DNA of 64,000 nucleotides from Candidatus Eremiobacteria bacterium (GTDB lineage: Bacteria; Vulcanimicrobiota; Vulcanimicrobiia; Vulcanimicrobiales; Vulcanimicrobiaceae), in NCBI GenBank assembly GCA_963737065.1, contig CAVTRC010000001.1, positions 608,001 to 672,000 on the forward strand, read 5' to 3'. The notes under the pieces are model-generated. The model did no database searches. It was given only the letters and a program-made list of their open reading frames with translations, and had not been told where the DNA came from. Position numbers and translations under genes: made by a program. The first letter of the stretch is position 1. Every line of letters starts with the position of its first letter. Shown in pieces: positions 1 to 64,000 of this stretch.

Positions 1-616
<616 letters not shown>

Positions 617-626
<10 letters not shown>

Positions 627-1945
627 GAGTAGTCCTCCAACACGTCGCCCAGCGTACGAATCCCGTCGCGCAACTCTTCGCGCGCAATCGTTAGCGGCGG
701 CGTGACCAAAATCAGATTGTACCGGCCGAATGCATAGACGCCGCGATCGCGCAGTTTGGCGAGAATCGCGCCCATCGGTCCAGGATCCGGGCCTTGCCAC
801 GGGACGATCGGCTCGCGCGTCCCCCGGTCTTTGACCAACTCTACCGCCCAGAATGCGCCGACGCCGCGTGCATCGCCGACAACCGGGGCACGTTCGGCCA
901 GCTCAGCAAGATCGTCGCGCAGCCATCCTTCGATCTCTCGTGCTCGCTCGAACAGATGCTCGGATTCGTATGCGTCGAGCGCCGCATTTGCGGCGGCAAT
1001 CGCAAGCGGATGTCCCGAGTACGTGTGCCCGCATGGTAACGGACGCGTATCGAAATGCTGCGCCAAGGTTTCGCGCACGAGCACGCCGCCGAGCGGCACG
1101 TACGCCGACGTCGCCGCTTTCGCAAACGTCATCATATCCGGCTCGACGCCGAAGCGAACCGCCGCAAACGACGCTCCCGTTCTTCCGAACCCGGTCATGA
1201 CTTCATCGAAGATCAACACGATCGCATGGCGCGAACAGAGATCGCGAACGCGTTGGAGGTACTCGACCGGCATTGCAATGGCGCCGTTCGTTCCAACGAC
1301 CGGCTCGATAAGCAGTGCGGCGATCGCGTTTGGATTTTCGTACGTCAGCAGCAATTCGAGATGCGCGATCGCGCGCTCGATCTCCAGGTCGGGATCCCGC
1401 GTATCGAACGGACTGCTATAGAGATTCGGCGCAAAAAAACGCACGACGCCCGGAAGGCCCGGCTCGTTTGGCCAACGGCGATTTTCTCCGGTGAGCGTTC
1501 CCGCTCCGGGCGCCGAGCCGTGAAACGAACGGTATGCGGTCAGCACTTTGTGACGTCCGGTGATCGCGCGCGCCATTTTTACCGCGTCTTCGTTCGCCTC
1601 GCCGCCGCCCGTCGTAAAGAACGCGCGGGCGCCTTCCTTCCAAGGCGCATGCGACGACAATCGTTGCGCGTAACGTGCGCGCGCGGCATTGAAGAACTGC
1701 GGCGACGCATAGCACAGCCGCGCGGCCTGCTCGCCGATCGCGCGCACGACGAGCGGATGCGCGTGCCCGAGATTGACGGCGACAAGGCCGGCCGAAAGAT
1801 CGAGATAGCGTTTTCCGTCCACATCGTACAGGTACGAGCCCTCGCCCCGCTCGATCGACGGCATATCGATCGCGCCTTGCGCCGACCACGGCGTAAGCAC
1901 GTGGCGACGATGCACCACCGCAATATCATCGAGCGTGGAGGTCAT
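617..1945 (-). CDS. Class III PLP-dependent aminotransferase (omega-amino acid/beta-alanine/taurine type)
   Basis: GEANEDAVK, SFHG, LIFDEVMTGFGRTG, DMMTFAK and GHTYSGHP motifs. Confidence 0.9.
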
Positions 1946-3297
1946 GATGGTTCTCCGACCGTTTTACGGCGTGTCATCGCGTAGAGCACCAGCCCAAGCG
2001 CGAGATAGAGCAGAAACACATACGGGAAGACGTTCGTCGGCGGCGGCGGCACCGGATAGAATAACGTGATCGCTGCGGCGAGCAGAAACGCGCATGACCC
2101 AAGCGAGGCGACGATGTGGACCGGCTTCAACTCGCCGACGCGTTTGAGCAGTCTTGGCGCAGCGATCGAAATGATCAGATACACCGCGATAAAGCTCAGC
2201 GAACTCAGCGTTCCGCAGAAATTGAAAATATCGATCGGCGCAACGCCACCACGGTACATCGCAACACCGATCGCAAACATTGCGATGACGACGGCGGCGA
2301 GCGCGACGTGCGGCGTGTGAAAGCGCGGATGCACGGACGCGAAAATCTTCGGCAACAGCCCGTCTTCCGACATCGGCAGCACGATGCGTGCCGACGTGTT
2401 TACGCACGCGAGCGCAACGGAAAAGGAACTGCAAATCGCTCCGATCGCGATCGGGATCTTCAAGTAGCCCGCATCGAGCATGTCCGCGAGGTTCCAGAGC
2501 GGCATGCTCAACTGATCGAGCGGCGGTTTCGAACCGCGCAATCCGAGGATCTCGGCGTACATCGCAAACACGAAAAACGTTGCAGCGATGAGCACGCTGA
2601 AGATTACCGCACGGGGAATGGATTTGAGCGCGTTGCGCGCTTCGTCGCCAAACGCCGTCGCGCTCTCGAAGCCGACGAAACTGAAGATTGCGGTTGCGAT
2701 ACCGAGACCGATGCTCGCTTTACCGACGCCCTCGAGACGAATCTGAGGGATGTCGATGATGCCGTGTTTGAGGAAAACGGTGACGATCAACACGCAGATG
2801 ATCGACACGGAGATCGTCTCGAGCACGAGCATGACGACGGTCGAAAGCGCGACGTCACGCACCGCGAGAAGCCAGCACACGAGCGCCAGCACAACCATTA
2901 CCGCCACGGCGGGAATGGGAACGCCGAGCGCGTGCGCGAGGCCGCCGATGAACAGCGGTTGCGCTCCGAACTGCGCCGCGCCGACGAAAATGTACGCCCA
3001 CACCAAGCTCCAACCGGCGAGCGTTCCGACTGCCGGTCCTAACTCTTTGGCAGCATACAAGAACATCGATCCCGAGCCGGTCGCGCGCTTGGCGAAGTGG
3101 TTGAGATTCACCGCAACGAGCAGTAGCATCACGGCGGCAAAAACATACGCCGCCCACGAGCCGTTTCCGGCGGCGCCGAACATGTACGGCGCGATGAGCA
3201 CGGGCGTCATGCTGAGGCCGATCAGCGCAAGCGATGCGGCGAGGACCTCGATGAAGGACAGCGATCCCGCGCGCAGACGGTTCTGATGTTGCTCCAT
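1942..3297 (-). CDS. APC-family amino acid/polyamine permease
   Basis: About 12 hydrophobic segments, FSFVGFESATAFGDEARN motif, overlaps the aminotransferase start. Confidence 0.88.
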   Translation of the reverse strand: MEQHQNRLRAGSLSFIEVLAASLALIGLSMTPVLIAPYMFGAAGNGSWAAYVFAAVMLLLVAVNLNHFAKRATGSGSMFLYAAKELGPAVGTLAGWSLVWAYIFVGAAQFGAQPLFIGGLAHALGVPIPAVAVMVVLALVCWLLAVRDVALSTVVMLVLETISVSIICVLIVTVFLKHGIIDIPQIRLEGVGKASIGLGIATAIFSFVGFESATAFGDEARNALKSIPRAVIFSVLIAATFFVFAMYAEILGLRGSKPPLDQLSMPLWNLADMLDAGYLKIPIAIGAICSSFSVALACVNTSARIVLPMSEDGLLPKIFASVHPRFHTPHVALAAVVIAMFAIGVAMYRGGVAPIDIFNFCGTLSSLSFIAVYLIISIAAPRLLKRVGELKPVHIVASLGSCAFLLAAAITLFYPVPPPPTNVFPYVFLLYLALGLVLYAMTRRKTVGEPS

Positions 3298-3421
3298 TCT
3301 CCACTAGCCTAGCGAACGCAGATGCGCCGAGCCATAGTGCTCGCCGACAAAACTTCTCGCTTTTTCTGTGCAGCGTGCCAAAGGCAGGTCGTCCGTGTCG
3401 CTGTGAATCATTACCGCACCG

Positions 3422-4813
3422 TTGAAAGGACTCTTCGCTCGACAGCCTTTGGCGTGGATTTCACGCGAACAGGACGGTCCGACGCTACGGCGCGCGCTCG
3501 GGTGGCCGGCACTTACGGCAATCGGCCTCGGTACGATGCTCGGCGGCATCTTTCCGACGATCGGCGCCGGCGCGCACGCTGCCGGTCCGGCGGTGATTCT
3601 TGCTTTCACGCTCTCCGGACTCGTGAGCTTCTGCGTCGCGTTGTGCTACGCCGAGTTTGCATCGATGGTTCCGGTGGCGGGCAGCGCGTATACGTATGCG
3701 TACGCGACGCTCGGTGAGGTCGTCGCGTGGGTCATCGGTTGGGACTTGATTCTCGAATACGGCCTGTCCCTTGCGCCGACCGCATCGTCATGGTCCGACT
3801 ATGCGCAGCATCTGCTCGCGAACGTCGGAGTGACGCTTCCGCAGTGGTCGCAAACCGCGAACCTCGGCGCCGGCCGAATCGACGTCATAGCAGCGCTCGC
3901 CGTTGCCGTTATCACGGCGCTCCTCTGCATCGGAATTCGTGAATCATCGCGCGTGAACGCGACGCTGGTCGTGTTTCAAATTTTTACGATGCTGTTGTTC
4001 GTTGCTGCAACGATCGGCTTCGCGCGTCCCGTGAATCTGCACCCGTTCGCGCCGTTCGGCGAACGCGGCGTACTGACGAGTACGGCATTGGTTTTCTTCG
4101 CGTACATCGGGTTCGACACCGTGACCGTCGCGTCGGAAGAAGCGCATGATCCGGTGCGCGACGTGCCGATCGGCATCATCATTGCGCTCGCGATCGGAAC
4201 GCTGCTCTACGTGGCGCTGACGTATTGCACGGTAGCCGTCCTGCCGTTTGCGAAATTGAGCGACGGTGCCGCCATGCTGGACGCGCTCGGCGCCGTCAAT
4301 CACAATCGCGCCGTGTATTGGCTCGTTGCTTTAGGCGGTCTCGCAGGGAACACCACCGTGATGTTGACGTCGCTGCTCGGCCAAGTACGGATCTTTTACG
4401 TGATGTCGCGCGATCGTCTGCTTCCGCCGCAAGTCGCGAAGATCCATCCGCGTTTTCGCACGCCGGCGACGATGACGGCAATCACCGGCGCGATCATTGC
4501 GGTTCTCGCAGCGGTCTTGCCGCTGACCGAACTGCTGACGCTCGTGAACATCGGCACGCTCGCGGCATTCGCGATCGTCTGCGTCGGCGTGCTCGTTCTG
4601 CGAATAACGCAACCACAAGCGAAGCGGCCGTTTCGCGCGCCGCTCGTGTGGCTCTTTTCGATTCTCGGCGCCGTGTCTTGCGGCTATTTGATCTTCGGCC
4701 TGCAGCTGCCGACGTGGCTGCGCTTCGGCATATGGTTCGTCATCGGCATCGTCATCTACGCCGTCTACGGCTATCGCAAGAGCCATCTTCGGACGCTCAC
4801 CCAGACGCGGTAA
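3422..4813 (+). CDS. APC-family (cationic amino acid type) permease
   Basis: GLGTMLGGIF, CYAEFASMVPVAGSAYTY, FFAYIGFD motifs. Confidence 0.9.
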   Translation: MKGLFARQPLAWISREQDGPTLRRALGWPALTAIGLGTMLGGIFPTIGAGAHAAGPAVILAFTLSGLVSFCVALCYAEFASMVPVAGSAYTYAYATLGEVVAWVIGWDLILEYGLSLAPTASSWSDYAQHLLANVGVTLPQWSQTANLGAGRIDVIAALAVAVITALLCIGIRESSRVNATLVVFQIFTMLLFVAATIGFARPVNLHPFAPFGERGVLTSTALVFFAYIGFDTVTVASEEAHDPVRDVPIGIIIALAIGTLLYVALTYCTVAVLPFAKLSDGAAMLDALGAVNHNRAVYWLVALGGLAGNTTVMLTSLLGQVRIFYVMSRDRLLPPQVAKIHPRFRTPATMTAITGAIIAVLAAVLPLTELLTLVNIGTLAAFAIVCVGVLVLRITQPQAKRPFRAPLVWLFSILGAVSCGYLIFGLQLPTWLRFGIWFVIGIVIYAVYGYRKSHLRTLTQTR

Positions 4814-4837
4814 CGGCGTCAGCGCCTTTAGCGCCCG

Positions 4838-5191
4838 CTAATCGCGGTTTTTGCGCTGATGCAGCGCGAAACGGTTGCCGTCGGGATCCTTCGCGATACA
4901 GACCCAGCACGGCGGAAATTCATGCACGCCGGTGATGTCGACGCCATTCCGGCACAGACGCTCGCGTGCGGCTTGGATGTCATCGACTTCAAACGCTACG
5001 CCCGTGCAGGATCCCGGCTCATAACCCGGCGGATCGCCGTCGACCGCGAACACGGTCGAACCAACGTTGAACTCAACGTATCGTTCGTTGAACGCTTCAC
5101 CTTCCGGCAAACCGACGATATCGCGATAGAACGCAACGGCTCGCGGTACGTCGCGTACCGAATACGCAATGAAGGCAACGTCTGTTATCAC
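4838..5191 (-). CDS. VOC/glyoxalase family protein
   Basis: VRDVPRAVAFYRDIVGL...VAFEVDDI...KDPDGNRFALHQ. Start placed at GTG 5191 after a GAGG RBS. Confidence 0.85.
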   Translation of the reverse strand: MITDVAFIAYSVRDVPRAVAFYRDIVGLPEGEAFNERYVEFNVGSTVFAVDGDPPGYEPGSCTGVAFEVDDIQAARERLCRNGVDITGVHEFPPCWVCIAKDPDGNRFALHQRKNRD

Positions 5192-5204
5192 GCAATTCCT
5201 CTCG

Positions 5205-6375
5205 TTATTCTCCCGCGCCGGCCGGCGCGAGTAGTTCAAACGCTCCCTGTGCGGCCACACGTTCGCCCGGACGCACCCCTCCGCTTATCTGCGCCGTCGA
5301 ACCGTCTTCATGGACGATCTTCAACCGTGCGCTGTTCGAACTTCACCGAGCCATCTTTCTGTTTCGCTTGAACGAACACGACATTATCTCCGCTCTGCGG
5401 ATCTTGCACGATTGAACTTTGCGGGATCAGCAACCCGCGCACGTGCGCCACGGTGATTTTTGCGGTGATGGCGTTTCCGGAAACCGTACCCGGCGGTACA
5501 CCGCTCACGACCACGGTTGCCGACTGCGTCGACGGATCGACGGACGGAACGACGGCCGTTACGCGTCCGGCTGACGTGTCGGGCGTGCCGGTGACCGCCA
5601 ACGCGACGGGATCACCGACTGCAATACGCGCTGCATCCGCTGAAGGAACTTGCAGCGTTGCTTGTGCTTGTTGCACCGGACCGACGGACACGACGGCAAC
5701 CGTCGGATCCACCGCTTCGCCGGCACGTCGCGAGATTGCGGTAACGATGCCGTCAACCGGGCTGCGAAGCTCCGCGCGAGACAGATCGGTGTTTGCGAGT
5801 TCCGCCTTCGCGGCAGCGCTCGCTGCTTGCGCAACGGCCGCCGTGCCGTTCGCGCCGGCCGCGCGCGCGTCCGCTTCGTCGGCCGCGAGCTGCGCACGCG
5901 CGTCGTCGATATCTTTCTTCGCGGAAACGCCGGCGCGATACAGGTTTTCTGCACGCGTCACAGCCGCGCGATCGACGGCGACCTTCGTGGAATACCGGTC
6001 GACCGCGGCCGCGCGCGCCTGCGCGCTTGCGGCTTGCGCGTCGGCCGCCGCTTGCTGTGCCGCCAACGAGAGGGAACGCGTATCGAGCGTTGCGAGCGTT
6101 TCGCCGGCGGATACTCGATCGCCCACGTGAACGTTGATAGCGCCGATCGTACCGGCGATCGGAAACGAGAGCTGCGTGGCCGTGCCGGCCGGTGCGCCGA
6201 TCGATCCCGATTCGCTCAGCACGACGGCATACTCGCCGAACTTCACCGTCGCAAGCTGCACCGCAGGCGCGGCCGACGTTTCGGCCGGAACATGCGACGG
6301 CCGGTGCGTCAGCACCCAAAAGCCGGCAATTGCCACGACGATCATCGCGACGCCGACCCACATCCAACTACGCAT
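5205..6375 (-). CDS. RND efflux periplasmic adaptor (MFP), with an apparent +1 frameshift near 5323
   Basis: Lipoyl/hairpin motifs (VHVGDRVSAGETLATLD, LRSPVDGIV). ORF stops at 5308, but the expected C-terminus (KIVHEDGSTAQISGGVRPGERVAAQGAFELL) continues in another frame to TAA at 5205. Confidence 0.85.
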
Positions 6376-7591
6376 CGTTCGATCCGATCAAGAGCCGCAA
6401 CGTCGCTTGCGCTTGCGCTTGAGCGTATAGCGCCGAGATGTCGGCAACGAGTGCCTGCACGTACGTCGCGCGCGCCGTTTCTACATCCAAACTCGAACTG
6501 GCGCCGTTGCGATAGCCGATTTGCGTCGCTTTGAAGGCCGCGTCTGCTTGATCGAGCGCGCGCTGTGCGGCAGCGAGTGCGGACGTCTCCGCCTGATAGG
6601 AGCGAACCGCCGCGCTGACTTCCGTCGTTACTTGGCGTTGCGTTTTGTCGAACAGTGCCTGCGCCTGCATTAGACGCGCTCGTTCTGCGAGGACACGGTC
6701 GTGCGCCGCACCGCCGACCGGAAGCGTCGCATTGAGGTTCATACTCGGACCGTGCACGTTGACGCCGGTATCGACACCGGACGTAAAACCGCCGCTGACC
6801 GTAACGACCGGCAATCCGCCGCGCTGCGCGACCGCAACCGCATGCTCTTCCGCCGTAACGTTCTGACGTGCGGATGCGACTTCGGGCCGGTTCACGAGCG
6901 CTTCTTGCACGGCGACGTCCGGCGTCAGCGTTACGGAGACCGGTTCCGGCATAGGTGACGCCGTCGTACGCAGCGACGCAGCTTGGAGGCCCGTTTCCGT
7001 TGCAAGTGACGCGTCCGCGTTATCCGTATCGGCCTGCGCGCGCGCCGAATCGGCCTCCGCCTGCGCGACCGCGACCGATGCGCGCACGACGTCCAAACGC
7101 GGAACGTCGCCGTTCTTATAGCGAAGTTGCGCCGCGCGAAGGTCACCGCGCGCGCCGTCGAGCGCGACACGACGCGCATGCAGCGTCGCGCGCGCCGTAA
7201 GCGCCGAATAGTAGAGGCCGATCACGTTGATGCGTTCCGTCCGCTGCGTGCTTGCGAGCTCGAATTGCGCCGAACGCAACGACGCGTTGGCTTGCGCGAT
7301 GAGCGGGGAATATGCAACCAGATCGCCGAGGGTGACCTGCGCGCCGACGGTCGTCAGGCGCTGTGCGATCGTTTCGTCATTGTTCCCGCCTTGCGGCGCT
7401 TCGGCGTACGTCGCGACCAACGCCGGTCCATAACTCGCGCGCGCGGCATCGAACAGCGCCTGCTGTTCGGCAACCTTGCCGTTTGCAACGGCGACGTCGG
7501 GAGATCGGACGAGCGCTTCGGTTTGTGCTCGATCGAGTGAGAGTCCCGCAAACGATTGCAACAACACCGCGACCGCGAGGACCCAGCTCAT
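6368..7591 (-). CDS. TolC-family outer membrane efflux protein
   Basis: Signal peptide and duplicated OEP repeats (RYKNGDVPRLDV, YRNGASSSLDV); lies between the RND permease and MFP. Confidence 0.88.
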   Translation of the reverse strand: MSWVLAVAVLLQSFAGLSLDRAQTEALVRSPDVAVANGKVAEQQALFDAARASYGPALVATYAEAPQGGNNDETIAQRLTTVGAQVTLGDLVAYSPLIAQANASLRSAQFELASTQRTERINVIGLYYSALTARATLHARRVALDGARGDLRAAQLRYKNGDVPRLDVVRASVAVAQAEADSARAQADTDNADASLATETGLQAASLRTTASPMPEPVSVTLTPDVAVQEALVNRPEVASARQNVTAEEHAVAVAQRGGLPVVTVSGGFTSGVDTGVNVHGPSMNLNATLPVGGAAHDRVLAERARLMQAQALFDKTQRQVTTEVSAAVRSYQAETSALAAAQRALDQADAAFKATQIGYRNGASSSLDVETARATYVQALVADISALYAQAQAQATLRLLIGSNDA

Positions 7592-10500
7592 GCAATCGCC
7601 TCGCGCATCGCTGCAACATGTTCCTTACTAGAAAAACCGGCGTAGAGAACGGGAATGACGACGAGCGTGAACGCCGTGGCGGTAGACAATCCGCCGATCA
7701 CAGCGATGGCGAGCGGCTTCTCCATCGCCGCACCGGAACCGATACCGAGTGCGAGCGGCAACAGCCCTCCAATCGCCGCAAACGTGGTCATCAGAATCGG
7801 ACGCAGACGCGTACGTCCGGCGATGACGAGCGCCTCTTCCACGGAATCGCCGGCAACGCGCCGCCGGTTCGCGACGTCGATCAGCAAGATGCCGTTCTTT
7901 ACGACGATGCCGACGAGCAACAGCAAGCCCATAAAGGACGACACGTTGAACGGCGTTGCCGTCACCCACAACCCAAGCGCTACGCCGATGAGGGCAAGCG
8001 GAATTGCGGTCAGGATAACGAGTGGTAAGCGATACGAACCAAACGTCGCCAGCATGACGGCAAAGACGAGCGCAACGGCGATCGCGATGACGATGCCAAA
8101 CTCTCGGAAGGAACTCTGCTGCGCGGCATATTCGCCGGCGATCGTCGTGCGATAGCCAGGCGGCAACTGCGCGCTCGCAATCGCTCTTTTCACGCCGGCG
8201 ATGACGGTCGACAGATTTGCACCGGAGATCGTCGCCGTGATGAGCATCTCACGCTGACCGTTGTTTTCCGTAATCGTCGTGGATAGTTGGGCCGGCGCAA
8301 TGCGCGCGAGGGACGGCAACGCGACGACGCCGTTCGGCGTATTGACCGTATGCTCGTTCAACGCTGCACCGCTGCCGCCGATCGTGATGCGCACGGGCAC
8401 AAGCATGTTTGCGCCGGGAATCGTCGTCGCGACCGATCCTTGCGTTTGCGCGGCAAGCGCGTTCGTGAGCGATCCCGACTGGATGCCAAGCTGCGCCAGA
8501 CGCCGCTGATCGGGAGCGACGCGAATCGTCGGATCCGTGTAGACGACTCCTGAGAACGTGTCGGTCACACCGTTCACTTTTCCGATCGCACTCGCGATAA
8601 CGTTCGCATATTTCACGAGCGTCGCTTGATCGGGCCCCTGCAGTTCGATCTCGAGCGGCGCCGGCGCGCCGCTGACGTCGTTGATCATGTCTTCGAGAAT
8701 CTGGTGAAAGTCGAGCTGCGCTCCGGGAAACGCGCCCGTCAACACATCGCGAAGGCGGTCGCTGACGGTTTCATACCCCACGCGTTCATTTGCCGGCTTG
8801 AGGCGCACGCGCAGGATGCCTTGATTTTGCGGGATCGGTGAAATGCCGTTCGTGTCGACGCCCGTCCAGCGGCCGACCGAAGCGACCGCGGGATCACGCA
8901 ACACGAGCTCTTCCATTCGCTGCGCCGCGGCGCCCGATGCCTGAAGGCTCGTGCCGACCGGCAGCTGGTACGCGATTTCGAATTGGCCTTCATCGAGTTT
9001 CGGCAGAAAATCGCTCGGCAAACGACTGAGCAGCAGTACCGTAATGACGAGGACGACAAACGAACCGCCGTACACGATGCGACGGTTCGCGAGCGTCCAG
9101 CGTAAGAGCGATTCGTAGCGCTCGAGGACGCGTCCGATGACATCGTCCTTGCCTTCGCGATCTTGATCTCGCGCGCGAATCAACCACTTCGCGAGCGCGG
9201 GCGCAAGAAACAGCGCGAGCGCGAGCGAAACGATCAGCGATGACGCCAGCGTCAATGCAAGCGCGCGAAAGAAAAAACCGCTGACGCCCGAGAGCAGCGC
9301 GAGCGGAATGAACACCACAACCGTCGTGGTTGTCGACGCCGCCATCGCTCCACCGATTTGCGACATCGATTCTCTGACGACTTCCGCCACGTTCGGAGGG
9401 CCCGCGGGCTTCGCGCGGCTCGTGTCGTGCCATGCGCGATGCCAATTGCGCGCTATATTTTCGACGACGACGATCGCGTCGTCGATAATCAAACCGACCG
9501 CGATCGCGAGACCGCCGACGGACATCAGGTTGAGCGTCTCACCCGTTTCACCGACGACGAAGACCGCGATCGACATGGCAATCGGAATGACGATCGCCGC
9601 AACGAGCGTCATGCGCAAATTGCGCAGGAACACAAAGATTACGAGAATCGCGAGCACCGCGCCGATGAGAATCGCGTCACGGAGCGACGCCTGCGATTCC
9701 TTCACGAGCACGGTCTGATCCCAGAAGCGCGTGAGACGCGCGCCCGCGGGGAGAGCGCGCGAGAGCGCATCGGCCCGTTGCGCGACGTCACCCGCCATCT
9801 TCACCGCGTCGGACCCGGGCAGCGCGTAGAAACTCATGATAACCGCGGGTTCGGCATCGAAGCTGACGTCATTGACCTTCGGCGCGACGCCGAGCGTGAC
9901 CGCACCGAGCGCACCGATCGGAACGCTGCCGTTTTTCTTCGTCGGCACCGTGATGCGCGAAAGATCGGCGGCCGTGCGGATGTTTGCGTCTACGACCACG
10001 ACGTTGCGTACATAATGTGCGATCTGCAACCCGACCGGCGTTACTTGCGTCGCTTGCGCCAGCGCGGTATCGACGTCATCCGCCGTCAAACCGTATTGTG
10101 CGAGCGCGCTCGGGTTCAAATCGACGTGAAATTCACGATCCGGACCGCCTGTTACGGAAACACGCGCAAGTCCGGGAGCACCGTAAAATCGCGGGACCAT
10201 TGACTGCTGAGCGAGTTCCCGCAACAGCGTCTGCGACATCGTGGACGACGTAAGCGCATACGAAACGATCGGCTCACGATTCGGATTGATGATCGACGCT
10301 TGTACGTTGACGTTGGGCGGAAGGGCAGTTTGCGCTTGCGCGATCGCTTGATCGACGTACGTGAGATCGCCTTGCACGTTGGTCTTCGGATCGAACTCGA
10401 CGATCAGTTCAGCATTGCCCTGCTCCGACGTCGTAAGGACGCGCGTAACCGACGGCAATCCCTGAAACGCCTGTTCGAGCGGCAGGCTGACCGCGGTTCG

Positions 10501-10677
10501 TACCTGATCCGGCGGCAAATTTCCAACGCTCGCCACTACGTCGATCCGCGAAAAGCTCATGTTCGGAAAGATGCTCGCCGGAATCGTCGTGTATGCGTAC
10601 ACGCCGAGCGCCGTGAGAACCGCTACGACAAAGACGACGACTTTTTCGTACCGGGCTCCGAAGGCCGCGAAATTCAC
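7588..10677 (-). CDS. RND efflux permease (AcrB/CusA/CzcA family)
   Basis: 1029 aa; GLIIDDAIVVVENI, GIVVKNGILLID, RLRPILMT motifs. Confidence 0.93.
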   Translation of the reverse strand: MNFAAFGARYEKVVVFVVAVLTALGVYAYTTIPASIFPNMSFSRIDVVASVGNLPPDQVRTAVSLPLEQAFQGLPSVTRVLTTSEQGNAELIVEFDPKTNVQGDLTYVDQAIAQAQTALPPNVNVQASIINPNREPIVSYALTSSTMSQTLLRELAQQSMVPRFYGAPGLARVSVTGGPDREFHVDLNPSALAQYGLTADDVDTALAQATQVTPVGLQIAHYVRNVVVVDANIRTAADLSRITVPTKKNGSVPIGALGAVTLGVAPKVNDVSFDAEPAVIMSFYALPGSDAVKMAGDVAQRADALSRALPAGARLTRFWDQTVLVKESQASLRDAILIGAVLAILVIFVFLRNLRMTLVAAIVIPIAMSIAVFVVGETGETLNLMSVGGLAIAVGLIIDDAIVVVENIARNWHRAWHDTSRAKPAGPPNVAEVVRESMSQIGGAMAASTTTTVVVFIPLALLSGVSGFFFRALALTLASSLIVSLALALFLAPALAKWLIRARDQDREGKDDVIGRVLERYESLLRWTLANRRIVYGGSFVVLVITVLLLSRLPSDFLPKLDEGQFEIAYQLPVGTSLQASGAAAQRMEELVLRDPAVASVGRWTGVDTNGISPIPQNQGILRVRLKPANERVGYETVSDRLRDVLTGAFPGAQLDFHQILEDMINDVSGAPAPLEIELQGPDQATLVKYANVIASAIGKVNGVTDTFSGVVYTDPTIRVAPDQRRLAQLGIQSGSLTNALAAQTQGSVATTIPGANMLVPVRITIGGSGAALNEHTVNTPNGVVALPSLARIAPAQLSTTITENNGQREMLITATISGANLSTVIAGVKRAIASAQLPPGYRTTIAGEYAAQQSSFREFGIVIAIAVALVFAVMLATFGSYRLPLVILTAIPLALIGVALGLWVTATPFNVSSFMGLLLLVGIVVKNGILLIDVANRRRVAGDSVEEALVIAGRTRLRPILMTTFAAIGGLLPLALGIGSGAAMEKPLAIAVIGGLSTATAFTLVVIPVLYAGFSSKEHVAAMREAIA

Positions 10678-12059
10678 TCCCCCATTGTGGTTCGCGCAGA
10701 TGACGCATCGATGAACGGCAGGGTCAGCGTAACACGCGCGCCGTGCGGAGCCACATTTGCGAGCGTCAGATTGCCGCCGTGCGCGCGCACGATTGCATCC
10801 GCGATCGAAAGGCCGAGACCGGTTCCGCCGCGTGGTCGCGCAGGATCAGCTCGCCAGAACCGCTCCGTTGCATGGGCGAGACCTTCTTCGGTGAAGCCGG
10901 GGCCGTCGTCCTCGACACGAACATTGACGTCCGGGCTGCCGGCGCGGCGCACGATCCGTACGGCAACGCGGTGGTGCGCGAAGTCGAGCGCGTTGTGAAT
11001 GACGGATGCGACGGCACGTTCCAAGGCTTGCGCGTCGCCGTTCACAAGGGTCTCCCGCGCATCGGTTTCGATCGTGATGTTGCGCGTTGCGGCAGCCGGT
11101 TCGAAGCGCTGGACGGTAAGCGCGATGACTTCGGCGATATCAACCGGCTCGAACGTCATTCGTGCGGAATCAGCGCGCGCGGCGACGAGCAGCGCATCGA
11201 CGAGCGCATCGATGCGATCCACTTCGTATACGATCGTGTGCAACGCTTCGCGGTACTCTCGACTCGTGCGATCCTTGGCAAGTGCGACATCCGCTTCGGC
11301 ACGGATTACGGCGAGCGGCGCGCGCAGCTCGTGCGATGCATCCGCGGTAAAGCGACGCTGCCGCAGGAACGCGCCTTCGAGGCGGTCCAACATCCGATCG
11401 AACGCGGAACTCAGACGTCCCAATTCACCGACGCCTTGCGCGCCAACCCGTTGTGAAAGATCGTGCGCTTCGATTTCGGTTGCGAGGGTCGTGAAGCGTT
11501 CCAGCGGCGCGAGCGCGCGGCGCGCAAGCGTCGCCGATAAGACGACGACGACGCCGCCAACGCCCAGCGCCGCGAGCACCATCGCGACGATCGCAAAACG
11601 ATCGAACTCGTCAATGAACGCGCTGCCTTCCCAGACCGCGACGATCCCATACGCGGTCCCACCGCGCTGGATCGCGGAAATCGCAATCCGTACGTCGGTG
11701 TTGCCCGACCGTACCGTATAATTACCGTTCGACGGGTGTGAGCTCGCAAGGCGCACGATCGCCGGCGGCACGCTCGGAGAGGACGACAAATAGACGCGGC
11801 CGTCATTTGTAAAGACGGCGACCTGCATGACGCCGGCCATCGCATCGAGCAATTGGCCGCGATCCTCCGCATCGAGGTGCACCTCGCCGTCATGAACGTC
11901 GGTGATCGCGGTCGACGCAGCCGCCGCCGTGTCGAGACGCGCATCGAGCGAACTGCGCAGTGAACGGTCGATTGCGGTGAGCGACACGATCGCGATGATA
12001 CCGACGGCGACGAAGACGGCGATCCCGTACGTCCACGCCAGGCGCGTACGCAGGCTCAA
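10674..12059 (-). CDS. Sensor histidine kinase (HAMP-HisKA-HATPase)
   Basis: FTADASHELRAPL H-box, DDGPG, GGTGLGLSI; two TM segments. Confidence 0.93.
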   Translation of the reverse strand: MSLRTRLAWTYGIAVFVAVGIIAIVSLTAIDRSLRSSLDARLDTAAAASTAITDVHDGEVHLDAEDRGQLLDAMAGVMQVAVFTNDGRVYLSSSPSVPPAIVRLASSHPSNGNYTVRSGNTDVRIAISAIQRGGTAYGIVAVWEGSAFIDEFDRFAIVAMVLAALGVGGVVVVLSATLARRALAPLERFTTLATEIEAHDLSQRVGAQGVGELGRLSSAFDRMLDRLEGAFLRQRRFTADASHELRAPLAVIRAEADVALAKDRTSREYREALHTIVYEVDRIDALVDALLVAARADSARMTFEPVDIAEVIALTVQRFEPAAATRNITIETDARETLVNGDAQALERAVASVIHNALDFAHHRVAVRIVRRAGSPDVNVRVEDDGPGFTEEGLAHATERFWRADPARPRGGTGLGLSIADAIVRAHGGNLTLANVAPHGARVTLTLPFIDASSARTTMGE

Positions 12060-12730
12060 CCCGCGCGCTCCATCCGGTAGCCGATGCCGCGAACCGTTTG
12101 CAGGAGCGGCGGTTCACCCGCCGCGTCGATCTTCACGCGCAGACGCCGGACGTACACGTCGACGACGTTCGACGTCGTTTCGCTCGTGCGATTCCAGAGC
12201 GCGGTTTCGATCATCGGACGCGTGAGCACGCGCCCCGCATTGCGCATGAAGTATTCGAGGAAGGCGAGTTCGCGCGCCGTAAGGTCGATCTCGCGATCTC
12301 CACGGGTCACGCGGCGCGTCGAAAGATCGAAGCTCAGATTCCCGATCGTGAGCAACGCCGGCGCAGGCGGCGCTTCGCGCCGCGCGACGCTTCGCAGACG
12401 CGCTTCGAGTTCCCGCATCGCGAACGGCTTGCGAATGTAATCGTCCGCGCCTGCGTCAAGTCCGGCGACCACGTCCTCGGTTTCGTCGCGCGAGGTGGCA
12501 ACTACAATCGGCGTTGCGACGCGCGACGAGCGCAGCGCGCGCAACACCTCGAGCCCGTCGCGTCCCGGTAAGTTCAAATCGAGGACGATCGCGTCGTACT
12601 CCGGCTCGCATGCAAGCGCGAGTCCCGCGTCGCCGTCCCCGGCGACATCGACGACGTGTCCTTGGTCTTGCAGCCCGCGGCGCATCGCATCCGCGAGCCG
12701 ATCGTCGTCTTCTACGATCAGTAATCGCAC
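12056..12730 (-). CDS. OmpR-family response regulator
   Basis: LIVEDD, LDLNLPG, GADDYIRKPF, VDVYVRRLR, TVRGIGY. Confidence 0.95.
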   Translation of the reverse strand: MRLLIVEDDDRLADAMRRGLQDQGHVVDVAGDGDAGLALACEPEYDAIVLDLNLPGRDGLEVLRALRSSRVATPIVVATSRDETEDVVAGLDAGADDYIRKPFAMRELEARLRSVARREAPPAPALLTIGNLSFDLSTRRVTRGDREIDLTARELAFLEYFMRNAGRVLTRPMIETALWNRTSETTSNVVDVYVRRLRVKIDAAGEPPLLQTVRGIGYRMERAG

Positions 12731-12743
12731 GGTGCGTCGCGCG

Positions 12744-14243
12744 TTATTTCGCTAACCCAGCCGCGATCTTCGATCCGTTTGGTGAGCCGAGGCCGGTGCA
12801 TGCATCCCAGCCTTTTGCAGCGGAGAATGTGCCGTTATTTCCGCTCGTGACGTCATTGAAATCGGTTTCGTCGCCGTAGAGCTGCGCGTTGATGAAGCCG
12901 GCCGGCGTGCCGCGCGATGCATTGACGAGCGCGATGAGGGCGCTCCACAGTGGAGCGACGGCGCTCGTTCCACCGAACACCGAATCTTGTCCATCAACGC
13001 GGACGTTGTAACCCGTTTGGGGATCTGCATCGCCTGCGACGTCGGGAACCCCGCGATTCTTGAGCGGCGTCGCCGTACCGTTTTCGGTCACGTTGAGCTT
13101 TTGCTGCCACGCCGGCAACGCGAATACCGCACTGACGCCGCCGCCGGTTGCTCCGCCCGACGTGCCGCCGTTCCACACGGTTTCCGCGGTGAGTTTTGCC
13201 CCGCTGCTCTGTACGGTGGTCCCGCCGCACGCCACCACGTGCGGGCTCGACGACGGAAAATCCACATGATCCTGTCCGTCTGAAACGCCGTCGCTCGAAC
13301 CGTTGTCGCCCGATGCGCAGCATACCGTGATGCCGAGCGTGCCTGCGTCTTGGAATGCGCTATCGAACGACGTCATCGCCTGCTGCGTCCACGTTGATTC
13401 CGGACCGCCCCAACTGATGGACACGATCGTCGGTTTGTTCGTCGTGTCGTGCAATGCCGTGGTGATCGCGTCGAGAAATCCCGCATCCGTGTTCGGCGCA
13501 AAATACACGGCAATGGTGGCGCCCTGCGCAACGGCGCCCGCGATTTCGACATCGAGCATCACTTCGCCGTCGGGACCGTCAACTTGTCCGGTCGGCGCGT
13601 TCGTTGCTCCGTCGACCGGCACTGCGACAACGTTCGGCATCTTCAAACCTAGACCTGAAAAATATGTCTGTAAGTCAGATTCCACGTAGCCGCCGCCGAG
13701 CTCGATGAGCGCGATGCACTGACCTTCGCCGGTCGACGTCGTAGGAAAATCATAGAGCGACGCCACTTGCACCGGCGAATAGGACGTCGCCGGAGCCGTG
13801 GCCTGCCGGAAATGCGTTTCTGCTTGCGGGCGATTGTCGAGCCCCAAGACCGCTTTCACGACTCCGTCCAGCTCATCGGGAAGGTGAACAAGCCCGGTGC
13901 GTCCGCGATATTGTCCGCCCTCATATTCGAAAATTTGGAGCGCGACGTTGAACGCGTTGTTGAATTGCTGCACCGTACCCGCGAGACGCACGGTGCGACG
14001 CGGCGAGTGCTGCTCGACCACCTGCAGTCCGTGCGCCTGCGCAAACTGCGTCACGGCTTTCATGTCGCGATCGTCCGCGCCGCACGCATGCGCGAACTCA
14101 TCGCGCGTCATACGCTGCTGCGCCGGCGCATTCGCCTTCGGCCGCAGTACGACAGTGATCTCGAAGCGCTCGGATGGATCGGCATTACGAACGGCCCGCG
14201 CGCCTCGGTACGGTATCCGCTCACTGCCGGCAATAGGCCGCAT
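12744..14243 (-). CDS. S53 family (kumamolisin/sedolisin) serine peptidase with prodomain
   Basis: GEVMLDVE (ExxxD), SISWG, ASGDNG, GGTSAVAP, GWDACTGLGSP. Confidence 0.93.
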   Translation of the reverse strand: MRPIAGSERIPYRGARAVRNADPSERFEITVVLRPKANAPAQQRMTRDEFAHACGADDRDMKAVTQFAQAHGLQVVEQHSPRRTVRLAGTVQQFNNAFNVALQIFEYEGGQYRGRTGLVHLPDELDGVVKAVLGLDNRPQAETHFRQATAPATSYSPVQVASLYDFPTTSTGEGQCIALIELGGGYVESDLQTYFSGLGLKMPNVVAVPVDGATNAPTGQVDGPDGEVMLDVEIAGAVAQGATIAVYFAPNTDAGFLDAITTALHDTTNKPTIVSISWGGPESTWTQQAMTSFDSAFQDAGTLGITVCCASGDNGSSDGVSDGQDHVDFPSSSPHVVACGGTTVQSSGAKLTAETVWNGGTSGGATGGGVSAVFALPAWQQKLNVTENGTATPLKNRGVPDVAGDADPQTGYNVRVDGQDSVFGGTSAVAPLWSALIALVNASRGTPAGFINAQLYGDETDFNDVTSGNNGTFSAAKGWDACTGLGSPNGSKIAAGLAK

Positions 14244-14289
14244 AAGAGTTCCAGTGTACCTCGTGCGGACGGCGAATTGAATACCGGCA

Positions 14290-14941
14290 ATGCTGCAAAT
14301 TATCTATCTCGTGATCTTGCTTGCCCTCATTGTCCCTCAACGCGCGGTCGTCGAAAACGTCGTCACCTCGAATCGCGATCCCGCAGTAGATATTGAGCTG
14401 CCGAAATCGGCGCGGTACGTGGGCACGGACCGGTGGATTCTCTTCGGCATTGCAAACTGTGAATTATTCGCGTTTGTTGAGGCCGATCGCGACAAGCGCG
14501 TCAAGCGTCTCTACTGGGTGCAGTTCGAAAGCTACCTCCCCTCACTGCGCGCCCTGCATCACACCTACGATTCGAAAGATCGCGCGGTGATGGGCGGCAT
14601 GGAGTTTTTCGTTGATACCTGGACTGAGAGCAGCACGCCCTCCACGCCGGATACAAAAGCAATCGCGAGGATTCTCAAGGCCAAGGGCTACGAGGCGCCG
14701 GCGGGGCTTGATTCCGGATCGGATACGCAACACATCGATGCGCTCATTGCATCGAAGGGGTACGCGCTCCCGCCGACCTTGTCGTCGGTTCGCTTCGTGC
14801 ACACGCTCGACGAAGCGCGCAAAGAATTGATGATTCATCTACAGTGAGGCATCCCCTACGGGTCATCTGCCGACGGACCAACAAAAACATGGCCTCGTTC
14901 GACGCGCTGAAAGCGCGCTCATCATCAAACCGCGACACTAG
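14290..14941 (+). CDS. Hypothetical exported protein, with an apparent +1 frameshift near 14834
   Basis: Hydrophobic N-terminus. ORF stops at 14847, but removing one T gives KELMIIYSEASPTG...KPRH* ending at TAG 14941. Confidence 0.55.
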
Positions 14942-14961
14942 CGTGGCTGCTGCACGAGTGC

Positions 14962-17031
14962 TTATTTCACCGGGAGGCCACGATACTCCAGAAGCGGGCC
15001 GATCTGCGGATCGCTCCCGTAGAACGCGCGAAACATGGGTCCGTAGTCCTCAGAGTGTCCCTTTGAGAGAATCATGTCGCGGAAGCGCCGGCCGTTCGCC
15101 CGCGTCATGCCGCCGTGGTCCACGAACCATTGGAACGTGTCGTCGTCGAGCATTTCGCTCCACATGTACGCATAGTAGCCCGCAGCATAACCGCTCGCCC
15201 AAATGTGCGCGAAGTAACTGGAGCGGTAGCGCGGCGGAACGTTTGGGAAATCCGTTCGCGACGATGCGAGCGCATGCGTTTCGAACGTATCGACGTTTTG
15301 CTTCGGGGCGCTTGCAGGCAGCGTATGCCACGCCATATCGAGTTCGTCAGCGGCAAGGCTCTCGCCGAGCGTGTATCCTTGACCGAACTTCTGCGACTGC
15401 TCGATCTTGTCCATCAGCGCTTGCGGCATCGGCCGCCCGGTCTTGTAGTTCACCGCGTAATGCTGGAGCACCGCCGGATAAAATGCCCAGTGCTCGTTGA
15501 ATTGCGAGGGATATTCGACGAAATCGCGAGCGGTTTGCGCGCCGGAAAGCGACGGGTACTCTTGGTCCGCGAAGAACGCGTTGAGCGCGTGACCGAACTC
15601 GTGGAACATTCCGTGAACTTGGTCGGCCGTTAGCAATACCGGTTGCCCGGACGGCGGCTTCGGTATGTTCTCGACGTTGTAGACGACCGGCTTTGTGCCG
15701 AGCATCTTCGATTGCTGCACGAGGCTGCTCATCCAAGCACCGCCTTGTTTATTATCGCGCTTGAAAAAATCAAAATACATCAGCGCGAGCGGCGAACCGT
15801 CTTTGTCGTAAACTTCGAAGACGCGCACGTCCGCTTGCCATACCGGGATGTCTTTGCGCTCCTTGAACGTGATCCCGTAGAGCTGATTGGCCGCGTAAAA
15901 AAGTCCGTTGTGCAAGACATTGTCGATCTCGAAATACGGGCGCACGTCGTTCTCGTCCAGGTCGTACCTCGCCTTACGCACTTGACCGGCGTACTTCTGC
16001 CAGTCGTACGCCTGCAGTTGGAAATGCTGTCCGTCTTTATCGATCGCTGACTGCAGTTGAGCAGCGTCCGACTCAATTTTCGCGCGGGTCGGCGCGATCA
16101 ACTGCGCGAGAAAACGTTGCACCGCCTCGGGCGTTTTGGCCATCTGATTCGTCAGCGCATACGCGGCGTAATCCGGATATCCGAGCAACGCCGCCTTTTT
16201 GGCGCGCAACTGCGCCATCGTCGCAATCGTCTCGCGCGTGTCGTTCTCGTCGTCTTTTTCCGTGCGCGTCCACGAGTGCTCGAAAAGTTCTTGACGCGTG
16301 GCGCGATCGTCGAGCGTTGCAAGCGCGGGCTGCTGCGTTGTATTCTGCAACGGGATCAGGTAGCCGCCCGGGTCTTTGCGCGCCTCTGCCGCCTGCGCTG
16401 CGGCGGCAATGGCAACCTCGCTCAATCCGGCGAGCCGCGATGTATCGTTCACTACGAGCGCGCCGGCCTTTGTGCCGGCCAGCAGTTTTCGTTCGAAGAC
16501 CGTCTGCAACGTGGAAAGCTGCTCGTCGAGGTGGCTCATCTGCGCTTTATCGGCCGCGCTCAACTTCGCACCGGCGTGCACGAACTCGGCGTGGGTGACG
16601 CGCACGAGCTGCTGTGACTCGGGGTCGAGATGCAGCGACGCAAGCTCGTTGTACACTTTTTGAAAGCGTGCGAACAGCTTCGCATTCAGATAGATCGCAT
16701 CAAAATGCGCCGCCAGCTTCGGTTCTTCTACTTCATCGATATGCTGGAGCGCCGGATCGGTATTGGCGCCCGTGACACAGTTAAATGCTGCGAGGACACG
16801 CGTAAGAAGCCGCCCCGACTTTTCCAACGCAACATAGGTGTTGGCAAACGTCGGCGGCGCGGGATCGTTGGCGATAGCTTCGGCCTCGCGCATCTGCTCC
16901 GCCATTCCCGCTTCGATCGCCGGCTCGTAATTCTGGTCCGCGATCTTGTCGAACGGAGGCGCTTGGAACGGCAAGGTGCTTGGTGAGAAAAACGGGTTTG
17001 CCAAAGCAAACACGAGCGCGAAATGCAGCAT
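14962..17031 (-). CDS. dcp: M3 family peptidyl-dipeptidase Dcp
   Basis: NPFF N-terminus, KQGGAWM, FHEFGHAL zinc motif, RDFVEYPSQ, YAAGYYAYMWSE. Confidence 0.9.
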   Translation of the reverse strand: MLHFALVFALANPFFSPSTLPFQAPPFDKIADQNYEPAIEAGMAEQMREAEAIANDPAPPTFANTYVALEKSGRLLTRVLAAFNCVTGANTDPALQHIDEVEEPKLAAHFDAIYLNAKLFARFQKVYNELASLHLDPESQQLVRVTHAEFVHAGAKLSAADKAQMSHLDEQLSTLQTVFERKLLAGTKAGALVVNDTSRLAGLSEVAIAAAAQAAEARKDPGGYLIPLQNTTQQPALATLDDRATRQELFEHSWTRTEKDDENDTRETIATMAQLRAKKAALLGYPDYAAYALTNQMAKTPEAVQRFLAQLIAPTRAKIESDAAQLQSAIDKDGQHFQLQAYDWQKYAGQVRKARYDLDENDVRPYFEIDNVLHNGLFYAANQLYGITFKERKDIPVWQADVRVFEVYDKDGSPLALMYFDFFKRDNKQGGAWMSSLVQQSKMLGTKPVVYNVENIPKPPSGQPVLLTADQVHGMFHEFGHALNAFFADQEYPSLSGAQTARDFVEYPSQFNEHWAFYPAVLQHYAVNYKTGRPMPQALMDKIEQSQKFGQGYTLGESLAADELDMAWHTLPASAPKQNVDTFETHALASSRTDFPNVPPRYRSSYFAHIWASGYAAGYYAYMWSEMLDDDTFQWFVDHGGMTRANGRRFRDMILSKGHSEDYGPMFRAFYGSDPQIGPLLEYRGLPVK

Positions 17032-17058
17032 GTGTACGGTCCTTCGACGGGTTTCGGG

Positions 17059-17844
17059 CTACGATGAGAGCGGTTCGGCGGCGAGCGTCGCGGTCAGCGG
17101 ATTCGGTTCCCCGGTAATGCGCGCGACGTTCCGGTGAAACGGACTCAGATCAGCGTTTGTCACGTAGCGCGCAGTTCCCGCTTCAGTCGGAACGTGACCG
17201 CGCGAGAGGAAATCGGCGACGCGATCGGCTTGAACGAAGGCCGGATCGATCCGCAAAACGCGATCGCCGAGCGCTGCGGCGAAATGACGGTCGAGCACCG
17301 GATAATGCGTACAAGCCAAAACAACGGCATCGAGATCGCTCGGGAGTTGCGCGCACACCTCCGATACCGCCCGACGCGGCTCCGTACCGTCGATCTTCCC
17401 CGATTCGACGAGCGGTACGAGCAGTGGCGCCGGCACTTCCCACACTTCGCTCCCCGGAATCGCGTTTCGGATCCGGCGCCCATATGCGCCCGAACGCACC
17501 GTTGCCGACGTCGCGACGACGCCGATGCGCCGCGCGCCCGCGTGCTGCAACGCGATCGTCGCTGAATCGAGCAGGTCGAAGACTTCGGCATTCGTCGGCG
17601 GCCAGCCATATGCGTCGGCGATCGCGCACGATGTGTTGCACCCCATGACGATTGCGTCGGGCGCGTGCGCATCGAGCCACGCGAGATTCGCTTCGAGCAG
17701 CGCAAGTAACTCATCGTTCGCGCGTTCGCCATACGGAACGTGCGCTTGATCTGCGAAGTAAACGATATCGACGTGCGGCAAACGTTCGCGCACCCGGCGC
17801 ACGACGGTGAGGCCGCCGAGTCCCGAGTCAAAAACGCCGATCAC
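17059..17844 (-). CDS. murI: Glutamate racemase
   Basis: IGVFDSGLGGLTV, PYG, GCNTS, LACTHYP. Confidence 0.95.
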   Translation of the reverse strand: MIGVFDSGLGGLTVVRRVRERLPHVDIVYFADQAHVPYGERANDELLALLEANLAWLDAHAPDAIVMGCNTSCAIADAYGWPPTNAEVFDLLDSATIALQHAGARRIGVVATSATVRSGAYGRRIRNAIPGSEVWEVPAPLLVPLVESGKIDGTEPRRAVSEVCAQLPSDLDAVVLACTHYPVLDRHFAAALGDRVLRIDPAFVQADRVADFLSRGHVPTEAGTARYVTNADLSPFHRNVARITGEPNPLTATLAAEPLSS

Positions 17845-19838
17845 TGCGCGTTGCCTGAAAGCGGGTACTGCGCGGTGTAGCGATCGATGCCGTCCGCGAT
17901 CCCTTCAGCGACCTTTTGCCGCCAATCCGGCGATGTGAGCTTTGCATAGTCATCGGGGTTGGAGAGGAACGCCGTTTCGATCAAGATCGCCGGCATGTTC
18001 GCATGCAGCGTGACGTAGTATCGCGCTTTGATCGTTCCATCATCCTTCGTGCCTAACATCGGAACGAGCGTACGATCGACGATGTCCGCAAGCGGCACAT
18101 CATTGGATTTTGAATAATATGTCGTCGTACCGTTGGGTCCGCTGTTGATATACGCGTTCGCGTGGATGCTGATGAATAATCGCGCACCGGAGCGGTTGGC
18201 GATATCGTCGCGAGCCTGTAGATCGCCGGCAGCCGAGCTGTGATAGCCCATCTGCTCCGCTTCCGCTTGGCTCGTGGGCGTTCCATCGACGTCGTGATCG
18301 ACCGTTCGCGTCATGATCACTTGCCAGCCGCGCGCGATCAACACGGCGCGAAGCCGCTTCGCCATATCCAGCGTCAGATCTGCTTCGGACACGCCGCCGT
18401 GAATCGTCCCGCGATCTCCACCGCCGTGTCCGGGATCGATCACGATCAGTTTCCGGTTCATCGGCACATAGCTGCTCCGGCCACCGCCGAATTTCCATGG
18501 CGTGCTGTCGTTGGTATTCGACGCAGCCGTCTGTTGACCGTAATCTTCCGGCGGTACCGGTGTGACGAGCGTTTGAGGTTCGTTCGCGGAGACGACGGAG
18601 CCAACGCTTCCCGTTCCGCTGCGCACTTCATCGGCGACCGTGTTGCTCCCGATGTTGATGACGATGCCCGTTGCGGACGGAGAAACGGAGAGTTGGTTCG
18701 TTCCCGTGAGCGAAAGCGCAATCCGCACCGTTTGCGAATCGAGTTGCCGAGCGCGCATTGCGGTAAGGGGATCGCTCTCGCTCTCGTCGCGCGCTCCGCT
18801 CTGCAATTGCGCGCTCTTGATATCAATCCAGAACCTATTGTCCGGTTCGCGCAGCCGATGCCACTCGTACGACGCATTGCCGCTGACCGCGATCGTGACC
18901 GTTGCGCCGGCTCGCGTTTGCTGCACCGCGATGCCGGTCACGTTTGCGGCGCCGGAATTGTCGATCGGGGCCGGCGTCACGGACGAAGTCGCCGGCGCGG
19001 AATTCCCGGAGGGAACGCCTGCGGGCTGCTGCACCGGAGGCGGCGGCACGTTCGATGACACCCTTGCAGCGACGAGCGGCGGCGCGCTCCCGTTCGCGCC
19101 GAAGCCGACTTCGAAATCGCCGTTGTTGCTGCGCGGAGCATCGTGACGCGCGTTTGGCGCGGGGCTCAATACGAGCGTCGTGCGCGGGTCGCGAATCGAA
19201 CCGCTCGTCGTAATGTCCATCGAGCGAATGCCGCCGGCCTGGATGTCGCGCGATCCATCGATCGACGAAGCCACTCCGTCAAACTCATAAACGACGCGGT
19301 CGGCCGCGTCGGAGACCACGCGCGGATGCAACGCAATGGCCGCATGCGCAACGAGGATCGCCTGTGATCCCGACCCCTGCACGTCGACGGACGTCAGCTG
19401 CGGCTGCAGCACCGCCGTGCCGCCGTCGTTTCTTTCTGCGAGCGAAAGCCCATGAAGCAGATCTTCAAACGGAAGAAAAACTTCATTGCTCTGCACGAAC
19501 GGCGCGAACGCCGCCGTCGCGGAGAGCAGGCCCATGTCATACCGTTTCTGCCCGACCGCAAAATTGAGAACGAGCGGTTGCGGTGTCGAGATCAAAACAT
19601 AACGCTCACCCGCGTGCCAGGTGAGCGTTGCGCCGAGCGACTTCAAGAGGCCGCGAAATCCCGGATCGTTGACGCCGACGGCCGTGCCGGCCGCGGTTCG
19701 TACCAGATGGGTGAATGTCAGCGTTTGCGTTTCGAACGCGTAAGAGGCGCTGTCCGCTCGTACCACTCCGGTAAAGAGCAGCGCGAGCAGCGCGACCGCG
19801 CTACCAGTCCGAACGACGAAGCGGCGTGTCGAGTTCAA
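17841..19838 (-). CDS. N-acetylmuramoyl-L-alanine amidase (Amidase_3 with N-terminal AMIN-like domains)
   Basis: IVIDPGHGG, FISIHANA, PAILIETAFLSN. Start uncertain (TTG 19838 chosen). Confidence 0.9.
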   Translation of the reverse strand: MNSTRRFVVRTGSAVALLALLFTGVVRADSASYAFETQTLTFTHLVRTAAGTAVGVNDPGFRGLLKSLGATLTWHAGERYVLISTPQPLVLNFAVGQKRYDMGLLSATAAFAPFVQSNEVFLPFEDLLHGLSLAERNDGGTAVLQPQLTSVDVQGSGSQAILVAHAAIALHPRVVSDAADRVVYEFDGVASSIDGSRDIQAGGIRSMDITTSGSIRDPRTTLVLSPAPNARHDAPRSNNGDFEVGFGANGSAPPLVAARVSSNVPPPPVQQPAGVPSGNSAPATSSVTPAPIDNSGAANVTGIAVQQTRAGATVTIAVSGNASYEWHRLREPDNRFWIDIKSAQLQSGARDESESDPLTAMRARQLDSQTVRIALSLTGTNQLSVSPSATGIVINIGSNTVADEVRSGTGSVGSVVSANEPQTLVTPVPPEDYGQQTAASNTNDSTPWKFGGGRSSYVPMNRKLIVIDPGHGGGDRGTIHGGVSEADLTLDMAKRLRAVLIARGWQVIMTRTVDHDVDGTPTSQAEAEQMGYHSSAAGDLQARDDIANRSGARLFISIHANAYINSGPNGTTTYYSKSNDVPLADIVDRTLVPMLGTKDDGTIKARYYVTLHANMPAILIETAFLSNPDDYAKLTSPDWRQKVAEGIADGIDRYTAQYPLSGNAQ

Positions 19839-20355
19839 GATGTCCCCCCGGGAGCGTATCCACTTTTCGGCCCTCGATCGTAATCTGGACCGCATTGATC
19901 GGTGGAATTCCCGTTAGCGTGTACACGAGCCCTTTGAACTCGCCGTTTTCCGCGAACGATCCGCCGCCTGATGCCGTCACTTCTTTCGAAAGATCGACCG
20001 TTGCCGTCGTTCCGTTAACGAGAACGTTCTCTACGTGCGTTCCGGTCGGAAAGCGAATCGCTTGAACTTCGCTCGGTGGACCGGCCACGGATTGGACCGC
20101 GGCATAGAGGGCCACATTGTGAAGATGTTCGGTCGCGCTTTCGCCGGGCTGCGCAGGACGAAGCGAAACCGTCCACGTGCCCAAGCTCGAACCGTCGATT
20201 TTCGTATAATACACCGTCACGTGTCCGCCGCCCGGATTCGCACCATGCCGGTGCAGCACGAACCACGCGCCGGCGGCTACAACGATCACGAGGACGACGA
20301 CGAGCAGAGCGCCCGAACGCCTCACGGTTTGCTGACTCCTCCGGCCATGCTCCAC
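19801..20355 (-). CDS. GerMN domain protein
   Basis: N-terminal TM; FPTGT...ATVDLSKE...GG...E...LVYTLT...VQITIEG...GHLEL pattern. Confidence 0.85.
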   Translation of the reverse strand: MEHGRRSQQTVRRSGALLVVVLVIVVAAGAWFVLHRHGANPGGGHVTVYYTKIDGSSLGTWTVSLRPAQPGESATEHLHNVALYAAVQSVAGPPSEVQAIRFPTGTHVENVLVNGTTATVDLSKEVTASGGGSFAENGEFKGLVYTLTGIPPINAVQITIEGRKVDTLPGGHLELDTPLRRSDW

Positions 20356-20681
20356 CCGACGTAGACGTTATAGAGCACGAGCAGCAGCCCCGCGATCGAG
20401 AACGCCATTGCGGTGCCGTTGCCGCCGGCGCGCTTGCTGAATCGCAACGATACGCCGTAGCACGCGAGAATCAGAACCGCCGCGACGATGTGAAACCATA
20501 CGCGCGGCGGCAACGGAACGCGCGATGCGCCCAATATTCCGGCGACGATGAGGCCGGTGACGAATTGCAGCGCGGCAACCGCGTTGACGACCCGGCGTCC
20601 CTGGGCGTTCCAACTAAAGATGATCGCGCACAACGCGAGCAAAAACGCAACGACGAGATGAACTTCGAGAACGACGCTCAT
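20322..20681 (-). CDS. Hypothetical membrane protein (4 TM)
   Basis: Four hydrophobic segments; overlaps the GerMN start. Confidence 0.65.
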   Translation of the reverse strand: MSVVLEVHLVVAFLLALCAIIFSWNAQGRRVVNAVAALQFVTGLIVAGILGASRVPLPPRVWFHIVAAVLILACYGVSLRFSKRAGGNGTAMAFSIAGLLLVLYNVYVGWSMAGGVSKP

Positions 20682-20781
20682 AGGGCGCTTCTGCGGTATC
20701 GTGCAGCGAGCGTCCTTCCTGCCGGCAACCTGCGGCAAGGGACCGGGATGCGCGAATCACGCCGCCGTAAAGACTTCGATC

Positions 20782-21504
20782 ATGACCGCAACACGCACGG
20801 AGTACGTTACGGTGCCCGTCTCGGACGGCACGATCATGAACGCTTTTGTCGCGCGCGCCGGCGCACCGGAGCGCGCACCCGGAATCGCCGTCTTTCAAGA
20901 GGCGTATGGCGTCAATGACCACATCCGCGACGTTGCGCAACGTTTCGCCGCGCTTGGTATGGTCGCCATCGCACCGGAACTTTTTCATCGCAGCGCCGCA
21001 TCCGGTTTTACGGCGAAGTACGGCGATCTCGATGCCGTGCGCGAGCACATGAACGCAATGACGCGCGAGGGGTTGGAAGCCGACATCGACGCGACGTTTA
21101 CGTGGCTCGCCGGCGATCGGAACGCCGATTCGGGTGCAATGGCCGCTGTCGGCTTCTGTATGGGCGGCCGCGTCGCGTACCTAGCGAACTCGCGTATCAG
21201 CTTGCGCGCCGCGGTGTCGTTTTATGGCGGAAGGATCGCGCCGGATCTGCTTCCGCTTGCGTACAAACAACGTGGACCGATTCTCATGTTCTGGGGCGGA
21301 CTCGATTCGCATATTCCGCCCGAACAGTACCGCGCCGTCGCCGACGCACTAACGGACGCGAAAGCGACGCACGAACAGGTCGTGTTCAGCCAAGCCGACC
21401 ACGGTTTCTTCTGCGATCAACGCCCCAGCTATAATGCGATCGCCGCGCGACAAGCTTGGGTGATGATGAACGAGTTTTTCGGCTCGTACGGCGCCCTGAC
21501 GTAA
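20782..21504 (+). CDS. Dienelactone hydrolase family protein
   Basis: QEAYGVN, GFCMGG nucleophile motif, ADHGFFCDQR. Confidence 0.92.
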   Translation: MTATRTEYVTVPVSDGTIMNAFVARAGAPERAPGIAVFQEAYGVNDHIRDVAQRFAALGMVAIAPELFHRSAASGFTAKYGDLDAVREHMNAMTREGLEADIDATFTWLAGDRNADSGAMAAVGFCMGGRVAYLANSRISLRAAVSFYGGRIAPDLLPLAYKQRGPILMFWGGLDSHIPPEQYRAVADALTDAKATHEQVVFSQADHGFFCDQRPSYNAIAARQAWVMMNEFFGSYGALT

Positions 21505-21582
21505 GCTCGTAGATCGATGGGACGGTTGCAAGCAAGCGAACGTTAACGTTTATCGCAGCCCGGTAACGCGCACATGTGAGGA

Positions 21583-22110
21583 ATGGATTATAAAGCAATC
21601 GTCTCCGATGATGTGACCGAACTAATCCTCGACGACCATGCGACGTTTCGCCGGCTCTTCGCGCGGGTCGCGGAGCAAAACACCGAGGACGATCTGCGGC
21701 ATTTATGGTTTGAACTCGGTCCGTTGCTGTGCGCGCACGCGGTTGCCGAGGAGGATTCGTTTTATCCGGCGTTGCTGAAGGCTGCTCACGACGACGACGA
21801 CGTTGCCGACGCGATCAAGGACCACAACGAAATTCGGGACGCCGTTCGCGATGCCGACCGATATGATGTCGGCAGTGACGAGTGGCGAAGTGCCGTCGAT
21901 CGCGCTCGCCGTGCGAACGACGATCACATGCGCGAAGAGGAAAGCGGACCACTGCCTGCGGCGCGTCGCTCGATGGATATGGAGCAACGCATCGCGCTCG
22001 GCTTGCACTTTTTACGCTTGCGCAATGCGTTTCCAAGCGGGAAAGCCGGCGCCGACGATCACGACAAAGACCCGCAAACATTCGTGCGTGAACATGAAAC
22101 GGCCGATTGA
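21583..22110 (+). CDS. Hemerythrin/HHE cation-binding domain protein
   Basis: DH...HAVAEEDSFYP...DHNEI...HMREEE pattern; GAGG RBS. Confidence 0.85.
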   Translation: MDYKAIVSDDVTELILDDHATFRRLFARVAEQNTEDDLRHLWFELGPLLCAHAVAEEDSFYPALLKAAHDDDDVADAIKDHNEIRDAVRDADRYDVGSDEWRSAVDRARRANDDHMREEESGPLPAARRSMDMEQRIALGLHFLRLRNAFPSGKAGADDHDKDPQTFVREHETAD

Positions 22111-22120
22111 TACACGCTGT

Positions 22121-23159
22121 TCATGGCGTCGTATCGTCGAAATCGTGTAACTGGGCTGCCGCGTCGATACTGCTCGCCGCATCCCAAGCAAACGTCGGGA
22201 GCCAATGCGTTTCGCTGTAGTATCCGGATGTCACGCGCCCGACGCTCGCGCCGTAGAGCCGTCGCGCATGCGTCGAGGAGTTCGACGTCTTCTAACGCAG
22301 CGGCGATCCGCGCGAGCGCTCCGGCGCGCGAGAGGTTGAGGCCGTGCAGATGAACGATATGGCCGTCGTCAACGTCCGGAATCGTCACCGCGGACAGAAT
22401 CGCCGAGCGCGCGGACAGGCTCGGTAAAAAGGTACTCCACCACGTTGCAAATTCGTTCACCGCAAGGGCGCGCCGCATGAGATCGGCCTCCGCCAGGCCC
22501 GGCGAAAGAAAATCATTGCCGCTGCGCTCGAAGTGCGCCGGCCAATCGCGATCCTGCGAAAACCACGCACGTGCACGATCGGCGATCGTTGCGGACAGAT
22601 CCGTAAAGCCGAGCGTTTGCGATGCGTCGAACATCAGCCCCAGCGAGAACGCCGTATTGGAATGAACGCCATGCCGAACCGGTAGCGGCAACACATCGAG
22701 CCATCGCATCGCGGTCGCTGCAATGCACTCGGCCAGTGCTCGCAATCCCGGGCCCCGTTGTGCGACGAGCGAACGCGTGGATCGCTCTGCAGCCGCCGCC
22801 AGCACCATCGCCCAAGCCCATCCGTACGGGCGTTCGTACGCCGCGCGCCGGCGGAGGTACGCTATCTCCGCATCGACGTGCGTACGTTGGAGGTTTGCAG
22901 CAACCGCTTCTTCTAACGTTCCGATCGCTTCCGGCGTTTCGCCGCATTTCGATGCAGCGTGCTCGATTAACTGAATTGCGGTCCAATGCGAATGCGCGCT
23001 GGAGTGCCAATCGAACGAATTTCCAAAGGCCGGATGCGCCGCGAACGGATCGTGTGGCGGCTCGCCCGCAAACGCAAGATGCGAATCATGGTAAGGATAC
23101 GCGGTCGTGATATTCGCCAAGACGACCGGGACGATGTGCGGTGCGAGTTCTTCGATCAT
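22121..23159 (-). CDS. DUF2891 family protein, with an apparent +1 frameshift near 22271
   Basis: HPAFGNSFDWHSSAHSHW, YERPYGWAW, HSNTAF, DFLSP, HLHGLNLSRA. The C-terminal YYSETHWLPTFA lies in the shifted frame; ATG overlaps the DUF979 stop. Confidence 0.85.
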
Positions 23160-24121
23160 GAGAACGGAAAGATCAGCATGAAGCAGATGTTCGCGATGAG
23201 CAGTACGACGGCGGTCGGTATTTGAACTTTGATCTGCGCGTACTTGTCGCGCATCTCGAGCAACGCCGGCGGTACCAAATTGAAGTTTGCCGCCATCGGC
23301 GTGCACAGGGTTCCGCAAAATCCCGAAAGCATACCGATGGCAAAGAGCGGCGCGGGATGTGCGCCCATGCGCGTCACGAGCAACGGCCAGCCGACCGCGG
23401 CCGTCATGATCGGAAACGCGGCAAACGCGTTGCCCATGATGATCGTGAAGATCGCCATGCCGATCGCATACACCAATACGGCGAAAATGCGGGAGTGCTC
23501 GGGAACGATGTTGTGCGCGATCGTCCCGACTTGCGTCCCGACGCCCGCCTGCGTAAACAACAGCCCGAGCGTGGCAAGCATTTGTGGAAGCAATGCCGCC
23601 CAACCAATCGCTTCGAGCAGGCGGCGCCCTTCGGTCATCGCGATCCCGGGGTGTTTCGGACGTAAGATGATCGTCGCAACGACGAGCGCAGCGATCGTTG
23701 CAACGCCCAGCCCCACGAGCGTCTGTGCCCCGGCTGCGAAGAGCGCGTGGCCGCCGATCGCCATGCGACCCAGAACGACACTCACGAAAACTGTAACCGC
23801 CGGAATCGTAAGCGCGGGAACGAACAGTAAATTGCCTCTGCGCGACGCGCTCGCTCTACGTTCGGACTCACTCGTCGTGCGAACCGTTCCCGCGCCTGTT
23901 AATCCGAACCCGGCGATGAGGGCCATCGCGATCACCGCGACGCCGAGCAGCCACGGTGGTAATGTGGAAATGAAGCTGCCGTACCACATCGACGCGCCGA
24001 GTAGACACCAAAACAGCGAATTCGTCCAACGCTTCGGATGCTGACGATCGAACGCGATCTGCACGCCGACGATAAAGAAAAACGCGCCGAGAAGCCAGTA
24101 GATCCAGTCAGCGCCGATCAC
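23156..24121 (-). CDS. DUF979 family membrane protein (putative 5-oxoproline transporter subunit)
   Basis: IGWAALLPQMLATLG, FTIIMGNAFAAFP, GFCGTLCTPMAANFN. Confidence 0.88.
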   Translation of the reverse strand: MIGADWIYWLLGAFFFIVGVQIAFDRQHPKRWTNSLFWCLLGASMWYGSFISTLPPWLLGVAVIAMALIAGFGLTGAGTVRTTSESERRASASRRGNLLFVPALTIPAVTVFVSVVLGRMAIGGHALFAAGAQTLVGLGVATIAALVVATIILRPKHPGIAMTEGRRLLEAIGWAALLPQMLATLGLLFTQAGVGTQVGTIAHNIVPEHSRIFAVLVYAIGMAIFTIIMGNAFAAFPIMTAAVGWPLLVTRMGAHPAPLFAIGMLSGFCGTLCTPMAANFNLVPPALLEMRDKYAQIKVQIPTAVVLLIANICFMLIFPFS

Positions 24122-24813
24122 GGCGAGACGCGCTCCGGACGCGCGTCGTTGGCCATCTCCGCGAGCCGCTTGTCGAGTCGCAGCAGGCGGAAGCCGTGAA
24201 CGAGGAAGGCCGCAATCGCGGTTGGCGCGGCCCAAATCGCGATCTGCAGCGGATCGAGCTTCAAATGATAGCTCGCATCGACGTAGCTCGCAATGAGCAA
24301 TACCGAACCGATTGCAACGAAACAATCCTCGCCGAAAAATACGCCGATCGTATCTGCGGCCGCACTATGCGCTTTGATCGTCTCCGTTACGCGTTCGGGC
24401 AATTCACCATGCTTGCGCATCGCCGCGCCTTCGGCCATCGGATAGATCACGGGCCGCACCATCTGCGGCGTGCCGCCGATGCTCGTCAATCCCAATGCGG
24501 CGCTGAGTTGGCGGACGAATAAATACAGCAACAGTAGCCGGCCGGCGGTGAGCGCTGCCGCCTGCGAGATCAGTGCCTTTGCGCGCTGTTGCAAACCGTA
24601 TCGTTCTAAGATTCCGATAACGGGTAACACGACGAACGCGATCGTCACGGAGCGGCTACTCGCGAACCCGGTTCCGAACGCGTCCAGGACGTGCAATGGA
24701 CTAACGCCGCCGAGCAAGGCGGAAACGATACCGGCGACCGTGACGACGAGGAGCGGATTGAAACGCAGCGCGAACCCGATGACGACGAGGAGCACGCCGA
24801 GCAAAACGATCAT
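24118..24813 (-). CDS. DUF969 family membrane protein (putative 5-oxoproline transporter subunit)
   Basis: GFALRFNPLLVV, LPVIGILERYGL, MVRPVIYPMAE, FFGED. Confidence 0.88.
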   Translation of the reverse strand: MIVLLGVLLVVIGFALRFNPLLVVTVAGIVSALLGGVSPLHVLDAFGTGFASSRSVTIAFVVLPVIGILERYGLQQRAKALISQAAALTAGRLLLLYLFVRQLSAALGLTSIGGTPQMVRPVIYPMAEGAAMRKHGELPERVTETIKAHSAAADTIGVFFGEDCFVAIGSVLLIASYVDASYHLKLDPLQIAIWAAPTAIAAFLVHGFRLLRLDKRLAEMANDARPERVSP

Positions 24814-24942
24814 CCCGTCCGATACGCCGTGCCGCCCCGCACCCCCGGCCCCTCTTCTGCCGCCGGTTTTTAAAGCGTTCGCAATGTTGCCGCGCGGACG
24901 CTGCGGCCGAGCGAGCGTCCGGCCGATAGTTGCTGTAGAGCG

Positions 24943-26562
24943 GTGAAGTTATCACTCATCGCGGCGCTTCTATTTGTCGTACTCGCGCCGCATACGAACG
25001 CAATCGACGTACTGTCGCATAGCGAAGCTGCGACCGGGTCGCTCACGCGCGCGCAAGTGCTGCGCGGCGACGGTACGTTCGTCTCGTTCAAACACTTCGC
25101 GATGCCCGATGACGCGACGGACCTATGGCTGCGTTTTCGCGTCCGCGTTGCGAGCAACGCTCCGTCTCAATGGGCCCTTTCCACGCCCGGTTTCGTCGCC
25201 CACGCGTCGTTTTACGTGCCGCGCCCTGACGGGAACTACGACGAAATCCGCAGGGGAGCGGCTGAGCCGTTCGTTGAGGCGGAGGGTGCTTTTCCGCGTA
25301 CCGGTATTACGTTCGACACGCGCGACATCGGTGACCGGCCGTTTTACGTGCACCTGCAGTACCATCAAGATCAGCCGCTACAGCTGACGTTGATTCCTGA
25401 GCGAAGCGCGGTTGATACGGCGCTGCTCGGCCGTCTGGTATTCGGCGTCTTCTTCGGCGTAATGATCGCCGTCGGTCTCGTGAACTTCTACATGGGGTTG
25501 GTACTGCGCGATCGCGGCGCGTTGCTGTGCCTGTTCTATATCGTGACGATCGCGTGTAACGGCGTGCTGACGAGCGGCGTCGGCGGCGTGTATCTCTGGC
25601 CGAAGCTCTCGATCGATCCGGTCATTGCCCTCTCATTTACCGATGCGTTGTCGTTTATCGCGTTCTTGCTGTTCGTTCGCACGTTCCTTGGTACGCCGGC
25701 ATCGTTGCCCGTCCTCGACAAACTGCTCATTGCGGTCTTCGGTATCGTCGCGATCACGGCACTCCCAATCAACTTTGGCCGCGTCATCGACGGGCTTGCA
25801 CCGCTTTTGCTGATCGCCGGCATGGCGCTCGTCATCCTTGCAGCTGCGCTATGCACCCGAAGAGGAAACCGTTCAGCATGGATCTTTCTCTTTGGGTTTA
25901 TCCCGGTAGCCATCGGGTACTTCACCCGCGAGATTCAGCTTGCGTGGATCATTCAGGCCATCGTCTTTTCGCTTGCGATCGTCGAGCGCGTCCGCACGCT
26001 TGCGATCGAAAAGCAACACGCGGAAGTGGCGAATCAGCGCCTGCGCACGCTCGCATATTATGATCCGCTGACCAACGTGTTAAATCGTGCGGCATTCAAC
26101 GAGCGGTTGGAAAGCGCGATCCACCGCGCCGCGGAACGTCACGAAACCGTCGCGCTGTTTTATCTCGACCTCGATGGTTTCAAAAGCGTCAACGATTCGT
26201 ACGGACATCAGACGGGCGACCTGGTGCTTCAAGTCCTCGTTGCGCGACTGCGCAACGCGGTTCGCGAATCGGACGAGATCGCGCGGCTCGGCGGTGACGA
26301 GTTTGGAGTCATTGCTCACGCTTCAGCGAGCGAAGCGTCGGTAATACGAGACAACGTCGCGCGAATCTTAGAGACGCCGATGACGGTGGCGAATCACGAA
26401 ATCAGGCTGGGGTTGAGCATCGGCGAAGCAGCGTACCCGCGCGACGGACGCACGGGTGACGAACTGCTTGCCGCGGCGGATCACCGCATGTACGCGATGA
26501 AAGTCGCCCGGCAGCGAATCACAAAATCGTTATTCCGTACCACTGAAGAATCGCGCGCATAA
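24943..26562 (+). CDS. Diguanylate cyclase with 7TM-DISM sensor region
   Basis: Signal peptide, extracellular domain, multiple TMs, DPLTNVLNR, DLDGFKSVNDSYGH, RxxD I-site (RESD) and an intact GGDEF. Confidence 0.92.
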   Translation: MKLSLIAALLFVVLAPHTNAIDVLSHSEAATGSLTRAQVLRGDGTFVSFKHFAMPDDATDLWLRFRVRVASNAPSQWALSTPGFVAHASFYVPRPDGNYDEIRRGAAEPFVEAEGAFPRTGITFDTRDIGDRPFYVHLQYHQDQPLQLTLIPERSAVDTALLGRLVFGVFFGVMIAVGLVNFYMGLVLRDRGALLCLFYIVTIACNGVLTSGVGGVYLWPKLSIDPVIALSFTDALSFIAFLLFVRTFLGTPASLPVLDKLLIAVFGIVAITALPINFGRVIDGLAPLLLIAGMALVILAAALCTRRGNRSAWIFLFGFIPVAIGYFTREIQLAWIIQAIVFSLAIVERVRTLAIEKQHAEVANQRLRTLAYYDPLTNVLNRAAFNERLESAIHRAAERHETVALFYLDLDGFKSVNDSYGHQTGDLVLQVLVARLRNAVRESDEIARLGGDEFGVIAHASASEASVIRDNVARILETPMTVANHEIRLGLSIGEAAYPRDGRTGDELLAAADHRMYAMKVARQRITKSLFRTTEESRA

Positions 26563-26798
26563 GCGAAACGCTCGCGGACGAAGTGACGGTGGCCGGGGAA
26601 GATCGTGGACCCTTGATAGGCGCCCGCATTTCCTTTGCTCGGTAAAGCGATCAGAAGGCGCGCCTTTGGGCGCTCGCTCCCCCCGACGGGAAGGCGATTG
26701 TCACCCTTGCCGCCAAGTTTGAAATTTGACTTTGTTGACGAAGCCGAAATTAATGGTGACGTTTTTTCGGGTTCTACCGTAAAGTCAAAGACAGACTC

Positions 26799-28112
26799 AT
26801 GGCGAACTTCGAAGAACGCTTCTGGCCCCCGGATCCAACGCTTGACACAGGCATCGGCATACCACGTCGCGATCGACGAGGTGGCACGTACCTCGCATAT
26901 CGGCCTGACCTACTCTCTGGTCGGAGCTTTTCCTTGGGCGGCCCGGAAGCCGCCGACGTCGCTGATGCTGAGCGCGCCATTATTGAGCTCGACCGCTCAT
27001 CGACCACATTGGCCGACACCGAGGCACTTGCGCGTCTATTGTTGCGCGCTGAGTCCGTCGCCTCATCTCACATCGAGGGTTTGCAGATCGGGCCTAGCCG
27101 GCTACTCCGGGCCGACGCAGCACGCTCCGAAGGTGACGCGTTAAAAGACGACATTGCGATCGAAGTTCTTGCAAACATCGATGCGATGACGTTCGCAATA
27201 CGCGAAATCACGAACAACCCCATCGTTACGCGTGAATTGCTGCTCGAGACGCATCGCCGTCTACTTGCGCCTACGCGTATTGCGGAGTACGGCGGCAACT
27301 TTCGGACGCAGCAAAACTGGATCGGTGGCAGCGATTACAATCCGCTCTCCGGGGCGTTTGTGCCGCCACGTCCGGATCTCGTTCCGGGCCTTATGGATGA
27401 TCTGATCGCCTTCTGCAACGGGCATGCATTGCCGACCGTTGCACAAGCCGCTATCGCACACGCGCAGTTTGAAACCATTCATCCGTTCGCAGATGGCAAC
27501 GGCCGGATCGGACGCGTATTGATCCACCTAGTCTTTCGTCGGCGCGGCTTGACGAGCGTCGTGTCGCCACCTGTTTCTCTTATTCTGGCAACCCGTGCGC
27601 GTGATTATATAGCCGGGCTCAGCTCTACGCGGTACGACGGCCCAGCGGATTCTCCGCAGGCCTCTGAAGGTTTAAATCGCTGGATGGGAACGTTTGCTGC
27701 TGCGTGTACGCGAGCGGCAGCAGATGCGTCGGCCTTTGAGAAGCGGATTGCGGCGATCCAGTCGGCGTGGCGCGAACGCCTTGGCAGCGTTCGTAGCCAT
27801 TCGGCCGTCTTGCGCATCATTGAGATGCTTCCCGGGACACCGCTCACGACAGTTTCAAACCTCCAGCAGAGGACAGGCAGCGCGCTATCGAGCATCACTG
27901 AAGCCGTCGCACGACTAGAAAAAGCTGAAATCCTTCGCCCGGTCAGCCTGGGACGCAAACGTCGCCTACTGTACGAGGCGCGCGAGATCATGGACGCGTT
28001 CACGGATTTGGAGCGCCAACTGGCGTCCCCGGCGGACGATACGCACATAGAGGCACCGGTACGTGCCGCACCGCGTCGCCCTCAAGCCGTTCGGCGACCG
28101 GCGCGTGAATGA
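26799..28112 (+). CDS. Fic family protein (N-terminal SxxxEG inhibitory motif, C-terminal HTH-like region)
   Basis: HPFADGNGRIGR catalytic motif; SSHIEG; FRTQQNWIGG. Confidence 0.92.
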   Translation: MANFEERFWPPDPTLDTGIGIPRRDRRGGTYLAYRPDLLSGRSFSLGGPEAADVADAERAIIELDRSSTTLADTEALARLLLRAESVASSHIEGLQIGPSRLLRADAARSEGDALKDDIAIEVLANIDAMTFAIREITNNPIVTRELLLETHRRLLAPTRIAEYGGNFRTQQNWIGGSDYNPLSGAFVPPRPDLVPGLMDDLIAFCNGHALPTVAQAAIAHAQFETIHPFADGNGRIGRVLIHLVFRRRGLTSVVSPPVSLILATRARDYIAGLSSTRYDGPADSPQASEGLNRWMGTFAAACTRAAADASAFEKRIAAIQSAWRERLGSVRSHSAVLRIIEMLPGTPLTTVSNLQQRTGSALSSITEAVARLEKAEILRPVSLGRKRRLLYEAREIMDAFTDLERQLASPADDTHIEAPVRAAPRRPQAVRRPARE

Positions 28113-28147
28113 TCGATTGCGCGCGCGAAAAAACGATAGTTCCAAAA

Positions 28148-28195
28148 TCAATTTTGCTTGCTGGCCAGTTCAAAAAAATTAGCGAGCAAAATTGA
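28148..28195. terminator. Inverted repeat between convergent fic and doc, probable terminator
   Basis: TCAATTTTGCTTGCT (28148-28162) / AGCGAGCAAAATTGA (28181-28195), one mismatch. Confidence 0.5.
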
Positions 28196-28232
28196 ATCGA
28201 GTCGCTTGTTTGCCGGGTCTTGACCGTCAGGA

Positions 28233-28631
28233 TTACGCTACGCGCACGGACTTGTTTCGAATCCAGTCAGCCAGCTCTGCGGCGCCGATTGTTCCGCTCG
28301 CTGCAGCGAGTATGACAGGAAGCATCTCCTCGTCGGTAGCTGTCAGCTCATAGCCATTTAGGTCGAGGAAAAGTTCGAGAAGCACTGCCCCGACTCGCTT
28401 ATTGCCGTCTACGAAAGGATGGTTCTTTATTACACGCAGCGCGTACAACGCGGCCAGCTCTGCGACGTCAGGATCTAAATAGGAAGCTGCACTTCTCGGA
28501 CGATCGAGGGCAGATGCTAAGAGGGCCCAGATCCCGAATCCGAGCGCTCCCCCGTGTTCTGAGATCTGGGCCTCATGAATTGCATGGACGACATCGTCGT
28601 CAATCCAGATAAAGCTATTTTGCGAGTTCAC
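28233..28631 (-). CDS. doc: Death-on-curing (Doc) family toxin
   Basis: IH...HGG...LLASALDRP, NHPFVDGNKRVG Doc motif, FLDLNGY. Confidence 0.85.
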   Translation of the reverse strand: MNSQNSFIWIDDDVVHAIHEAQISEHGGALGFGIWALLASALDRPRSAASYLDPDVAELAALYALRVIKNHPFVDGNKRVGAVLLELFLDLNGYELTATDEEMLPVILAAASGTIGAAELADWIRNKSVRVA

Positions 28632-28677
28632 GCAATACCGAACGGCGCTTCTTCATGATCCTTTCGGCGGCTTCCAA
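28615..28677 (-). pseudogene. C-terminal remnant of an AbrB/MazE-type Doc antitoxin
   Basis: LEAAERIMKKRRSVLRELAK* overlaps the doc start and resembles the C-terminus of Doc-associated antitoxins. An in-frame stop lies upstream and there is no N-terminal DNA-binding domain. Confidence 0.6.
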
Positions 28678-28685
28678 CGGAAACC

Positions 28686-28719
28686 GAAATAGCTGAACGA
28701 ATAATCATTCATTCAGCTA
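28686..28719 (-). terminator. Rho-independent terminator downstream of tmRNA
   Basis: Minus strand TAGCTGAATGAAT-GATT-ATTCGTTCAGCTA followed by TTTCGGTTT, about 10 nt after the CCA end. Confidence 0.7.
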
Positions 28720-28730
28720 CAGCGAACGTT

Positions 28731-29084
28731 TGGTGGAGCTGTCGGGGTACTGCCCCCCGAGTCCGAAAAGCCTGCCCGGCGCGTTCTCCAAGCTCAGCTT
28801 TGACTTTGACTTACTCGCGCGTACGTCTCAAAGCGGGACTTACCGCGCGCAGCAGATTCTTGATCTCGTACGGACGTCGAATCACGCGTCCGTACCAGCC
28901 CGAGTTCATGACCGGAGAGCAGAGCGGTTCGGGCCGACCCTCCGCGTCCGGTGACTAGCCTAAATTAGGCAGCCAGTGCGTATTCGTTGTTGGCAGATAT
29001 TGCCGTGCGATCGTTTTAGGAGAGCTCGCAACTCCGCTTGCTAACGCCGGCCACGGATCTTCCCGTCGAGCCTAGTTCAGCCCC
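28731..29084 (-). ncRNA. ssrA: tmRNA (one-piece), tag peptide ANNEYALAA
   Basis: 5' GGGGCTGAACTAGGCTCGAC and 3' CAGCTCCACCA form an Ala-type acceptor stem. Internal GCC AAC AAC GAA TAC GCA CTG GCT GCC TAA (28994-28965). Length 354 nt. Confidence 0.95.
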
Positions 29085-29165
29085 ATAGGATTCCGCTTCG
29101 CGGAATCCGTTGCGGTTTTGGGTTCCGCCCAAAATCCGCGTAGGCGCCGCGAGACCGGAGTACCT

Positions 29166-29174
29166 ACTATAACA
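29166..29174 (-). promoter_or_regulatory. Extended -10 element of ssrA
   Basis: TG-T-TATAGT on the minus strand, about 80 nt upstream of the mature tmRNA 5' end. Confidence 0.5.
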
Positions 29175-29217
29175 CACCACACAAGCGTTCGGTTTCCGCC
29201 CGGACGATGCATCGGAT

Positions 29218-29592
29218 CTATACGCGCGCGGTAGGCTCGCGCCGCGACAGCGGCATCGTCACGAGCGTTCCGACGATCATCATGATGATCGCGCCGACGA
29301 GCGTCGATTCCCACGCCGGCCACGGATAGCCCGTCGTATGCAATCCCGGCGAGAGCCAAACGGTGAGCGCGAACAGTATCCAGTTGATGACGATCGTAAA
29401 TAGGCCGAGCGTAAGAAACGTCAACGGTAGCGAGATCAGCCTGAGAACCGGTCCGATCAGCGCGTTCACGATGCCGAAAATGATCGCTGCCCAAATGGCG
29501 TCGGTCCACGCGTTCAAGTGGAAACCCGGAATGTACGTGGCAATCGCCCATAACGCGATCGCGGTAATGATGAAACGCAAGAGCCAGTGCAT
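29218..29592 (-). CDS. 4-TM YvlD/phage holin superfamily IV membrane protein
   Basis: GIVNALIGPVLRLISLPLTFLTLGLFTIVIN motif. Confidence 0.85.
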   Translation of the reverse strand: MHWLLRFIITAIALWAIATYIPGFHLNAWTDAIWAAIIFGIVNALIGPVLRLISLPLTFLTLGLFTIVINWILFALTVWLSPGLHTTGYPWPAWESTLVGAIIMMIVGTLVTMPLSRREPTARV

Positions 29593-31595
29593 TATGCCTC
29601 TCCTACTCTGCGGGGGCTGAGCAGTTCACTTTTGATCTGTGCTGCAAGCGATGGCGTCATTCCCTTCACCGCGGCGATCTCGTCGATCGAAGCCCGTTTG
29701 ATCGCCGCAACGGAGCCGAATGTCGCGAGCAGACGCTTTCGCCGGACGGGTCCGACACCGGCAAGCGCATCGAGCGCGGAACGCGTCATCGCTTTCGCAC
29801 GCCGCTGGCGGTGATACGTCACCGCGAACCGGTGCGCCTCGTCGCGAATGCGCATGATCAAATGTAAGCCGGCGCTGTTCGGGGGAAGGACGATCGGATC
29901 GGGATTCCCGGGCACGTAGAGCCACTCGTGTTCTTTCGCGAGGCCGGCGATCGGAATGCCCGTCATGTCCATGTCTTCGAGGACCTCGACGACCGCACTC
30001 AATTGCCCCTTGCCGCCGTCGATCAGCAACAAGTCCGGCGTCTTGTTGAACTTTTCTTTTTTGGCGATTTGGCGCTCGGGCGACGTCACTTCCCGATCGG
30101 TTTCGTGACGTAGATAGCGCAATCGCCGGCGCAGCGTCTCCTGCATCATTGCGAAATCGTTTGGCCCGCGATCGTACTGAATTTTGAACTTGCGGTAATC
30201 GCTCTTTTTTGCTCGCCCTTCTACGAAGACGACCATCGATGCGACGGGATTCGTGCCTTGAATGTTCGAGATGTCATAACACTCGATGCGATGCGGAACT
30301 TCGGGAAGTTCCAGGGCGTCGGCGAGTTCGGTGAGCGAATGTGCCTGCGCGCTCTCCTGCACTTCTTGATGCGCGAGAAACGCCTTGAGATTCTGTTCGG
30401 CGTTCTTTTGCACGAGACGCATGAACTCGGCGCGTTCGCCGCGTTGCGGATGCAGAATGCGCACGCGCTGGCCTTTGAGCGCCGACAGCCACGATTCGAG
30501 CAGCGGCAGCTCTTCGCCCGGCATCGTCTGCACGAGCACCTCCTTCGGCACCGCGGCGGCGCTCGTCGATCTGCGCCGCGCGCGCGCTTTTTCAGGCACC
30601 GGCACCACATTGTCGCGTGCGACGCGCGCGGGCAACGCCGAAACACCGTTGCCTTCAGGAGCGCTCGCCGTTCGCGCGGTGTAGAACTGCTTGAGGAATT
30701 CGTCCATCAACACGGCGTCGGTTTGCTCGTACACGCCGTCGAGCACGAAATTCTCTTGCGCGATCAATTTGCCGCCGCGCACCATGAAGACTTGCACGCA
30801 CGCTTGCCCCTGTGCGCGGGCCGTCGCAATCAAGTCCATATCGATGCGCGATCGCCAGACGACTTTCTGGCCTTCCGTGACGCGGCGGACGTGCACGATG
30901 CGATCGCGAAGGCGCGCGGCCGCCTCGAAGTTATACTGTTCCGCCGACTGCTGCATCTCGGTTTGCAGTCGCGCAAGCAGCGAGTCTTGCTTACCTTCTA
31001 AGAACAGGACGACCTCATCGATCATCGCCTCGTACTCGCTTTCGGTCTGATAGCCGACGCACGGTGCGAGACAGCGTTTGATGTGATACTGCAAGCAGGG
31101 GCGCTTACGCCGGCCGTCGATCGGCTCGCGGCACGTGCGTAGGGGAAAGACGAGCCGCACGAGATCGATCAGTTCGCGCAAACCGTGCGCGTTCGTATAC
31201 GGACCGAAGTAGCGCGCGCCGTCATCTTTCACCATGCGCGTGAAGACGACGCGCGGAAACGATTCGTTCGTTACCTTGAGATAGGGATAGCGCTTGTCGT
31301 CGCGCAGACGTACGTTGAACGGCGGCTGATGACGCTTGATCAAGTTCGCTTCCAAAATCAGCGCCTCAACCTCATTCGTGACAACGATGGTTCGGACGTC
31401 CGCGACACGTTCGACCATTGCTTGCGTCCGAATATGGTGGCTCGCCGAGTCCTGGAAGTACGAACGCACGCGGTTACGTAGCGACACCGCCTTCCCAATG
31501 TAAAGAATATCGCCGCTTACGCCTATCATTTGATAGACGCCGGGTGCATCAGGAACCTGGGCGAGACGCTGCTCGAGCGTGGTCGTTACCTGCAT
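29592..31595 (-). CDS. uvrC: Excinuclease ABC subunit C
   Basis: PGVY/YIGKAVSLRNRVRSYF GIY-YIG, IECYDIS, PDLLLIDGGKGQL, IRDEAHRFA, HhH C-terminus. Confidence 0.97.
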   Translation of the reverse strand: MQVTTTLEQRLAQVPDAPGVYQMIGVSGDILYIGKAVSLRNRVRSYFQDSASHHIRTQAMVERVADVRTIVVTNEVEALILEANLIKRHQPPFNVRLRDDKRYPYLKVTNESFPRVVFTRMVKDDGARYFGPYTNAHGLRELIDLVRLVFPLRTCREPIDGRRKRPCLQYHIKRCLAPCVGYQTESEYEAMIDEVVLFLEGKQDSLLARLQTEMQQSAEQYNFEAAARLRDRIVHVRRVTEGQKVVWRSRIDMDLIATARAQGQACVQVFMVRGGKLIAQENFVLDGVYEQTDAVLMDEFLKQFYTARTASAPEGNGVSALPARVARDNVVPVPEKARARRRSTSAAAVPKEVLVQTMPGEELPLLESWLSALKGQRVRILHPQRGERAEFMRLVQKNAEQNLKAFLAHQEVQESAQAHSLTELADALELPEVPHRIECYDISNIQGTNPVASMVVFVEGRAKKSDYRKFKIQYDRGPNDFAMMQETLRRRLRYLRHETDREVTSPERQIAKKEKFNKTPDLLLIDGGKGQLSAVVEVLEDMDMTGIPIAGLAKEHEWLYVPGNPDPIVLPPNSAGLHLIMRIRDEAHRFAVTYHRQRRAKAMTRSALDALAGVGPVRRKRLLATFGSVAAIKRASIDEIAAVKGMTPSLAAQIKSELLSPRRVGEA

Positions 31596-31695
31596 GATCG
31601 TGTTCTGGTAAATTTGTTCGAGGCCGGGGCCGCTTTCGCTTTGAAGTCTGAGAGACGGGGGCCAAGCCGATCGGCTCGAAAGGCCCTTCTATGAA

Positions 31696-32310
31696 ATGCG
31701 GCATGCGCTAACGGAGGACGTCTTGCGTCGTACATCAGGGTTTCTCGCGCTTGTTCTCGCGTGCACGATCTCCGCGTCGCCGGCAAGCACCGATCTTCTG
31801 CAAGCCGCGCTCGATCCGAACCCGTCGCTCAATGCGTACACGGCCACGGCGGAACTCGACGTTACGTTACACGCCGGACTGCCCGTGCGAAAAAGATTTA
31901 CCGGTACAATGTACTACAACCGGCCGACGGAGCGGCTCGTTCTCGACAACGCGAAGGGAGCGCTAAGCAAATACAAGGACATGCGCACGACGCTGCCGTC
32001 AAAGGATGAGATGTTGCGCGATTATACGTTACTCTCCACCGGCGACGACGGCGCGGTATCGCGATTCGTATTCTCGCCAAAGGCGCCGAACGGCCGCGTT
32101 CAATCCGTTTCCATTGCGGTAACGGATGCAACGCGATTGATCCACGATGCGCGCTGGAAATACGCGAACGGCAGTTCGCTCGTGATTACGCCACAGTTCG
32201 AAAACGTCCGCGGGTATCATCTCGCTCTGCGCGAGGATATCGCAGCGCGATTTCCCGGCTACAGCGTCGACGCAACGCTTAACTTATCGAACTACACGTT
32301 TGCGCGGTAA
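31696..32310 (+). CDS. Hypothetical exported protein (possibly LolA-like fold)
   Basis: Signal-peptide-like N-terminus and beta-rich body; start uncertain. Confidence 0.55.
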   Translation: MRHALTEDVLRRTSGFLALVLACTISASPASTDLLQAALDPNPSLNAYTATAELDVTLHAGLPVRKRFTGTMYYNRPTERLVLDNAKGALSKYKDMRTTLPSKDEMLRDYTLLSTGDDGAVSRFVFSPKAPNGRVQSVSIAVTDATRLIHDARWKYANGSSLVITPQFENVRGYHLALREDIAARFPGYSVDATLNLSNYTFAR

Positions 32311-32329
32311 TCTTCGTGCGAATCGGACA

Positions 32330-32944
32330 CTATGCTTGACGGCGTTCGGCGCGCTTGCGCAGTACGAGCCACAGCGCAACCATGACGAGCACGGCGCCGG
32401 CGGCGACGAACAGGCCGCCTTTGTGCAACAGCGGTGTAAGCGAGTCGATATGATCGCCGGCTTCGAATCCGACCAGCACGAGCAAACCGCAGAAACCGAG
32501 TGAACCGAGCGCATACCATAAATAGAACTGCGCGAGGTTCATTTCCGCGAGACCGGCCGGAATGGAAACGACCCCGCGAATGAACGGAACGAACCGGCAA
32601 ATGAAGATCGCGAAGCTGCCGTAACGTTCGAAGAATCCGTGTACCCGATTCAAATTCTCGTGTGTGAGGTGCACGAATCTGCCATACTTATCGATCAGCG
32701 GTCGCCCCCCGAAACGCCCGATTAGGTAACCGGCCGTTGCGCCTGCGAGTTCTCCGATCACCGTGATGACGATCGTGAGCCAAAGACTTGCGAGGTGACC
32801 CGTGGCCGTGAGCGCCCCGGAGAGCGGCAACACGACTTCGCTGCCGATTGGCGCGCCGATGTTTCCGAGCGCCATGACGATGAAGAGGCCGCCGTATCCA
32901 TAATGATCCACGAGCGAGACAATGACATCCTGGAGATGCGCCAA
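32330..32944 (-). CDS. DedA family membrane protein
   Basis: PIGSEVVLPLSG, GYLIGRFGGR, FFERYG, RFVPFIR...SIPAG. Confidence 0.92.
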   Translation of the reverse strand: MAHLQDVIVSLVDHYGYGGLFIVMALGNIGAPIGSEVVLPLSGALTATGHLASLWLTIVITVIGELAGATAGYLIGRFGGRPLIDKYGRFVHLTHENLNRVHGFFERYGSFAIFICRFVPFIRGVVSIPAGLAEMNLAQFYLWYALGSLGFCGLLVLVGFEAGDHIDSLTPLLHKGGLFVAAGAVLVMVALWLVLRKRAERRQA

Positions 32945-32947
32945 GGG

Positions 32948-33346
32948 TTACTCCGCCGGGGTTGCCGACTGCGCGGCACGCCGCAAAACTTCCGCCGCTA
33001 AACTTCCGCCTTCGGCCCGCAATGCGACGAGAAGGTCTGCCGGTTCCACGGGCCGCTCACCGGCGTGCTCTTCGGCGAGTGCGACGATTTTACGGACGCG
33101 CGGCGTGACGAGAATCCCTTCCCACAATCGGTCTTCCGCGGCGCCGAGCGCGCGGCGAATTTCCGCGTGCAGTTCCCGAATATCGATGCCCGACGTTTTC
33201 AAGTCTTCGAAAATTTGCGCGTCGCGTTCTTCGAGCAGCGCGAGCATCAGGTGCTCGGCACCAACGTAGTACTGATTGTGGTTACGGCACTCTTGCTCTG
33301 CTGCACGCAGCACGCGCTTCGACGCCGGACTAAATCTCGCGAACAC
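32948..33346 (-). CDS. Stand-alone Clp protease N-terminal (ClpN repeat) domain protein
   Basis: MFARFSPASKRVLRAAEQE...YVGAEHLMLALL...TPRVRKIVALA; no AAA domain. Confidence 0.85.
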   Translation of the reverse strand: MFARFSPASKRVLRAAEQECRNHNQYYVGAEHLMLALLEERDAQIFEDLKTSGIDIRELHAEIRRALGAAEDRLWEGILVTPRVRKIVALAEEHAGERPVEPADLLVALRAEGGSLAAEVLRRAAQSATPAE

Positions 33347-33429
33347 GATCCCTTAACAATCAGATGGGGCTCGCGACGGGTCTCCGTCGCAAGCCCCAGT
33401 GGTTCGGCTAGCAAACCCTGTTGAAACTA

Positions 33430-33503
33430 TCGGGGCGACTGGATTCGAACCAGCGACCTCTTCGTCCCGAACGAAGCGCTCTACCAAGCTGAGCCACGCC
33501 CCG
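33430..33503 (-). tRNA. tRNA-Pro (CGG), CCA not encoded
   Basis: CGGGGCGTGGCTCAGCTTGGTAGAGCG-CTTCG-TTCGGGA-CGAAG-AGGTCGCTGGTTCGAATCCAGTCGCCCCGA cloverleaf. Confidence 0.96.
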
Positions 33504-33606
33504 GCAAAACTCCCGTTAATTCTGATCTTCAGGGGCTCCTCCTTCAGTAGTCTCATGGAATTCACAGGGGAGCTACAGGACGCGCAAAGAACGCTACTCC
33601 TCGCTC

Positions 33607-34278
33607 ATGAGATACCTTATCGTCGGGTGCGGTCGCGTCGGCTCCGCGCTCGCGAAGTTACTCGACGCAGACGGTCATGAAGTGATCGTCGTCGATGAGA
33701 ATCCAGCCGCTTTCAAGCGCTTGGGCGCAAAATTCAAAGGTCACGTCGTCGTCGGTACCGGTATCGACTATGACCTTCTCAAACGATCGGGCGCTCAAAG
33801 CTCCGACGGCTTCGTTGCGGTTACCGACGGCGACAACCGCAACATCATGGCCGCGCTGATCGCACAGCGCATGTTCAAAATTCCACGCGTCGTCTGTCGG
33901 ATCTACGATCCGCCACGCGGACAAATGTATCGTGAACTCGGCGTGCAAACGGTCGTGCCGACGACCGTCGGTGCAAAGCTAATTCGCGACACGTTAATGG
34001 AAGCGCCGTGGGATCCCATGCATTCGTTTGATTTCGGAAAACTCACGTCGCTATCAGCGGTGATCGGTAACCCGCACGCCGGAGCACGCGTCGCGGATCT
34101 CGAGCGAGAGGGGCTCGTGCGAATCGGTGCCGTTCGCCGCGGCACCTCCGTGTTCGTCGCTTGCAACGATACGCTTCTTGAAGAAGGCGACGAGATCAAC
34201 GCGATCGTCGCGCCCGAAGCGATCAGCGAATTCGCAAAGATGTTCCACGGCGCAACACCGGAAGCAAAAACGGCATAA
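33607..34278 (+). CDS. TrkA/KtrA family potassium uptake regulatory (RCK) protein
   Basis: IVGCGRVG Rossmann motif, AVTDGDNRNI, TrkA_C-like tail. Confidence 0.9.
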   Translation: MRYLIVGCGRVGSALAKLLDADGHEVIVVDENPAAFKRLGAKFKGHVVVGTGIDYDLLKRSGAQSSDGFVAVTDGDNRNIMAALIAQRMFKIPRVVCRIYDPPRGQMYRELGVQTVVPTTVGAKLIRDTLMEAPWDPMHSFDFGKLTSLSAVIGNPHAGARVADLEREGLVRIGAVRRGTSVFVACNDTLLEEGDEINAIVAPEAISEFAKMFHGATPEAKTA

Positions 34279-34288
34279 GAACGCAAAC

Positions 34289-34984
34289 ATGTTTATCATC
34301 ATCGTCGGCGGCGGAAAAGTCGGTTCCTACTTGACGCGCGCGCTGCTGAATCAGAATCACGAAGTCGTCGTCGTCGAAAAGAACGATAAAAAAGCCAAAC
34401 AACTCGACACGCTTATCGACCGTCAAGTAACAATGGCAGGCGACGGCTGCGATCCGTTCGTCCTGGAGGCCGCCGGCGTCGCGCGCGCGGACGTTGTCGT
34501 GGCTGATACCGGAGACGATGAAGACAATCTCGTCGTAGTGCTGCTCACGAAGAAAAAATCGAAAGCGCGTTGCATCGCCCGCGTGAACAACCCGCGCAAT
34601 AGACAAATTTTTGATTCCCTCGACCCCGAAGACCCCGTCACGGTCATCTCATCCACCGAGATCATCCTTGACGTCCTGAACGAGCACGTCAACGCCGCGA
34701 GCTACTCGGCAGCCCTCGAAACGATGCATCTCTTCGGACGCGGAAATTTGAGCCTAGTTCGGATAAGTGTACCCGAGGGTTCACCCGCCGCCGGACGCAC
34801 AATCTCCGAAATCGCACTTCCGCGCAATAGCGTGCTCGTCGCAATCGAACGCGAGCAGGTGGAAGACATGCTAATCCCAACCGGCGACACGCAACTACAG
34901 CCCCGCGATCGCATCGTGGCCGTCGTGAAGAACGGCGCCGGCGAAAAGCTGCAAGCGATCTTCGCGGACGGCAAACGCCGCTGA
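34289..34984 (+). CDS. TrkA/KtrA family potassium uptake regulatory (RCK) protein, second copy
   Basis: IIVGGGKVG, TGDDEDNLV, IARVNNPRN, IPTGDT. Confidence 0.9.
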   Translation: MFIIIVGGGKVGSYLTRALLNQNHEVVVVEKNDKKAKQLDTLIDRQVTMAGDGCDPFVLEAAGVARADVVVADTGDDEDNLVVVLLTKKKSKARCIARVNNPRNRQIFDSLDPEDPVTVISSTEIILDVLNEHVNAASYSAALETMHLFGRGNLSLVRISVPEGSPAAGRTISEIALPRNSVLVAIEREQVEDMLIPTGDTQLQPRDRIVAVVKNGAGEKLQAIFADGKRR

Positions 34985-35004
34985 CGTTGCGCGACAACGG
35001 AAGG

Positions 35005-35850
35005 ATGCACTTCGGCACGTTTGCGGCTGCGATCGTGCTGTATTGTTGTGCCGGCGCCGTACCGGCGATCGCTCAAACACCCCCCTCACCGTCGCCCGCA
35101 GCTACTACGACGCCGGTGCCCGACCCGTGCGGCTCAATCATCTCAATTGTCACCCGTCCATCGGTGTCGACGAGCGTCTGTACCGTACGTGAGGGACACG
35201 CCGACGTCGAAAACGGCTATACGAATAGCACGACGACGGGCTCCGGTGGCGGCAGCACGATAAGTTACCCGCAGTCGCTCGTCCGCGTGGGCGTCGGCCC
35301 ACACATGGAAATATCGTTTTCGCCGCCATCGTTCAACCGTACGTCGGTCGGCGGCGCGATCGCGTCCGGATCGAGCGATATGAGCGGCGGCGTCAAGTGG
35401 GAGCTCGGATACAACGCGAAGGCATCCTGGGGTGCTAACGTGCAGGTCTCCGCGCCGACAGGCGATCCCGCGTTTACCGCGGGCGCGACACAATACACCG
35501 GAAACGTGAATTGGTCGTATACGCTGAGCCCGGTATGGAGCGCGAGCGGTACGCTCGGTTTTAACTCTTTGTCAGCCCTCAATGCCGGCGGACGATACCA
35601 AAGCTACGGCGTGTTCATACCGTCCATAGTTCTCACGCTGTCCTTGCCCGCCGGGTCTGCCGCCTTCGGAGAATACGCATACTTCAGCCACGCAGGCCCT
35701 GGACTCGCGGCACGCAGCGTGATCGACTTTGGCTACGTGCACGATCTCGGGTCGCACGTCCAACTTGATGTGGAGTACGGTTTTCAGCCCACACTCATCA
35801 ACGGTCAAAGGTCACACTACGTCGGAGCCGGCGTGTCGTTCATGAACTAA
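35005..35850 (+). CDS. Exported protein, putative outer-membrane beta-barrel (MetA-pathway/transporter-like)
   Basis: Signal peptide, RPS...TV..G...E.GY N-terminal motif, alternating beta-strands, C-terminal GAGVSF. Confidence 0.6.
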   Translation: MHFGTFAAAIVLYCCAGAVPAIAQTPPSPSPAATTTPVPDPCGSIISIVTRPSVSTSVCTVREGHADVENGYTNSTTTGSGGGSTISYPQSLVRVGVGPHMEISFSPPSFNRTSVGGAIASGSSDMSGGVKWELGYNAKASWGANVQVSAPTGDPAFTAGATQYTGNVNWSYTLSPVWSASGTLGFNSLSALNAGGRYQSYGVFIPSIVLTLSLPAGSAAFGEYAYFSHAGPGLAARSVIDFGYVHDLGSHVQLDVEYGFQPTLINGQRSHYVGAGVSFMN

Positions 35851-36952
35851 TACTCCTGCGTGCCCGCACGCGCCCGGCGCGCGAAACGACCGCCGGTACG
35901 GTCAGCGTACTCGAGATAATCGTCACAATCGCGACGGTGAAGCTCGCGATAACGATCGCTTCGCGGTCGGGGACATCGAGCGGTAGCGCGATCGCAAGTG
36001 CGAGCGAGAGCGCCCCGCGCAATCCCGCGACGCGAACGACGGCGAGCCACTGCCGAGGAAAGCGGGCAGGCAGCAAGAGCACGGAGATCGCTGCACGAGC
36101 GATTGCTACGCCGGCCAGTGCGGCGATAACGAACGTAATGCTGCCGGCAATTCGCGCCACCGAAAGCGCCGCTCCGATGAGAAAAAAAACGACGACATTG
36201 GCGATCAGCGCGGCGACGTCCCAAAACCGGTCAACATCGTCAGCGAGCGCTACGGTAACCCACCTCCGCTCGAAGTAGCGCAGCGCGATGCCGCACGAAA
36301 TAACGGCAAAGATGCCCGAGATGTGAACCAACTCGCCGGCAAAGTACGTCCCGTACGTGCAAACGACCGTCGTGAGAATTTGAAGGATCGCGCTATTTCG
36401 ATTTCGCAGCGTTCGTGCCGCCAAAAAGGCGACGCTTATCCCGAATGCGATTCCGGCAAGGGAACCAACAAGTGCAGACAACGAGGTAAACGCGACGTGC
36501 CCAGGCGTTAGGTTTGCGCTCATCACGATGGCGAGAACCGCCCGATACAGCACAACGGCGACTGCATCGTTGAAGAGCGATTCGCATTCCACGATCGTGC
36601 GAAGCGTACGTGGTACCGGCAATCGCCGGAAGACGGCGACGACCGCGATCGGGTCCGTTGCACTCAAGATCGCACCCGCGAGGAGTGCGGCTGGGAACGG
36701 CGCGCCGGCGATCGACAATGCCGCGGCAATAATGAGCGCCGTGAGTGCGACCCCGGGGACAACCAGAATAAAAATCGCGCGCCATTGACGCCGCATTGCA
36801 CGATAATCGAGATTCCATGCGGCCTCGAAGAGGAGCGCGGGTAATAGCGCGTAGAGCGTGATTGAACGAAAGGCGTCCGTCAGTTGTCCGGGCGCGAAGA
36901 CTCCGTACGCGACGCCGGCCGCCGTGACCGCCGCAATCTGCCACAGCTTCAA
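35840..36952 (-). CDS. CPA1 family Na+/H+ antiporter
   Basis: LPALLFEAA, GAILSATDPIAV, ESLFNDAVAVV, GLRGALSLALA. TTG start overlaps the radical SAM stop. Confidence 0.9.
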   Translation of the reverse strand: MKLWQIAAVTAAGVAYGVFAPGQLTDAFRSITLYALLPALLFEAAWNLDYRAMRRQWRAIFILVVPGVALTALIIAAALSIAGAPFPAALLAGAILSATDPIAVVAVFRRLPVPRTLRTIVECESLFNDAVAVVLYRAVLAIVMSANLTPGHVAFTSLSALVGSLAGIAFGISVAFLAARTLRNRNSAILQILTTVVCTYGTYFAGELVHISGIFAVISCGIALRYFERRWVTVALADDVDRFWDVAALIANVVVFFLIGAALSVARIAGSITFVIAALAGVAIARAAISVLLLPARFPRQWLAVVRVAGLRGALSLALAIALPLDVPDREAIVIASFTVAIVTIISSTLTVPAVVSRAGRVRARRSISS

Positions 36953-38157
36953 TGCGTGTGCGTGAAGTTTCCGATGCCGATGCCGCACGCGGCGATCGCG
37001 TCGATTGCCGCGCGCATTCCCGTAACGCGGCGCGGGCGCCGGACGGCGCTGAAGTACCAGTCGGGATCGATATTCAGCGTTCGCGTTTGAACCATCGCTA
37101 CGCGCACATCGCGAAGGAATGAAGTCATCGCCGAAACTTCCTCTTCCTCGTCGGTGATTCCGGGGTGCGTAAGCAGGTTCAAGCTCACGCGCAATCCGCG
37201 CGATACCGCGAGGCGGATCGAATCGAGCACGTCGTGTAATCCGTATCCGATAGGACGATAGTATGCCTTGTAGACGCGGGGACGAAAGGAGTTGAGGCTG
37301 ATTCGAACCGCCTGGAGTCCTGCATCGATACAACGTTCAAGCGCGGACGGCATGCTGCCGTTGGTATTGAGATTGATCGTTCCATTTCTGCGCGCGTCGC
37401 GGATGTTTTCGATCGCGCGCGCGATCGTTAACGAGCGCAAGAGCGGTTCGCCTTCGCAGCCCTGACCGAACGAGACGATTCCGTGCTCGACGCGTTCCAA
37501 ATGGTGGATCGCGACGCGCGCGAGTTCATCGGCCGTCGTTTCGTACGTGATGCGTGATTGGGGCGACTCCAAGCCCGCTTCCGGTTCCTGCTCGGAAATG
37601 CAGCCGACGCAACGCGCATTGCACTTCGGGGATACGGGAAGTGCCGCTTCACCGCGTTCGAGAAACACGTTCTGCGCCGTGAAGCATCCGTACTCACGCG
37701 AACACAGCGCGACTTGGGCGAGCGCGCGGTTTCCCGGGTCGCGAGCGATGCGCTCGTGAAGGAGCCGCTCGAGTTGACCTTGCGCAAAATACCGCGGCTG
37801 CCAATCCTCGCTCTCGTCGGTCTGCATCGCGGCGACGTAGAGCGCGTCATCAACGACGCATGCGAACGTGTACCCGAAGAGCGGCAGCGTCGGCGCAGTC
37901 TCTTCTTTTGCGTACGCTGGAACGAGTAGACGCGTGTAACCTGCGGGAAGAATTGCGGCGACGGCATACTCGTCGGCGGATCCGCCGTGCACCGTTAGCA
38001 CGCGACGCCCGGGCAACATCATTTCGACCGTTCCCGGCGGCGCGGGGATCAGTTCGTCGCGCCGCGGCTCGCGAACGATTCCTCCGTCGGCAAGCGGCGT
38101 TCGCGTGTCATCGTAGTAGATGCGCCCTTCACGGTCGCAATACGCAAGGCCGATCAT
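36949..38157 (-). CDS. Radical SAM protein of unknown function
   Basis: CNARCVGC (CxxxCxxC), SFGQGCEGEP, NLNTNG, RISLNS. Confidence 0.88.
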   Translation of the reverse strand: MIGLAYCDREGRIYYDDTRTPLADGGIVREPRRDELIPAPPGTVEMMLPGRRVLTVHGGSADEYAVAAILPAGYTRLLVPAYAKEETAPTLPLFGYTFACVVDDALYVAAMQTDESEDWQPRYFAQGQLERLLHERIARDPGNRALAQVALCSREYGCFTAQNVFLERGEAALPVSPKCNARCVGCISEQEPEAGLESPQSRITYETTADELARVAIHHLERVEHGIVSFGQGCEGEPLLRSLTIARAIENIRDARRNGTINLNTNGSMPSALERCIDAGLQAVRISLNSFRPRVYKAYYRPIGYGLHDVLDSIRLAVSRGLRVSLNLLTHPGITDEEEEVSAMTSFLRDVRVAMVQTRTLNIDPDWYFSAVRRPRRVTGMRAAIDAIAACGIGIGNFTHTH

Positions 38158-38160
38158 CGC

Positions 38161-38958
38161 TCACACGCGGTCGGTGACGCGCACGGTGATCGTCGTGTCG
38201 AAAACGTGCTCGGCAGGCCCCGTCATAAACGCACGTCCCGCCGCATCGATTGCGACGAGCAAATCGCCGCCCGGCACATGGATCGCGACCGGCGAAACGA
38301 CGCCTCCGCGCGCGATACCGGCCGCCGCGCATGCCACCGCGCCCGTTCCACAAGCCAGCGTGAATCCCGCACCGCGCTCGTAATGGCGCACCCGCATCGC
38401 GTGCCGGTCGTCGATCACCGCGACATGAATGTTTGTGCCGGCGGAAAACACCGCGTCGCGCTGGAGGTCTTCACCCAAAGCGACGAGATCAGCATCGTCA
38501 AGCGATGAACGAAAGAGCACGACGTGCGGGTTACCAACATCGACGGCGACCGCATCACCGATCGGAACTGCGACATCGAGCAGACGCGGGGCGCCGATTT
38601 CGACACGCACGCGATAAATTTCGCCGCGATCGATCACCGACGTGTGAATCGGTCCCGCCGCTGTTTCAATGACCAAACTGGCGCCTTCGCCCCGTTCGTC
38701 GAGATAGCGCGCGACGCAGCGAACGCCGTTGCCGCACATTTCCGCTTCACTCCCATCCGCGTTGATGACGCGCATCGACGCGCTCGCGCTCGATGAATCG
38801 CCGATGACCAGTAGGCCGTCGGCACCGATACCCGTGTGGCGATCGCAGAGACGGCGCGCGAGCGCGGCAAAATCGTCAAAAGAGAGTGCTCGCGCATCCA
38901 AGACGATGAAGTCGTTGCGCGCGCCGTGCATTTTCGTCACGGCAACGCGTTGGTTCAC
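38161..38958 (-). CDS. dapF: Diaminopimelate epimerase
   Basis: KMHGARNDF, GADG, NADGSEAEMCGNGVRC, VGNPH, ERGAGFTLACGTGA. Confidence 0.96.
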   Translation of the reverse strand: MNQRVAVTKMHGARNDFIVLDARALSFDDFAALARRLCDRHTGIGADGLLVIGDSSSASASMRVINADGSEAEMCGNGVRCVARYLDERGEGASLVIETAAGPIHTSVIDRGEIYRVRVEIGAPRLLDVAVPIGDAVAVDVGNPHVVLFRSSLDDADLVALGEDLQRDAVFSAGTNIHVAVIDDRHAMRVRHYERGAGFTLACGTGAVACAAAGIARGGVVSPVAIHVPGGDLLVAIDAAGRAFMTGPAEHVFDTTITVRVTDRV

Positions 38959-39203
38959 GACGAAACGCCGCTCTCCACGACCGGCGGTTCCGGCGCGACC
39001 GCCACGGCAGCCGATGGCGAAATCGTGGAAATTGCGTGCTTGTAGATCAAGTGCGTTTTCCGCTCGTATTCGAGCAGCACCGTGAATGGATCGAAGCCCT
39101 TCACCGTCCCGCGCAATTGAAAGCCGTTCATCAGGTACACCGTAACCTGCGTGCCGGCGCGTCTGCATTCGGCGAGAAACGTGTCCTGAAGGCTGATCGC
39201 CAT
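38955..39203 (-). CDS. hfq: RNA chaperone Hfq
   Basis: LQDTFL...VTVYLMNGFQLRG.VKGFD.F...LIYKHAISTI; downstream of miaA. Confidence 0.96.
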   Translation of the reverse strand: MAISLQDTFLAECRRAGTQVTVYLMNGFQLRGTVKGFDPFTVLLEYERKTHLIYKHAISTISPSAAVAVAPEPPVVESGVSS

Positions 39204-39213
39204 ACGGGTCCGT

Positions 39214-40101
39214 TTAAGCCCAGCCGAGCAATTCCCTTGCCGCGCACTCGACGCCGTCAGACGGCAGCCAATGGGTCTCCGGCTCGCGGCGAAACCAGGC
39301 GCGTTGACGGCGCGCGTACCGGCGCGTAGCGCGCGCAAGCGTCGCGCGCAACTCTTCACACGTGCTCCATCCGCGCGCGTACGCGAGCGCTTGCGGATAA
39401 CCGAGGGCCGTCGCGGCAACCGCGTCCGCTCCGACGCGCTCCGCTTCGTCGACGAGTCCGTCGCGCAGCATTTCGTCGGTGCGCGACGCTATTCTTCGAT
39501 CGTTCTCCACCAGCGGCACGTCGAGAAAAATTTTCAGGAAGCGCGTTGCACGCTCGCCGGAAGCCGGCGAGGCATCGTGTGCGCTTTGCGGAGCAAGCGT
39601 AATCTCCAACGCGCGAAGGACACGATACGTATCTTGCGGATCGAGCGCTTCTGCTCGCATCGCGTCGTGACGGCGTAACCATTCGTGCAAAAACTCCGCC
39701 GGATGAGCCTTCGCCTCGAGCGCGAGCCGTTCTCGAAGCGCGTCATCATACTGCGCTGCAAGGCGAACGTCGCCGGTGAGCGCACGTACGTAAAAGCCGG
39801 TGCCGCCCACGACAATGACCCGACGGCCGCGCGCATGAATGTCGCGTATAATTGCCCGCGCCTCGCGCGCGAATCGTCCGGCGGAATACCGCTCGCGCGG
39901 CTCGAGAAAACCGATGAGATGGTGCGGAACATCGGCAAGCTGCTCGCGCGTCGGTGCCGCCGTGCCGATCGGCATATCGCGATACACTTGCCGGGAATCG
40001 GCTCCGATAATTTCAGCATCGAACGTCTTTGCGAGCGCGATCGCAAGATCCGTTTTCCCGCAGGCCGTTGGCCCGGCGAGCACGAGAACGCCGTCGCTCA
40101 C
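39214..40101 (-). CDS. miaA: tRNA dimethylallyltransferase
   Basis: GPTACGKT, DSRQVY, VGGTGFY, TRRYARRQ.WF. Confidence 0.96.
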   Translation of the reverse strand: MSDGVLVLAGPTACGKTDLAIALAKTFDAEIIGADSRQVYRDMPIGTAAPTREQLADVPHHLIGFLEPRERYSAGRFAREARAIIRDIHARGRRVIVVGGTGFYVRALTGDVRLAAQYDDALRERLALEAKAHPAEFLHEWLRRHDAMRAEALDPQDTYRVLRALEITLAPQSAHDASPASGERATRFLKIFLDVPLVENDRRIASRTDEMLRDGLVDEAERVGADAVAATALGYPQALAYARGWSTCEELRATLARATRRYARRQRAWFRREPETHWLPSDGVECAARELLGWA

Positions 40102-41789
40102 ATCCGTTTGAACATTTTCGCGAGGTCGTCGGGCGCGAGACGTACCATCGTCGGACGCCCGTGCGGGCAATGCATCGGGTTCGCACACACCTGCAGACGT
40201 TCGACGAGCGTCGTCATCTCTTCGGTTGCAAGGCGTTCGCCCGCAACGGTGACGGAGTGGCACGCGAGCGACGCCCAGACTCGTTCTCGAACGTCGCGCG
40301 CTTTCGCTTCGCCGGTCAAGTCTTCGAGGAAACCGGTCAGATCGAAGGCGCGCGCGCCGTAGCCGGCCGGTGTCGCCGTAATCCGGAACGTCTGTTCTCC
40401 GAACGGCTCGACCTCGAGTCCCGCTTCGCGCAGCATTTCACGCGCGCTTTCGAGTGCGACGGTCTGCGACGCATCGAGTTCCACGACGACCGGGACGAGC
40501 AACGGTTCAACGTGCGCACCCTCTAGCGCGCGCGACACAATGGTCTCGTATGCGATTCGCTCGTGCGCCGCATGCTGGTCGACGACGAGCAGTGAATCGC
40601 CGTCGCTAGCCAAGATATAGGTGCGGTGCAGCTGGGCCAATACGCGCAACCGGTGTCCCGGGACGTCCTGCGCATCAGCGGCAACGCCGTCATCGAAGAG
40701 CGATTGCACGTGCGCGAGCGACGCATCGATACCAGCCGGAGCGATCGACACGCGCGCGGACGGTACGGTGGCATCGCGAAACCGCTTCGTCGCATGGTTG
40801 CGTAGCGTCGCTGCGATCGCTCGCCGAACGGCGTCGAAAACTTGATTGCCGTAACGCAAGCGTACGTCGCTCTTCGTCGGGTGCACGTTTGGGTCAACGT
40901 GCCCGGGCGGAAGATCGAAGAACAGCACGCCGAACGGATGACGTCCGACCATTGCAAACGTCGAGTAGCCGGCGATCCACGCGCCCGCCATGAGCGTACT
41001 GCGCAACAGACGCCCGTTGACGAACAGCAATTGCATGCGCCGGTCCCCGCGATCGCTGCCGGGCGCGCTTATGAATCCGCGCACGCGGCCGTGCACCATG
41101 CGTGCGGCGTCGTCTTCGAGCGCAATCAGTGACGACGCGGCTTCCCTGCCGAACACCATGGCCAATCGCTCGCGGGCAGCGCCTGTCGACGGCATAATCC
41201 ATACGTCCTTGCCGTCGTGGCGGAGCGTGAACGTTACATGTGGATACGCGAGAGCGAACGTCGAGAGCCATGCTGAGATGCGCGTGAATTCCGCGCCGGC
41301 AGATTTAATAAACTCGCGACGTACCGGTACGTTTGCGAACAGCTCTTCCACGACGACGTGCGTTCCGCGAGGTGACGCCACCGGCTCGATGCCGTCGGCT
41401 CGTTCCGCATGCGCAAGCACGCGCGATCCGATCTCCGCATCGCGTGTCCGCGAACGCAGTTCGACGCGTGAGACGGCCGCGATCGATGCGAGGCCCTCAC
41501 CGCGAAACCCGAGCGTCGCAACCGTTTCCAGATCGGACGCGCCGGTAAGCTTGCTCGTTGCGTGCCGGCGCACCGCGAGCGGAAGCTCGTTCGGCGCAAT
41601 GCCGCGACCATCGTCAATAACCTCGATGCGATCGAGACCGCCGCGTTCGATGTTCACGGTCACGCGCGTCGCATCCGCATCGACCGCATTTTCGACGAGC
41701 TCCTTCACGACCGACTGCGGCCGTTCGATCACTTCTCCAGCCGCGATTTGGCCGATCGTCACCGGGTCGAGCAAACGGATCGTGGACAT
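40098..41789 (-). CDS. mutL: DNA mismatch repair endonuclease MutL
   Basis: QIAAGEVIERP, GFRGEGL, DQHAAHER, CPHGRP. Confidence 0.97.
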   Translation of the reverse strand: MSTIRLLDPVTIGQIAAGEVIERPQSVVKELVENAVDADATRVTVNIERGGLDRIEVIDDGRGIAPNELPLAVRRHATSKLTGASDLETVATLGFRGEGLASIAAVSRVELRSRTRDAEIGSRVLAHAERADGIEPVASPRGTHVVVEELFANVPVRREFIKSAGAEFTRISAWLSTFALAYPHVTFTLRHDGKDVWIMPSTGAARERLAMVFGREAASSLIALEDDAARMVHGRVRGFISAPGSDRGDRRMQLLFVNGRLLRSTLMAGAWIAGYSTFAMVGRHPFGVLFFDLPPGHVDPNVHPTKSDVRLRYGNQVFDAVRRAIAATLRNHATKRFRDATVPSARVSIAPAGIDASLAHVQSLFDDGVAADAQDVPGHRLRVLAQLHRTYILASDGDSLLVVDQHAAHERIAYETIVSRALEGAHVEPLLVPVVVELDASQTVALESAREMLREAGLEVEPFGEQTFRITATPAGYGARAFDLTGFLEDLTGEAKARDVRERVWASLACHSVTVAGERLATEEMTTLVERLQVCANPMHCPHGRPTMVRLAPDDLAKMFKRM

Positions 41790-41813
41790 GGGTGCCGAAA
41801 ACGTTCACCAATC

Positions 41814-42326
41814 ATGAATCCGCGCCTGTATCGCTGCGCGCTCGGCACGCCGTTCGGCGAAATGCAGATCGGGGTCGATTCGTACGGCGTCTTGATCGAA
41901 GTGTCACTACCGAACCGCGGACCGTTCTGCGATTCCCGTGTTGAAATGCCTTCGGCCGCTGAGGCAGGTATGGAGCGCGCGCGTTCGCAGTTGCTGGAAT
42001 ACTTCGGCGGCACGCGACGCACGTTCGATCTTTCGCTCGATGCGCGCGGCACGGAATTCGAGCGCTCGATATGGAAGCGGCTGGGCGCGATTCCCTACGG
42101 AGAAACGACGTCATACGGAGCGATCGCAAGCGAATTGCGATCGATCAACGGCGCGCGTGCCGTTGGTCGCGCCAACGGCGCGAATCCGATTCCAATCGTC
42201 ATTCCGTGTCATCGCGTCATCGGCAGCAACGGCGAACTGACCGGCTTCGGCGGCGGTCTTTCGCTCAAACGCGCCCTGCTCGAATTCGAGGGCGCGATCG
42301 CGCCTCAACCCCTGCGCTTGTTGTAG
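41814..42326 (+). CDS. ogt: Methylated-DNA-protein-cysteine methyltransferase
   Basis: IPYGETTSYG, ARAVGRANGANP, IPCHRVIG active site. Confidence 0.93.
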   Translation: MNPRLYRCALGTPFGEMQIGVDSYGVLIEVSLPNRGPFCDSRVEMPSAAEAGMERARSQLLEYFGGTRRTFDLSLDARGTEFERSIWKRLGAIPYGETTSYGAIASELRSINGARAVGRANGANPIPIVIPCHRVIGSNGELTGFGGGLSLKRALLEFEGAIAPQPLRLL

Positions 42327-42338
42327 CGGCCGTTTAAG

Positions 42339-44825
42339 CTAATCGGTTCGCAGAAACGAAAGTTGCACTTCCGTCGGCGTCGCACGCGCGATGCGGCGAC
42401 GCAACGGAACTTGCTGTTCGACATCCGCTTTGCCGCCGAGCGCGTCGGCAATTTCTCGTGCGCGCTCGATGACGGGCATCGGCAAACCGGCCATCTTCGC
42501 AACCTCGATGCCGAACGAACGCGACGAGCTTCCCGCCTGCACGCGATGCGAAAACACCGGAGCCCCGCCGCGCGCGGTATTCTCGACGGCGGTAATGTGA
42601 TAGTTCGCGACGAGCGCCCAATGCTCGGCGAGCGCGCAGAGCTCGTGAAAATGCGTCGCAAAAAGCACCATGGGCGATTGGGCTTCGAGACCGAGCAAGA
42701 ATTCGCAGATCGCCTGAGCGATCGAAAGGCCATCGATCGTTCCGGTGCCGCGTCCCACTTCGTCGATCAGCAACAGCGAGCGGCGCGTGCAGCGCCGCAG
42801 AATGTTGGCAGCTTCCGCCATCTCCATATAAAACGTTGATTGGCCCGACGCGAGATCGTCGCCGGCGCCGATGCGCGTGAAGATCCGGTCGACGACGCCC
42901 AGCCGCATCGCGCGCGCAGGGACGTACGACCCCAGTTGCGCCATGATCACGAGCAAACCAATTTGTCGCAGATACGTCGATTTGCCGCCCATGTTGGGGC
43001 CGGTAAGGAGAATGAACCGATGCCCACCGGCTTCCAGATGCGCGTCGTTCGGAACGAAGTTCGTGCGCAGGACCGCTTCCATTACCGGGTGCCGCCCATC
43101 GTCGACGCTGAGGATGCTTTCCTCGACGAACTCCGGTCGCACGTAGCCCCGTTGCGCGGCGCACTGCGCGAGCGCGCAGAGGACATCGATCTCGGCGATT
43201 GCGTCCGCCGCCGCGAGCAACGCTTCCGCTTGCGTCGCGACGCGCTCCAGAAGTTCTTCATACAGCCGCGCTTCGAGCTGTTCTTGACGCGATTGCGCGC
43301 CGGAAATCGCCAGCTCCAGTTCCTTGAGCTCCGGCGTGATGAATCGCTCGCCGGTCGTCAGCGTTTGCTTGCGAACGTAATCCGCCGGAACCGAAGCGGT
43401 GTGGCCCTTCGAGACCTCAATTGCATAGCCGAATGCGCTTGCGTATTTGATCCTCAGCGACTTGATTCCGGTACGCTCGCGCTCGCGCTCTTCCAGTTGC
43501 GAGAGCTTCGAGCGCGCCTCGGTACGCAAGGCGACGCATTCCGCGAGTTCCGCATGTGCGTCCGGACGAATGACGCCGCCATCGCCGACCGCAGCCGGAG
43601 GTTCATCGACGACCGTGCGCTGCAAGTCATCGAGCAAGATATCGAAGTTGTCGATCCGCTCGACCAGCACGGCAAGTCGCGGCGGTACGACCTGACGTAG
43701 CGGACGAATGACGTCCAGGGTGCGCCGCAGCGACACCAGATCGCGCGGCAACGCGCGGCGGAATCGCGCTTTCTGCGCGATGCGTTCCAAATCGAAACAT
43801 CCTTTGAGAATTTCACGAATCGCTTCGCGCCGCGCGTGTTCGCCGAGCAACGTTGCTACGGCGTCTTGCCGTGCCGCAATTTCGCGCGAATCGACGAGCG
43901 GCGCTAGGATCCACCGTGCAAGCATGCGCGAGCCCATCGTCGTCGCACATTCGTCGAGGGTAGCGAGTAGCGTCGCTCGCGGGTTCTGCCCTTGCGCACG
44001 CGTCAGTTCCAGGTTTTTGCGCGTCGAGGGATCGAGCGCGAGGAATTCCGCGCGACGATAGAACGTGGGCGAGTGGAGACCGTCGCTGCCATTCGTAATG
44101 CCGGTGCGCTTGACGAAGGCCGTCAACGCATCGAGCGCGCGATGAATCGCGAAAGATTCGTCGAGCGAAAATCCGTCGATTCCGGCGCGCGGCCGCGCTT
44201 CGACCAACCCGAGCGACGGCGCGGCGAGCCGCGCACCAACGGGCTCGAGCGCCGCCGAGAGCGTTGCACGAATGTCGGCCGGGACATCGCCCACGATCTC
44301 GGATGGGCCGATACGCGCGAGCTCGGCGAGCATTTCGTCGTACGCCGCTTCACCCGAAATTGCCGTCGCGGCGGAGTACCCGGTCGACACATCGGCATAT
44401 GCGAGCGCAAACGAATCATTGAGCAGCGACAACGCCGCCAAGTAATTGTTCTGCTTGCCGTCGAGTAGTTGCTCTTCAACGAGCGTACCGGGCGTAACGA
44501 TGCGCACGACATCGCGGCGCACGAGTTTGTTCGGCACGGGAACTTCAAGTTGCTCCGCGAGCGCGATAATGAAACGCTGCTGCACGAGTTTATGCAAATA
44601 CCCGGAGAGCGCGTGGTGTGGGACGCCCGCCATGGCGACGCGCCGGCCCGCGCCGGCTTCTTTACTGGTCAGCGCAATCTGCAACGCGCGCGCGATCGTT
44701 TCCGCATCCTCTCCGTACGCTTCATAAAAATCGCCGACGCGGCTAAGCAAAATTGCATCGGGATGTTTCGACTTCATCCCAAAGTACTGCTCCAGCATCG
44801 GCGAGTACTTGACCGCTTCGCTCAT
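42339..44825 (-). CDS. mutS: DNA mismatch repair protein MutS
   Basis: GDFYE, GPNMGGKSTYLRQ, STFYMEM, DEVGRGT, FATHFHEL. Confidence 0.97.
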   Translation of the reverse strand: MSEAVKYSPMLEQYFGMKSKHPDAILLSRVGDFYEAYGEDAETIARALQIALTSKEAGAGRRVAMAGVPHHALSGYLHKLVQQRFIIALAEQLEVPVPNKLVRRDVVRIVTPGTLVEEQLLDGKQNNYLAALSLLNDSFALAYADVSTGYSAATAISGEAAYDEMLAELARIGPSEIVGDVPADIRATLSAALEPVGARLAAPSLGLVEARPRAGIDGFSLDESFAIHRALDALTAFVKRTGITNGSDGLHSPTFYRRAEFLALDPSTRKNLELTRAQGQNPRATLLATLDECATTMGSRMLARWILAPLVDSREIAARQDAVATLLGEHARREAIREILKGCFDLERIAQKARFRRALPRDLVSLRRTLDVIRPLRQVVPPRLAVLVERIDNFDILLDDLQRTVVDEPPAAVGDGGVIRPDAHAELAECVALRTEARSKLSQLEERERERTGIKSLRIKYASAFGYAIEVSKGHTASVPADYVRKQTLTTGERFITPELKELELAISGAQSRQEQLEARLYEELLERVATQAEALLAAADAIAEIDVLCALAQCAAQRGYVRPEFVEESILSVDDGRHPVMEAVLRTNFVPNDAHLEAGGHRFILLTGPNMGGKSTYLRQIGLLVIMAQLGSYVPARAMRLGVVDRIFTRIGAGDDLASGQSTFYMEMAEAANILRRCTRRSLLLIDEVGRGTGTIDGLSIAQAICEFLLGLEAQSPMVLFATHFHELCALAEHWALVANYHITAVENTARGGAPVFSHRVQAGSSSRSFGIEVAKMAGLPMPVIERAREIADALGGKADVEQQVPLRRRIARATPTEVQLSFLRTD

Positions 44826-44944
44826 CGTGAAGCGTGTCTAGTTAGGTGCCTCTTGGCACGGCCCCTAGCCGTCCGATATGTTTCCTGTGGACAAGCGTAC
44901 AACGCATCGTTTCAACACGCTGACGCGCGCGGCGAGATCAGCAG

Positions 44945-46342
44945 CTAGAGCAAACTAACGACAGGCTGCGCTATGCGCACGCCGGCGTCGTCGAAGCGCT
45001 GGGACCGTCGAACAACGGTTCCGGTGCATCCCCAGACGTGCGCAGTTGCCACATCGACATCGAGCCACGGCTCTCGCGCGTAGAGCGCTGGATCATAGTC
45101 GTCCGGCATCGGCGCAATCACCGTGACGTTATCGAGTGTCTTTGCCGCGAGCTTCGTCTCGTCTTTCTTTGAAGGACCAACGATGAGCGCGCGAACGGTC
45201 GTTCCGACCTTGCGATCGTGATAAGCGCGCGTCGACGCATTCTGCGCGTCGAGCAATCGTTTGAAACGCTCCGCCGCGACGTCGCCAGGCACTTGCGACC
45301 AACGCGCGGCCGGTGTTCCGCGGCGGATCGAGTAGATGAACGTAAACGCGTTACTGAAGACATTCGTCTTTACGTAGTCGAGCGTTGCTTGGAAATCCGT
45401 CTCCGTCTCGCCCGGGAAGCCGACGATGATGTCCGTCGTGATTGCCCAGTCGGGCAGATAGCGATGGATCGATTCTACTTTGTCGCGAAACTGCGCCATC
45501 GTATATTTGCGGTTCATCCGGCGTAGTATAGCGTCGCTTCCCGACTGCAAGGGCAAATGGACCCGCGGATTGAGTTGGCGAACCGCGGCGAGATCGGCAA
45601 CGATTTTTTCGGTAAAATCCTTGGGATGCGGTGAGATGAACGTCAGCCGTTCCAATCCGCGCACGGCGCCGACCGCTTTGCACAGATCGCCAAAGTCCTC
45701 ACGGGTTGCCGGATCTTTCCACGCGTTGACCGTTTGTCCGACAAGCATCACTTCGCGCGCGCCCGACGCAATCAGACCCTCGACTTCCGCGACGATCTCG
45801 CGCAGCGGCCGGTGATCGAAGCGTCCGCGAACGTGCGGCACGATGCAGAACGTACAATAGTACGAACAACCGCGCTGCACCGTCACGAAGCCGCGCAGAT
45901 GTGAAAACGCATCGGTCACCGCGTCGGCGGAACCGCCGAGCGGCATCAACAACGCGCGCTCGCCGGTGAAATCGATTTCGTCAAATGATGCGTGCCAGGA
46001 CTGCAGTTGGTCGCCCAACTGCACCAATTCTTTCGTGCCGAACACCGCATCGACGTGCGGCGCGAGTGTTTGCATGCGGTCGCGATCTTGTTCCGCCAAG
46101 CAGCCCGTCACGACGAGACGGACATCGGGATCAGCGTCCTTGAGCACCTTGAAGTGGTTCATACGCCCGTACGCACGCCGCTCCGCGTTGTCACGCACCG
46201 TGCACGTGTTGAGCACGACGACATTCGCTTTTTCGGGGTTCGATGCGATCTCGTAGCCGGCGGAAGCGGCACGATCCGCGATGTATTGCGAATCGGCTTC
46301 GTTCATCTGGCAGCCGAACGTCTCGATGTAAATTGTTGCCAT
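44945..46342 (-). CDS. miaB: tRNA-2-methylthio-N6-dimethylallyladenosine synthase
   Basis: TFGCQMNEADS, NTCTVR, GCSYYCTFCIVP, HLPLQSGS, DIIVGFPGET. Confidence 0.95.
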   Translation of the reverse strand: MATIYIETFGCQMNEADSQYIADRAASAGYEIASNPEKANVVVLNTCTVRDNAERRAYGRMNHFKVLKDADPDVRLVVTGCLAEQDRDRMQTLAPHVDAVFGTKELVQLGDQLQSWHASFDEIDFTGERALLMPLGGSADAVTDAFSHLRGFVTVQRGCSYYCTFCIVPHVRGRFDHRPLREIVAEVEGLIASGAREVMLVGQTVNAWKDPATREDFGDLCKAVGAVRGLERLTFISPHPKDFTEKIVADLAAVRQLNPRVHLPLQSGSDAILRRMNRKYTMAQFRDKVESIHRYLPDWAITTDIIVGFPGETETDFQATLDYVKTNVFSNAFTFIYSIRRGTPAARWSQVPGDVAAERFKRLLDAQNASTRAYHDRKVGTTVRALIVGPSKKDETKLAAKTLDNVTVIAPMPDDYDPALYAREPWLDVDVATAHVWGCTGTVVRRSQRFDDAGVRIAQPVVSLL

Positions 46343-46420
46343 AGCTGGGTCGAGGGGGCGCTGTTCGCTCCCTTCCGAATGGAACCCCCCGTGCAAACCA
46401 TTGAGCCCGCCGGCGGCAGC

Positions 46421-47779
46421 ATGCTGCGGCCGGCGACCGTCGCGATCGTCGGACGGCCAAACGTCGGGAAGAGCGCGCTCTTCAACCGCTTGATCGGCCA
46501 GCGTCTCGCGATCGTCGAAGACACGCCGGGCGTGACGCGCGACCGGTTGTACGCGATCTGCGAGTGGCGAGGCCGGACGTTTAGCGTCGTCGACACGGCC
46601 GGCATAGATCCGGATGCGGATATGGCGCACGGCGACGCGTTTGCCGAAGCCACGCGCCGTCAAGCCGAAGCCGCTGCGCACGAAGCCGATGCAATCGTCT
46701 TCGTCGTGGATGCGCAATCCGGACTCCATCCGCTCGACGAAGACGTCGCAAAGATTTTGCGCTCGCTGCGCCGGCGTGTCGTACTCGTTGCGAATAAAAC
46801 GGAGTCACCGAGCGCGCTCGCGTCGGTGCATGCCGAGTTTTCGCGCCTCGGCTTTGGTGAACCGGTCTCGGTTTCGGCGATTCACGGCGAAGGCACCGGC
46901 GATCTGCTGGATCGCATCGTCGAACTTCTTCCGTCGCAAGCGCCGAACGCAATGGCCGAAGATGAACTCGCGCTCGCCATCATCGGGCGTCCGAACGTCG
47001 GAAAGAGTTCGCTCCTCAATTCCTTGATCGGTGAAGAACGAGCGATCGTCTCCGACGTGCCGGGCACGACGCGCGATGCGATCGATTCGGTCTTTCCGTG
47101 GCACGACCGGAACATTCGACTCATCGACACTGCCGGCGCTCGCAAGAAACCCGAAGCGCATGGCGCGATCGAATACTACGCGGCGCTGCGTTCCCTCAAC
47201 GCAATCTCCCGCTGTGACATTGCAATTCTCGTCTTCGATTCGATGGCCGGCGTGACGGCGCAAGACCGCCGCCTCGCCGGACTCGCAATCGAAGAGCGCA
47301 AAGGCCTGATCATCGTCGGCAACAAGTGGGATCTCGCGCGCGAGCAACAAGGCGAGTTCAGTCAGGGTGAACTCGCAAACGTCATTCACGATCTCATTCC
47401 GTTCGCAAAATTCGCGCCCATCACGTTTTTGTCGGCCAAGACGAAACGCCGGTTGGGAAGCCTCATGCCGCTCGTCAATCGAGTCGCAGAGAATTTGAAT
47501 CGCCGCATTGCCACCGCGCCCCTCAACGCATTGATCCGCGACGCCGTGCTGGCCCATCCTGCACCGGCAAGCGGCGGCAAACTGTTCAAGGTCTACTACG
47601 CGACGCAACCCGCCGTCCATCCGCCGGTCTTTGTCTTCTCATGTAACGATCCGGATCTGGTCCAAGCATCATACAAACGATTTCTGGAAAACACGATCCG
47701 CCAGCACTTCGATTTCGAAGGCGTGCCGCTAACGCTTGAATTCCGTCCGCACCGCGAGCATGAGGCGTTCCACGCGTGA
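46421..47779 (+). CDS. der: Ribosome biogenesis GTPase Der (EngA)
   Basis: Two GRPNVGKS P-loops, DTAG motifs, KH-like C-terminus. Confidence 0.97.
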   Translation: MLRPATVAIVGRPNVGKSALFNRLIGQRLAIVEDTPGVTRDRLYAICEWRGRTFSVVDTAGIDPDADMAHGDAFAEATRRQAEAAAHEADAIVFVVDAQSGLHPLDEDVAKILRSLRRRVVLVANKTESPSALASVHAEFSRLGFGEPVSVSAIHGEGTGDLLDRIVELLPSQAPNAMAEDELALAIIGRPNVGKSSLLNSLIGEERAIVSDVPGTTRDAIDSVFPWHDRNIRLIDTAGARKKPEAHGAIEYYAALRSLNAISRCDIAILVFDSMAGVTAQDRRLAGLAIEERKGLIIVGNKWDLAREQQGEFSQGELANVIHDLIPFAKFAPITFLSAKTKRRLGSLMPLVNRVAENLNRRIATAPLNALIRDAVLAHPAPASGGKLFKVYYATQPAVHPPVFVFSCNDPDLVQASYKRFLENTIRQHFDFEGVPLTLEFRPHREHEAFHA

Positions 47780-48456
47780 GCGGTGAAACGTTCGTGGTCT
47801 TTCACGATCACGTCGGACTGACGTACGTTCTGACCGCCGTCGTCTCGTTTCTCATTGGGTCGATTCCGTTCGGGTACTTGATCGGGCGATTCTTTTATCG
47901 CACCGACCTGCGTCAGTCGGGCTCGGGAAATATCGGCGCAATGAACGCGTTACGAACGCTCGGCAAAGGCGGCGCGCTTTCCGTGCTCATCCTCGACGCA
48001 CTGAAGGGCGCGATACCGGTGCTGATCGCGCTGCATCCCGACGCGATTGATTTCCGCTCGACACACCTCCTCTGGTCGCATACCGATGTCTACGCGGCGC
48101 TCGCTGCAACCTTCGCAGTGCTCGGACATTGCTTCTCGCCTTGGCTGGGATGGAAAGGCGGGAAAGGCGTCGCGACGTCGTTCGGAGCGATCTTCGCGCT
48201 TAGCTGGGCCGCCGGACTCTTCGCCGTTCTCGGCTGGGTTGTCGGCGCGTTGCTGGTGACGCGCTATTCGTCTGTCGGTTCGATGCTTGCAAACATCATC
48301 GCGCCGTTTGCGCTGTTCTATTTTACGCGCTCATCGGCCGAGGCGGCGTACGGTGTGTTCGTTGCGTTCTTCGTCATGTGGACGCATCGTGAAAACATCA
48401 TACGTCTTCGAACCGGTACGGAGAACAGGATTTCGCTTTCCCGGAAGGCGTCGTAG
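47776..48456 (+). CDS. plsY: Glycerol-3-phosphate acyltransferase PlsY
   Basis: GSIPFG, GSGNIGA.N, DALKG, GH...KGGKGVAT, HRENI.RL. Confidence 0.95.
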   Translation: MSGETFVVFHDHVGLTYVLTAVVSFLIGSIPFGYLIGRFFYRTDLRQSGSGNIGAMNALRTLGKGGALSVLILDALKGAIPVLIALHPDAIDFRSTHLLWSHTDVYAALAATFAVLGHCFSPWLGWKGGKGVATSFGAIFALSWAAGLFAVLGWVVGALLVTRYSSVGSMLANIIAPFALFYFTRSSAEAAYGVFVAFFVMWTHRENIIRLRTGTENRISLSRKAS

Positions 48457-48482
48457 GAGCGAAACCCGTATTGTGGCGGGTC

Positions 48483-49046
48483 ATGATTTCGTCGAACGAC
48501 CTCCGCAACGGCGTCACGATCGTCGTTGACGGCAACCTCTGGACCGTCATCGAATTTTTGCACGTCAAACCAGGCAAGGGTGCGGCCTTCGTCCGCACGC
48601 GTTTGAAGAACGTCAAAACAGGGACAACGCTCGAACGGACGTTTCGCGCGGGCGAAAAACTCGAGCGCGCAACGGTGGACAATCGCCGAATGCAGATGCT
48701 CTATAATGACGCCGAAGGTTTCCACTTCATGGATCAGGAGTCGTTCGAGAATTTCACCATCCAGCGCGAACTCATCGGCGACCCCGCCGATTTTCTCAAA
48801 GACGGCATGGTCGTCGACGTGCAGTTACACGAAGGGCTTCCGATCGGCGTCGATCTTCCGCCGCACGTCGAACTGCGCGTGACGCAAACCGACCCCGGGT
48901 TCAAAGGCGACACCGCCACGAACACCGGCAAGCCCGCGAAGCTTGAGACCGGTGCGACCGTCAACGTACCGCTTTTTGTCAATCCGGACGACCTCATCCG
49001 GATAGACACGCGCGACCGGCGCTACATCGGTCGCGTCAACGCGTAG
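48483..49046 (+). CDS. efp: Elongation factor P
   Basis: HVKPGKGAAFVR, TDPGFKGDTA, VPLFV. Confidence 0.97.
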   Translation: MISSNDLRNGVTIVVDGNLWTVIEFLHVKPGKGAAFVRTRLKNVKTGTTLERTFRAGEKLERATVDNRRMQMLYNDAEGFHFMDQESFENFTIQRELIGDPADFLKDGMVVDVQLHEGLPIGVDLPPHVELRVTQTDPGFKGDTATNTGKPAKLETGATVNVPLFVNPDDLIRIDTRDRRYIGRVNA

Positions 49047-49084
49047 TCGATGTAGTCGCGCGCAATACGCATAGTTTAACCGGC

Positions 49085-49858
49085 ATGCTCCTCACGATCG
49101 AACTCTTTGGCGCAGCGTTTTTCGCGAGCGTCTTCGGATCGATGGTGGGCTTAGGCGGCGGTTTCATTCTCGTACCGATTATGCGCCTCGTCTTCGGCCT
49201 CGCTCCGGCGGAAGCGGCGGGAACCTCGCTCGTTCTCGTTACGGCGAATAGCGCGTCGGGCGCATTCACCTATCTCTTGCAAAAGCGCGTAGACGTCAAG
49301 CTCGGGTTGACGTTCGCCGCGGGCGGGTTGCCGGGCTCGATCGCCGGCGCAATCATCACCAAACACATCGCGCCGCGCGACTTCGACTGGGCGTTCGGGA
49401 TTTTTCTCATCCTGGTCGCCGTCGACATGATCTTCAATGCGGCAAAGCGCGTCGGGGCACGCGTCGAAACGAACGTCGGTTTACGGAAAGCGATGTCGTT
49501 CCGCGCAGCCCTCACGATAGGCTTCGTCGTCGGCTTGGTGTCGAGTCTCTTCGGCATCGGCGGGGGCGTGATCGTCGTACCGTCGCTGCTGTATTTCTCG
49601 AGTTTGCCGGCGCACGCGATCAGCGCAACGTCGCACTTCGTGATCGTGCTAACGTCGCCGGTGGGCCTGATCGCACACGGCTTTCAGCACGACATTAACG
49701 TCGCCTATGTCATCCCGCTTGTCGCCGGCGGCCTCTGCGGCGGACCGATCGGCGCGCGCCTCTCCGTGCGTTTGAAATCTCCGCAGTTACTGATAATCGT
49801 CGGCGTTGCGCTCGTCTGCGTGGCGCTTTCGCTCGGTCTACGGCATGTAATTCACTAA
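49085..49858 (+). CDS. TauE/SafE (sulfite exporter) family protein
   Basis: Repeated GLGGG...VP and GIGGG...VP motifs; multiple TMs. Confidence 0.88.
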   Translation: MLLTIELFGAAFFASVFGSMVGLGGGFILVPIMRLVFGLAPAEAAGTSLVLVTANSASGAFTYLLQKRVDVKLGLTFAAGGLPGSIAGAIITKHIAPRDFDWAFGIFLILVAVDMIFNAAKRVGARVETNVGLRKAMSFRAALTIGFVVGLVSSLFGIGGGVIVVPSLLYFSSLPAHAISATSHFVIVLTSPVGLIAHGFQHDINVAYVIPLVAGGLCGGPIGARLSVRLKSPQLLIIVGVALVCVALSLGLRHVIH

Positions 49859-49904
49859 GACGTCCGCGCGCCACGGGGATGAATCCGATCTCGTCGTGCG
49901 TCCG

Positions 49905-50594
49905 TCAGCGGCAACGATTGACGAGCGGTTGAACGAGCGCGCGCACTTCCGACTCTTCGACGCCGATTCTATACTGTGTGAGCGCGACGTCGACGGCAAT
50001 GTTTCCGTACGCGTCCGCCGAGATCAAATTACCATACGAGAAGTCTTTCGGAGCGCGGAGCCGCGTTTCACTTGCTTGTGTCGTTTGAACGGTGCGGTCT
50101 TGTTGCGCGTCGGGACGGACCATCGCTGCCATGGGATTCTTGAAGTTTTCAATGTCCGCAAGCTCCTGTGTGTCGGCCGTCCCCGAAAACTCGTTCAGTG
50201 AGTCCGCCTGAAGGTCCGCAACCACCGATAGCCGCGCACCGAGCGAAGCAACTTCGTGCGCTTCTTGAGGATCCTTGAGCGCGACGGTTGCGAGTTTTTC
50301 GAGCAGCGCATGGATCTTGATGTTGTTTGCGGCTACGTCGTCGACGACGTCCAAAAGGTGCACGTTATCCGCTTCAACCCATCCGTCGCTCTGCGCGACG
50401 TCCATTTTGGCCATGTCTTGTAAGAGCTCGCGCCCTCGGTCGATCATGCCGTCCTGAATAAAAAGGCCTTGGATCGACGGCGCGACGATCGTGCGCACGG
50501 CATTGCACAGTACCGACGTTTTCGTCGTCACGATGATCGGCAGCGGAGTCGCCGGCGCGGCGGGAACGACTACGGCAAGTAGTAACGCGAGCAT
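49905..50594 (-). CDS. Hypothetical exported helical protein
   Basis: GAGGGA RBS before MLALLLAVVVPAAPA; Cys near each end. Confidence 0.6.
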   Translation of the reverse strand: MLALLLAVVVPAAPATPLPIIVTTKTSVLCNAVRTIVAPSIQGLFIQDGMIDRGRELLQDMAKMDVAQSDGWVEADNVHLLDVVDDVAANNIKIHALLEKLATVALKDPQEAHEVASLGARLSVVADLQADSLNEFSGTADTQELADIENFKNPMAAMVRPDAQQDRTVQTTQASETRLRAPKDFSYGNLISADAYGNIAVDVALTQYRIGVEESEVRALVQPLVNRCR

Positions 50595-50756
50595 CGTACT
50601 TCCCTCATATGATTGCGCTGCTCTGCGCGAACGCTTCGCGATTGCGCTCGGTGACGCGTGATAGGTACCATGCCGGGGTTTTGCTCGTGGCGCGTAACAC
50701 GTCAACGGCTCCCGCGAAAGTCACCTGTGTAAAGAGTCCGTAAACTATTAGGACCA

Positions 50757-50841
50757 GAGGCCCAAAGCACCCGCAAGTTCGCGGTGCGGCGACCCGATGC
50801 TCTACGTATTAGGAGTCGGGTTTGGGCTTCAGCGTAAACCC
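50757..50841 (+). other. Candidate structured RNA (three-way junction) upstream of a small ORF
   Basis: GAGGCCCAAA/TTTGGGCTTC closes the hairpins GCACCCGC/GCGGTGC and CCCGA..CTCTA/TAGGAG..TCGGG. Confidence 0.4.
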
Positions 50842-50859
50842 ATATGAGGAGACAACGGA

Positions 50860-51012
50860 ATGCAAGACGCCCCTGACGACATGTGCGTTATCGAAGAATG
50901 GATGCTCGAACTCCTTGAAGACGATCGTCCGATCGAGTATGCCTTCAGGCCGAAACAGGTCAGCGACGGATTACATTGGATGTATCGCGCGTCGCTCATC
51001 CGGCACAACTAA
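50860..51012 (+). CDS. Small hypothetical protein (50 aa) MQDAPDDMCVIEEWMLELLEDDRPIEYAFRPKQVSDGLHWMYRASLIRHN
   Basis: Strong GAGGAG RBS 8 nt before ATG; below the ORF-track length cut-off. Confidence 0.55.
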   Translation: MQDAPDDMCVIEEWMLELLEDDRPIEYAFRPKQVSDGLHWMYRASLIRHN

Positions 51013-51230
51013 CGGCGTTATGCGGTGACGGCGTTGGGGTCGCTATCAATTATGTTGAGTGCGACTCTCACGATCGCGTGATTTTATAGGTGGCGTAAAG
51101 GAAGCGATAACTTGCGGTTAGTCGCCGCCTCGCAAGCGACCGCCTGTGATATTGTAAGACCCGTTCAAGCGTTGGCGCTCTGATTGTTTTTAGAGCGCGG
51201 CGCACGTTCTTGCGTTAAAAAGGGGGCGCC

Positions 51231-51713
51231 ATGTATTGGTACTGCCGGGCATTTCTTTTGTCTTTTTTTGCAATCGTCGGCACGACGGCGGCGATGGCGG
51301 CCGCACCGAACGTCACGCTGCGGCTCGACGCCGCACTCGTTCACGTCGTAAACGGCAAGGTGACGACATCGGCTGTCGATCGTCCGCTCAAGGCCGGTGA
51401 CGTGATCGAATATCGCATCGTTGCGCGTAATGCCGGCAATGCCTCGGCGTTGGCGTTTTCGCCCCTAGGGAAAGTTCCCGCGCATACCGAGTTTTTGCAA
51501 AATGAAGGCGCGAGTCGCGCGGCGCGCGCTTCATATACGCTCGATGGAACGCATTGGTCGGAACATCCCATGGTCCGTGCAGTGAAATCGTCGGGACACG
51601 TCGTTATGGAACCGGCGCCGCGCTCGCTCTATCGCGCGGTGCGATGGACGCTCTCGGGCGCGCTCGTGCCGTCGCAAACGGCGACGTTCGCGTATGAAGT
51701 GCGCGTGCAATGA
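51231..51713 (+). CDS. Small exported DUF11-like single-domain protein (putative chaperone/cap of a fibre system)
   Basis: Signal peptide; KAGDVIEYRIVARNAG...PLGKVPAHTEF...VRW...TFAYEVRVQ*. Confidence 0.8.
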   Translation: MYWYCRAFLLSFFAIVGTTAAMAAAPNVTLRLDAALVHVVNGKVTTSAVDRPLKAGDVIEYRIVARNAGNASALAFSPLGKVPAHTEFLQNEGASRAARASYTLDGTHWSEHPMVRAVKSSGHVVMEPAPRSLYRAVRWTLSGALVPSQTATFAYEVRVQ

Positions 51714-54187
51714 AACTCCACCGGTCTCTTGCGGCGGCGGGCGCGTTTGCGCTCGCCGTTCAACTCACGTCGCCGCTCACGGTTAATGCCGCGAACGGCC
51801 ACGACGACCCCGGAACGCAGGTGACGAACACCGCGAACGCAGTCTATAAAGACGCCGGCGGAAACTCGTACACCACCACCTCCAATACGGTAACGGTGAC
51901 GGTGCAAAACGCGCCGACTCTAACGAATACGCCGGGCACCGGTTCCCCGTATGCGCCGGGACAGGTCGTAACCGACACGTTCGTGCTCACGAACACCGGT
52001 AACGGCGCGGGCACGTTCCAAGTCTCCGATACGTCATCCGCGCCTACGGCGAGCTCCGATGCGGTGCTCGGCGGAAGCGATGCGGCAGCGGCGACGCTCG
52101 GCAACGGCGCGGCGACGTGCACGACACCCGCCGGCTCGCAATCGGCGCCGTGCAAATACGCGGCGACGGTCGGCGGCACGACATACTATTTCACGAGCCT
52201 CAATGGAACGAGCGACAACAACTCGCTCGACTATTGGCTACTCCACACGAATCCGGCGACCGCCGCAGGTTCGTCGATCACCGTCTCCGTGTACTACGCG
52301 CTCGCGACGAGTGCTTCGACGCCCGCGACGGTAACATCGAGCATCTACGCATCGGTGGCGTATCCTGCCGCAGGCAGTGCGCCTGCTACGACGTCGTCCT
52401 CTGTCAACGCAACGGAGTCGAATACCGTTACCGCGGACGCGCGCCTCGACTTGTACAAGGCGAGCAGTCAGAATCCGGCGACCGGCGACATCACGTACAC
52501 GGTCTCTGCGCACAACGGAGGCGCGTTTGCCGCGAAGGATCTGCAATCGGTGAAAGCGCTGCTCGGCAGTGCGACTGCGGGCGTGCTGATCTCCGACAAG
52601 GTTCCGCAGTTCGGTGGGTCGCCGCTTTCGCTCAGCAATTCGGGCACGGTCACCGTTACGCCGAACGCGACGTATGGATTTGCGACCGGCGCGACGGCCG
52701 ACCTGTATTACTCGACGTCGGCAACCGGTACGACTAGCTGGACGAAAGCGACAGGAAATCTTCCGACGGACGGCAGCGTAACCTACGTTGCAATCTTCAT
52801 TCACGGTGGGACCTGCACGAGCGCCGGATACGAGCTGTGCGCGGACACCGGTCATGCGACGACGCCCGGTAACAGCAACGTTGCCTCCGCTGCGGCGATT
52901 GCGTTCTCGTTCACGGTCGTTCAGCCGAGTGGGCCCGGATCGGCCAACGCGAACGCAGTCAAAAACCTCGCGAACGGTGTCATCGGCGACAACCAGTCGA
53001 CGGAGCACATACTCGGACCGGGCATTCCGGGCGGAACGGCCGATACGCCATCGGCGACGCCCATCACAACGAGCGGTCAAGGCATAAACAACACCACGAA
53101 CACCTCGACGAACGGCGCGTCCAATCAGATCGGAAATCAAGCCCTTGCGTCGTACGCGCCGCAAAACGGTCCGTTCGGACAACCGGCCGCCGTTGGGTCG
53201 TATGACGGCGTCGTCGGATCGAATGGATCCAACGATTTCACAGCGTTTCCTTTCGGTCTCGCGGGCGATAGCGTCGTTAATACGAGTACGACGGTGGGAT
53301 CACCGGTAACCGCGGCAACGCTGGGCTCCGCGCAAACGATCTGCGTCGCGCATACGCTCAAAAACAACGGGAATCACGACGACTCGTTCAACATCGTCGC
53401 CACCGTTCCAACGGCATACCAGGTTCCGTCGACCAGCGGTGGAACTGCGGTCGCCGGCTGGAAGACCGGCGTTTATTCCGATGCGGCGTGCAGCGCCGCG
53501 CTCGGCGGATCGACCGACGGATCGCCGGCGGCGACCGCATCGAACGTTGCGATCGCCTCGGGCAACTCGCTCAACTATTACGTGAAATACGTCATTCCAG
53601 CGGGAGTGAAGTACTTCTACCGCTTTGACGCTTCGATCGTTGCGACCAGTGTCGGCAGCGGTTCGCAAAGCGACTCGACGCACGATGAACTTTACTCGGG
53701 ATTCGTCGCGCTCACGAAATCGCAGAATGTCACGAGCAACGGTTGCCCTTCGGGTGTGTCGCCGTCGTATGCAGCCGGCACCGTCTGTCCGACCGGCGTG
53801 ATCGCCTACACGGTCGACTATCGCAACCTCGTGATGGGCACGAGCAGCACCAACATCTCGTTCAACGCGTGCACGACGCAAGCGGGATCGTTGCAGATAA
53901 CGGATGACGGCACGCTCTCGACATCCAGCTCGACGACCACCGTCGCCAATTGGGCATCGTTTGCATCAATGACGGCCGCTCCGTCGGACTCGAGCGCCTC
54001 GTCGTCGTTCACGTACGCCACCGGCGTTCCCGCGGCCGGCGCAAGCCCGACGTGGAGTGCGGCGGCGACGAAGTTTGTCGACACGGTCGGTGGCTCGTCG
54101 TTCCAACTCGTTCCAAAAAACTACAGCGGTCCGTCGGCAACGCAAGGCAATCAGGGGACGGTGACGTTCTCCATCGCGGTGAAGTAA
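51710..54187 (+). CDS. Large exported Ser/Thr/Gly-rich multi-Ig/DUF11-like protein (putative major fibre subunit)
   Basis: Signal peptide, N-terminal PGTQVTNTANAVYKD...SNTV hairpin, Ig-like repeats (LTNTGN, LKNNGN), C-terminal LTK...YTVDYRN...ITDDG...VTFSIAVK. Confidence 0.8.
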   Translation: MKLHRSLAAAGAFALAVQLTSPLTVNAANGHDDPGTQVTNTANAVYKDAGGNSYTTTSNTVTVTVQNAPTLTNTPGTGSPYAPGQVVTDTFVLTNTGNGAGTFQVSDTSSAPTASSDAVLGGSDAAAATLGNGAATCTTPAGSQSAPCKYAATVGGTTYYFTSLNGTSDNNSLDYWLLHTNPATAAGSSITVSVYYALATSASTPATVTSSIYASVAYPAAGSAPATTSSSVNATESNTVTADARLDLYKASSQNPATGDITYTVSAHNGGAFAAKDLQSVKALLGSATAGVLISDKVPQFGGSPLSLSNSGTVTVTPNATYGFATGATADLYYSTSATGTTSWTKATGNLPTDGSVTYVAIFIHGGTCTSAGYELCADTGHATTPGNSNVASAAAIAFSFTVVQPSGPGSANANAVKNLANGVIGDNQSTEHILGPGIPGGTADTPSATPITTSGQGINNTTNTSTNGASNQIGNQALASYAPQNGPFGQPAAVGSYDGVVGSNGSNDFTAFPFGLAGDSVVNTSTTVGSPVTAATLGSAQTICVAHTLKNNGNHDDSFNIVATVPTAYQVPSTSGGTAVAGWKTGVYSDAACSAALGGSTDGSPAATASNVAIASGNSLNYYVKYVIPAGVKYFYRFDASIVATSVGSGSQSDSTHDELYSGFVALTKSQNVTSNGCPSGVSPSYAAGTVCPTGVIAYTVDYRNLVMGTSSTNISFNACTTQAGSLQITDDGTLSTSSSTTTVANWASFASMTAAPSDSSASSSFTYATGVPAAGASPTWSAAATKFVDTVGGSSFQLVPKNYSGPSATQGNQGTVTFSIAVK

Positions 54188-54191
54188 CGAC

Positions 54192-56297
54192 GTGAACCGC
54201 TTCGGTTGGATCGCGGCGATCGTGCTGTGCGCTCTTGCAGCACAGCACGTCGCCGCGTCCCCGACCGGCGGAACGAGCATCGTGAACGAAGCGTCCGCAA
54301 CGTATAGCGATGTCTTCTCGCACGCCTATCAGACCACTTCCAATGCGATCGTCTCGCAAGTCGTGAGCCTCTCGTCGCTCGTCGTCTCGCCGAAACAAAA
54401 TGCGGCGGCACCGGCGTCGGATACGGTTGCGGTGAACGCATCCGCCACGCGCGTCTTCACGATCACCAACACATCGAACATCACCGACGCGTATCGCATC
54501 ACGAGTCTCCAGACGGGGCCACTCGGCGTTACGTCGATTGCATGGATCACACCGCCGGGATCGCTCGCCACGGCGGTCAACGGGAGTGCATCGCCCCAGA
54601 TCGGGCCCGGTTCATCGATCTCCGTTCGCGTGACGCTTTCTACGAGCGGACTCAACGTCGGCCAGTCGGTTCCGATCGCGCTCACCGCGCAGACGACGGT
54701 GACGCAGACCGGAAACGGTCTCGCGCACGATAGCGGTATGGAATGGGTGATCGGTGCGACGGGCCCGCACTTTTCGGGGCCGGCCGGTGCAAACACCACC
54801 GTCCTGAAGACCGTAAATAATGCGAGGCAGGTACAGACCCAACCGGGCGCAACCGTGACATTTCACATTGCTGCACTCAATAGCGGCGGCGCCGCGGCGA
54901 CGAACGTGCAGATCAGCGATCCGGTACCGGCGGGGTTGCGGGTTGATCTGTCATCGGCAGAGTTGAACGGTCAACCCGCGGGCGCGCAAGCGTCACTGAG
55001 CGGAAACACAATCGTGTTTCGCGTTCCGTCGATCGGCGCCCAGCAAAGCGTCGATGCGACGTTCAACGCGATCCTTCCGCCGGGAGAATCGCTCGGCGAG
55101 TCCTTCGTGAACGTCGCGACGACAGCCGCAGACGGCATTCCCGCAACCGCAACGACTCCCGCCGATGTTTTTTCTGGTTCATCGAACATCGTCTTCGATG
55201 GTTTTGCGGGTGCTGGACATCCGATCGCCGGCGCGGTTATCGCGCTGCTCGATGCGAACGGGAAACCGGTCGGAATCAACGCGCCGAATCCGTCGGTTAC
55301 CGGACCGGACGGCAAGTACGCGCTCCCGCTTTCAGTTCAACTGATTCCCGCAGCGGGCGCGCATTTTACGCTGACGATTTCGGCACCGTCGTATCTAAAC
55401 CGGCGCATCACCCTGGTGATTACGCCCACCGCGAACGGGTTCTACAACGTCTCCGAAACATCGGCTGACGCGCAACCGATCGCGGCGGCCGGCGGCTTCA
55501 CCCTCACGATGAACAACGTTCATCTTCAAGACGTCTTCGGGCTGTTCGGCAACCTGCCGCTCTTCGCGCTCAGAACGATCTCCGTCACGAAGACGTCCGA
55601 CAAACAAGCGGCGTCTGCGGGGGACCGGGTGATCTTCACACTCGGTCTGCAAAATCAAACGACGTTTGGAATCGCGAACGTTCGTGTCGTCGATACGATG
55701 CAAGCCGGATTTGCGTATCTGAACGGAACGGCGAGAGTTGACGGGCTTCCACTCGAACCGCTGGTATCTGGACGCACGCTTTCGTGGGTCTTTTCATCGA
55801 TTGCACCGGCGCAGATGCACACGATCACCTATGGCGCAACGATCGTGCCCGGCGTTGCTGCGGGAAGTACCCTTGCGAACAGCGTTTCGGTGAACGGCAG
55901 CGCGGCGATCGGCGGCGTGAATACCGGCGCTTCCGCAAGTACGAGCGTGATGGTCATCGACGGCGTGCTTTCCATGCGCCGCGTCGTGACCGGTAGAGTA
56001 TTCTTCGACGACGCGCATCGCGGTTATTTCGTGCGCGGCGACCGCGCGATCTCCAGCGTTCGCGTCGTCCTTGAAGACGGTTCGTTCGCGATCACCGATT
56101 CCGGCGGCGCGTTTTCGTTTCCGTCCGTTCGCCCCGGATTGCATGTCGTGCGAATCGATCCGCTGACGTTGCCGGCGTCCGCGCGCGCACAGAGTGATGC
56201 GCCGATGAATTCCAGTCGCTCGTACGAGCAGCTATTGCACGGCGTGCTCGACGACGGAACGATGGAAGACGTCGAATTTGCGGTGGCACCGCGATGA
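54192..56297 (+). CDS. Exported protein with two DUF11 domains and a C-terminal SdrD-B/Cna-B-like domain (putative base/adaptor)
   Basis: GGTSIVNEASATYSD...SNAI; LKTV..PGATVTF...SDPVPAG; VTKTSD..AGDRVIF...VDTM; GRVFFDD...TDSGGAFSF...PG. Confidence 0.8.
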   Translation: MNRFGWIAAIVLCALAAQHVAASPTGGTSIVNEASATYSDVFSHAYQTTSNAIVSQVVSLSSLVVSPKQNAAAPASDTVAVNASATRVFTITNTSNITDAYRITSLQTGPLGVTSIAWITPPGSLATAVNGSASPQIGPGSSISVRVTLSTSGLNVGQSVPIALTAQTTVTQTGNGLAHDSGMEWVIGATGPHFSGPAGANTTVLKTVNNARQVQTQPGATVTFHIAALNSGGAAATNVQISDPVPAGLRVDLSSAELNGQPAGAQASLSGNTIVFRVPSIGAQQSVDATFNAILPPGESLGESFVNVATTAADGIPATATTPADVFSGSSNIVFDGFAGAGHPIAGAVIALLDANGKPVGINAPNPSVTGPDGKYALPLSVQLIPAAGAHFTLTISAPSYLNRRITLVITPTANGFYNVSETSADAQPIAAAGGFTLTMNNVHLQDVFGLFGNLPLFALRTISVTKTSDKQAASAGDRVIFTLGLQNQTTFGIANVRVVDTMQAGFAYLNGTARVDGLPLEPLVSGRTLSWVFSSIAPAQMHTITYGATIVPGVAAGSTLANSVSVNGSAAIGGVNTGASASTSVMVIDGVLSMRRVVTGRVFFDDAHRGYFVRGDRAISSVRVVLEDGSFAITDSGGAFSFPSVRPGLHVVRIDPLTLPASARAQSDAPMNSSRSYEQLLHGVLDDGTMEDVEFAVAPR

Positions 56298-59200
56298 AGC
56301 GGTTGGGAAGAGCGTTGCAGTGTGCGGGCGCCGCGCTTATGGTCGCGTCGTTTATGACGTCGATGACGACCCGCGTTTCCGATGCCGATACGGCGGCCGG
56401 CGCGGCGACGGCAACGTTCGTCGCGCCGAACCCGGGCAGCGCTGCGCCGATCGGCGCAACCAACGTCATCATCTCGACCCAACTCGGCAGTTCGATCGAG
56501 TTGCTCGACGACGGCGAACTCGTCGACGGAAAGCACCTCGGTAAGCGAACGTTCAACAAATCGACCGGCGAGGCGCAATGGTTTTTCTACGGCGTCACAT
56601 TGCACCCGGGACCGAACGAACTCGTCGCGACCGCGCTCCGCGCGCCCGGGTTACGTGGAACGCCGGCGACATTGACCGTCTATGGACCCGGTGACGCGCA
56701 GACAATTCGCGCGGAGTTCGGATCGCATTTACGTGCCGATGGAAAAACGATCGCTCCGCTCAATATTACGGTCAGCGACCGGTACGGCAATGCTGCGGCG
56801 CCCGCGCAACGTGTGGACGTGCGAATTTTGCGCGGAAACGTAACCTTCGGCGATCTGCCGAAAGACGGTACGAACGCCGCACCGGCGTCGCCGGACGTTC
56901 TCACTTCGCCCGCGCCGCAGGGCGCGCTTTCCGCGCAAGTGCCGCTTCCCGTCGGTGGATATCTGTCGCTTCCCGTCGTGTCGGGAACGCTCGCCGGCGC
57001 ATTCGACATCGAGGTACGCGTCGGCAACGCGTATCTTCGGCGTTCGTTCTACGTCGAGCCATACGTTCGCCCCGCATTCGTTACGGGGCTTGCGTCGGTC
57101 GGCGTCGGCGCCGTCCCGGGTGACGTCGACGGCGACGGTATCGAAGACGGCGGCGGAGCGCGCCGCGAGCGCGCAGCGATTTTCGCAACGGGAGCCGTTG
57201 GACGCACGCTCGTGACCGCCGGCTACGAATCGCAAAACCGTCTGTCGCCCGTTTCGTCTCTCGGTGCGCCGGTCGATTCGCCCAATAGCCGTCCGTATTT
57301 GACGTACGGCGACAGCTCGACGATCGCACAGCCGTATCGCTCGCAAGATCACTTCTACGCGCGCGTGGATCGCGGAAGGTCGAGCGCATTGTGGGGGCAG
57401 TACGTTGCGGACGTCGGGCCACCGGACGTGGGCGGATATCAGCAGCTCTTGAACGGCGCGAAGGTCGATGTGTCGCTCGGTGCGAGCGGACGCGCGCGTG
57501 TAACCGCGTTTACCGCGCGCAATCAGCAAGCGTTCATTTCGACGATTCTTCCGTTGACGGGACTCGCCACGCTTTCCGCACCGCTTCACCCCGACATCGT
57601 CGTCGGCTCGGATCTGCTGCAGTTGGTGACGCTCGACCGCGCGACGGGTTTGATGATTCGAGAGACACCACTCTTGCGAAACGTCGACTACACAATCGAT
57701 TACGCGACGGGCATCCTGCGTTTCATCAACGTACCGCTACCGTACGACCCGCAGTTCAATCCGCAAGTCGTCTCGCTGCAATACGAATACCAGGGGCCGG
57801 GCGTCGCATCACAGACGACCGGTGCGCAGGTCAGCTACGCGCTTTCCCTCGACGGCCGCACGACGGCCCGTGCAGGTTACGTCAACGACGCAACCGGAAC
57901 GCAAAATTTCGCGCTCGTCACACAATCGCTAGCGCGGACATGGGCGAACGGATCGTTTACCGTTTCTCATGCTTCCAGCGCCGGGTTCGTTCCGAGCGCC
58001 GGAAGCTCGACGCAACTGGGCGCGGCGACCGTGGTGCCGCATAACGGCGAAGCGATCTCCGTCGCGCTCGATGAACGGAATGCCACGAATGCCGTTGCGC
58101 TCGGATATCAGTCGACTAGCGCGGGTTATAACGATCCGTTCGGTGGATTCAGCTCGCCCGGAACGCGCGCATATCGTGCGATCTATTCACTCGGCACGGC
58201 GCGTGCCGGTCAACTGCAAATGAACCTCTCGGGTGAAAGTAACACCGGCATCGGAGCGGCAAGCAGCGAGCTCGACGGTGCGGTGACGTACCTGCGCGCC
58301 CTCACGTCCCGCTTGACGATGAGCGCGGGCGTTGCCGAGCATCGCCAAACGATCGGGGCGCAGCCGTCGGCGTCTCCCGCTGCGAACGTCGCATTAGCGA
58401 ATACGCAGCAGACGCAGGCGCAGGCATCCCTCACCTACCGCATGCCGGAGCGTCTCGGCATTTCGGTTTCGGAATCCGACACGCTGCGCGGCAGTGATGC
58501 GGGCTCAACGCAACCGTCTCAGACGCAACTCGAAGCGACGTACGACTTGCCAAAGCGCGGCCGTTTGTTCTTCCGCGAACTTTGGAGCGATCAACCGTCG
58601 GCGACGTTTGCGAATTCAACGGCAAATCTCAATATCGCGTCGGGCTCGACCCATTCGATGCAATTCGGGGTCGAACAGCCGCTCTCGGCGGCAACGACGG
58701 TTAGCTCGCAATACGTCATCGATCAAGTCGCGTCGGGCGTGAATATCTATGCCGCGGCAGGCATTGACGAACGCGTGCATCTCGGCAAAGCAATTGCCGG
58801 AAACTTGACGTTGCAATCGGCAAACGCAGTTGGCGCGGGAGCGGAGGGATTCACCGTTCTCGGTGCCGCGCTCACATACGCGCCGGCGAGCGGGAAGTTT
58901 CGCAGTTCGGTTTCGTATCAAGATCGAACGGGCGCGTCGTCCGGATCGACCGTTTCCGCGGCAATCGCAGGTCATATCAGCGACGCTCTCTCAGCGGTGG
59001 GCTTCATTCAACGCGCATACGGCAACGGGATCAACGCGATCGACGATCGGTTGTCGGTTGCGTATCGTCCGCGCGCCGACGATCGCCTCATCTCACTCTT
59101 CGATTACGAGCGAGGCAACGAGACCGGGCTCGCCGGTGAAGCGGCGAACGTCGCCTCGTTCGAAGAGTTGTTTCGCATGACGCAGACCTTTGAACTCGCC

Positions 59201-59527
59201 GGCCGGTTTGCATACAAATTCGACGGCGGCGGCGAGTACGCGGCGCGCACCGTGCTGTGGTTGGGACGCGCAACGCAGCATGTCGGCTCGCGCGGTGATG
59301 TCGCGCTCGAGGCGCGGACGGCCATCGTTCCGGGCGCGACCGGCGCACGCACGACCGCCGTCGCCGCCGAAGCCGGCGAGACCATTGGGCGCACGGCGCG
59401 CGCCGCGGTTGGTTACAACATCGCCGGAAGCGTCGATCCGTCGCTGCTCGGCGTCCCGCAACGCAAAGGCATCTACATAACCTTCACAACGCTGATCGAT
59501 CGTATCTTCGGGTGGGGAAAACCATGA
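56294..59527 (+). CDS. Large exported protein: Ig-like N-terminal domains plus predicted outer-membrane beta-barrel
   Basis: Signal peptide; LHPGPNEL, LRADG Ig/invasin-like motifs; YGDSS; DYTIDYATG.LRF; long run of amphipathic beta-strands ending KGIYITFT. Confidence 0.75.
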   Translation: MKRLGRALQCAGAALMVASFMTSMTTRVSDADTAAGAATATFVAPNPGSAAPIGATNVIISTQLGSSIELLDDGELVDGKHLGKRTFNKSTGEAQWFFYGVTLHPGPNELVATALRAPGLRGTPATLTVYGPGDAQTIRAEFGSHLRADGKTIAPLNITVSDRYGNAAAPAQRVDVRILRGNVTFGDLPKDGTNAAPASPDVLTSPAPQGALSAQVPLPVGGYLSLPVVSGTLAGAFDIEVRVGNAYLRRSFYVEPYVRPAFVTGLASVGVGAVPGDVDGDGIEDGGGARRERAAIFATGAVGRTLVTAGYESQNRLSPVSSLGAPVDSPNSRPYLTYGDSSTIAQPYRSQDHFYARVDRGRSSALWGQYVADVGPPDVGGYQQLLNGAKVDVSLGASGRARVTAFTARNQQAFISTILPLTGLATLSAPLHPDIVVGSDLLQLVTLDRATGLMIRETPLLRNVDYTIDYATGILRFINVPLPYDPQFNPQVVSLQYEYQGPGVASQTTGAQVSYALSLDGRTTARAGYVNDATGTQNFALVTQSLARTWANGSFTVSHASSAGFVPSAGSSTQLGAATVVPHNGEAISVALDERNATNAVALGYQSTSAGYNDPFGGFSSPGTRAYRAIYSLGTARAGQLQMNLSGESNTGIGAASSELDGAVTYLRALTSRLTMSAGVAEHRQTIGAQPSASPAANVALANTQQTQAQASLTYRMPERLGISVSESDTLRGSDAGSTQPSQTQLEATYDLPKRGRLFFRELWSDQPSATFANSTANLNIASGSTHSMQFGVEQPLSAATTVSSQYVIDQVASGVNIYAAAGIDERVHLGKAIAGNLTLQSANAVGAGAEGFTVLGAALTYAPASGKFRSSVSYQDRTGASSGSTVSAAIAGHISDALSAVGFIQRAYGNGINAIDDRLSVAYRPRADDRLISLFDYERGNETGLAGEAANVASFEELFRMTQTFELAGRFAYKFDGGGEYAARTVLWLGRATQHVGSRGDVALEARTAIVPGATGARTTAVAAEAGETIGRTARAAVGYNIAGSVDPSLLGVPQRKGIYITFTTLIDRIFGWGKP

Positions 59528-61050
59528 CGCGGCTATTGATGCGTCTCGTGGTCGCGGCGGCGTTCGCGATCGTGACGTGCGCGTTTGCGAGCGCCTCGAC
59601 GATCATGGTCTTGAGCGACAGCGCGGGCGTCTATTTGATCGATTCCGCGACCGGCAAAGTCGTTCAGTCGTACGGCAACCTCTTCTCCGGAAGCAGCGCG
59701 CAGGACGTCGCTGAAGACCTCAACGGCAACCTGTACGTGACCGATAGCTCCGGCAACCTCCGAAAGGCGACGTTCAACGCGAACGCCGGATCGTCGACCG
59801 GCGCGTATGCCGCGGCGACCGTCGTCGGCGCGATCCCCGGATATACTTCCGCGGTTGCGCGTCTTGCGTGGGATCCCACCACGTTGTATTGCGCGACCGG
59901 CTGCCTCGTGACGATGAACAGCAGCGGAAATTCGCTCGATTGGATCAATCCGGCGACGGCCGCCATCGTAAAAAGCGTCGCGGTGAGTCCGGCCATCTCG
60001 GGTGGCGGCGACCTTGTCATCGACCCCACTGCGGTGAACAACGCGGCCGTCTACGTCGTCTCCGGAAAAGCGTTTTACAGCGTCAATCCGTCGACGGGCG
60101 CGTCGACCTCGATCGCGACGTTTTCGTGGCCGGGGCTCACGGCGAATCTGACGGGACTTGCGCTCCTGGCGAACGGCGATCTGGTTGGATGCGAACAAAA
60201 AGGCAGCGGAACGGCCTGGACGCTTTGGGAATTCACGACCGCCGGAGCGCTCGTCACGAGCCAAACGGGCATTAGCACCGGAAGCGACGTGGTGAACGAC
60301 CTCGCTTCGGTTCCGGCGACGTTCACGACGTCGAAAACCGGCACCGCGAATGCGGGCCTCGGCGACACGATGATTTATACCGTCACATTGAAGAACACGA
60401 GTTACTTCACCGTGCCGACGGCCGCGATGACCGACCCATATCCTTCGACGATCAGCGTTTTATCGTCGCCGGCGCCGTCGTGCAGTGTTTCCGGCGGCGG
60501 CAGTTGCACCGCGACGCTGAACCCGAGCGCAAGCCCTTCGCCCGACGTTGTCGCAAGCGTTACGAACTTGGCCGCCGGCGCAACCGCCACGATGACGTTC
60601 GAAGGTTCACCGAGCGCGAGTGCGAGCGGGACCGTCTCGAACACGGCAAACTCGAGCGTTCCGTTCGATCCCAACGAGTACGGCGGCTCGACCGCTGCAA
60701 CGAACACCATCAACACAACGATCACGGCGTCCGAATTTGCGAAACAGGTAGCAAACATCACGGAGGGCCTTGCGCCGGGCACGAGCTTGATCGGCAAACC
60801 GGGTGATGTCGTGGAATACACCCTGACGTTCACGAACCGCCGCGGCTTTTCGCTGGCGTCCTTTCAAATCAACGACCCGGTGCCGACGGGAACGACGTAC
60901 GTCGCAAACAGCGCAACGTGCATAAGTCAGCCCGCGGGGCTCACCTGCGCGCCGTCGCAGTCAGGCGGCGTCGTGTCGTTTGTTTACACCGGCACGAGCT
61001 TGGCCGCCAACGGCGTCGTCAGCGCAAAGTTCCGCGTAACGATCAACTAA
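59524..61050 (+). CDS. Exported beta-propeller plus two DUF11 domains (putative tip adhesin)
   Basis: Signal peptide; propeller-like repeats (DVAEDLNGNLYV, GDLVIDP, GLALLANGDL, DLAS); SKTG..GDTMIYTV..TDPYP..VSNTA; AKQV..PGDVVEYTL..NDPVP..KFRVTIN*. Confidence 0.8.
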   Translation: MTRLLMRLVVAAAFAIVTCAFASASTIMVLSDSAGVYLIDSATGKVVQSYGNLFSGSSAQDVAEDLNGNLYVTDSSGNLRKATFNANAGSSTGAYAAATVVGAIPGYTSAVARLAWDPTTLYCATGCLVTMNSSGNSLDWINPATAAIVKSVAVSPAISGGGDLVIDPTAVNNAAVYVVSGKAFYSVNPSTGASTSIATFSWPGLTANLTGLALLANGDLVGCEQKGSGTAWTLWEFTTAGALVTSQTGISTGSDVVNDLASVPATFTTSKTGTANAGLGDTMIYTVTLKNTSYFTVPTAAMTDPYPSTISVLSSPAPSCSVSGGGSCTATLNPSASPSPDVVASVTNLAAGATATMTFEGSPSASASGTVSNTANSSVPFDPNEYGGSTAATNTINTTITASEFAKQVANITEGLAPGTSLIGKPGDVVEYTLTFTNRRGFSLASFQINDPVPTGTTYVANSATCISQPAGLTCAPSQSGGVVSFVYTGTSLAANGVVSAKFRVTIN

Positions 61051-61058
61051 CGAAGGCC

Positions 61059-62486
61059 CTACTTCGGGTACGTCATCTCTTTGGGCACGACGTACGTATC
61101 GAATTCGTCCGGCGTTACATGGCCGAGTGCGAGCGCCGCGTCTTTCAGCGTCGTTCCTTCGTGATGCGCCTTCTTCGCGATCTCGGCGGCTTTGTCGTAC
61201 CCGATCTTCGGCGAGAGCGCGGTGACCGTCATCAACGATTCACCGAGATACTTCTTGATCACGCGTTCATTTGCTTGAAGTCCCTCGACCGCGTGCTCGC
61301 GGAACATCGTGCACGTGTCGCGCAGCAAGTGACAGCTGTGAAGGAAGTTCGCAATCATCACCGGGTTGAACACGTTGAGCTCGAAGTTGCCCTGAGACGC
61401 GCCGAAACTGATCGCGGTATCGTTGCCGTAGACCTGCGCGACCACCATCGTCATCGCTTCCGATTGTGTGGGGTTGACTTTGCCGGGCATGATCGAGCTG
61501 CCCGGCTCGTTCTCCGGCAGAATCAGTTCGCCGATACCGGCGCGCGGGCCCGATGAGAGCCACCGGATGTCGTTCGCAATCTTCATCAGCGCAGCGGCAA
61601 GCGTCTTGAGCGCGCCCGACGCAAAAACGAAGTCATCGTGCGAGGCAAGAGCGGTGAATTTATTCGGATGCGAGCGGAACGGAAGGGCGGTCAATTCGGC
61701 GATCTTACGCGCCATGCGCTCCGCGAACTCCGGATGCGCGTTGAGGCCCGTACCGACGGCGGTGCCGCCGATCGCGAGATCGTAGAGGTGATTGTTCGCT
61801 TCATTGATCGCGACGATCGCGCGGTCGAGTTGCGTGACGTAGCCTGAGAACTCTTGACCGAGCGTCAGCGGGGTCGCATCCTGCAAGTGCGTGCGGCCGA
61901 CCTTCACGAGCTCTTTCCACTGCTCGGCTTTTTGCTCCAGCGCATCGCGCAATTTCACGACCGCGGGCAGCATCTGCACGACCGCTTCCGCAGCGGCCAT
62001 GTGCATCGCCGTCGGAAACGTATCGTTCGACGACTGGGACATGTTGACGTGGTCGTTCGGATGGACCGGTTTCTTCGAACCCATCTCGCCGCCGCCGATC
62101 TCGATCGCGCGGTTCGAGATGACTTCGTTGACGTTCATATTGGTTTGCGTGCCCGAACCGGTCTGCCAAATGCGAAGCGGGAAATGCGCGTCGAGTTTTC
62201 CGGCAATGACTTCATCGGCCGCCGCAACGATGAGCTTCGTCTTTTCGTCGTCGAGTTTTCCGAGATCGTGATTGACGAGTGCCGCAGCTTTTTTCAGCTG
62301 CGCCATTGCAACGATCACTTGCTTCGGCATCACGTCGCGCGGCCAGCTCCCGTCGCCGATGTCGAAATGGATGAGCGAGCGCGCCGACTGCGCGCCGTAA
62401 TACTTGTCTGAAGGAACGTCGATTTTGCCCATCGAGTCGCTCTCGACGCGCTTCTTTACGTGTCCGTTCGTTTCACTCGTCGTCAT
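61059..62486 (-). CDS. fumC: Class II fumarate hydratase
   Basis: [33 protein letters not shown]. Confidence 0.97.
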
Positions 62487-62596
62487 GGCCCGAATATCTT
62501 GGCCGTCATCCCGGCGCTTCCGCCTTGACTAAGGTCGCTCGACCGGCTTCTGCGGCACCTGTCGCCGAAGGAAGCACGGGAAAGGTCGGCGAGCGT

Positions 62597-63145
62597 CTAA
62601 CGGCCCCTCTGCGCCGCTTTTCGCCCGTCGACGGTCGTTCCGACGAGGTCCATCGACGTGATTTCATAGATGCTGAGCGGAAAGTTCGGATTGAACCGCC
62701 GTTTGTCGCAGCGCGGACAGCTCGCGGGCTTCCCCGGCTTCTTTCGCCGGAGCACTTCGAACGCGCAATGTTCGCAGCGTAAGACGTAACGCTTGCTCGA
62801 CTCATTGAGCGGCCGCACGTTGCCGAGATCGTGATAGATCGACGCTAGTCCGCACTCGCGCATTTTCTTCTTGAAGCGCAATCCATGACCCGTGTCGCGA
62901 AACTTCGCATAACACCATGCATGCACCATTTCATGCAGCAATGTCTCTTCCAACGCCCCGGGATATTTGTCGAAATGTTTCGGCGAAAGCTCGATGAGAA
63001 GCGGATGTCCCCTGTACGAGATGCGCCCGGCGGAGTTCGAAAACCGGGCATTGTACCGAATACGGCAGTCGGGCACTTCGCCGTTGAAATGCTCGTAATT
63101 CAAACGAGCGAACAGCAATTGAAGATCTGCTTCGGACGGCATCAC
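62597..63145 (-). CDS. SprT-like zinc metalloprotease domain protein with C-terminal Zn ribbon
   Basis: TLLHEMVH, GHG..FK, CxxC...CxxC. Confidence 0.85.
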   Translation of the reverse strand: MMPSEADLQLLFARLNYEHFNGEVPDCRIRYNARFSNSAGRISYRGHPLLIELSPKHFDKYPGALEETLLHEMVHAWCYAKFRDTGHGLRFKKKMRECGLASIYHDLGNVRPLNESSKRYVLRCEHCAFEVLRRKKPGKPASCPRCDKRRFNPNFPLSIYEITSMDLVGTTVDGRKAAQRGR

Positions 63146-63182
63146 GGATGACTTTCTTCAACGTGCGTCCAAACGATTCTTC

Positions 63183-63608
63183 GTGCCAGATCAATCCGGA
63201 CGCGGCCTTCCGCCGCGGATCTACGTTCCGATCGTCGCAGTCCTCGCCATCGCTTTCCTCGGCGTAATGTTTTACCTCGTCGCGGTCGGTTTCGGTGTAA
63301 CGGGTTCAGTCTTCGGCAACGCAGCGCCGAATGGAACGCAAGCTCAGGCGCCGTCTTCGGGAACGAACGTGCAAGGTGGTGGACCGCCGCCCGCGGTGAT
63401 GCTACAGGTCCAGACGCTCAAAGCACGCGTCGCCGCACATCCAAAAGACGACGTCGCGTTGACGCAGCTCGGCGATCTCTATCTCGCGGCGAACAAGTTC
63501 CAACAAGCGATTCCGCTCTACCGGCGTGCGCTCGATGCGAACCCGCGAAACGTTGCCGCGCAGACCGGGCTCGCGCAAGCGCAAGAGGACCTTCGTCAAT
63601 CGCAATGA
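63183..63608 (+). CDS. Membrane-anchored TPR protein
   Basis: N-terminal TM; P.D..AL..LGDLY....F.QAI..YRRAL..NP.N TPR. Confidence 0.8.
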   Translation: MPDQSGRGLPPRIYVPIVAVLAIAFLGVMFYLVAVGFGVTGSVFGNAAPNGTQAQAPSSGTNVQGGGPPPAVMLQVQTLKARVAAHPKDDVALTQLGDLYLAANKFQQAIPLYRRALDANPRNVAAQTGLAQAQEDLRQSQ

Positions 63609-64000
63609 GGCTCTACATTAGCGCCGACATGGAAGGTACGGCCGGCGTCTGTTCCTGGGCGCAGGTCGATCCGTGCAACGTCCACGAGTATCCCGTGTAC
63701 CGCCGGTATATGAGCCGCGAAGTCGCCGCCGCGATCGCCGGCGCGCGCGAATCGCAGCCGTGCGACGTGACGATCAACGACTCGCACTGGGATATGCGAA
63801 ATCTCGTGTGGGACGAGTTGCCGGAGGACGTTCGCGTCATCTCCGGACGCAAACCGCTCTCGATGGCGCACGGCGCGCAAGATCGGTTTGATGCTGCATT
63901 CTTCACCGGATACCACAGCGCAGCCGGTACAGCCGGCTCCGTGCTCGCGCATACATATTCGAACGAAGTGATGTATAACGTCTACGTTAACGGAAAGGCG
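63605..64000 (+). CDS. M55 family D-aminopeptidase (DppA), 5' part (runs off window end)
   Basis: Not in ORF track. Translation MRLYISADMEG...INDSHWDMRN...FFTGYHS...LAHTYS. Confidence 0.9.
   Translation, partial: MRLYISADMEGTAGVCSWAQVDPCNVHEYPVYRRYMSREVAAAIAGARESQPCDVTINDSHWDMRNLVWDELPEDVRVISGRKPLSMAHGAQDRFDAAFFTGYHSAAGTAGSVLAHTYSNEVMYNVYVNGKA

Follow-up and report, generated by a model that had tools for sequence, protein, structure and literature searches.

A 508-amino-acid (aa) protein encoded within a 64,000-nucleotide stretch of DNA (the window) appears, on balance, to be an acceptor-only subunit that forms one end of a surface fibre assembled from split DUF11 (CLIPPER) domains. In such a fibre, one subunit carries a DUF11 domain that stops short of its closing strands, and the following subunit would supply those strands from its own N-terminus. 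The end occupied by the 508-aa protein is most likely the outer tip, judging by analogy with well-described pili. This reading builds on the architecture and conservation of the protein, on the complementarity between its sequence and those of two other products of the same operon, and on a predicted complex between the two halves of the joint.

Gene and Overall Layout

The gene lies at 59524..61050 on the forward strand (+), as do all other features described below, and its product was aligned with 28 homologues. Its start codon (ATG, 59524) shares bases with the stop codon (TGA) of the upstream gene, which encodes a 1077-aa protein, in the sequence ATGA, and its own stop codon ends at 61050. 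The sole alternative start past the upstream stop is GTG 59512, four codons earlier, so a longer N-terminus of the protein is impossible. Five codons that the initial annotation had assigned to Lys, Asp and Asn residues were all found as given, namely AAA 60334 (K271), GAC 60433 (D304), AAC 60640 (N373), AAA 60742 (K407) and GAC 60874 (D451).

Residues 1–23 (59524..59592) read by eye as a signal peptide, with a basic n-region, a hydrophobic core and an AFA/SAS cleavage region, and without a lipobox. In the structural model this segment is a helix (residues 2–18) of low pLDDT, and it is the least conserved region among the homologues. According to the accessible part of a published account, the cultivated representative of the phylum possesses an outer membrane (PMC9758169). 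The C-terminus (...SAKFRVTIN) has neither the LPXTG motif nor the hydrophobic tail of a sortase-type tip pilin.

AlphaFold2 modelled the full-length protein with a pLDDT of 84.6. A Foldseek search with that model returned only generic propeller-plus-Ig architectures, for example integrin alpha and 1l0q, and searching the PDB by sequence with the entire protein gave nothing useful, the single match being 7lsg_C at an E-value of 0.22.

A Predicted Propeller Head

Residues 24–262 (59593..60309) are predicted to form a five-bladed beta-propeller, that is, five four-stranded blades arranged around an axis. The full-length model places 20 strands within residues 26–262, and the head modelled alone reached a pLDDT of 86.4 and a pTM of 0.86. 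Its best VIA matches are likewise five-bladed propellers, with 2h2n at the top (Z 17.0, rmsd 3.0, 214 aligned residues), followed by 3mbr (Z 16.5), 3nok (Z 16.4) and 3qqz (Z 15.9). The N-terminal propeller-like repeats proposed in the initial annotation thus find a match in both the model and the fold comparison. Some of these nearest folds are enzymes, 2h2n being an apyrase, and 3mbr and 3nok glutaminyl cyclases.

Pfam propeller families all matched the head below threshold. DUF5074 was seen in this way in 11/12 members, DUF4394 in 8/12 and DUF6923 in 6/12; for the window protein itself, the scores were 19.4 bits against a cut-off of 27.2 for DUF5074 and 14.3 bits against 29.6 for DUF4394. 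The Atlas feature score of the head to the DUF4394/DUF6923 clusters was 0.93, which is to be taken as a lead only.

Propeller strands begin at residue 26, straight after the signal peptide, and a donor-hairpin HMM gave no match to the 508-aa frame even at E <= 10. Both results agree with the earlier claim that the head is preceded by no donor hairpin.

Higher variability of the propeller among related genomes had also been put forward as a check, and here the expectation failed: the mean pairwise identity among orthologues was 0.71 for the head versus 0.70 and 0.69 for the two DUF11 domains. Only in two distant relatives was the head more variable than the acceptor domain. Identities to the window protein in this pair were 0.23 and 0.29 for the head, 0.26 and 0.33 for domain 1, and 0.49 and 0.49, with no gaps, for domain 2, the best conserved of the three.

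One Whole and One Unfinished DUF11 Domain

Two stretches of the 508-aa protein match the DUF11 family PF01345, with a score of 41.2 bits for the whole protein (cut-off 24.6; E 2.4e-10), and TIGR01451 is matched with 53.2 bits (cut-off 24). The first domain, residues 263–401 (60310..60726), on its own covers positions 9–107 of the 114 in the DUF11 profile, contains K271, D304 and N373, and is followed by a pair of closing strands of its own. By sequence it is a member of the DUF11/CLIPPER family with the Lys-Asp-Asn triad within one domain, as the initial annotation had described it, and the bond itself is predicted. Its Lys-to-Asp spacing of 33 residues equals that of 9IFR (715 to 748), the solved structure of an intact DUF11 domain (PMC12617251, accessible part).

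The second domain, residues 402–508 (60727..61047), retains K407 and D451, lacks the Asn strands, and ends with the chain itself (...KFRVTIN). Taken alone, it covers profile positions 15–84 of 114, and in the model its eight strand elements correspond to the first eight of domain 1, which has twelve. In the homologue G010, the same domain covers positions 6–84 of 114, up to residue 108 of 109. The terminal DUF11 is therefore as first reported, with Lys and Asp and without an Asn hairpin; a complete terminal domain had been named beforehand as grounds for abandoning the whole proposal, and the domain is not complete.

Conservation follows the same pattern. Among the 28 aligned homologues, K271, D304 and D451 are each present in 28/28 and N373 in 26/28, while K407 is found in 27/28, the remaining row being frame-shifted and gapped at that position. 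All 28 sequences terminate at one shared column, just before the Asn strand. Two other residues were considered for the isopeptide chemistry and set aside, the first of them provisionally. Asn508 (26/28) might have substituted for the isopeptide Asn, and it aligns with the strand that precedes the Asn strand of domain 1; moreover, other acceptor types terminate in K, Q, L or F. K425, as a candidate reactive Lys, is not conserved.

The last domain modelled without a partner also shows high pLDDT (86–97 across blocks) and, on that evidence, may be stable alone. In addition, some DUF11 domains are described, in the accessible text of PMC12617251, as having no isopeptide bonds, and the DUF7507 family as being more compact; DUF7507 matches the last domain weakly (E 1.3e-4), below its cut-off. 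These points, together with a head whose closest folds are enzymes, would suit a free-standing secreted or surface protein, namely a propeller enzyme or binder on a two-domain Ig stalk, ending in a short DUF11/DUF7507 variant and belonging to no fibre. We regard this as quite unlikely, since K407 and D451 are conserved though the Asn strand is absent in cis, since distant relatives conserve the acceptor domain best, and since the chain end falls exactly before the Asn strand in 28/28 homologues. The predicted complex and the genomic distribution described below bear on it as well.

Donor Hairpins and the Predicted Joint

The sequences of a split joint are found on both sides: the acceptor keeps its Lys and Asp, and the candidate partner proteins begin with an Asn hairpin. 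In the 825-aa protein, the N-terminal donor hairpin spans residues 29–76, GTQVTNTANAVYKD...SNTVTVTVQ (51794..51937; donor HMM E 8.8e-17), and in the 701-aa protein it reads GTSIVNEASATYSD...SNAIV (54270..54350; donor HMM E 2e-4). The motif GT.[IV].N[TS]A...Y.D...Y..SN.V stands at the mature N-terminus of 7/7 intact 825-like and 8/8 701-like proteins, and both hairpin Asn residues are invariant (8/8). It resembles the hairpin that domain 1 of the 508-aa protein carries for itself (GTVSNTANSS...TNTINTTIT).

The window's genome, which is 95% complete, yields 29,779 stop-to-stop frames. Across these, the donor HMM matched the 825-aa and 701-aa proteins only, the next frame having an E-value of 4.9, and both are encoded in the same operon, upstream of the 508-aa gene. 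The C-terminal domain of the 825-aa protein is divergent: it was missed by an acceptor HMM made from the 508-aa family, and no Pfam family was found in it either.

When residues 400–508 were modelled together with the 825-aa hairpin, the ipSAE was 0.82, 0.80 and 0.82, compared with 0.00 for the best of three controls. Contact agreement between runs was at least 94%, and the partner pLDDT was at least 75. Of 157 solved complexes, 116 pass the mark applied to such scores, as do 2 of 215 mismatched pairs; these counts are rough here because custom alignments were used. The predicted interface of the acceptor comprises residues 405–409 and 442–452; K407 contacts donor residues 30, 31 and 33, and residues 447–451 contact donor residues 14–18.

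The hairpin of the 825-aa protein is thus predicted to dock into the unfinished domain. The score may simply arise from two pieces that together resemble an intact DUF11 domain such as 9IFR, and would then reflect likeness rather than binding. The complex with its clean controls argues against a free-standing protein. The acceptor-only label of the initial annotation gains from both sides of the result, as a donor hairpin is absent and the 825-aa hairpin is predicted to fit into the unfinished domain (ipSAE 0.82).

Operon Members and Genomic Distribution

Four genes precede that of the 508-aa protein in the operon. The first encodes a 160-aa DUF11-like protein (51231..51713), mentioned as context only. 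It is followed by the 825-aa protein (51710..54187), a putative shaft subunit with both donor and acceptor ends, and by the 701-aa protein (54192..56297), which has a donor, no acceptor end and a conserved C-terminal motif, and is a putative terminator or anchor. The 701-aa protein matches CarboxypepD_reg and SdrD_B, both adhesin-stalk-like, below threshold, and RrgB_K2N_iso_D2 above its cut-off. The fourth gene (56294..59527) encodes the 1077-aa protein, which belongs to no Pfam family; as a lead only, it is a putative outer-membrane component, its Atlas clusters being named outer membrane protein (0.95) or carrying Porin_4 on 33% of members (0.94). Searches of the five operon proteins for fimbrial, PapD-like chaperone or PapC-like usher families gave no Pfam or NCBIfam match at E <= 0.1.

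In all operons examined, the 701-aa gene lies next to the 1077-aa gene, and the latter is present in 16/41 relatives. The slot after the 1077-aa gene is interchangeable and may hold a 508-type gene, a Gly-rich type of 819–824 aa (L033, L035), or no visible acceptor-only gene; a further acceptor-only protein in this slot is 632 aa long and has a weak L-type lectin match. The donor HMM matched none of these alternative acceptor-only slot proteins. Where the 508-type gene occupies the slot, its start and the stop of the gene before it overlap in four bases in the window, L014, L018 and G010; in L009, the third operon-linked locus, the gene is directly adjacent without overlap. Several acceptor-only genes can be found per genome, and the 508-type gene frequently lies outside the operon. 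The exchange of heads, and their frequent location away from the operon, go beyond what the initial annotation described.

Matches to the 508-aa protein occur in 7/41 related genomes, all seven of them among the 16 with the 1077-aa gene and 0/25 among those without it, in a set where the genomes are not independent and three of the seven matches cover the DUF11 part only. Of the homologous loci with upstream sequence, 11/14 lie away from the operon in unrelated gene neighbourhoods. Such solitary loci would be expected of a free-standing protein, and the restriction of matches to genomes with the 1077-aa gene (7/7 vs 0/25) speaks against one. The genomes with an off-operon locus possess the operon elsewhere in 5/5 tested, often with a different acceptor-only head in its slot, so that at these loci the association of the 508-aa protein with a fibre is indirect and rests on the operon elsewhere in the genome.

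This distribution raises the tentative idea of a natural plug-and-lock display, which we would put forward as a possibility rather than an expectation. One conserved shaft hairpin would accept acceptor-only cartridges with unrelated heads (propeller, Gly-rich or lectin-like), encoded in the slot or scattered through the genome, and each would be fixed without an enzyme by a trans Lys-Asn isopeptide bond. If so, tip function could be swapped via gene shuffling, and a single shaft and pore could serve different tips in one cell.

Proposed Assembly and Position in the Fibre

Following Sec export and removal of the signal peptide, the 508-aa protein would consist of a propeller head, a self-contained DUF11 stalk, and a last DUF11 domain without its two closing strands and Asn. 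The missing strands would be supplied by the N-terminal hairpin of the next subunit, which would be the 825-aa shaft protein, with the 701-aa protein as another possibility. The invariant Asn of the hairpin would then lie beside Lys407 and Asp451, allowing an inter-subunit isopeptide bond to form without an enzyme. Nothing could be added in front of the 508-aa protein because its own hairpin is absent. Since it is acceptor-only and the genome has only two donors, both encoded in the operon, only one chain end is possible for it. The finished chain would run from the 508-aa head through (825-aa)n to the 701-aa protein, by analogy with FimH/PapG as head, FimA/PapA as rod and PapH as terminator. 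By the same FimH/PapG analogy, the 508-aa protein would be incorporated first, would come to rest at the distal tip and would present its propeller there, where the latter might bind a ligand.

The same joint could serve the opposite position and role. The 508-aa protein would then anchor the fibre at the cell-proximal end, or act as a primer or cap for assembly at the outer-membrane component, with its propeller holding either the 1077-aa protein or a polymer of the envelope, and with the 701-aa protein at the distal end. Translational coupling to the 1077-aa gene (ATGA; also in L014 and L018) is in line with this arrangement, as are weak matches of the head in some members to BamB-type PQQ_2 (5/12, best E 5.9e-4) and PorZ_N (3/12). 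The adhesin-stalk-like domains and the RrgB_K2N_iso_D2 match of the 701-aa protein would suit a distal location, and a head that is well conserved among orthologues is what would be expected of an internal partner. However, the constant pairing of the 701-aa and 1077-aa genes, next to an interchangeable slot gene and an often unlinked 508-type gene, is a better fit to a variable outer head, and in chaperone-usher pili the donor-less subunit is the distal one, according to the accessible text of PMC11821415. An anchor or primer is for these reasons considered unlikely.

Acceptor-only topology would equally suit a chain-length regulator or decoy that consumes free donor hairpins in the periplasm or at the surface, limits polymerization and displays nothing. 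The presence of several acceptor-only genes per genome and of the 160-aa acceptor-like protein in the operon accords with such a role. A conserved 240-residue propeller and a stalk domain would be superfluous for this purpose, though, and an acceptor-only subunit would be unable to stop a chain growing at its acceptor end, which makes a decoy highly improbable.

If the end-subunit reading is correct, the 508-aa protein would be the functional end of a type of fibre, built from split DUF11 domains, for which no published description was found in the literature searched. Such a fibre would be a polymer associated with the outer membrane, with the halves of a self-crosslinking adhesin domain as its joints and with its polarity set by the acceptor-only subunit. 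The system would also reveal how the Eremiobacterota, a barely cultivated soil phylum, attach to surfaces or partners, and would provide a natural CnaA-like split-isopeptide pair for the protein-ligation tool kit.

Comparison with Known Systems

The closest functional parallel is with the tip adhesins FimH and PapG, which lack a donor extension, occupy the end of the pilus and are incorporated first, according to the accessible text of PMC11821415. Like the 508-aa protein, they combine an N-terminal head with a C-terminal incomplete Ig-like domain, which an N-terminal extension on the following subunit completes. The relationship is one of analogy, not homology: no sequence relation was found, and the 508-aa system lacks fimbrial, chaperone and usher matches. 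One strand is donated in FimH/PapG pili, whereas a hairpin of two strands would be donated in the split-DUF11 system. The incomplete domain of the 508-aa protein is, moreover, a DUF11 domain that retains Lys and Asp, which may make the joint covalent, and the head of the protein is a predicted propeller rather than a lectin jelly-roll.

DUF11/CLIPPER proteins described to date (PF01345; 9IFR) are fibrillar adhesins with a whole domain and an intrachain bond, as far as the accessible part of PMC12617251 goes. The last domain of the 508-aa protein differs in stopping at position 84 of 114, with the Asn strands encoded at the start of other genes.

Enzyme-free locking between subunits has been proposed in BsaA of Clostridium perfringens, a member of the TasA family. 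There, an N-terminal segment enters the sheet of the next subunit by "donor strand exchange and lock", the proposed lock being an intermolecular isopeptide bond with an N-E-K triad (bioRxiv 10.1101/2024.11.04.621531). BsaA has another fold and family and a Gram-positive host and forms a homopolymer, and the accessible text of that preprint describes no head-bearing acceptor-only end subunit. Similarly, the subunits of the Sulfolobus acidocaldarius thread filament are joined via donor strand complementation and isopeptide bonds (PMC9715654), though the filament is archaeal, belongs to another subunit family and, in the accessible part of the report, has no propeller-headed end subunit. The haloarchaeal "tafi" fimbriae were set aside, as their DUF1102 is another family; the tip-adapter-shaft-anchor models in the accessible text on these fimbriae offer an analogy only.

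The division of labour at the proposed joint recalls SpyCatcher/SpyTag, in which the large piece holds the Lys and the catalytic acid, the small piece holds the partner residue, and reconstitution and bond formation are spontaneous. That pair was engineered by splitting a CnaB domain, whereas the split-DUF11 pair would be natural, CnaA-like and used to build a polar fibre.

Operon Position and Domain Architecture

The reading of the 508-aa protein as an acceptor-only end subunit is well supported in silico. Its gene is the fifth in a same-strand (+) operon, running from an ATG at 59524 to a stop codon that ends at 61050, and is preceded by genes for proteins of 160 (51231–51713, +), 825 (51710–54187, +), 701 (54192–56297, +), and 1077 aa (56294–59527, +). 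The start codon and the TGA of the 1077-aa gene share an ATGA, and a single GTG four codons upstream of the ATG is the alternative start. Eight bases downstream of the gene lies a convergent gene whose translation, judged by eye, looks fumarate hydratase-like.

The protein matches DUF11 of Pfam in two stretches (41.2 bits versus a cut-off of 24.6) and TIGR01451 of NCBIfam (53.2 versus 24 bits). The initial annotation described one complete and one truncated DUF11, and the five codons it named are exactly K271, D304, N373, K407, and D451. Scanned alone, domain 1 (residues 263–401) indeed covers profile positions 9–107 of 114, and domain 2 (residues 400–508) is truncated as described, covering positions 15–84, so that the chain stops ~30 profile positions short. 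The match of the corresponding domain in a distant homologue from genome G010 spans positions 6–84 and extends to residue 108 of 109. In the full-length AlphaFold2 model (pLDDT 84.6, pTM 0.63), domain 1 has 12 strand elements, and domain 2 has counterparts of the first eight only; absent is the part that in domain 1 bears N373 and the closing strands. The same model agrees with the proposed lack of an N-terminal donor hairpin, since the first propeller strand (residue 26) sits directly at the mature N-terminus, and a donor-hairpin HMM found no match in the 508-aa frame. Conserved Cys pairs occur in the head (C123/C127; 59890–59904), domain 1 (C320/C328; 60481–60507), and domain 2 (C466/C475; 60919–60948), and are compatible with disulfide-bonded loops of an exported protein.

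Conservation

A word-indexed search with the 508-aa protein returned 32 proteins at E ≤ 0.001, of which 28 were aligned following exclusion of three short or partial sequences (P0029, P0030, and P0032) and one DUF11-only match (P0033, E 4e-4). All 28 homologues end at one common column. K271, D304, and D451 are found in 28/28, N373 in 26/28, and K407 in 27/28, the K407 exception being P0026, which is frame-shifted at that site. The middle of P0026 is frame-shifted, and at L020:9944–12410, on a 2.1-Mb contig, a 508-like gene is spread over several reading frames, which points either to a frameshifted pseudogene or to errors in the assembly. The chain ends in Asn508 (61045–61047), and 26 of 28 homologues have Asn at this position despite the absence of the isopeptide Asn strand; in other acceptor types, the final residue is K, Q, L, or F.

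The higher variability of the head that the initial annotation put forward as a check is absent at the depth of orthologues, among which pairs share a mean identity of 0.71 in the head, 0.70 in the domain 1 core, and 0.69 in domain 2. For the distant homologues from G010 and G020, identities to the window protein are 0.23 and 0.29 (head), 0.26 and 0.33 (domain 1), and 0.49 and 0.49 (domain 2, computed over a gap-free alignment); judged by sequence identity, the unfinished domain is their most constrained part.

The Predicted Propeller Head

The predicted structure of residues 24–262 has 20 strands (pLDDT 86.4, pTM 0.86). All top Foldseek matches are beta-propellers, in keeping with the earlier assignment, and five-bladed propellers rank first in a Foldseek-independent structure search. 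The best match is the calcium-activated nucleotidase 2h2n (Z 17.0, rmsd 3.0, 214 aligned), followed by two bacterial glutaminyl cyclases, 3mbr (Z 16.5) and 3nok (Z 16.4), and by YjiK 3qqz (Z 15.9), a common fold that does not show common function. Pfam propeller families match the head below threshold, none above. The head family is narrow, as a profile search of 1.84 billion representatives yielded 18 proteins at E ≤ 0.001, six of these at E ≤ 1e-10. The distant member P0036 (483 aa) shares the three-part architecture and the ...KFRVTVN end. The family also occurs in another architecture, as the long, otherwise unrelated P0039 (1095 aa; E 6.5e-7) bears such a propeller N-terminally and has no DUF11.

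Donor Hairpins and the Predicted Joint

Candidate partners are encoded in the same operon. The mature N-termini of the 825-aa (GTQVTNTANAVYKD...SNTVTVTVQ) and 701-aa proteins (GTSIVNEASATYSD...SNAIV) are both similar to the hairpin that closes domain 1 (GTVSNTANSS...TNTINTTIT). In other genomes, the donor motif is present in 7/7 intact 825-like proteins (an eighth ORF, at L035, is truncated and outside this count) and 8/8 701-like proteins, and both donor Asn are invariant (8/8). Across 29,779 stop-to-stop frames of ≥60 aa from the whole genome of the window, the hairpin HMM matches the 825-aa (E 8.8e-17) and 701-aa (E 2e-4) proteins only; no third donor was found, the next best match having an E of 4.9. 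Every intact 701-like protein terminates in a conserved motif unrelated to DUF11, LQRLLHG..DD..MEDV.FA.EP (56190–56294 in the window), and is thus donor-only; this motif may contact the 1077-aa protein or the cell.

Residues 400–508 (28-row alignment) and residues 29–76 of the 825-aa protein (8-row alignment) were predicted as a complex with ipSAE of 0.82, 0.80, and 0.82, versus 0.00 for the best of three controls, with ≥94% of contacts common to the runs and a partner pLDDT ≥75. Among solved complexes, 116 of 157 reach the mark, as do 2 of 215 mismatched pairs, figures that hold only roughly here because the alignments were custom-made. In the predicted complex, strand A, which bears K407, contacts donor residues 30–33, and residues 447–451 contact donor residues 14–18, beside the first donor Asn (piece residue 12). 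The score may mean that the model recognises two pieces as an intact DUF11, which is the hypothesis itself and no proof of binding.

Genomic Context and Other Acceptor-Only Heads

Fifteen related loci were identified, 14 with upstream sequence. Three of the 14 (L009, L014, and L018) share the window's arrangement, with the 508-like gene after a 1077-like one; at the other 11 it is solitary in unrelated neighbourhoods. A 1077-like gene is located elsewhere in 5/5 solitary-locus genomes tested. In four of these (L032–L035), the 160-825-701-1077 operon adjoins the same fumarate hydratase-like gene, a neighbour not found at L031.

In those operons, a different secreted protein is encoded in the position after the 1077-like gene. 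It has a signal peptide and a middle region in common with the 825-aa protein, and its Gly-rich head contains runs of GGGGG/GGxGG. Its C-terminal domain has the Lys and Asp (TK..., TDDG) and stops at the equivalent strand, and the donor motif is absent. Examples are of 819 aa (L033:13743–16202, +) and 824 aa (L035:5952–8426, −), neither assigned to a Pfam family. This type also occurs in G010, G004, G024, G013 (partial), and G022; altogether, it follows a 1077-like gene in at least seven genomes other than that of the window (L033, L035, L036, L037, L038, L039, and L040). In G010, the 1077, Gly-rich, and 508-like genes are consecutive; the window's genome lacks the Gly-rich type. A possible third head type is a 632-aa secreted protein of G045 (L032:15962–17860, +), encoded just downstream of a 1077-like gene past a 263-aa ORF. 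Its L-type lectin match is weak (E 0.0033; 17.8 bits versus a cut-off of 78.3); it also contains a complete DUF11 (E 1.5e-12), and its last domain is truncated, ending in ...GSITYTVKVP.

Among 41 related genomes, which are kin rather than independent samples, a 508-like match occurs in seven (in three, confined to the DUF11 portion of longer proteins) and a 1077-like gene in 16, which include all seven; none of the 25 genomes without a 1077-like gene has a 508-like match.

The 1077-aa protein has no Pfam family for its whole length, and language-model features alone provide a lead that it resembles outer-membrane proteins. It and its homologues share the ending ...Y.T.TS..DR.FGWG.. (59470–59524), which recalls the classical outer-membrane beta-signal without matching it. 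Names attached to homologues (Elarobacter, Baltobacteraceae) put the organism in Eremiobacterota, whose one cultivated member has an envelope of the Gram-negative kind, including an outer membrane (PMC9758169).

Proposed Assembly and Comparison with Known Systems

Since the 508-aa protein can accept a hairpin and cannot donate one, it would occupy only one chain end, and the proposed order is 508, then (825)n, then 701. We infer its distal placement, the assembly order, and any ligand, and the tip-adhesin reading is plausible. The end subunit might instead be a fixed anchor; a distal, once-per-fibre head is favoured because heads are interchangeable, their genes are often unlinked, and the 508-aa gene is translationally coupled to a low-copy operon gene.

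In chaperone-usher pili, FimH and PapG lack a donor and are distal, and PapH terminates the rod. The 508-aa protein is likewise without a donor and would sit at one chain end, whereas Pfam and NCBIfam reveal no homology of those pili to the operon proteins. No description of a split-DUF11 fibre came up in full-text literature searches, and the CLIPPER (DUF11) survey, in its accessible portion, treats whole domains only, with bonds within one chain (PMC12617251). The chief additions are a five-bladed head, a restricted set of partners, and acceptor-only heads that are exchangeable and often unlinked. The closest published mechanisms are the "exchange and lock" of BsaA (bioRxiv 10.1101/2024.11.04.621531) and an archaeal thread (PMC9715654).
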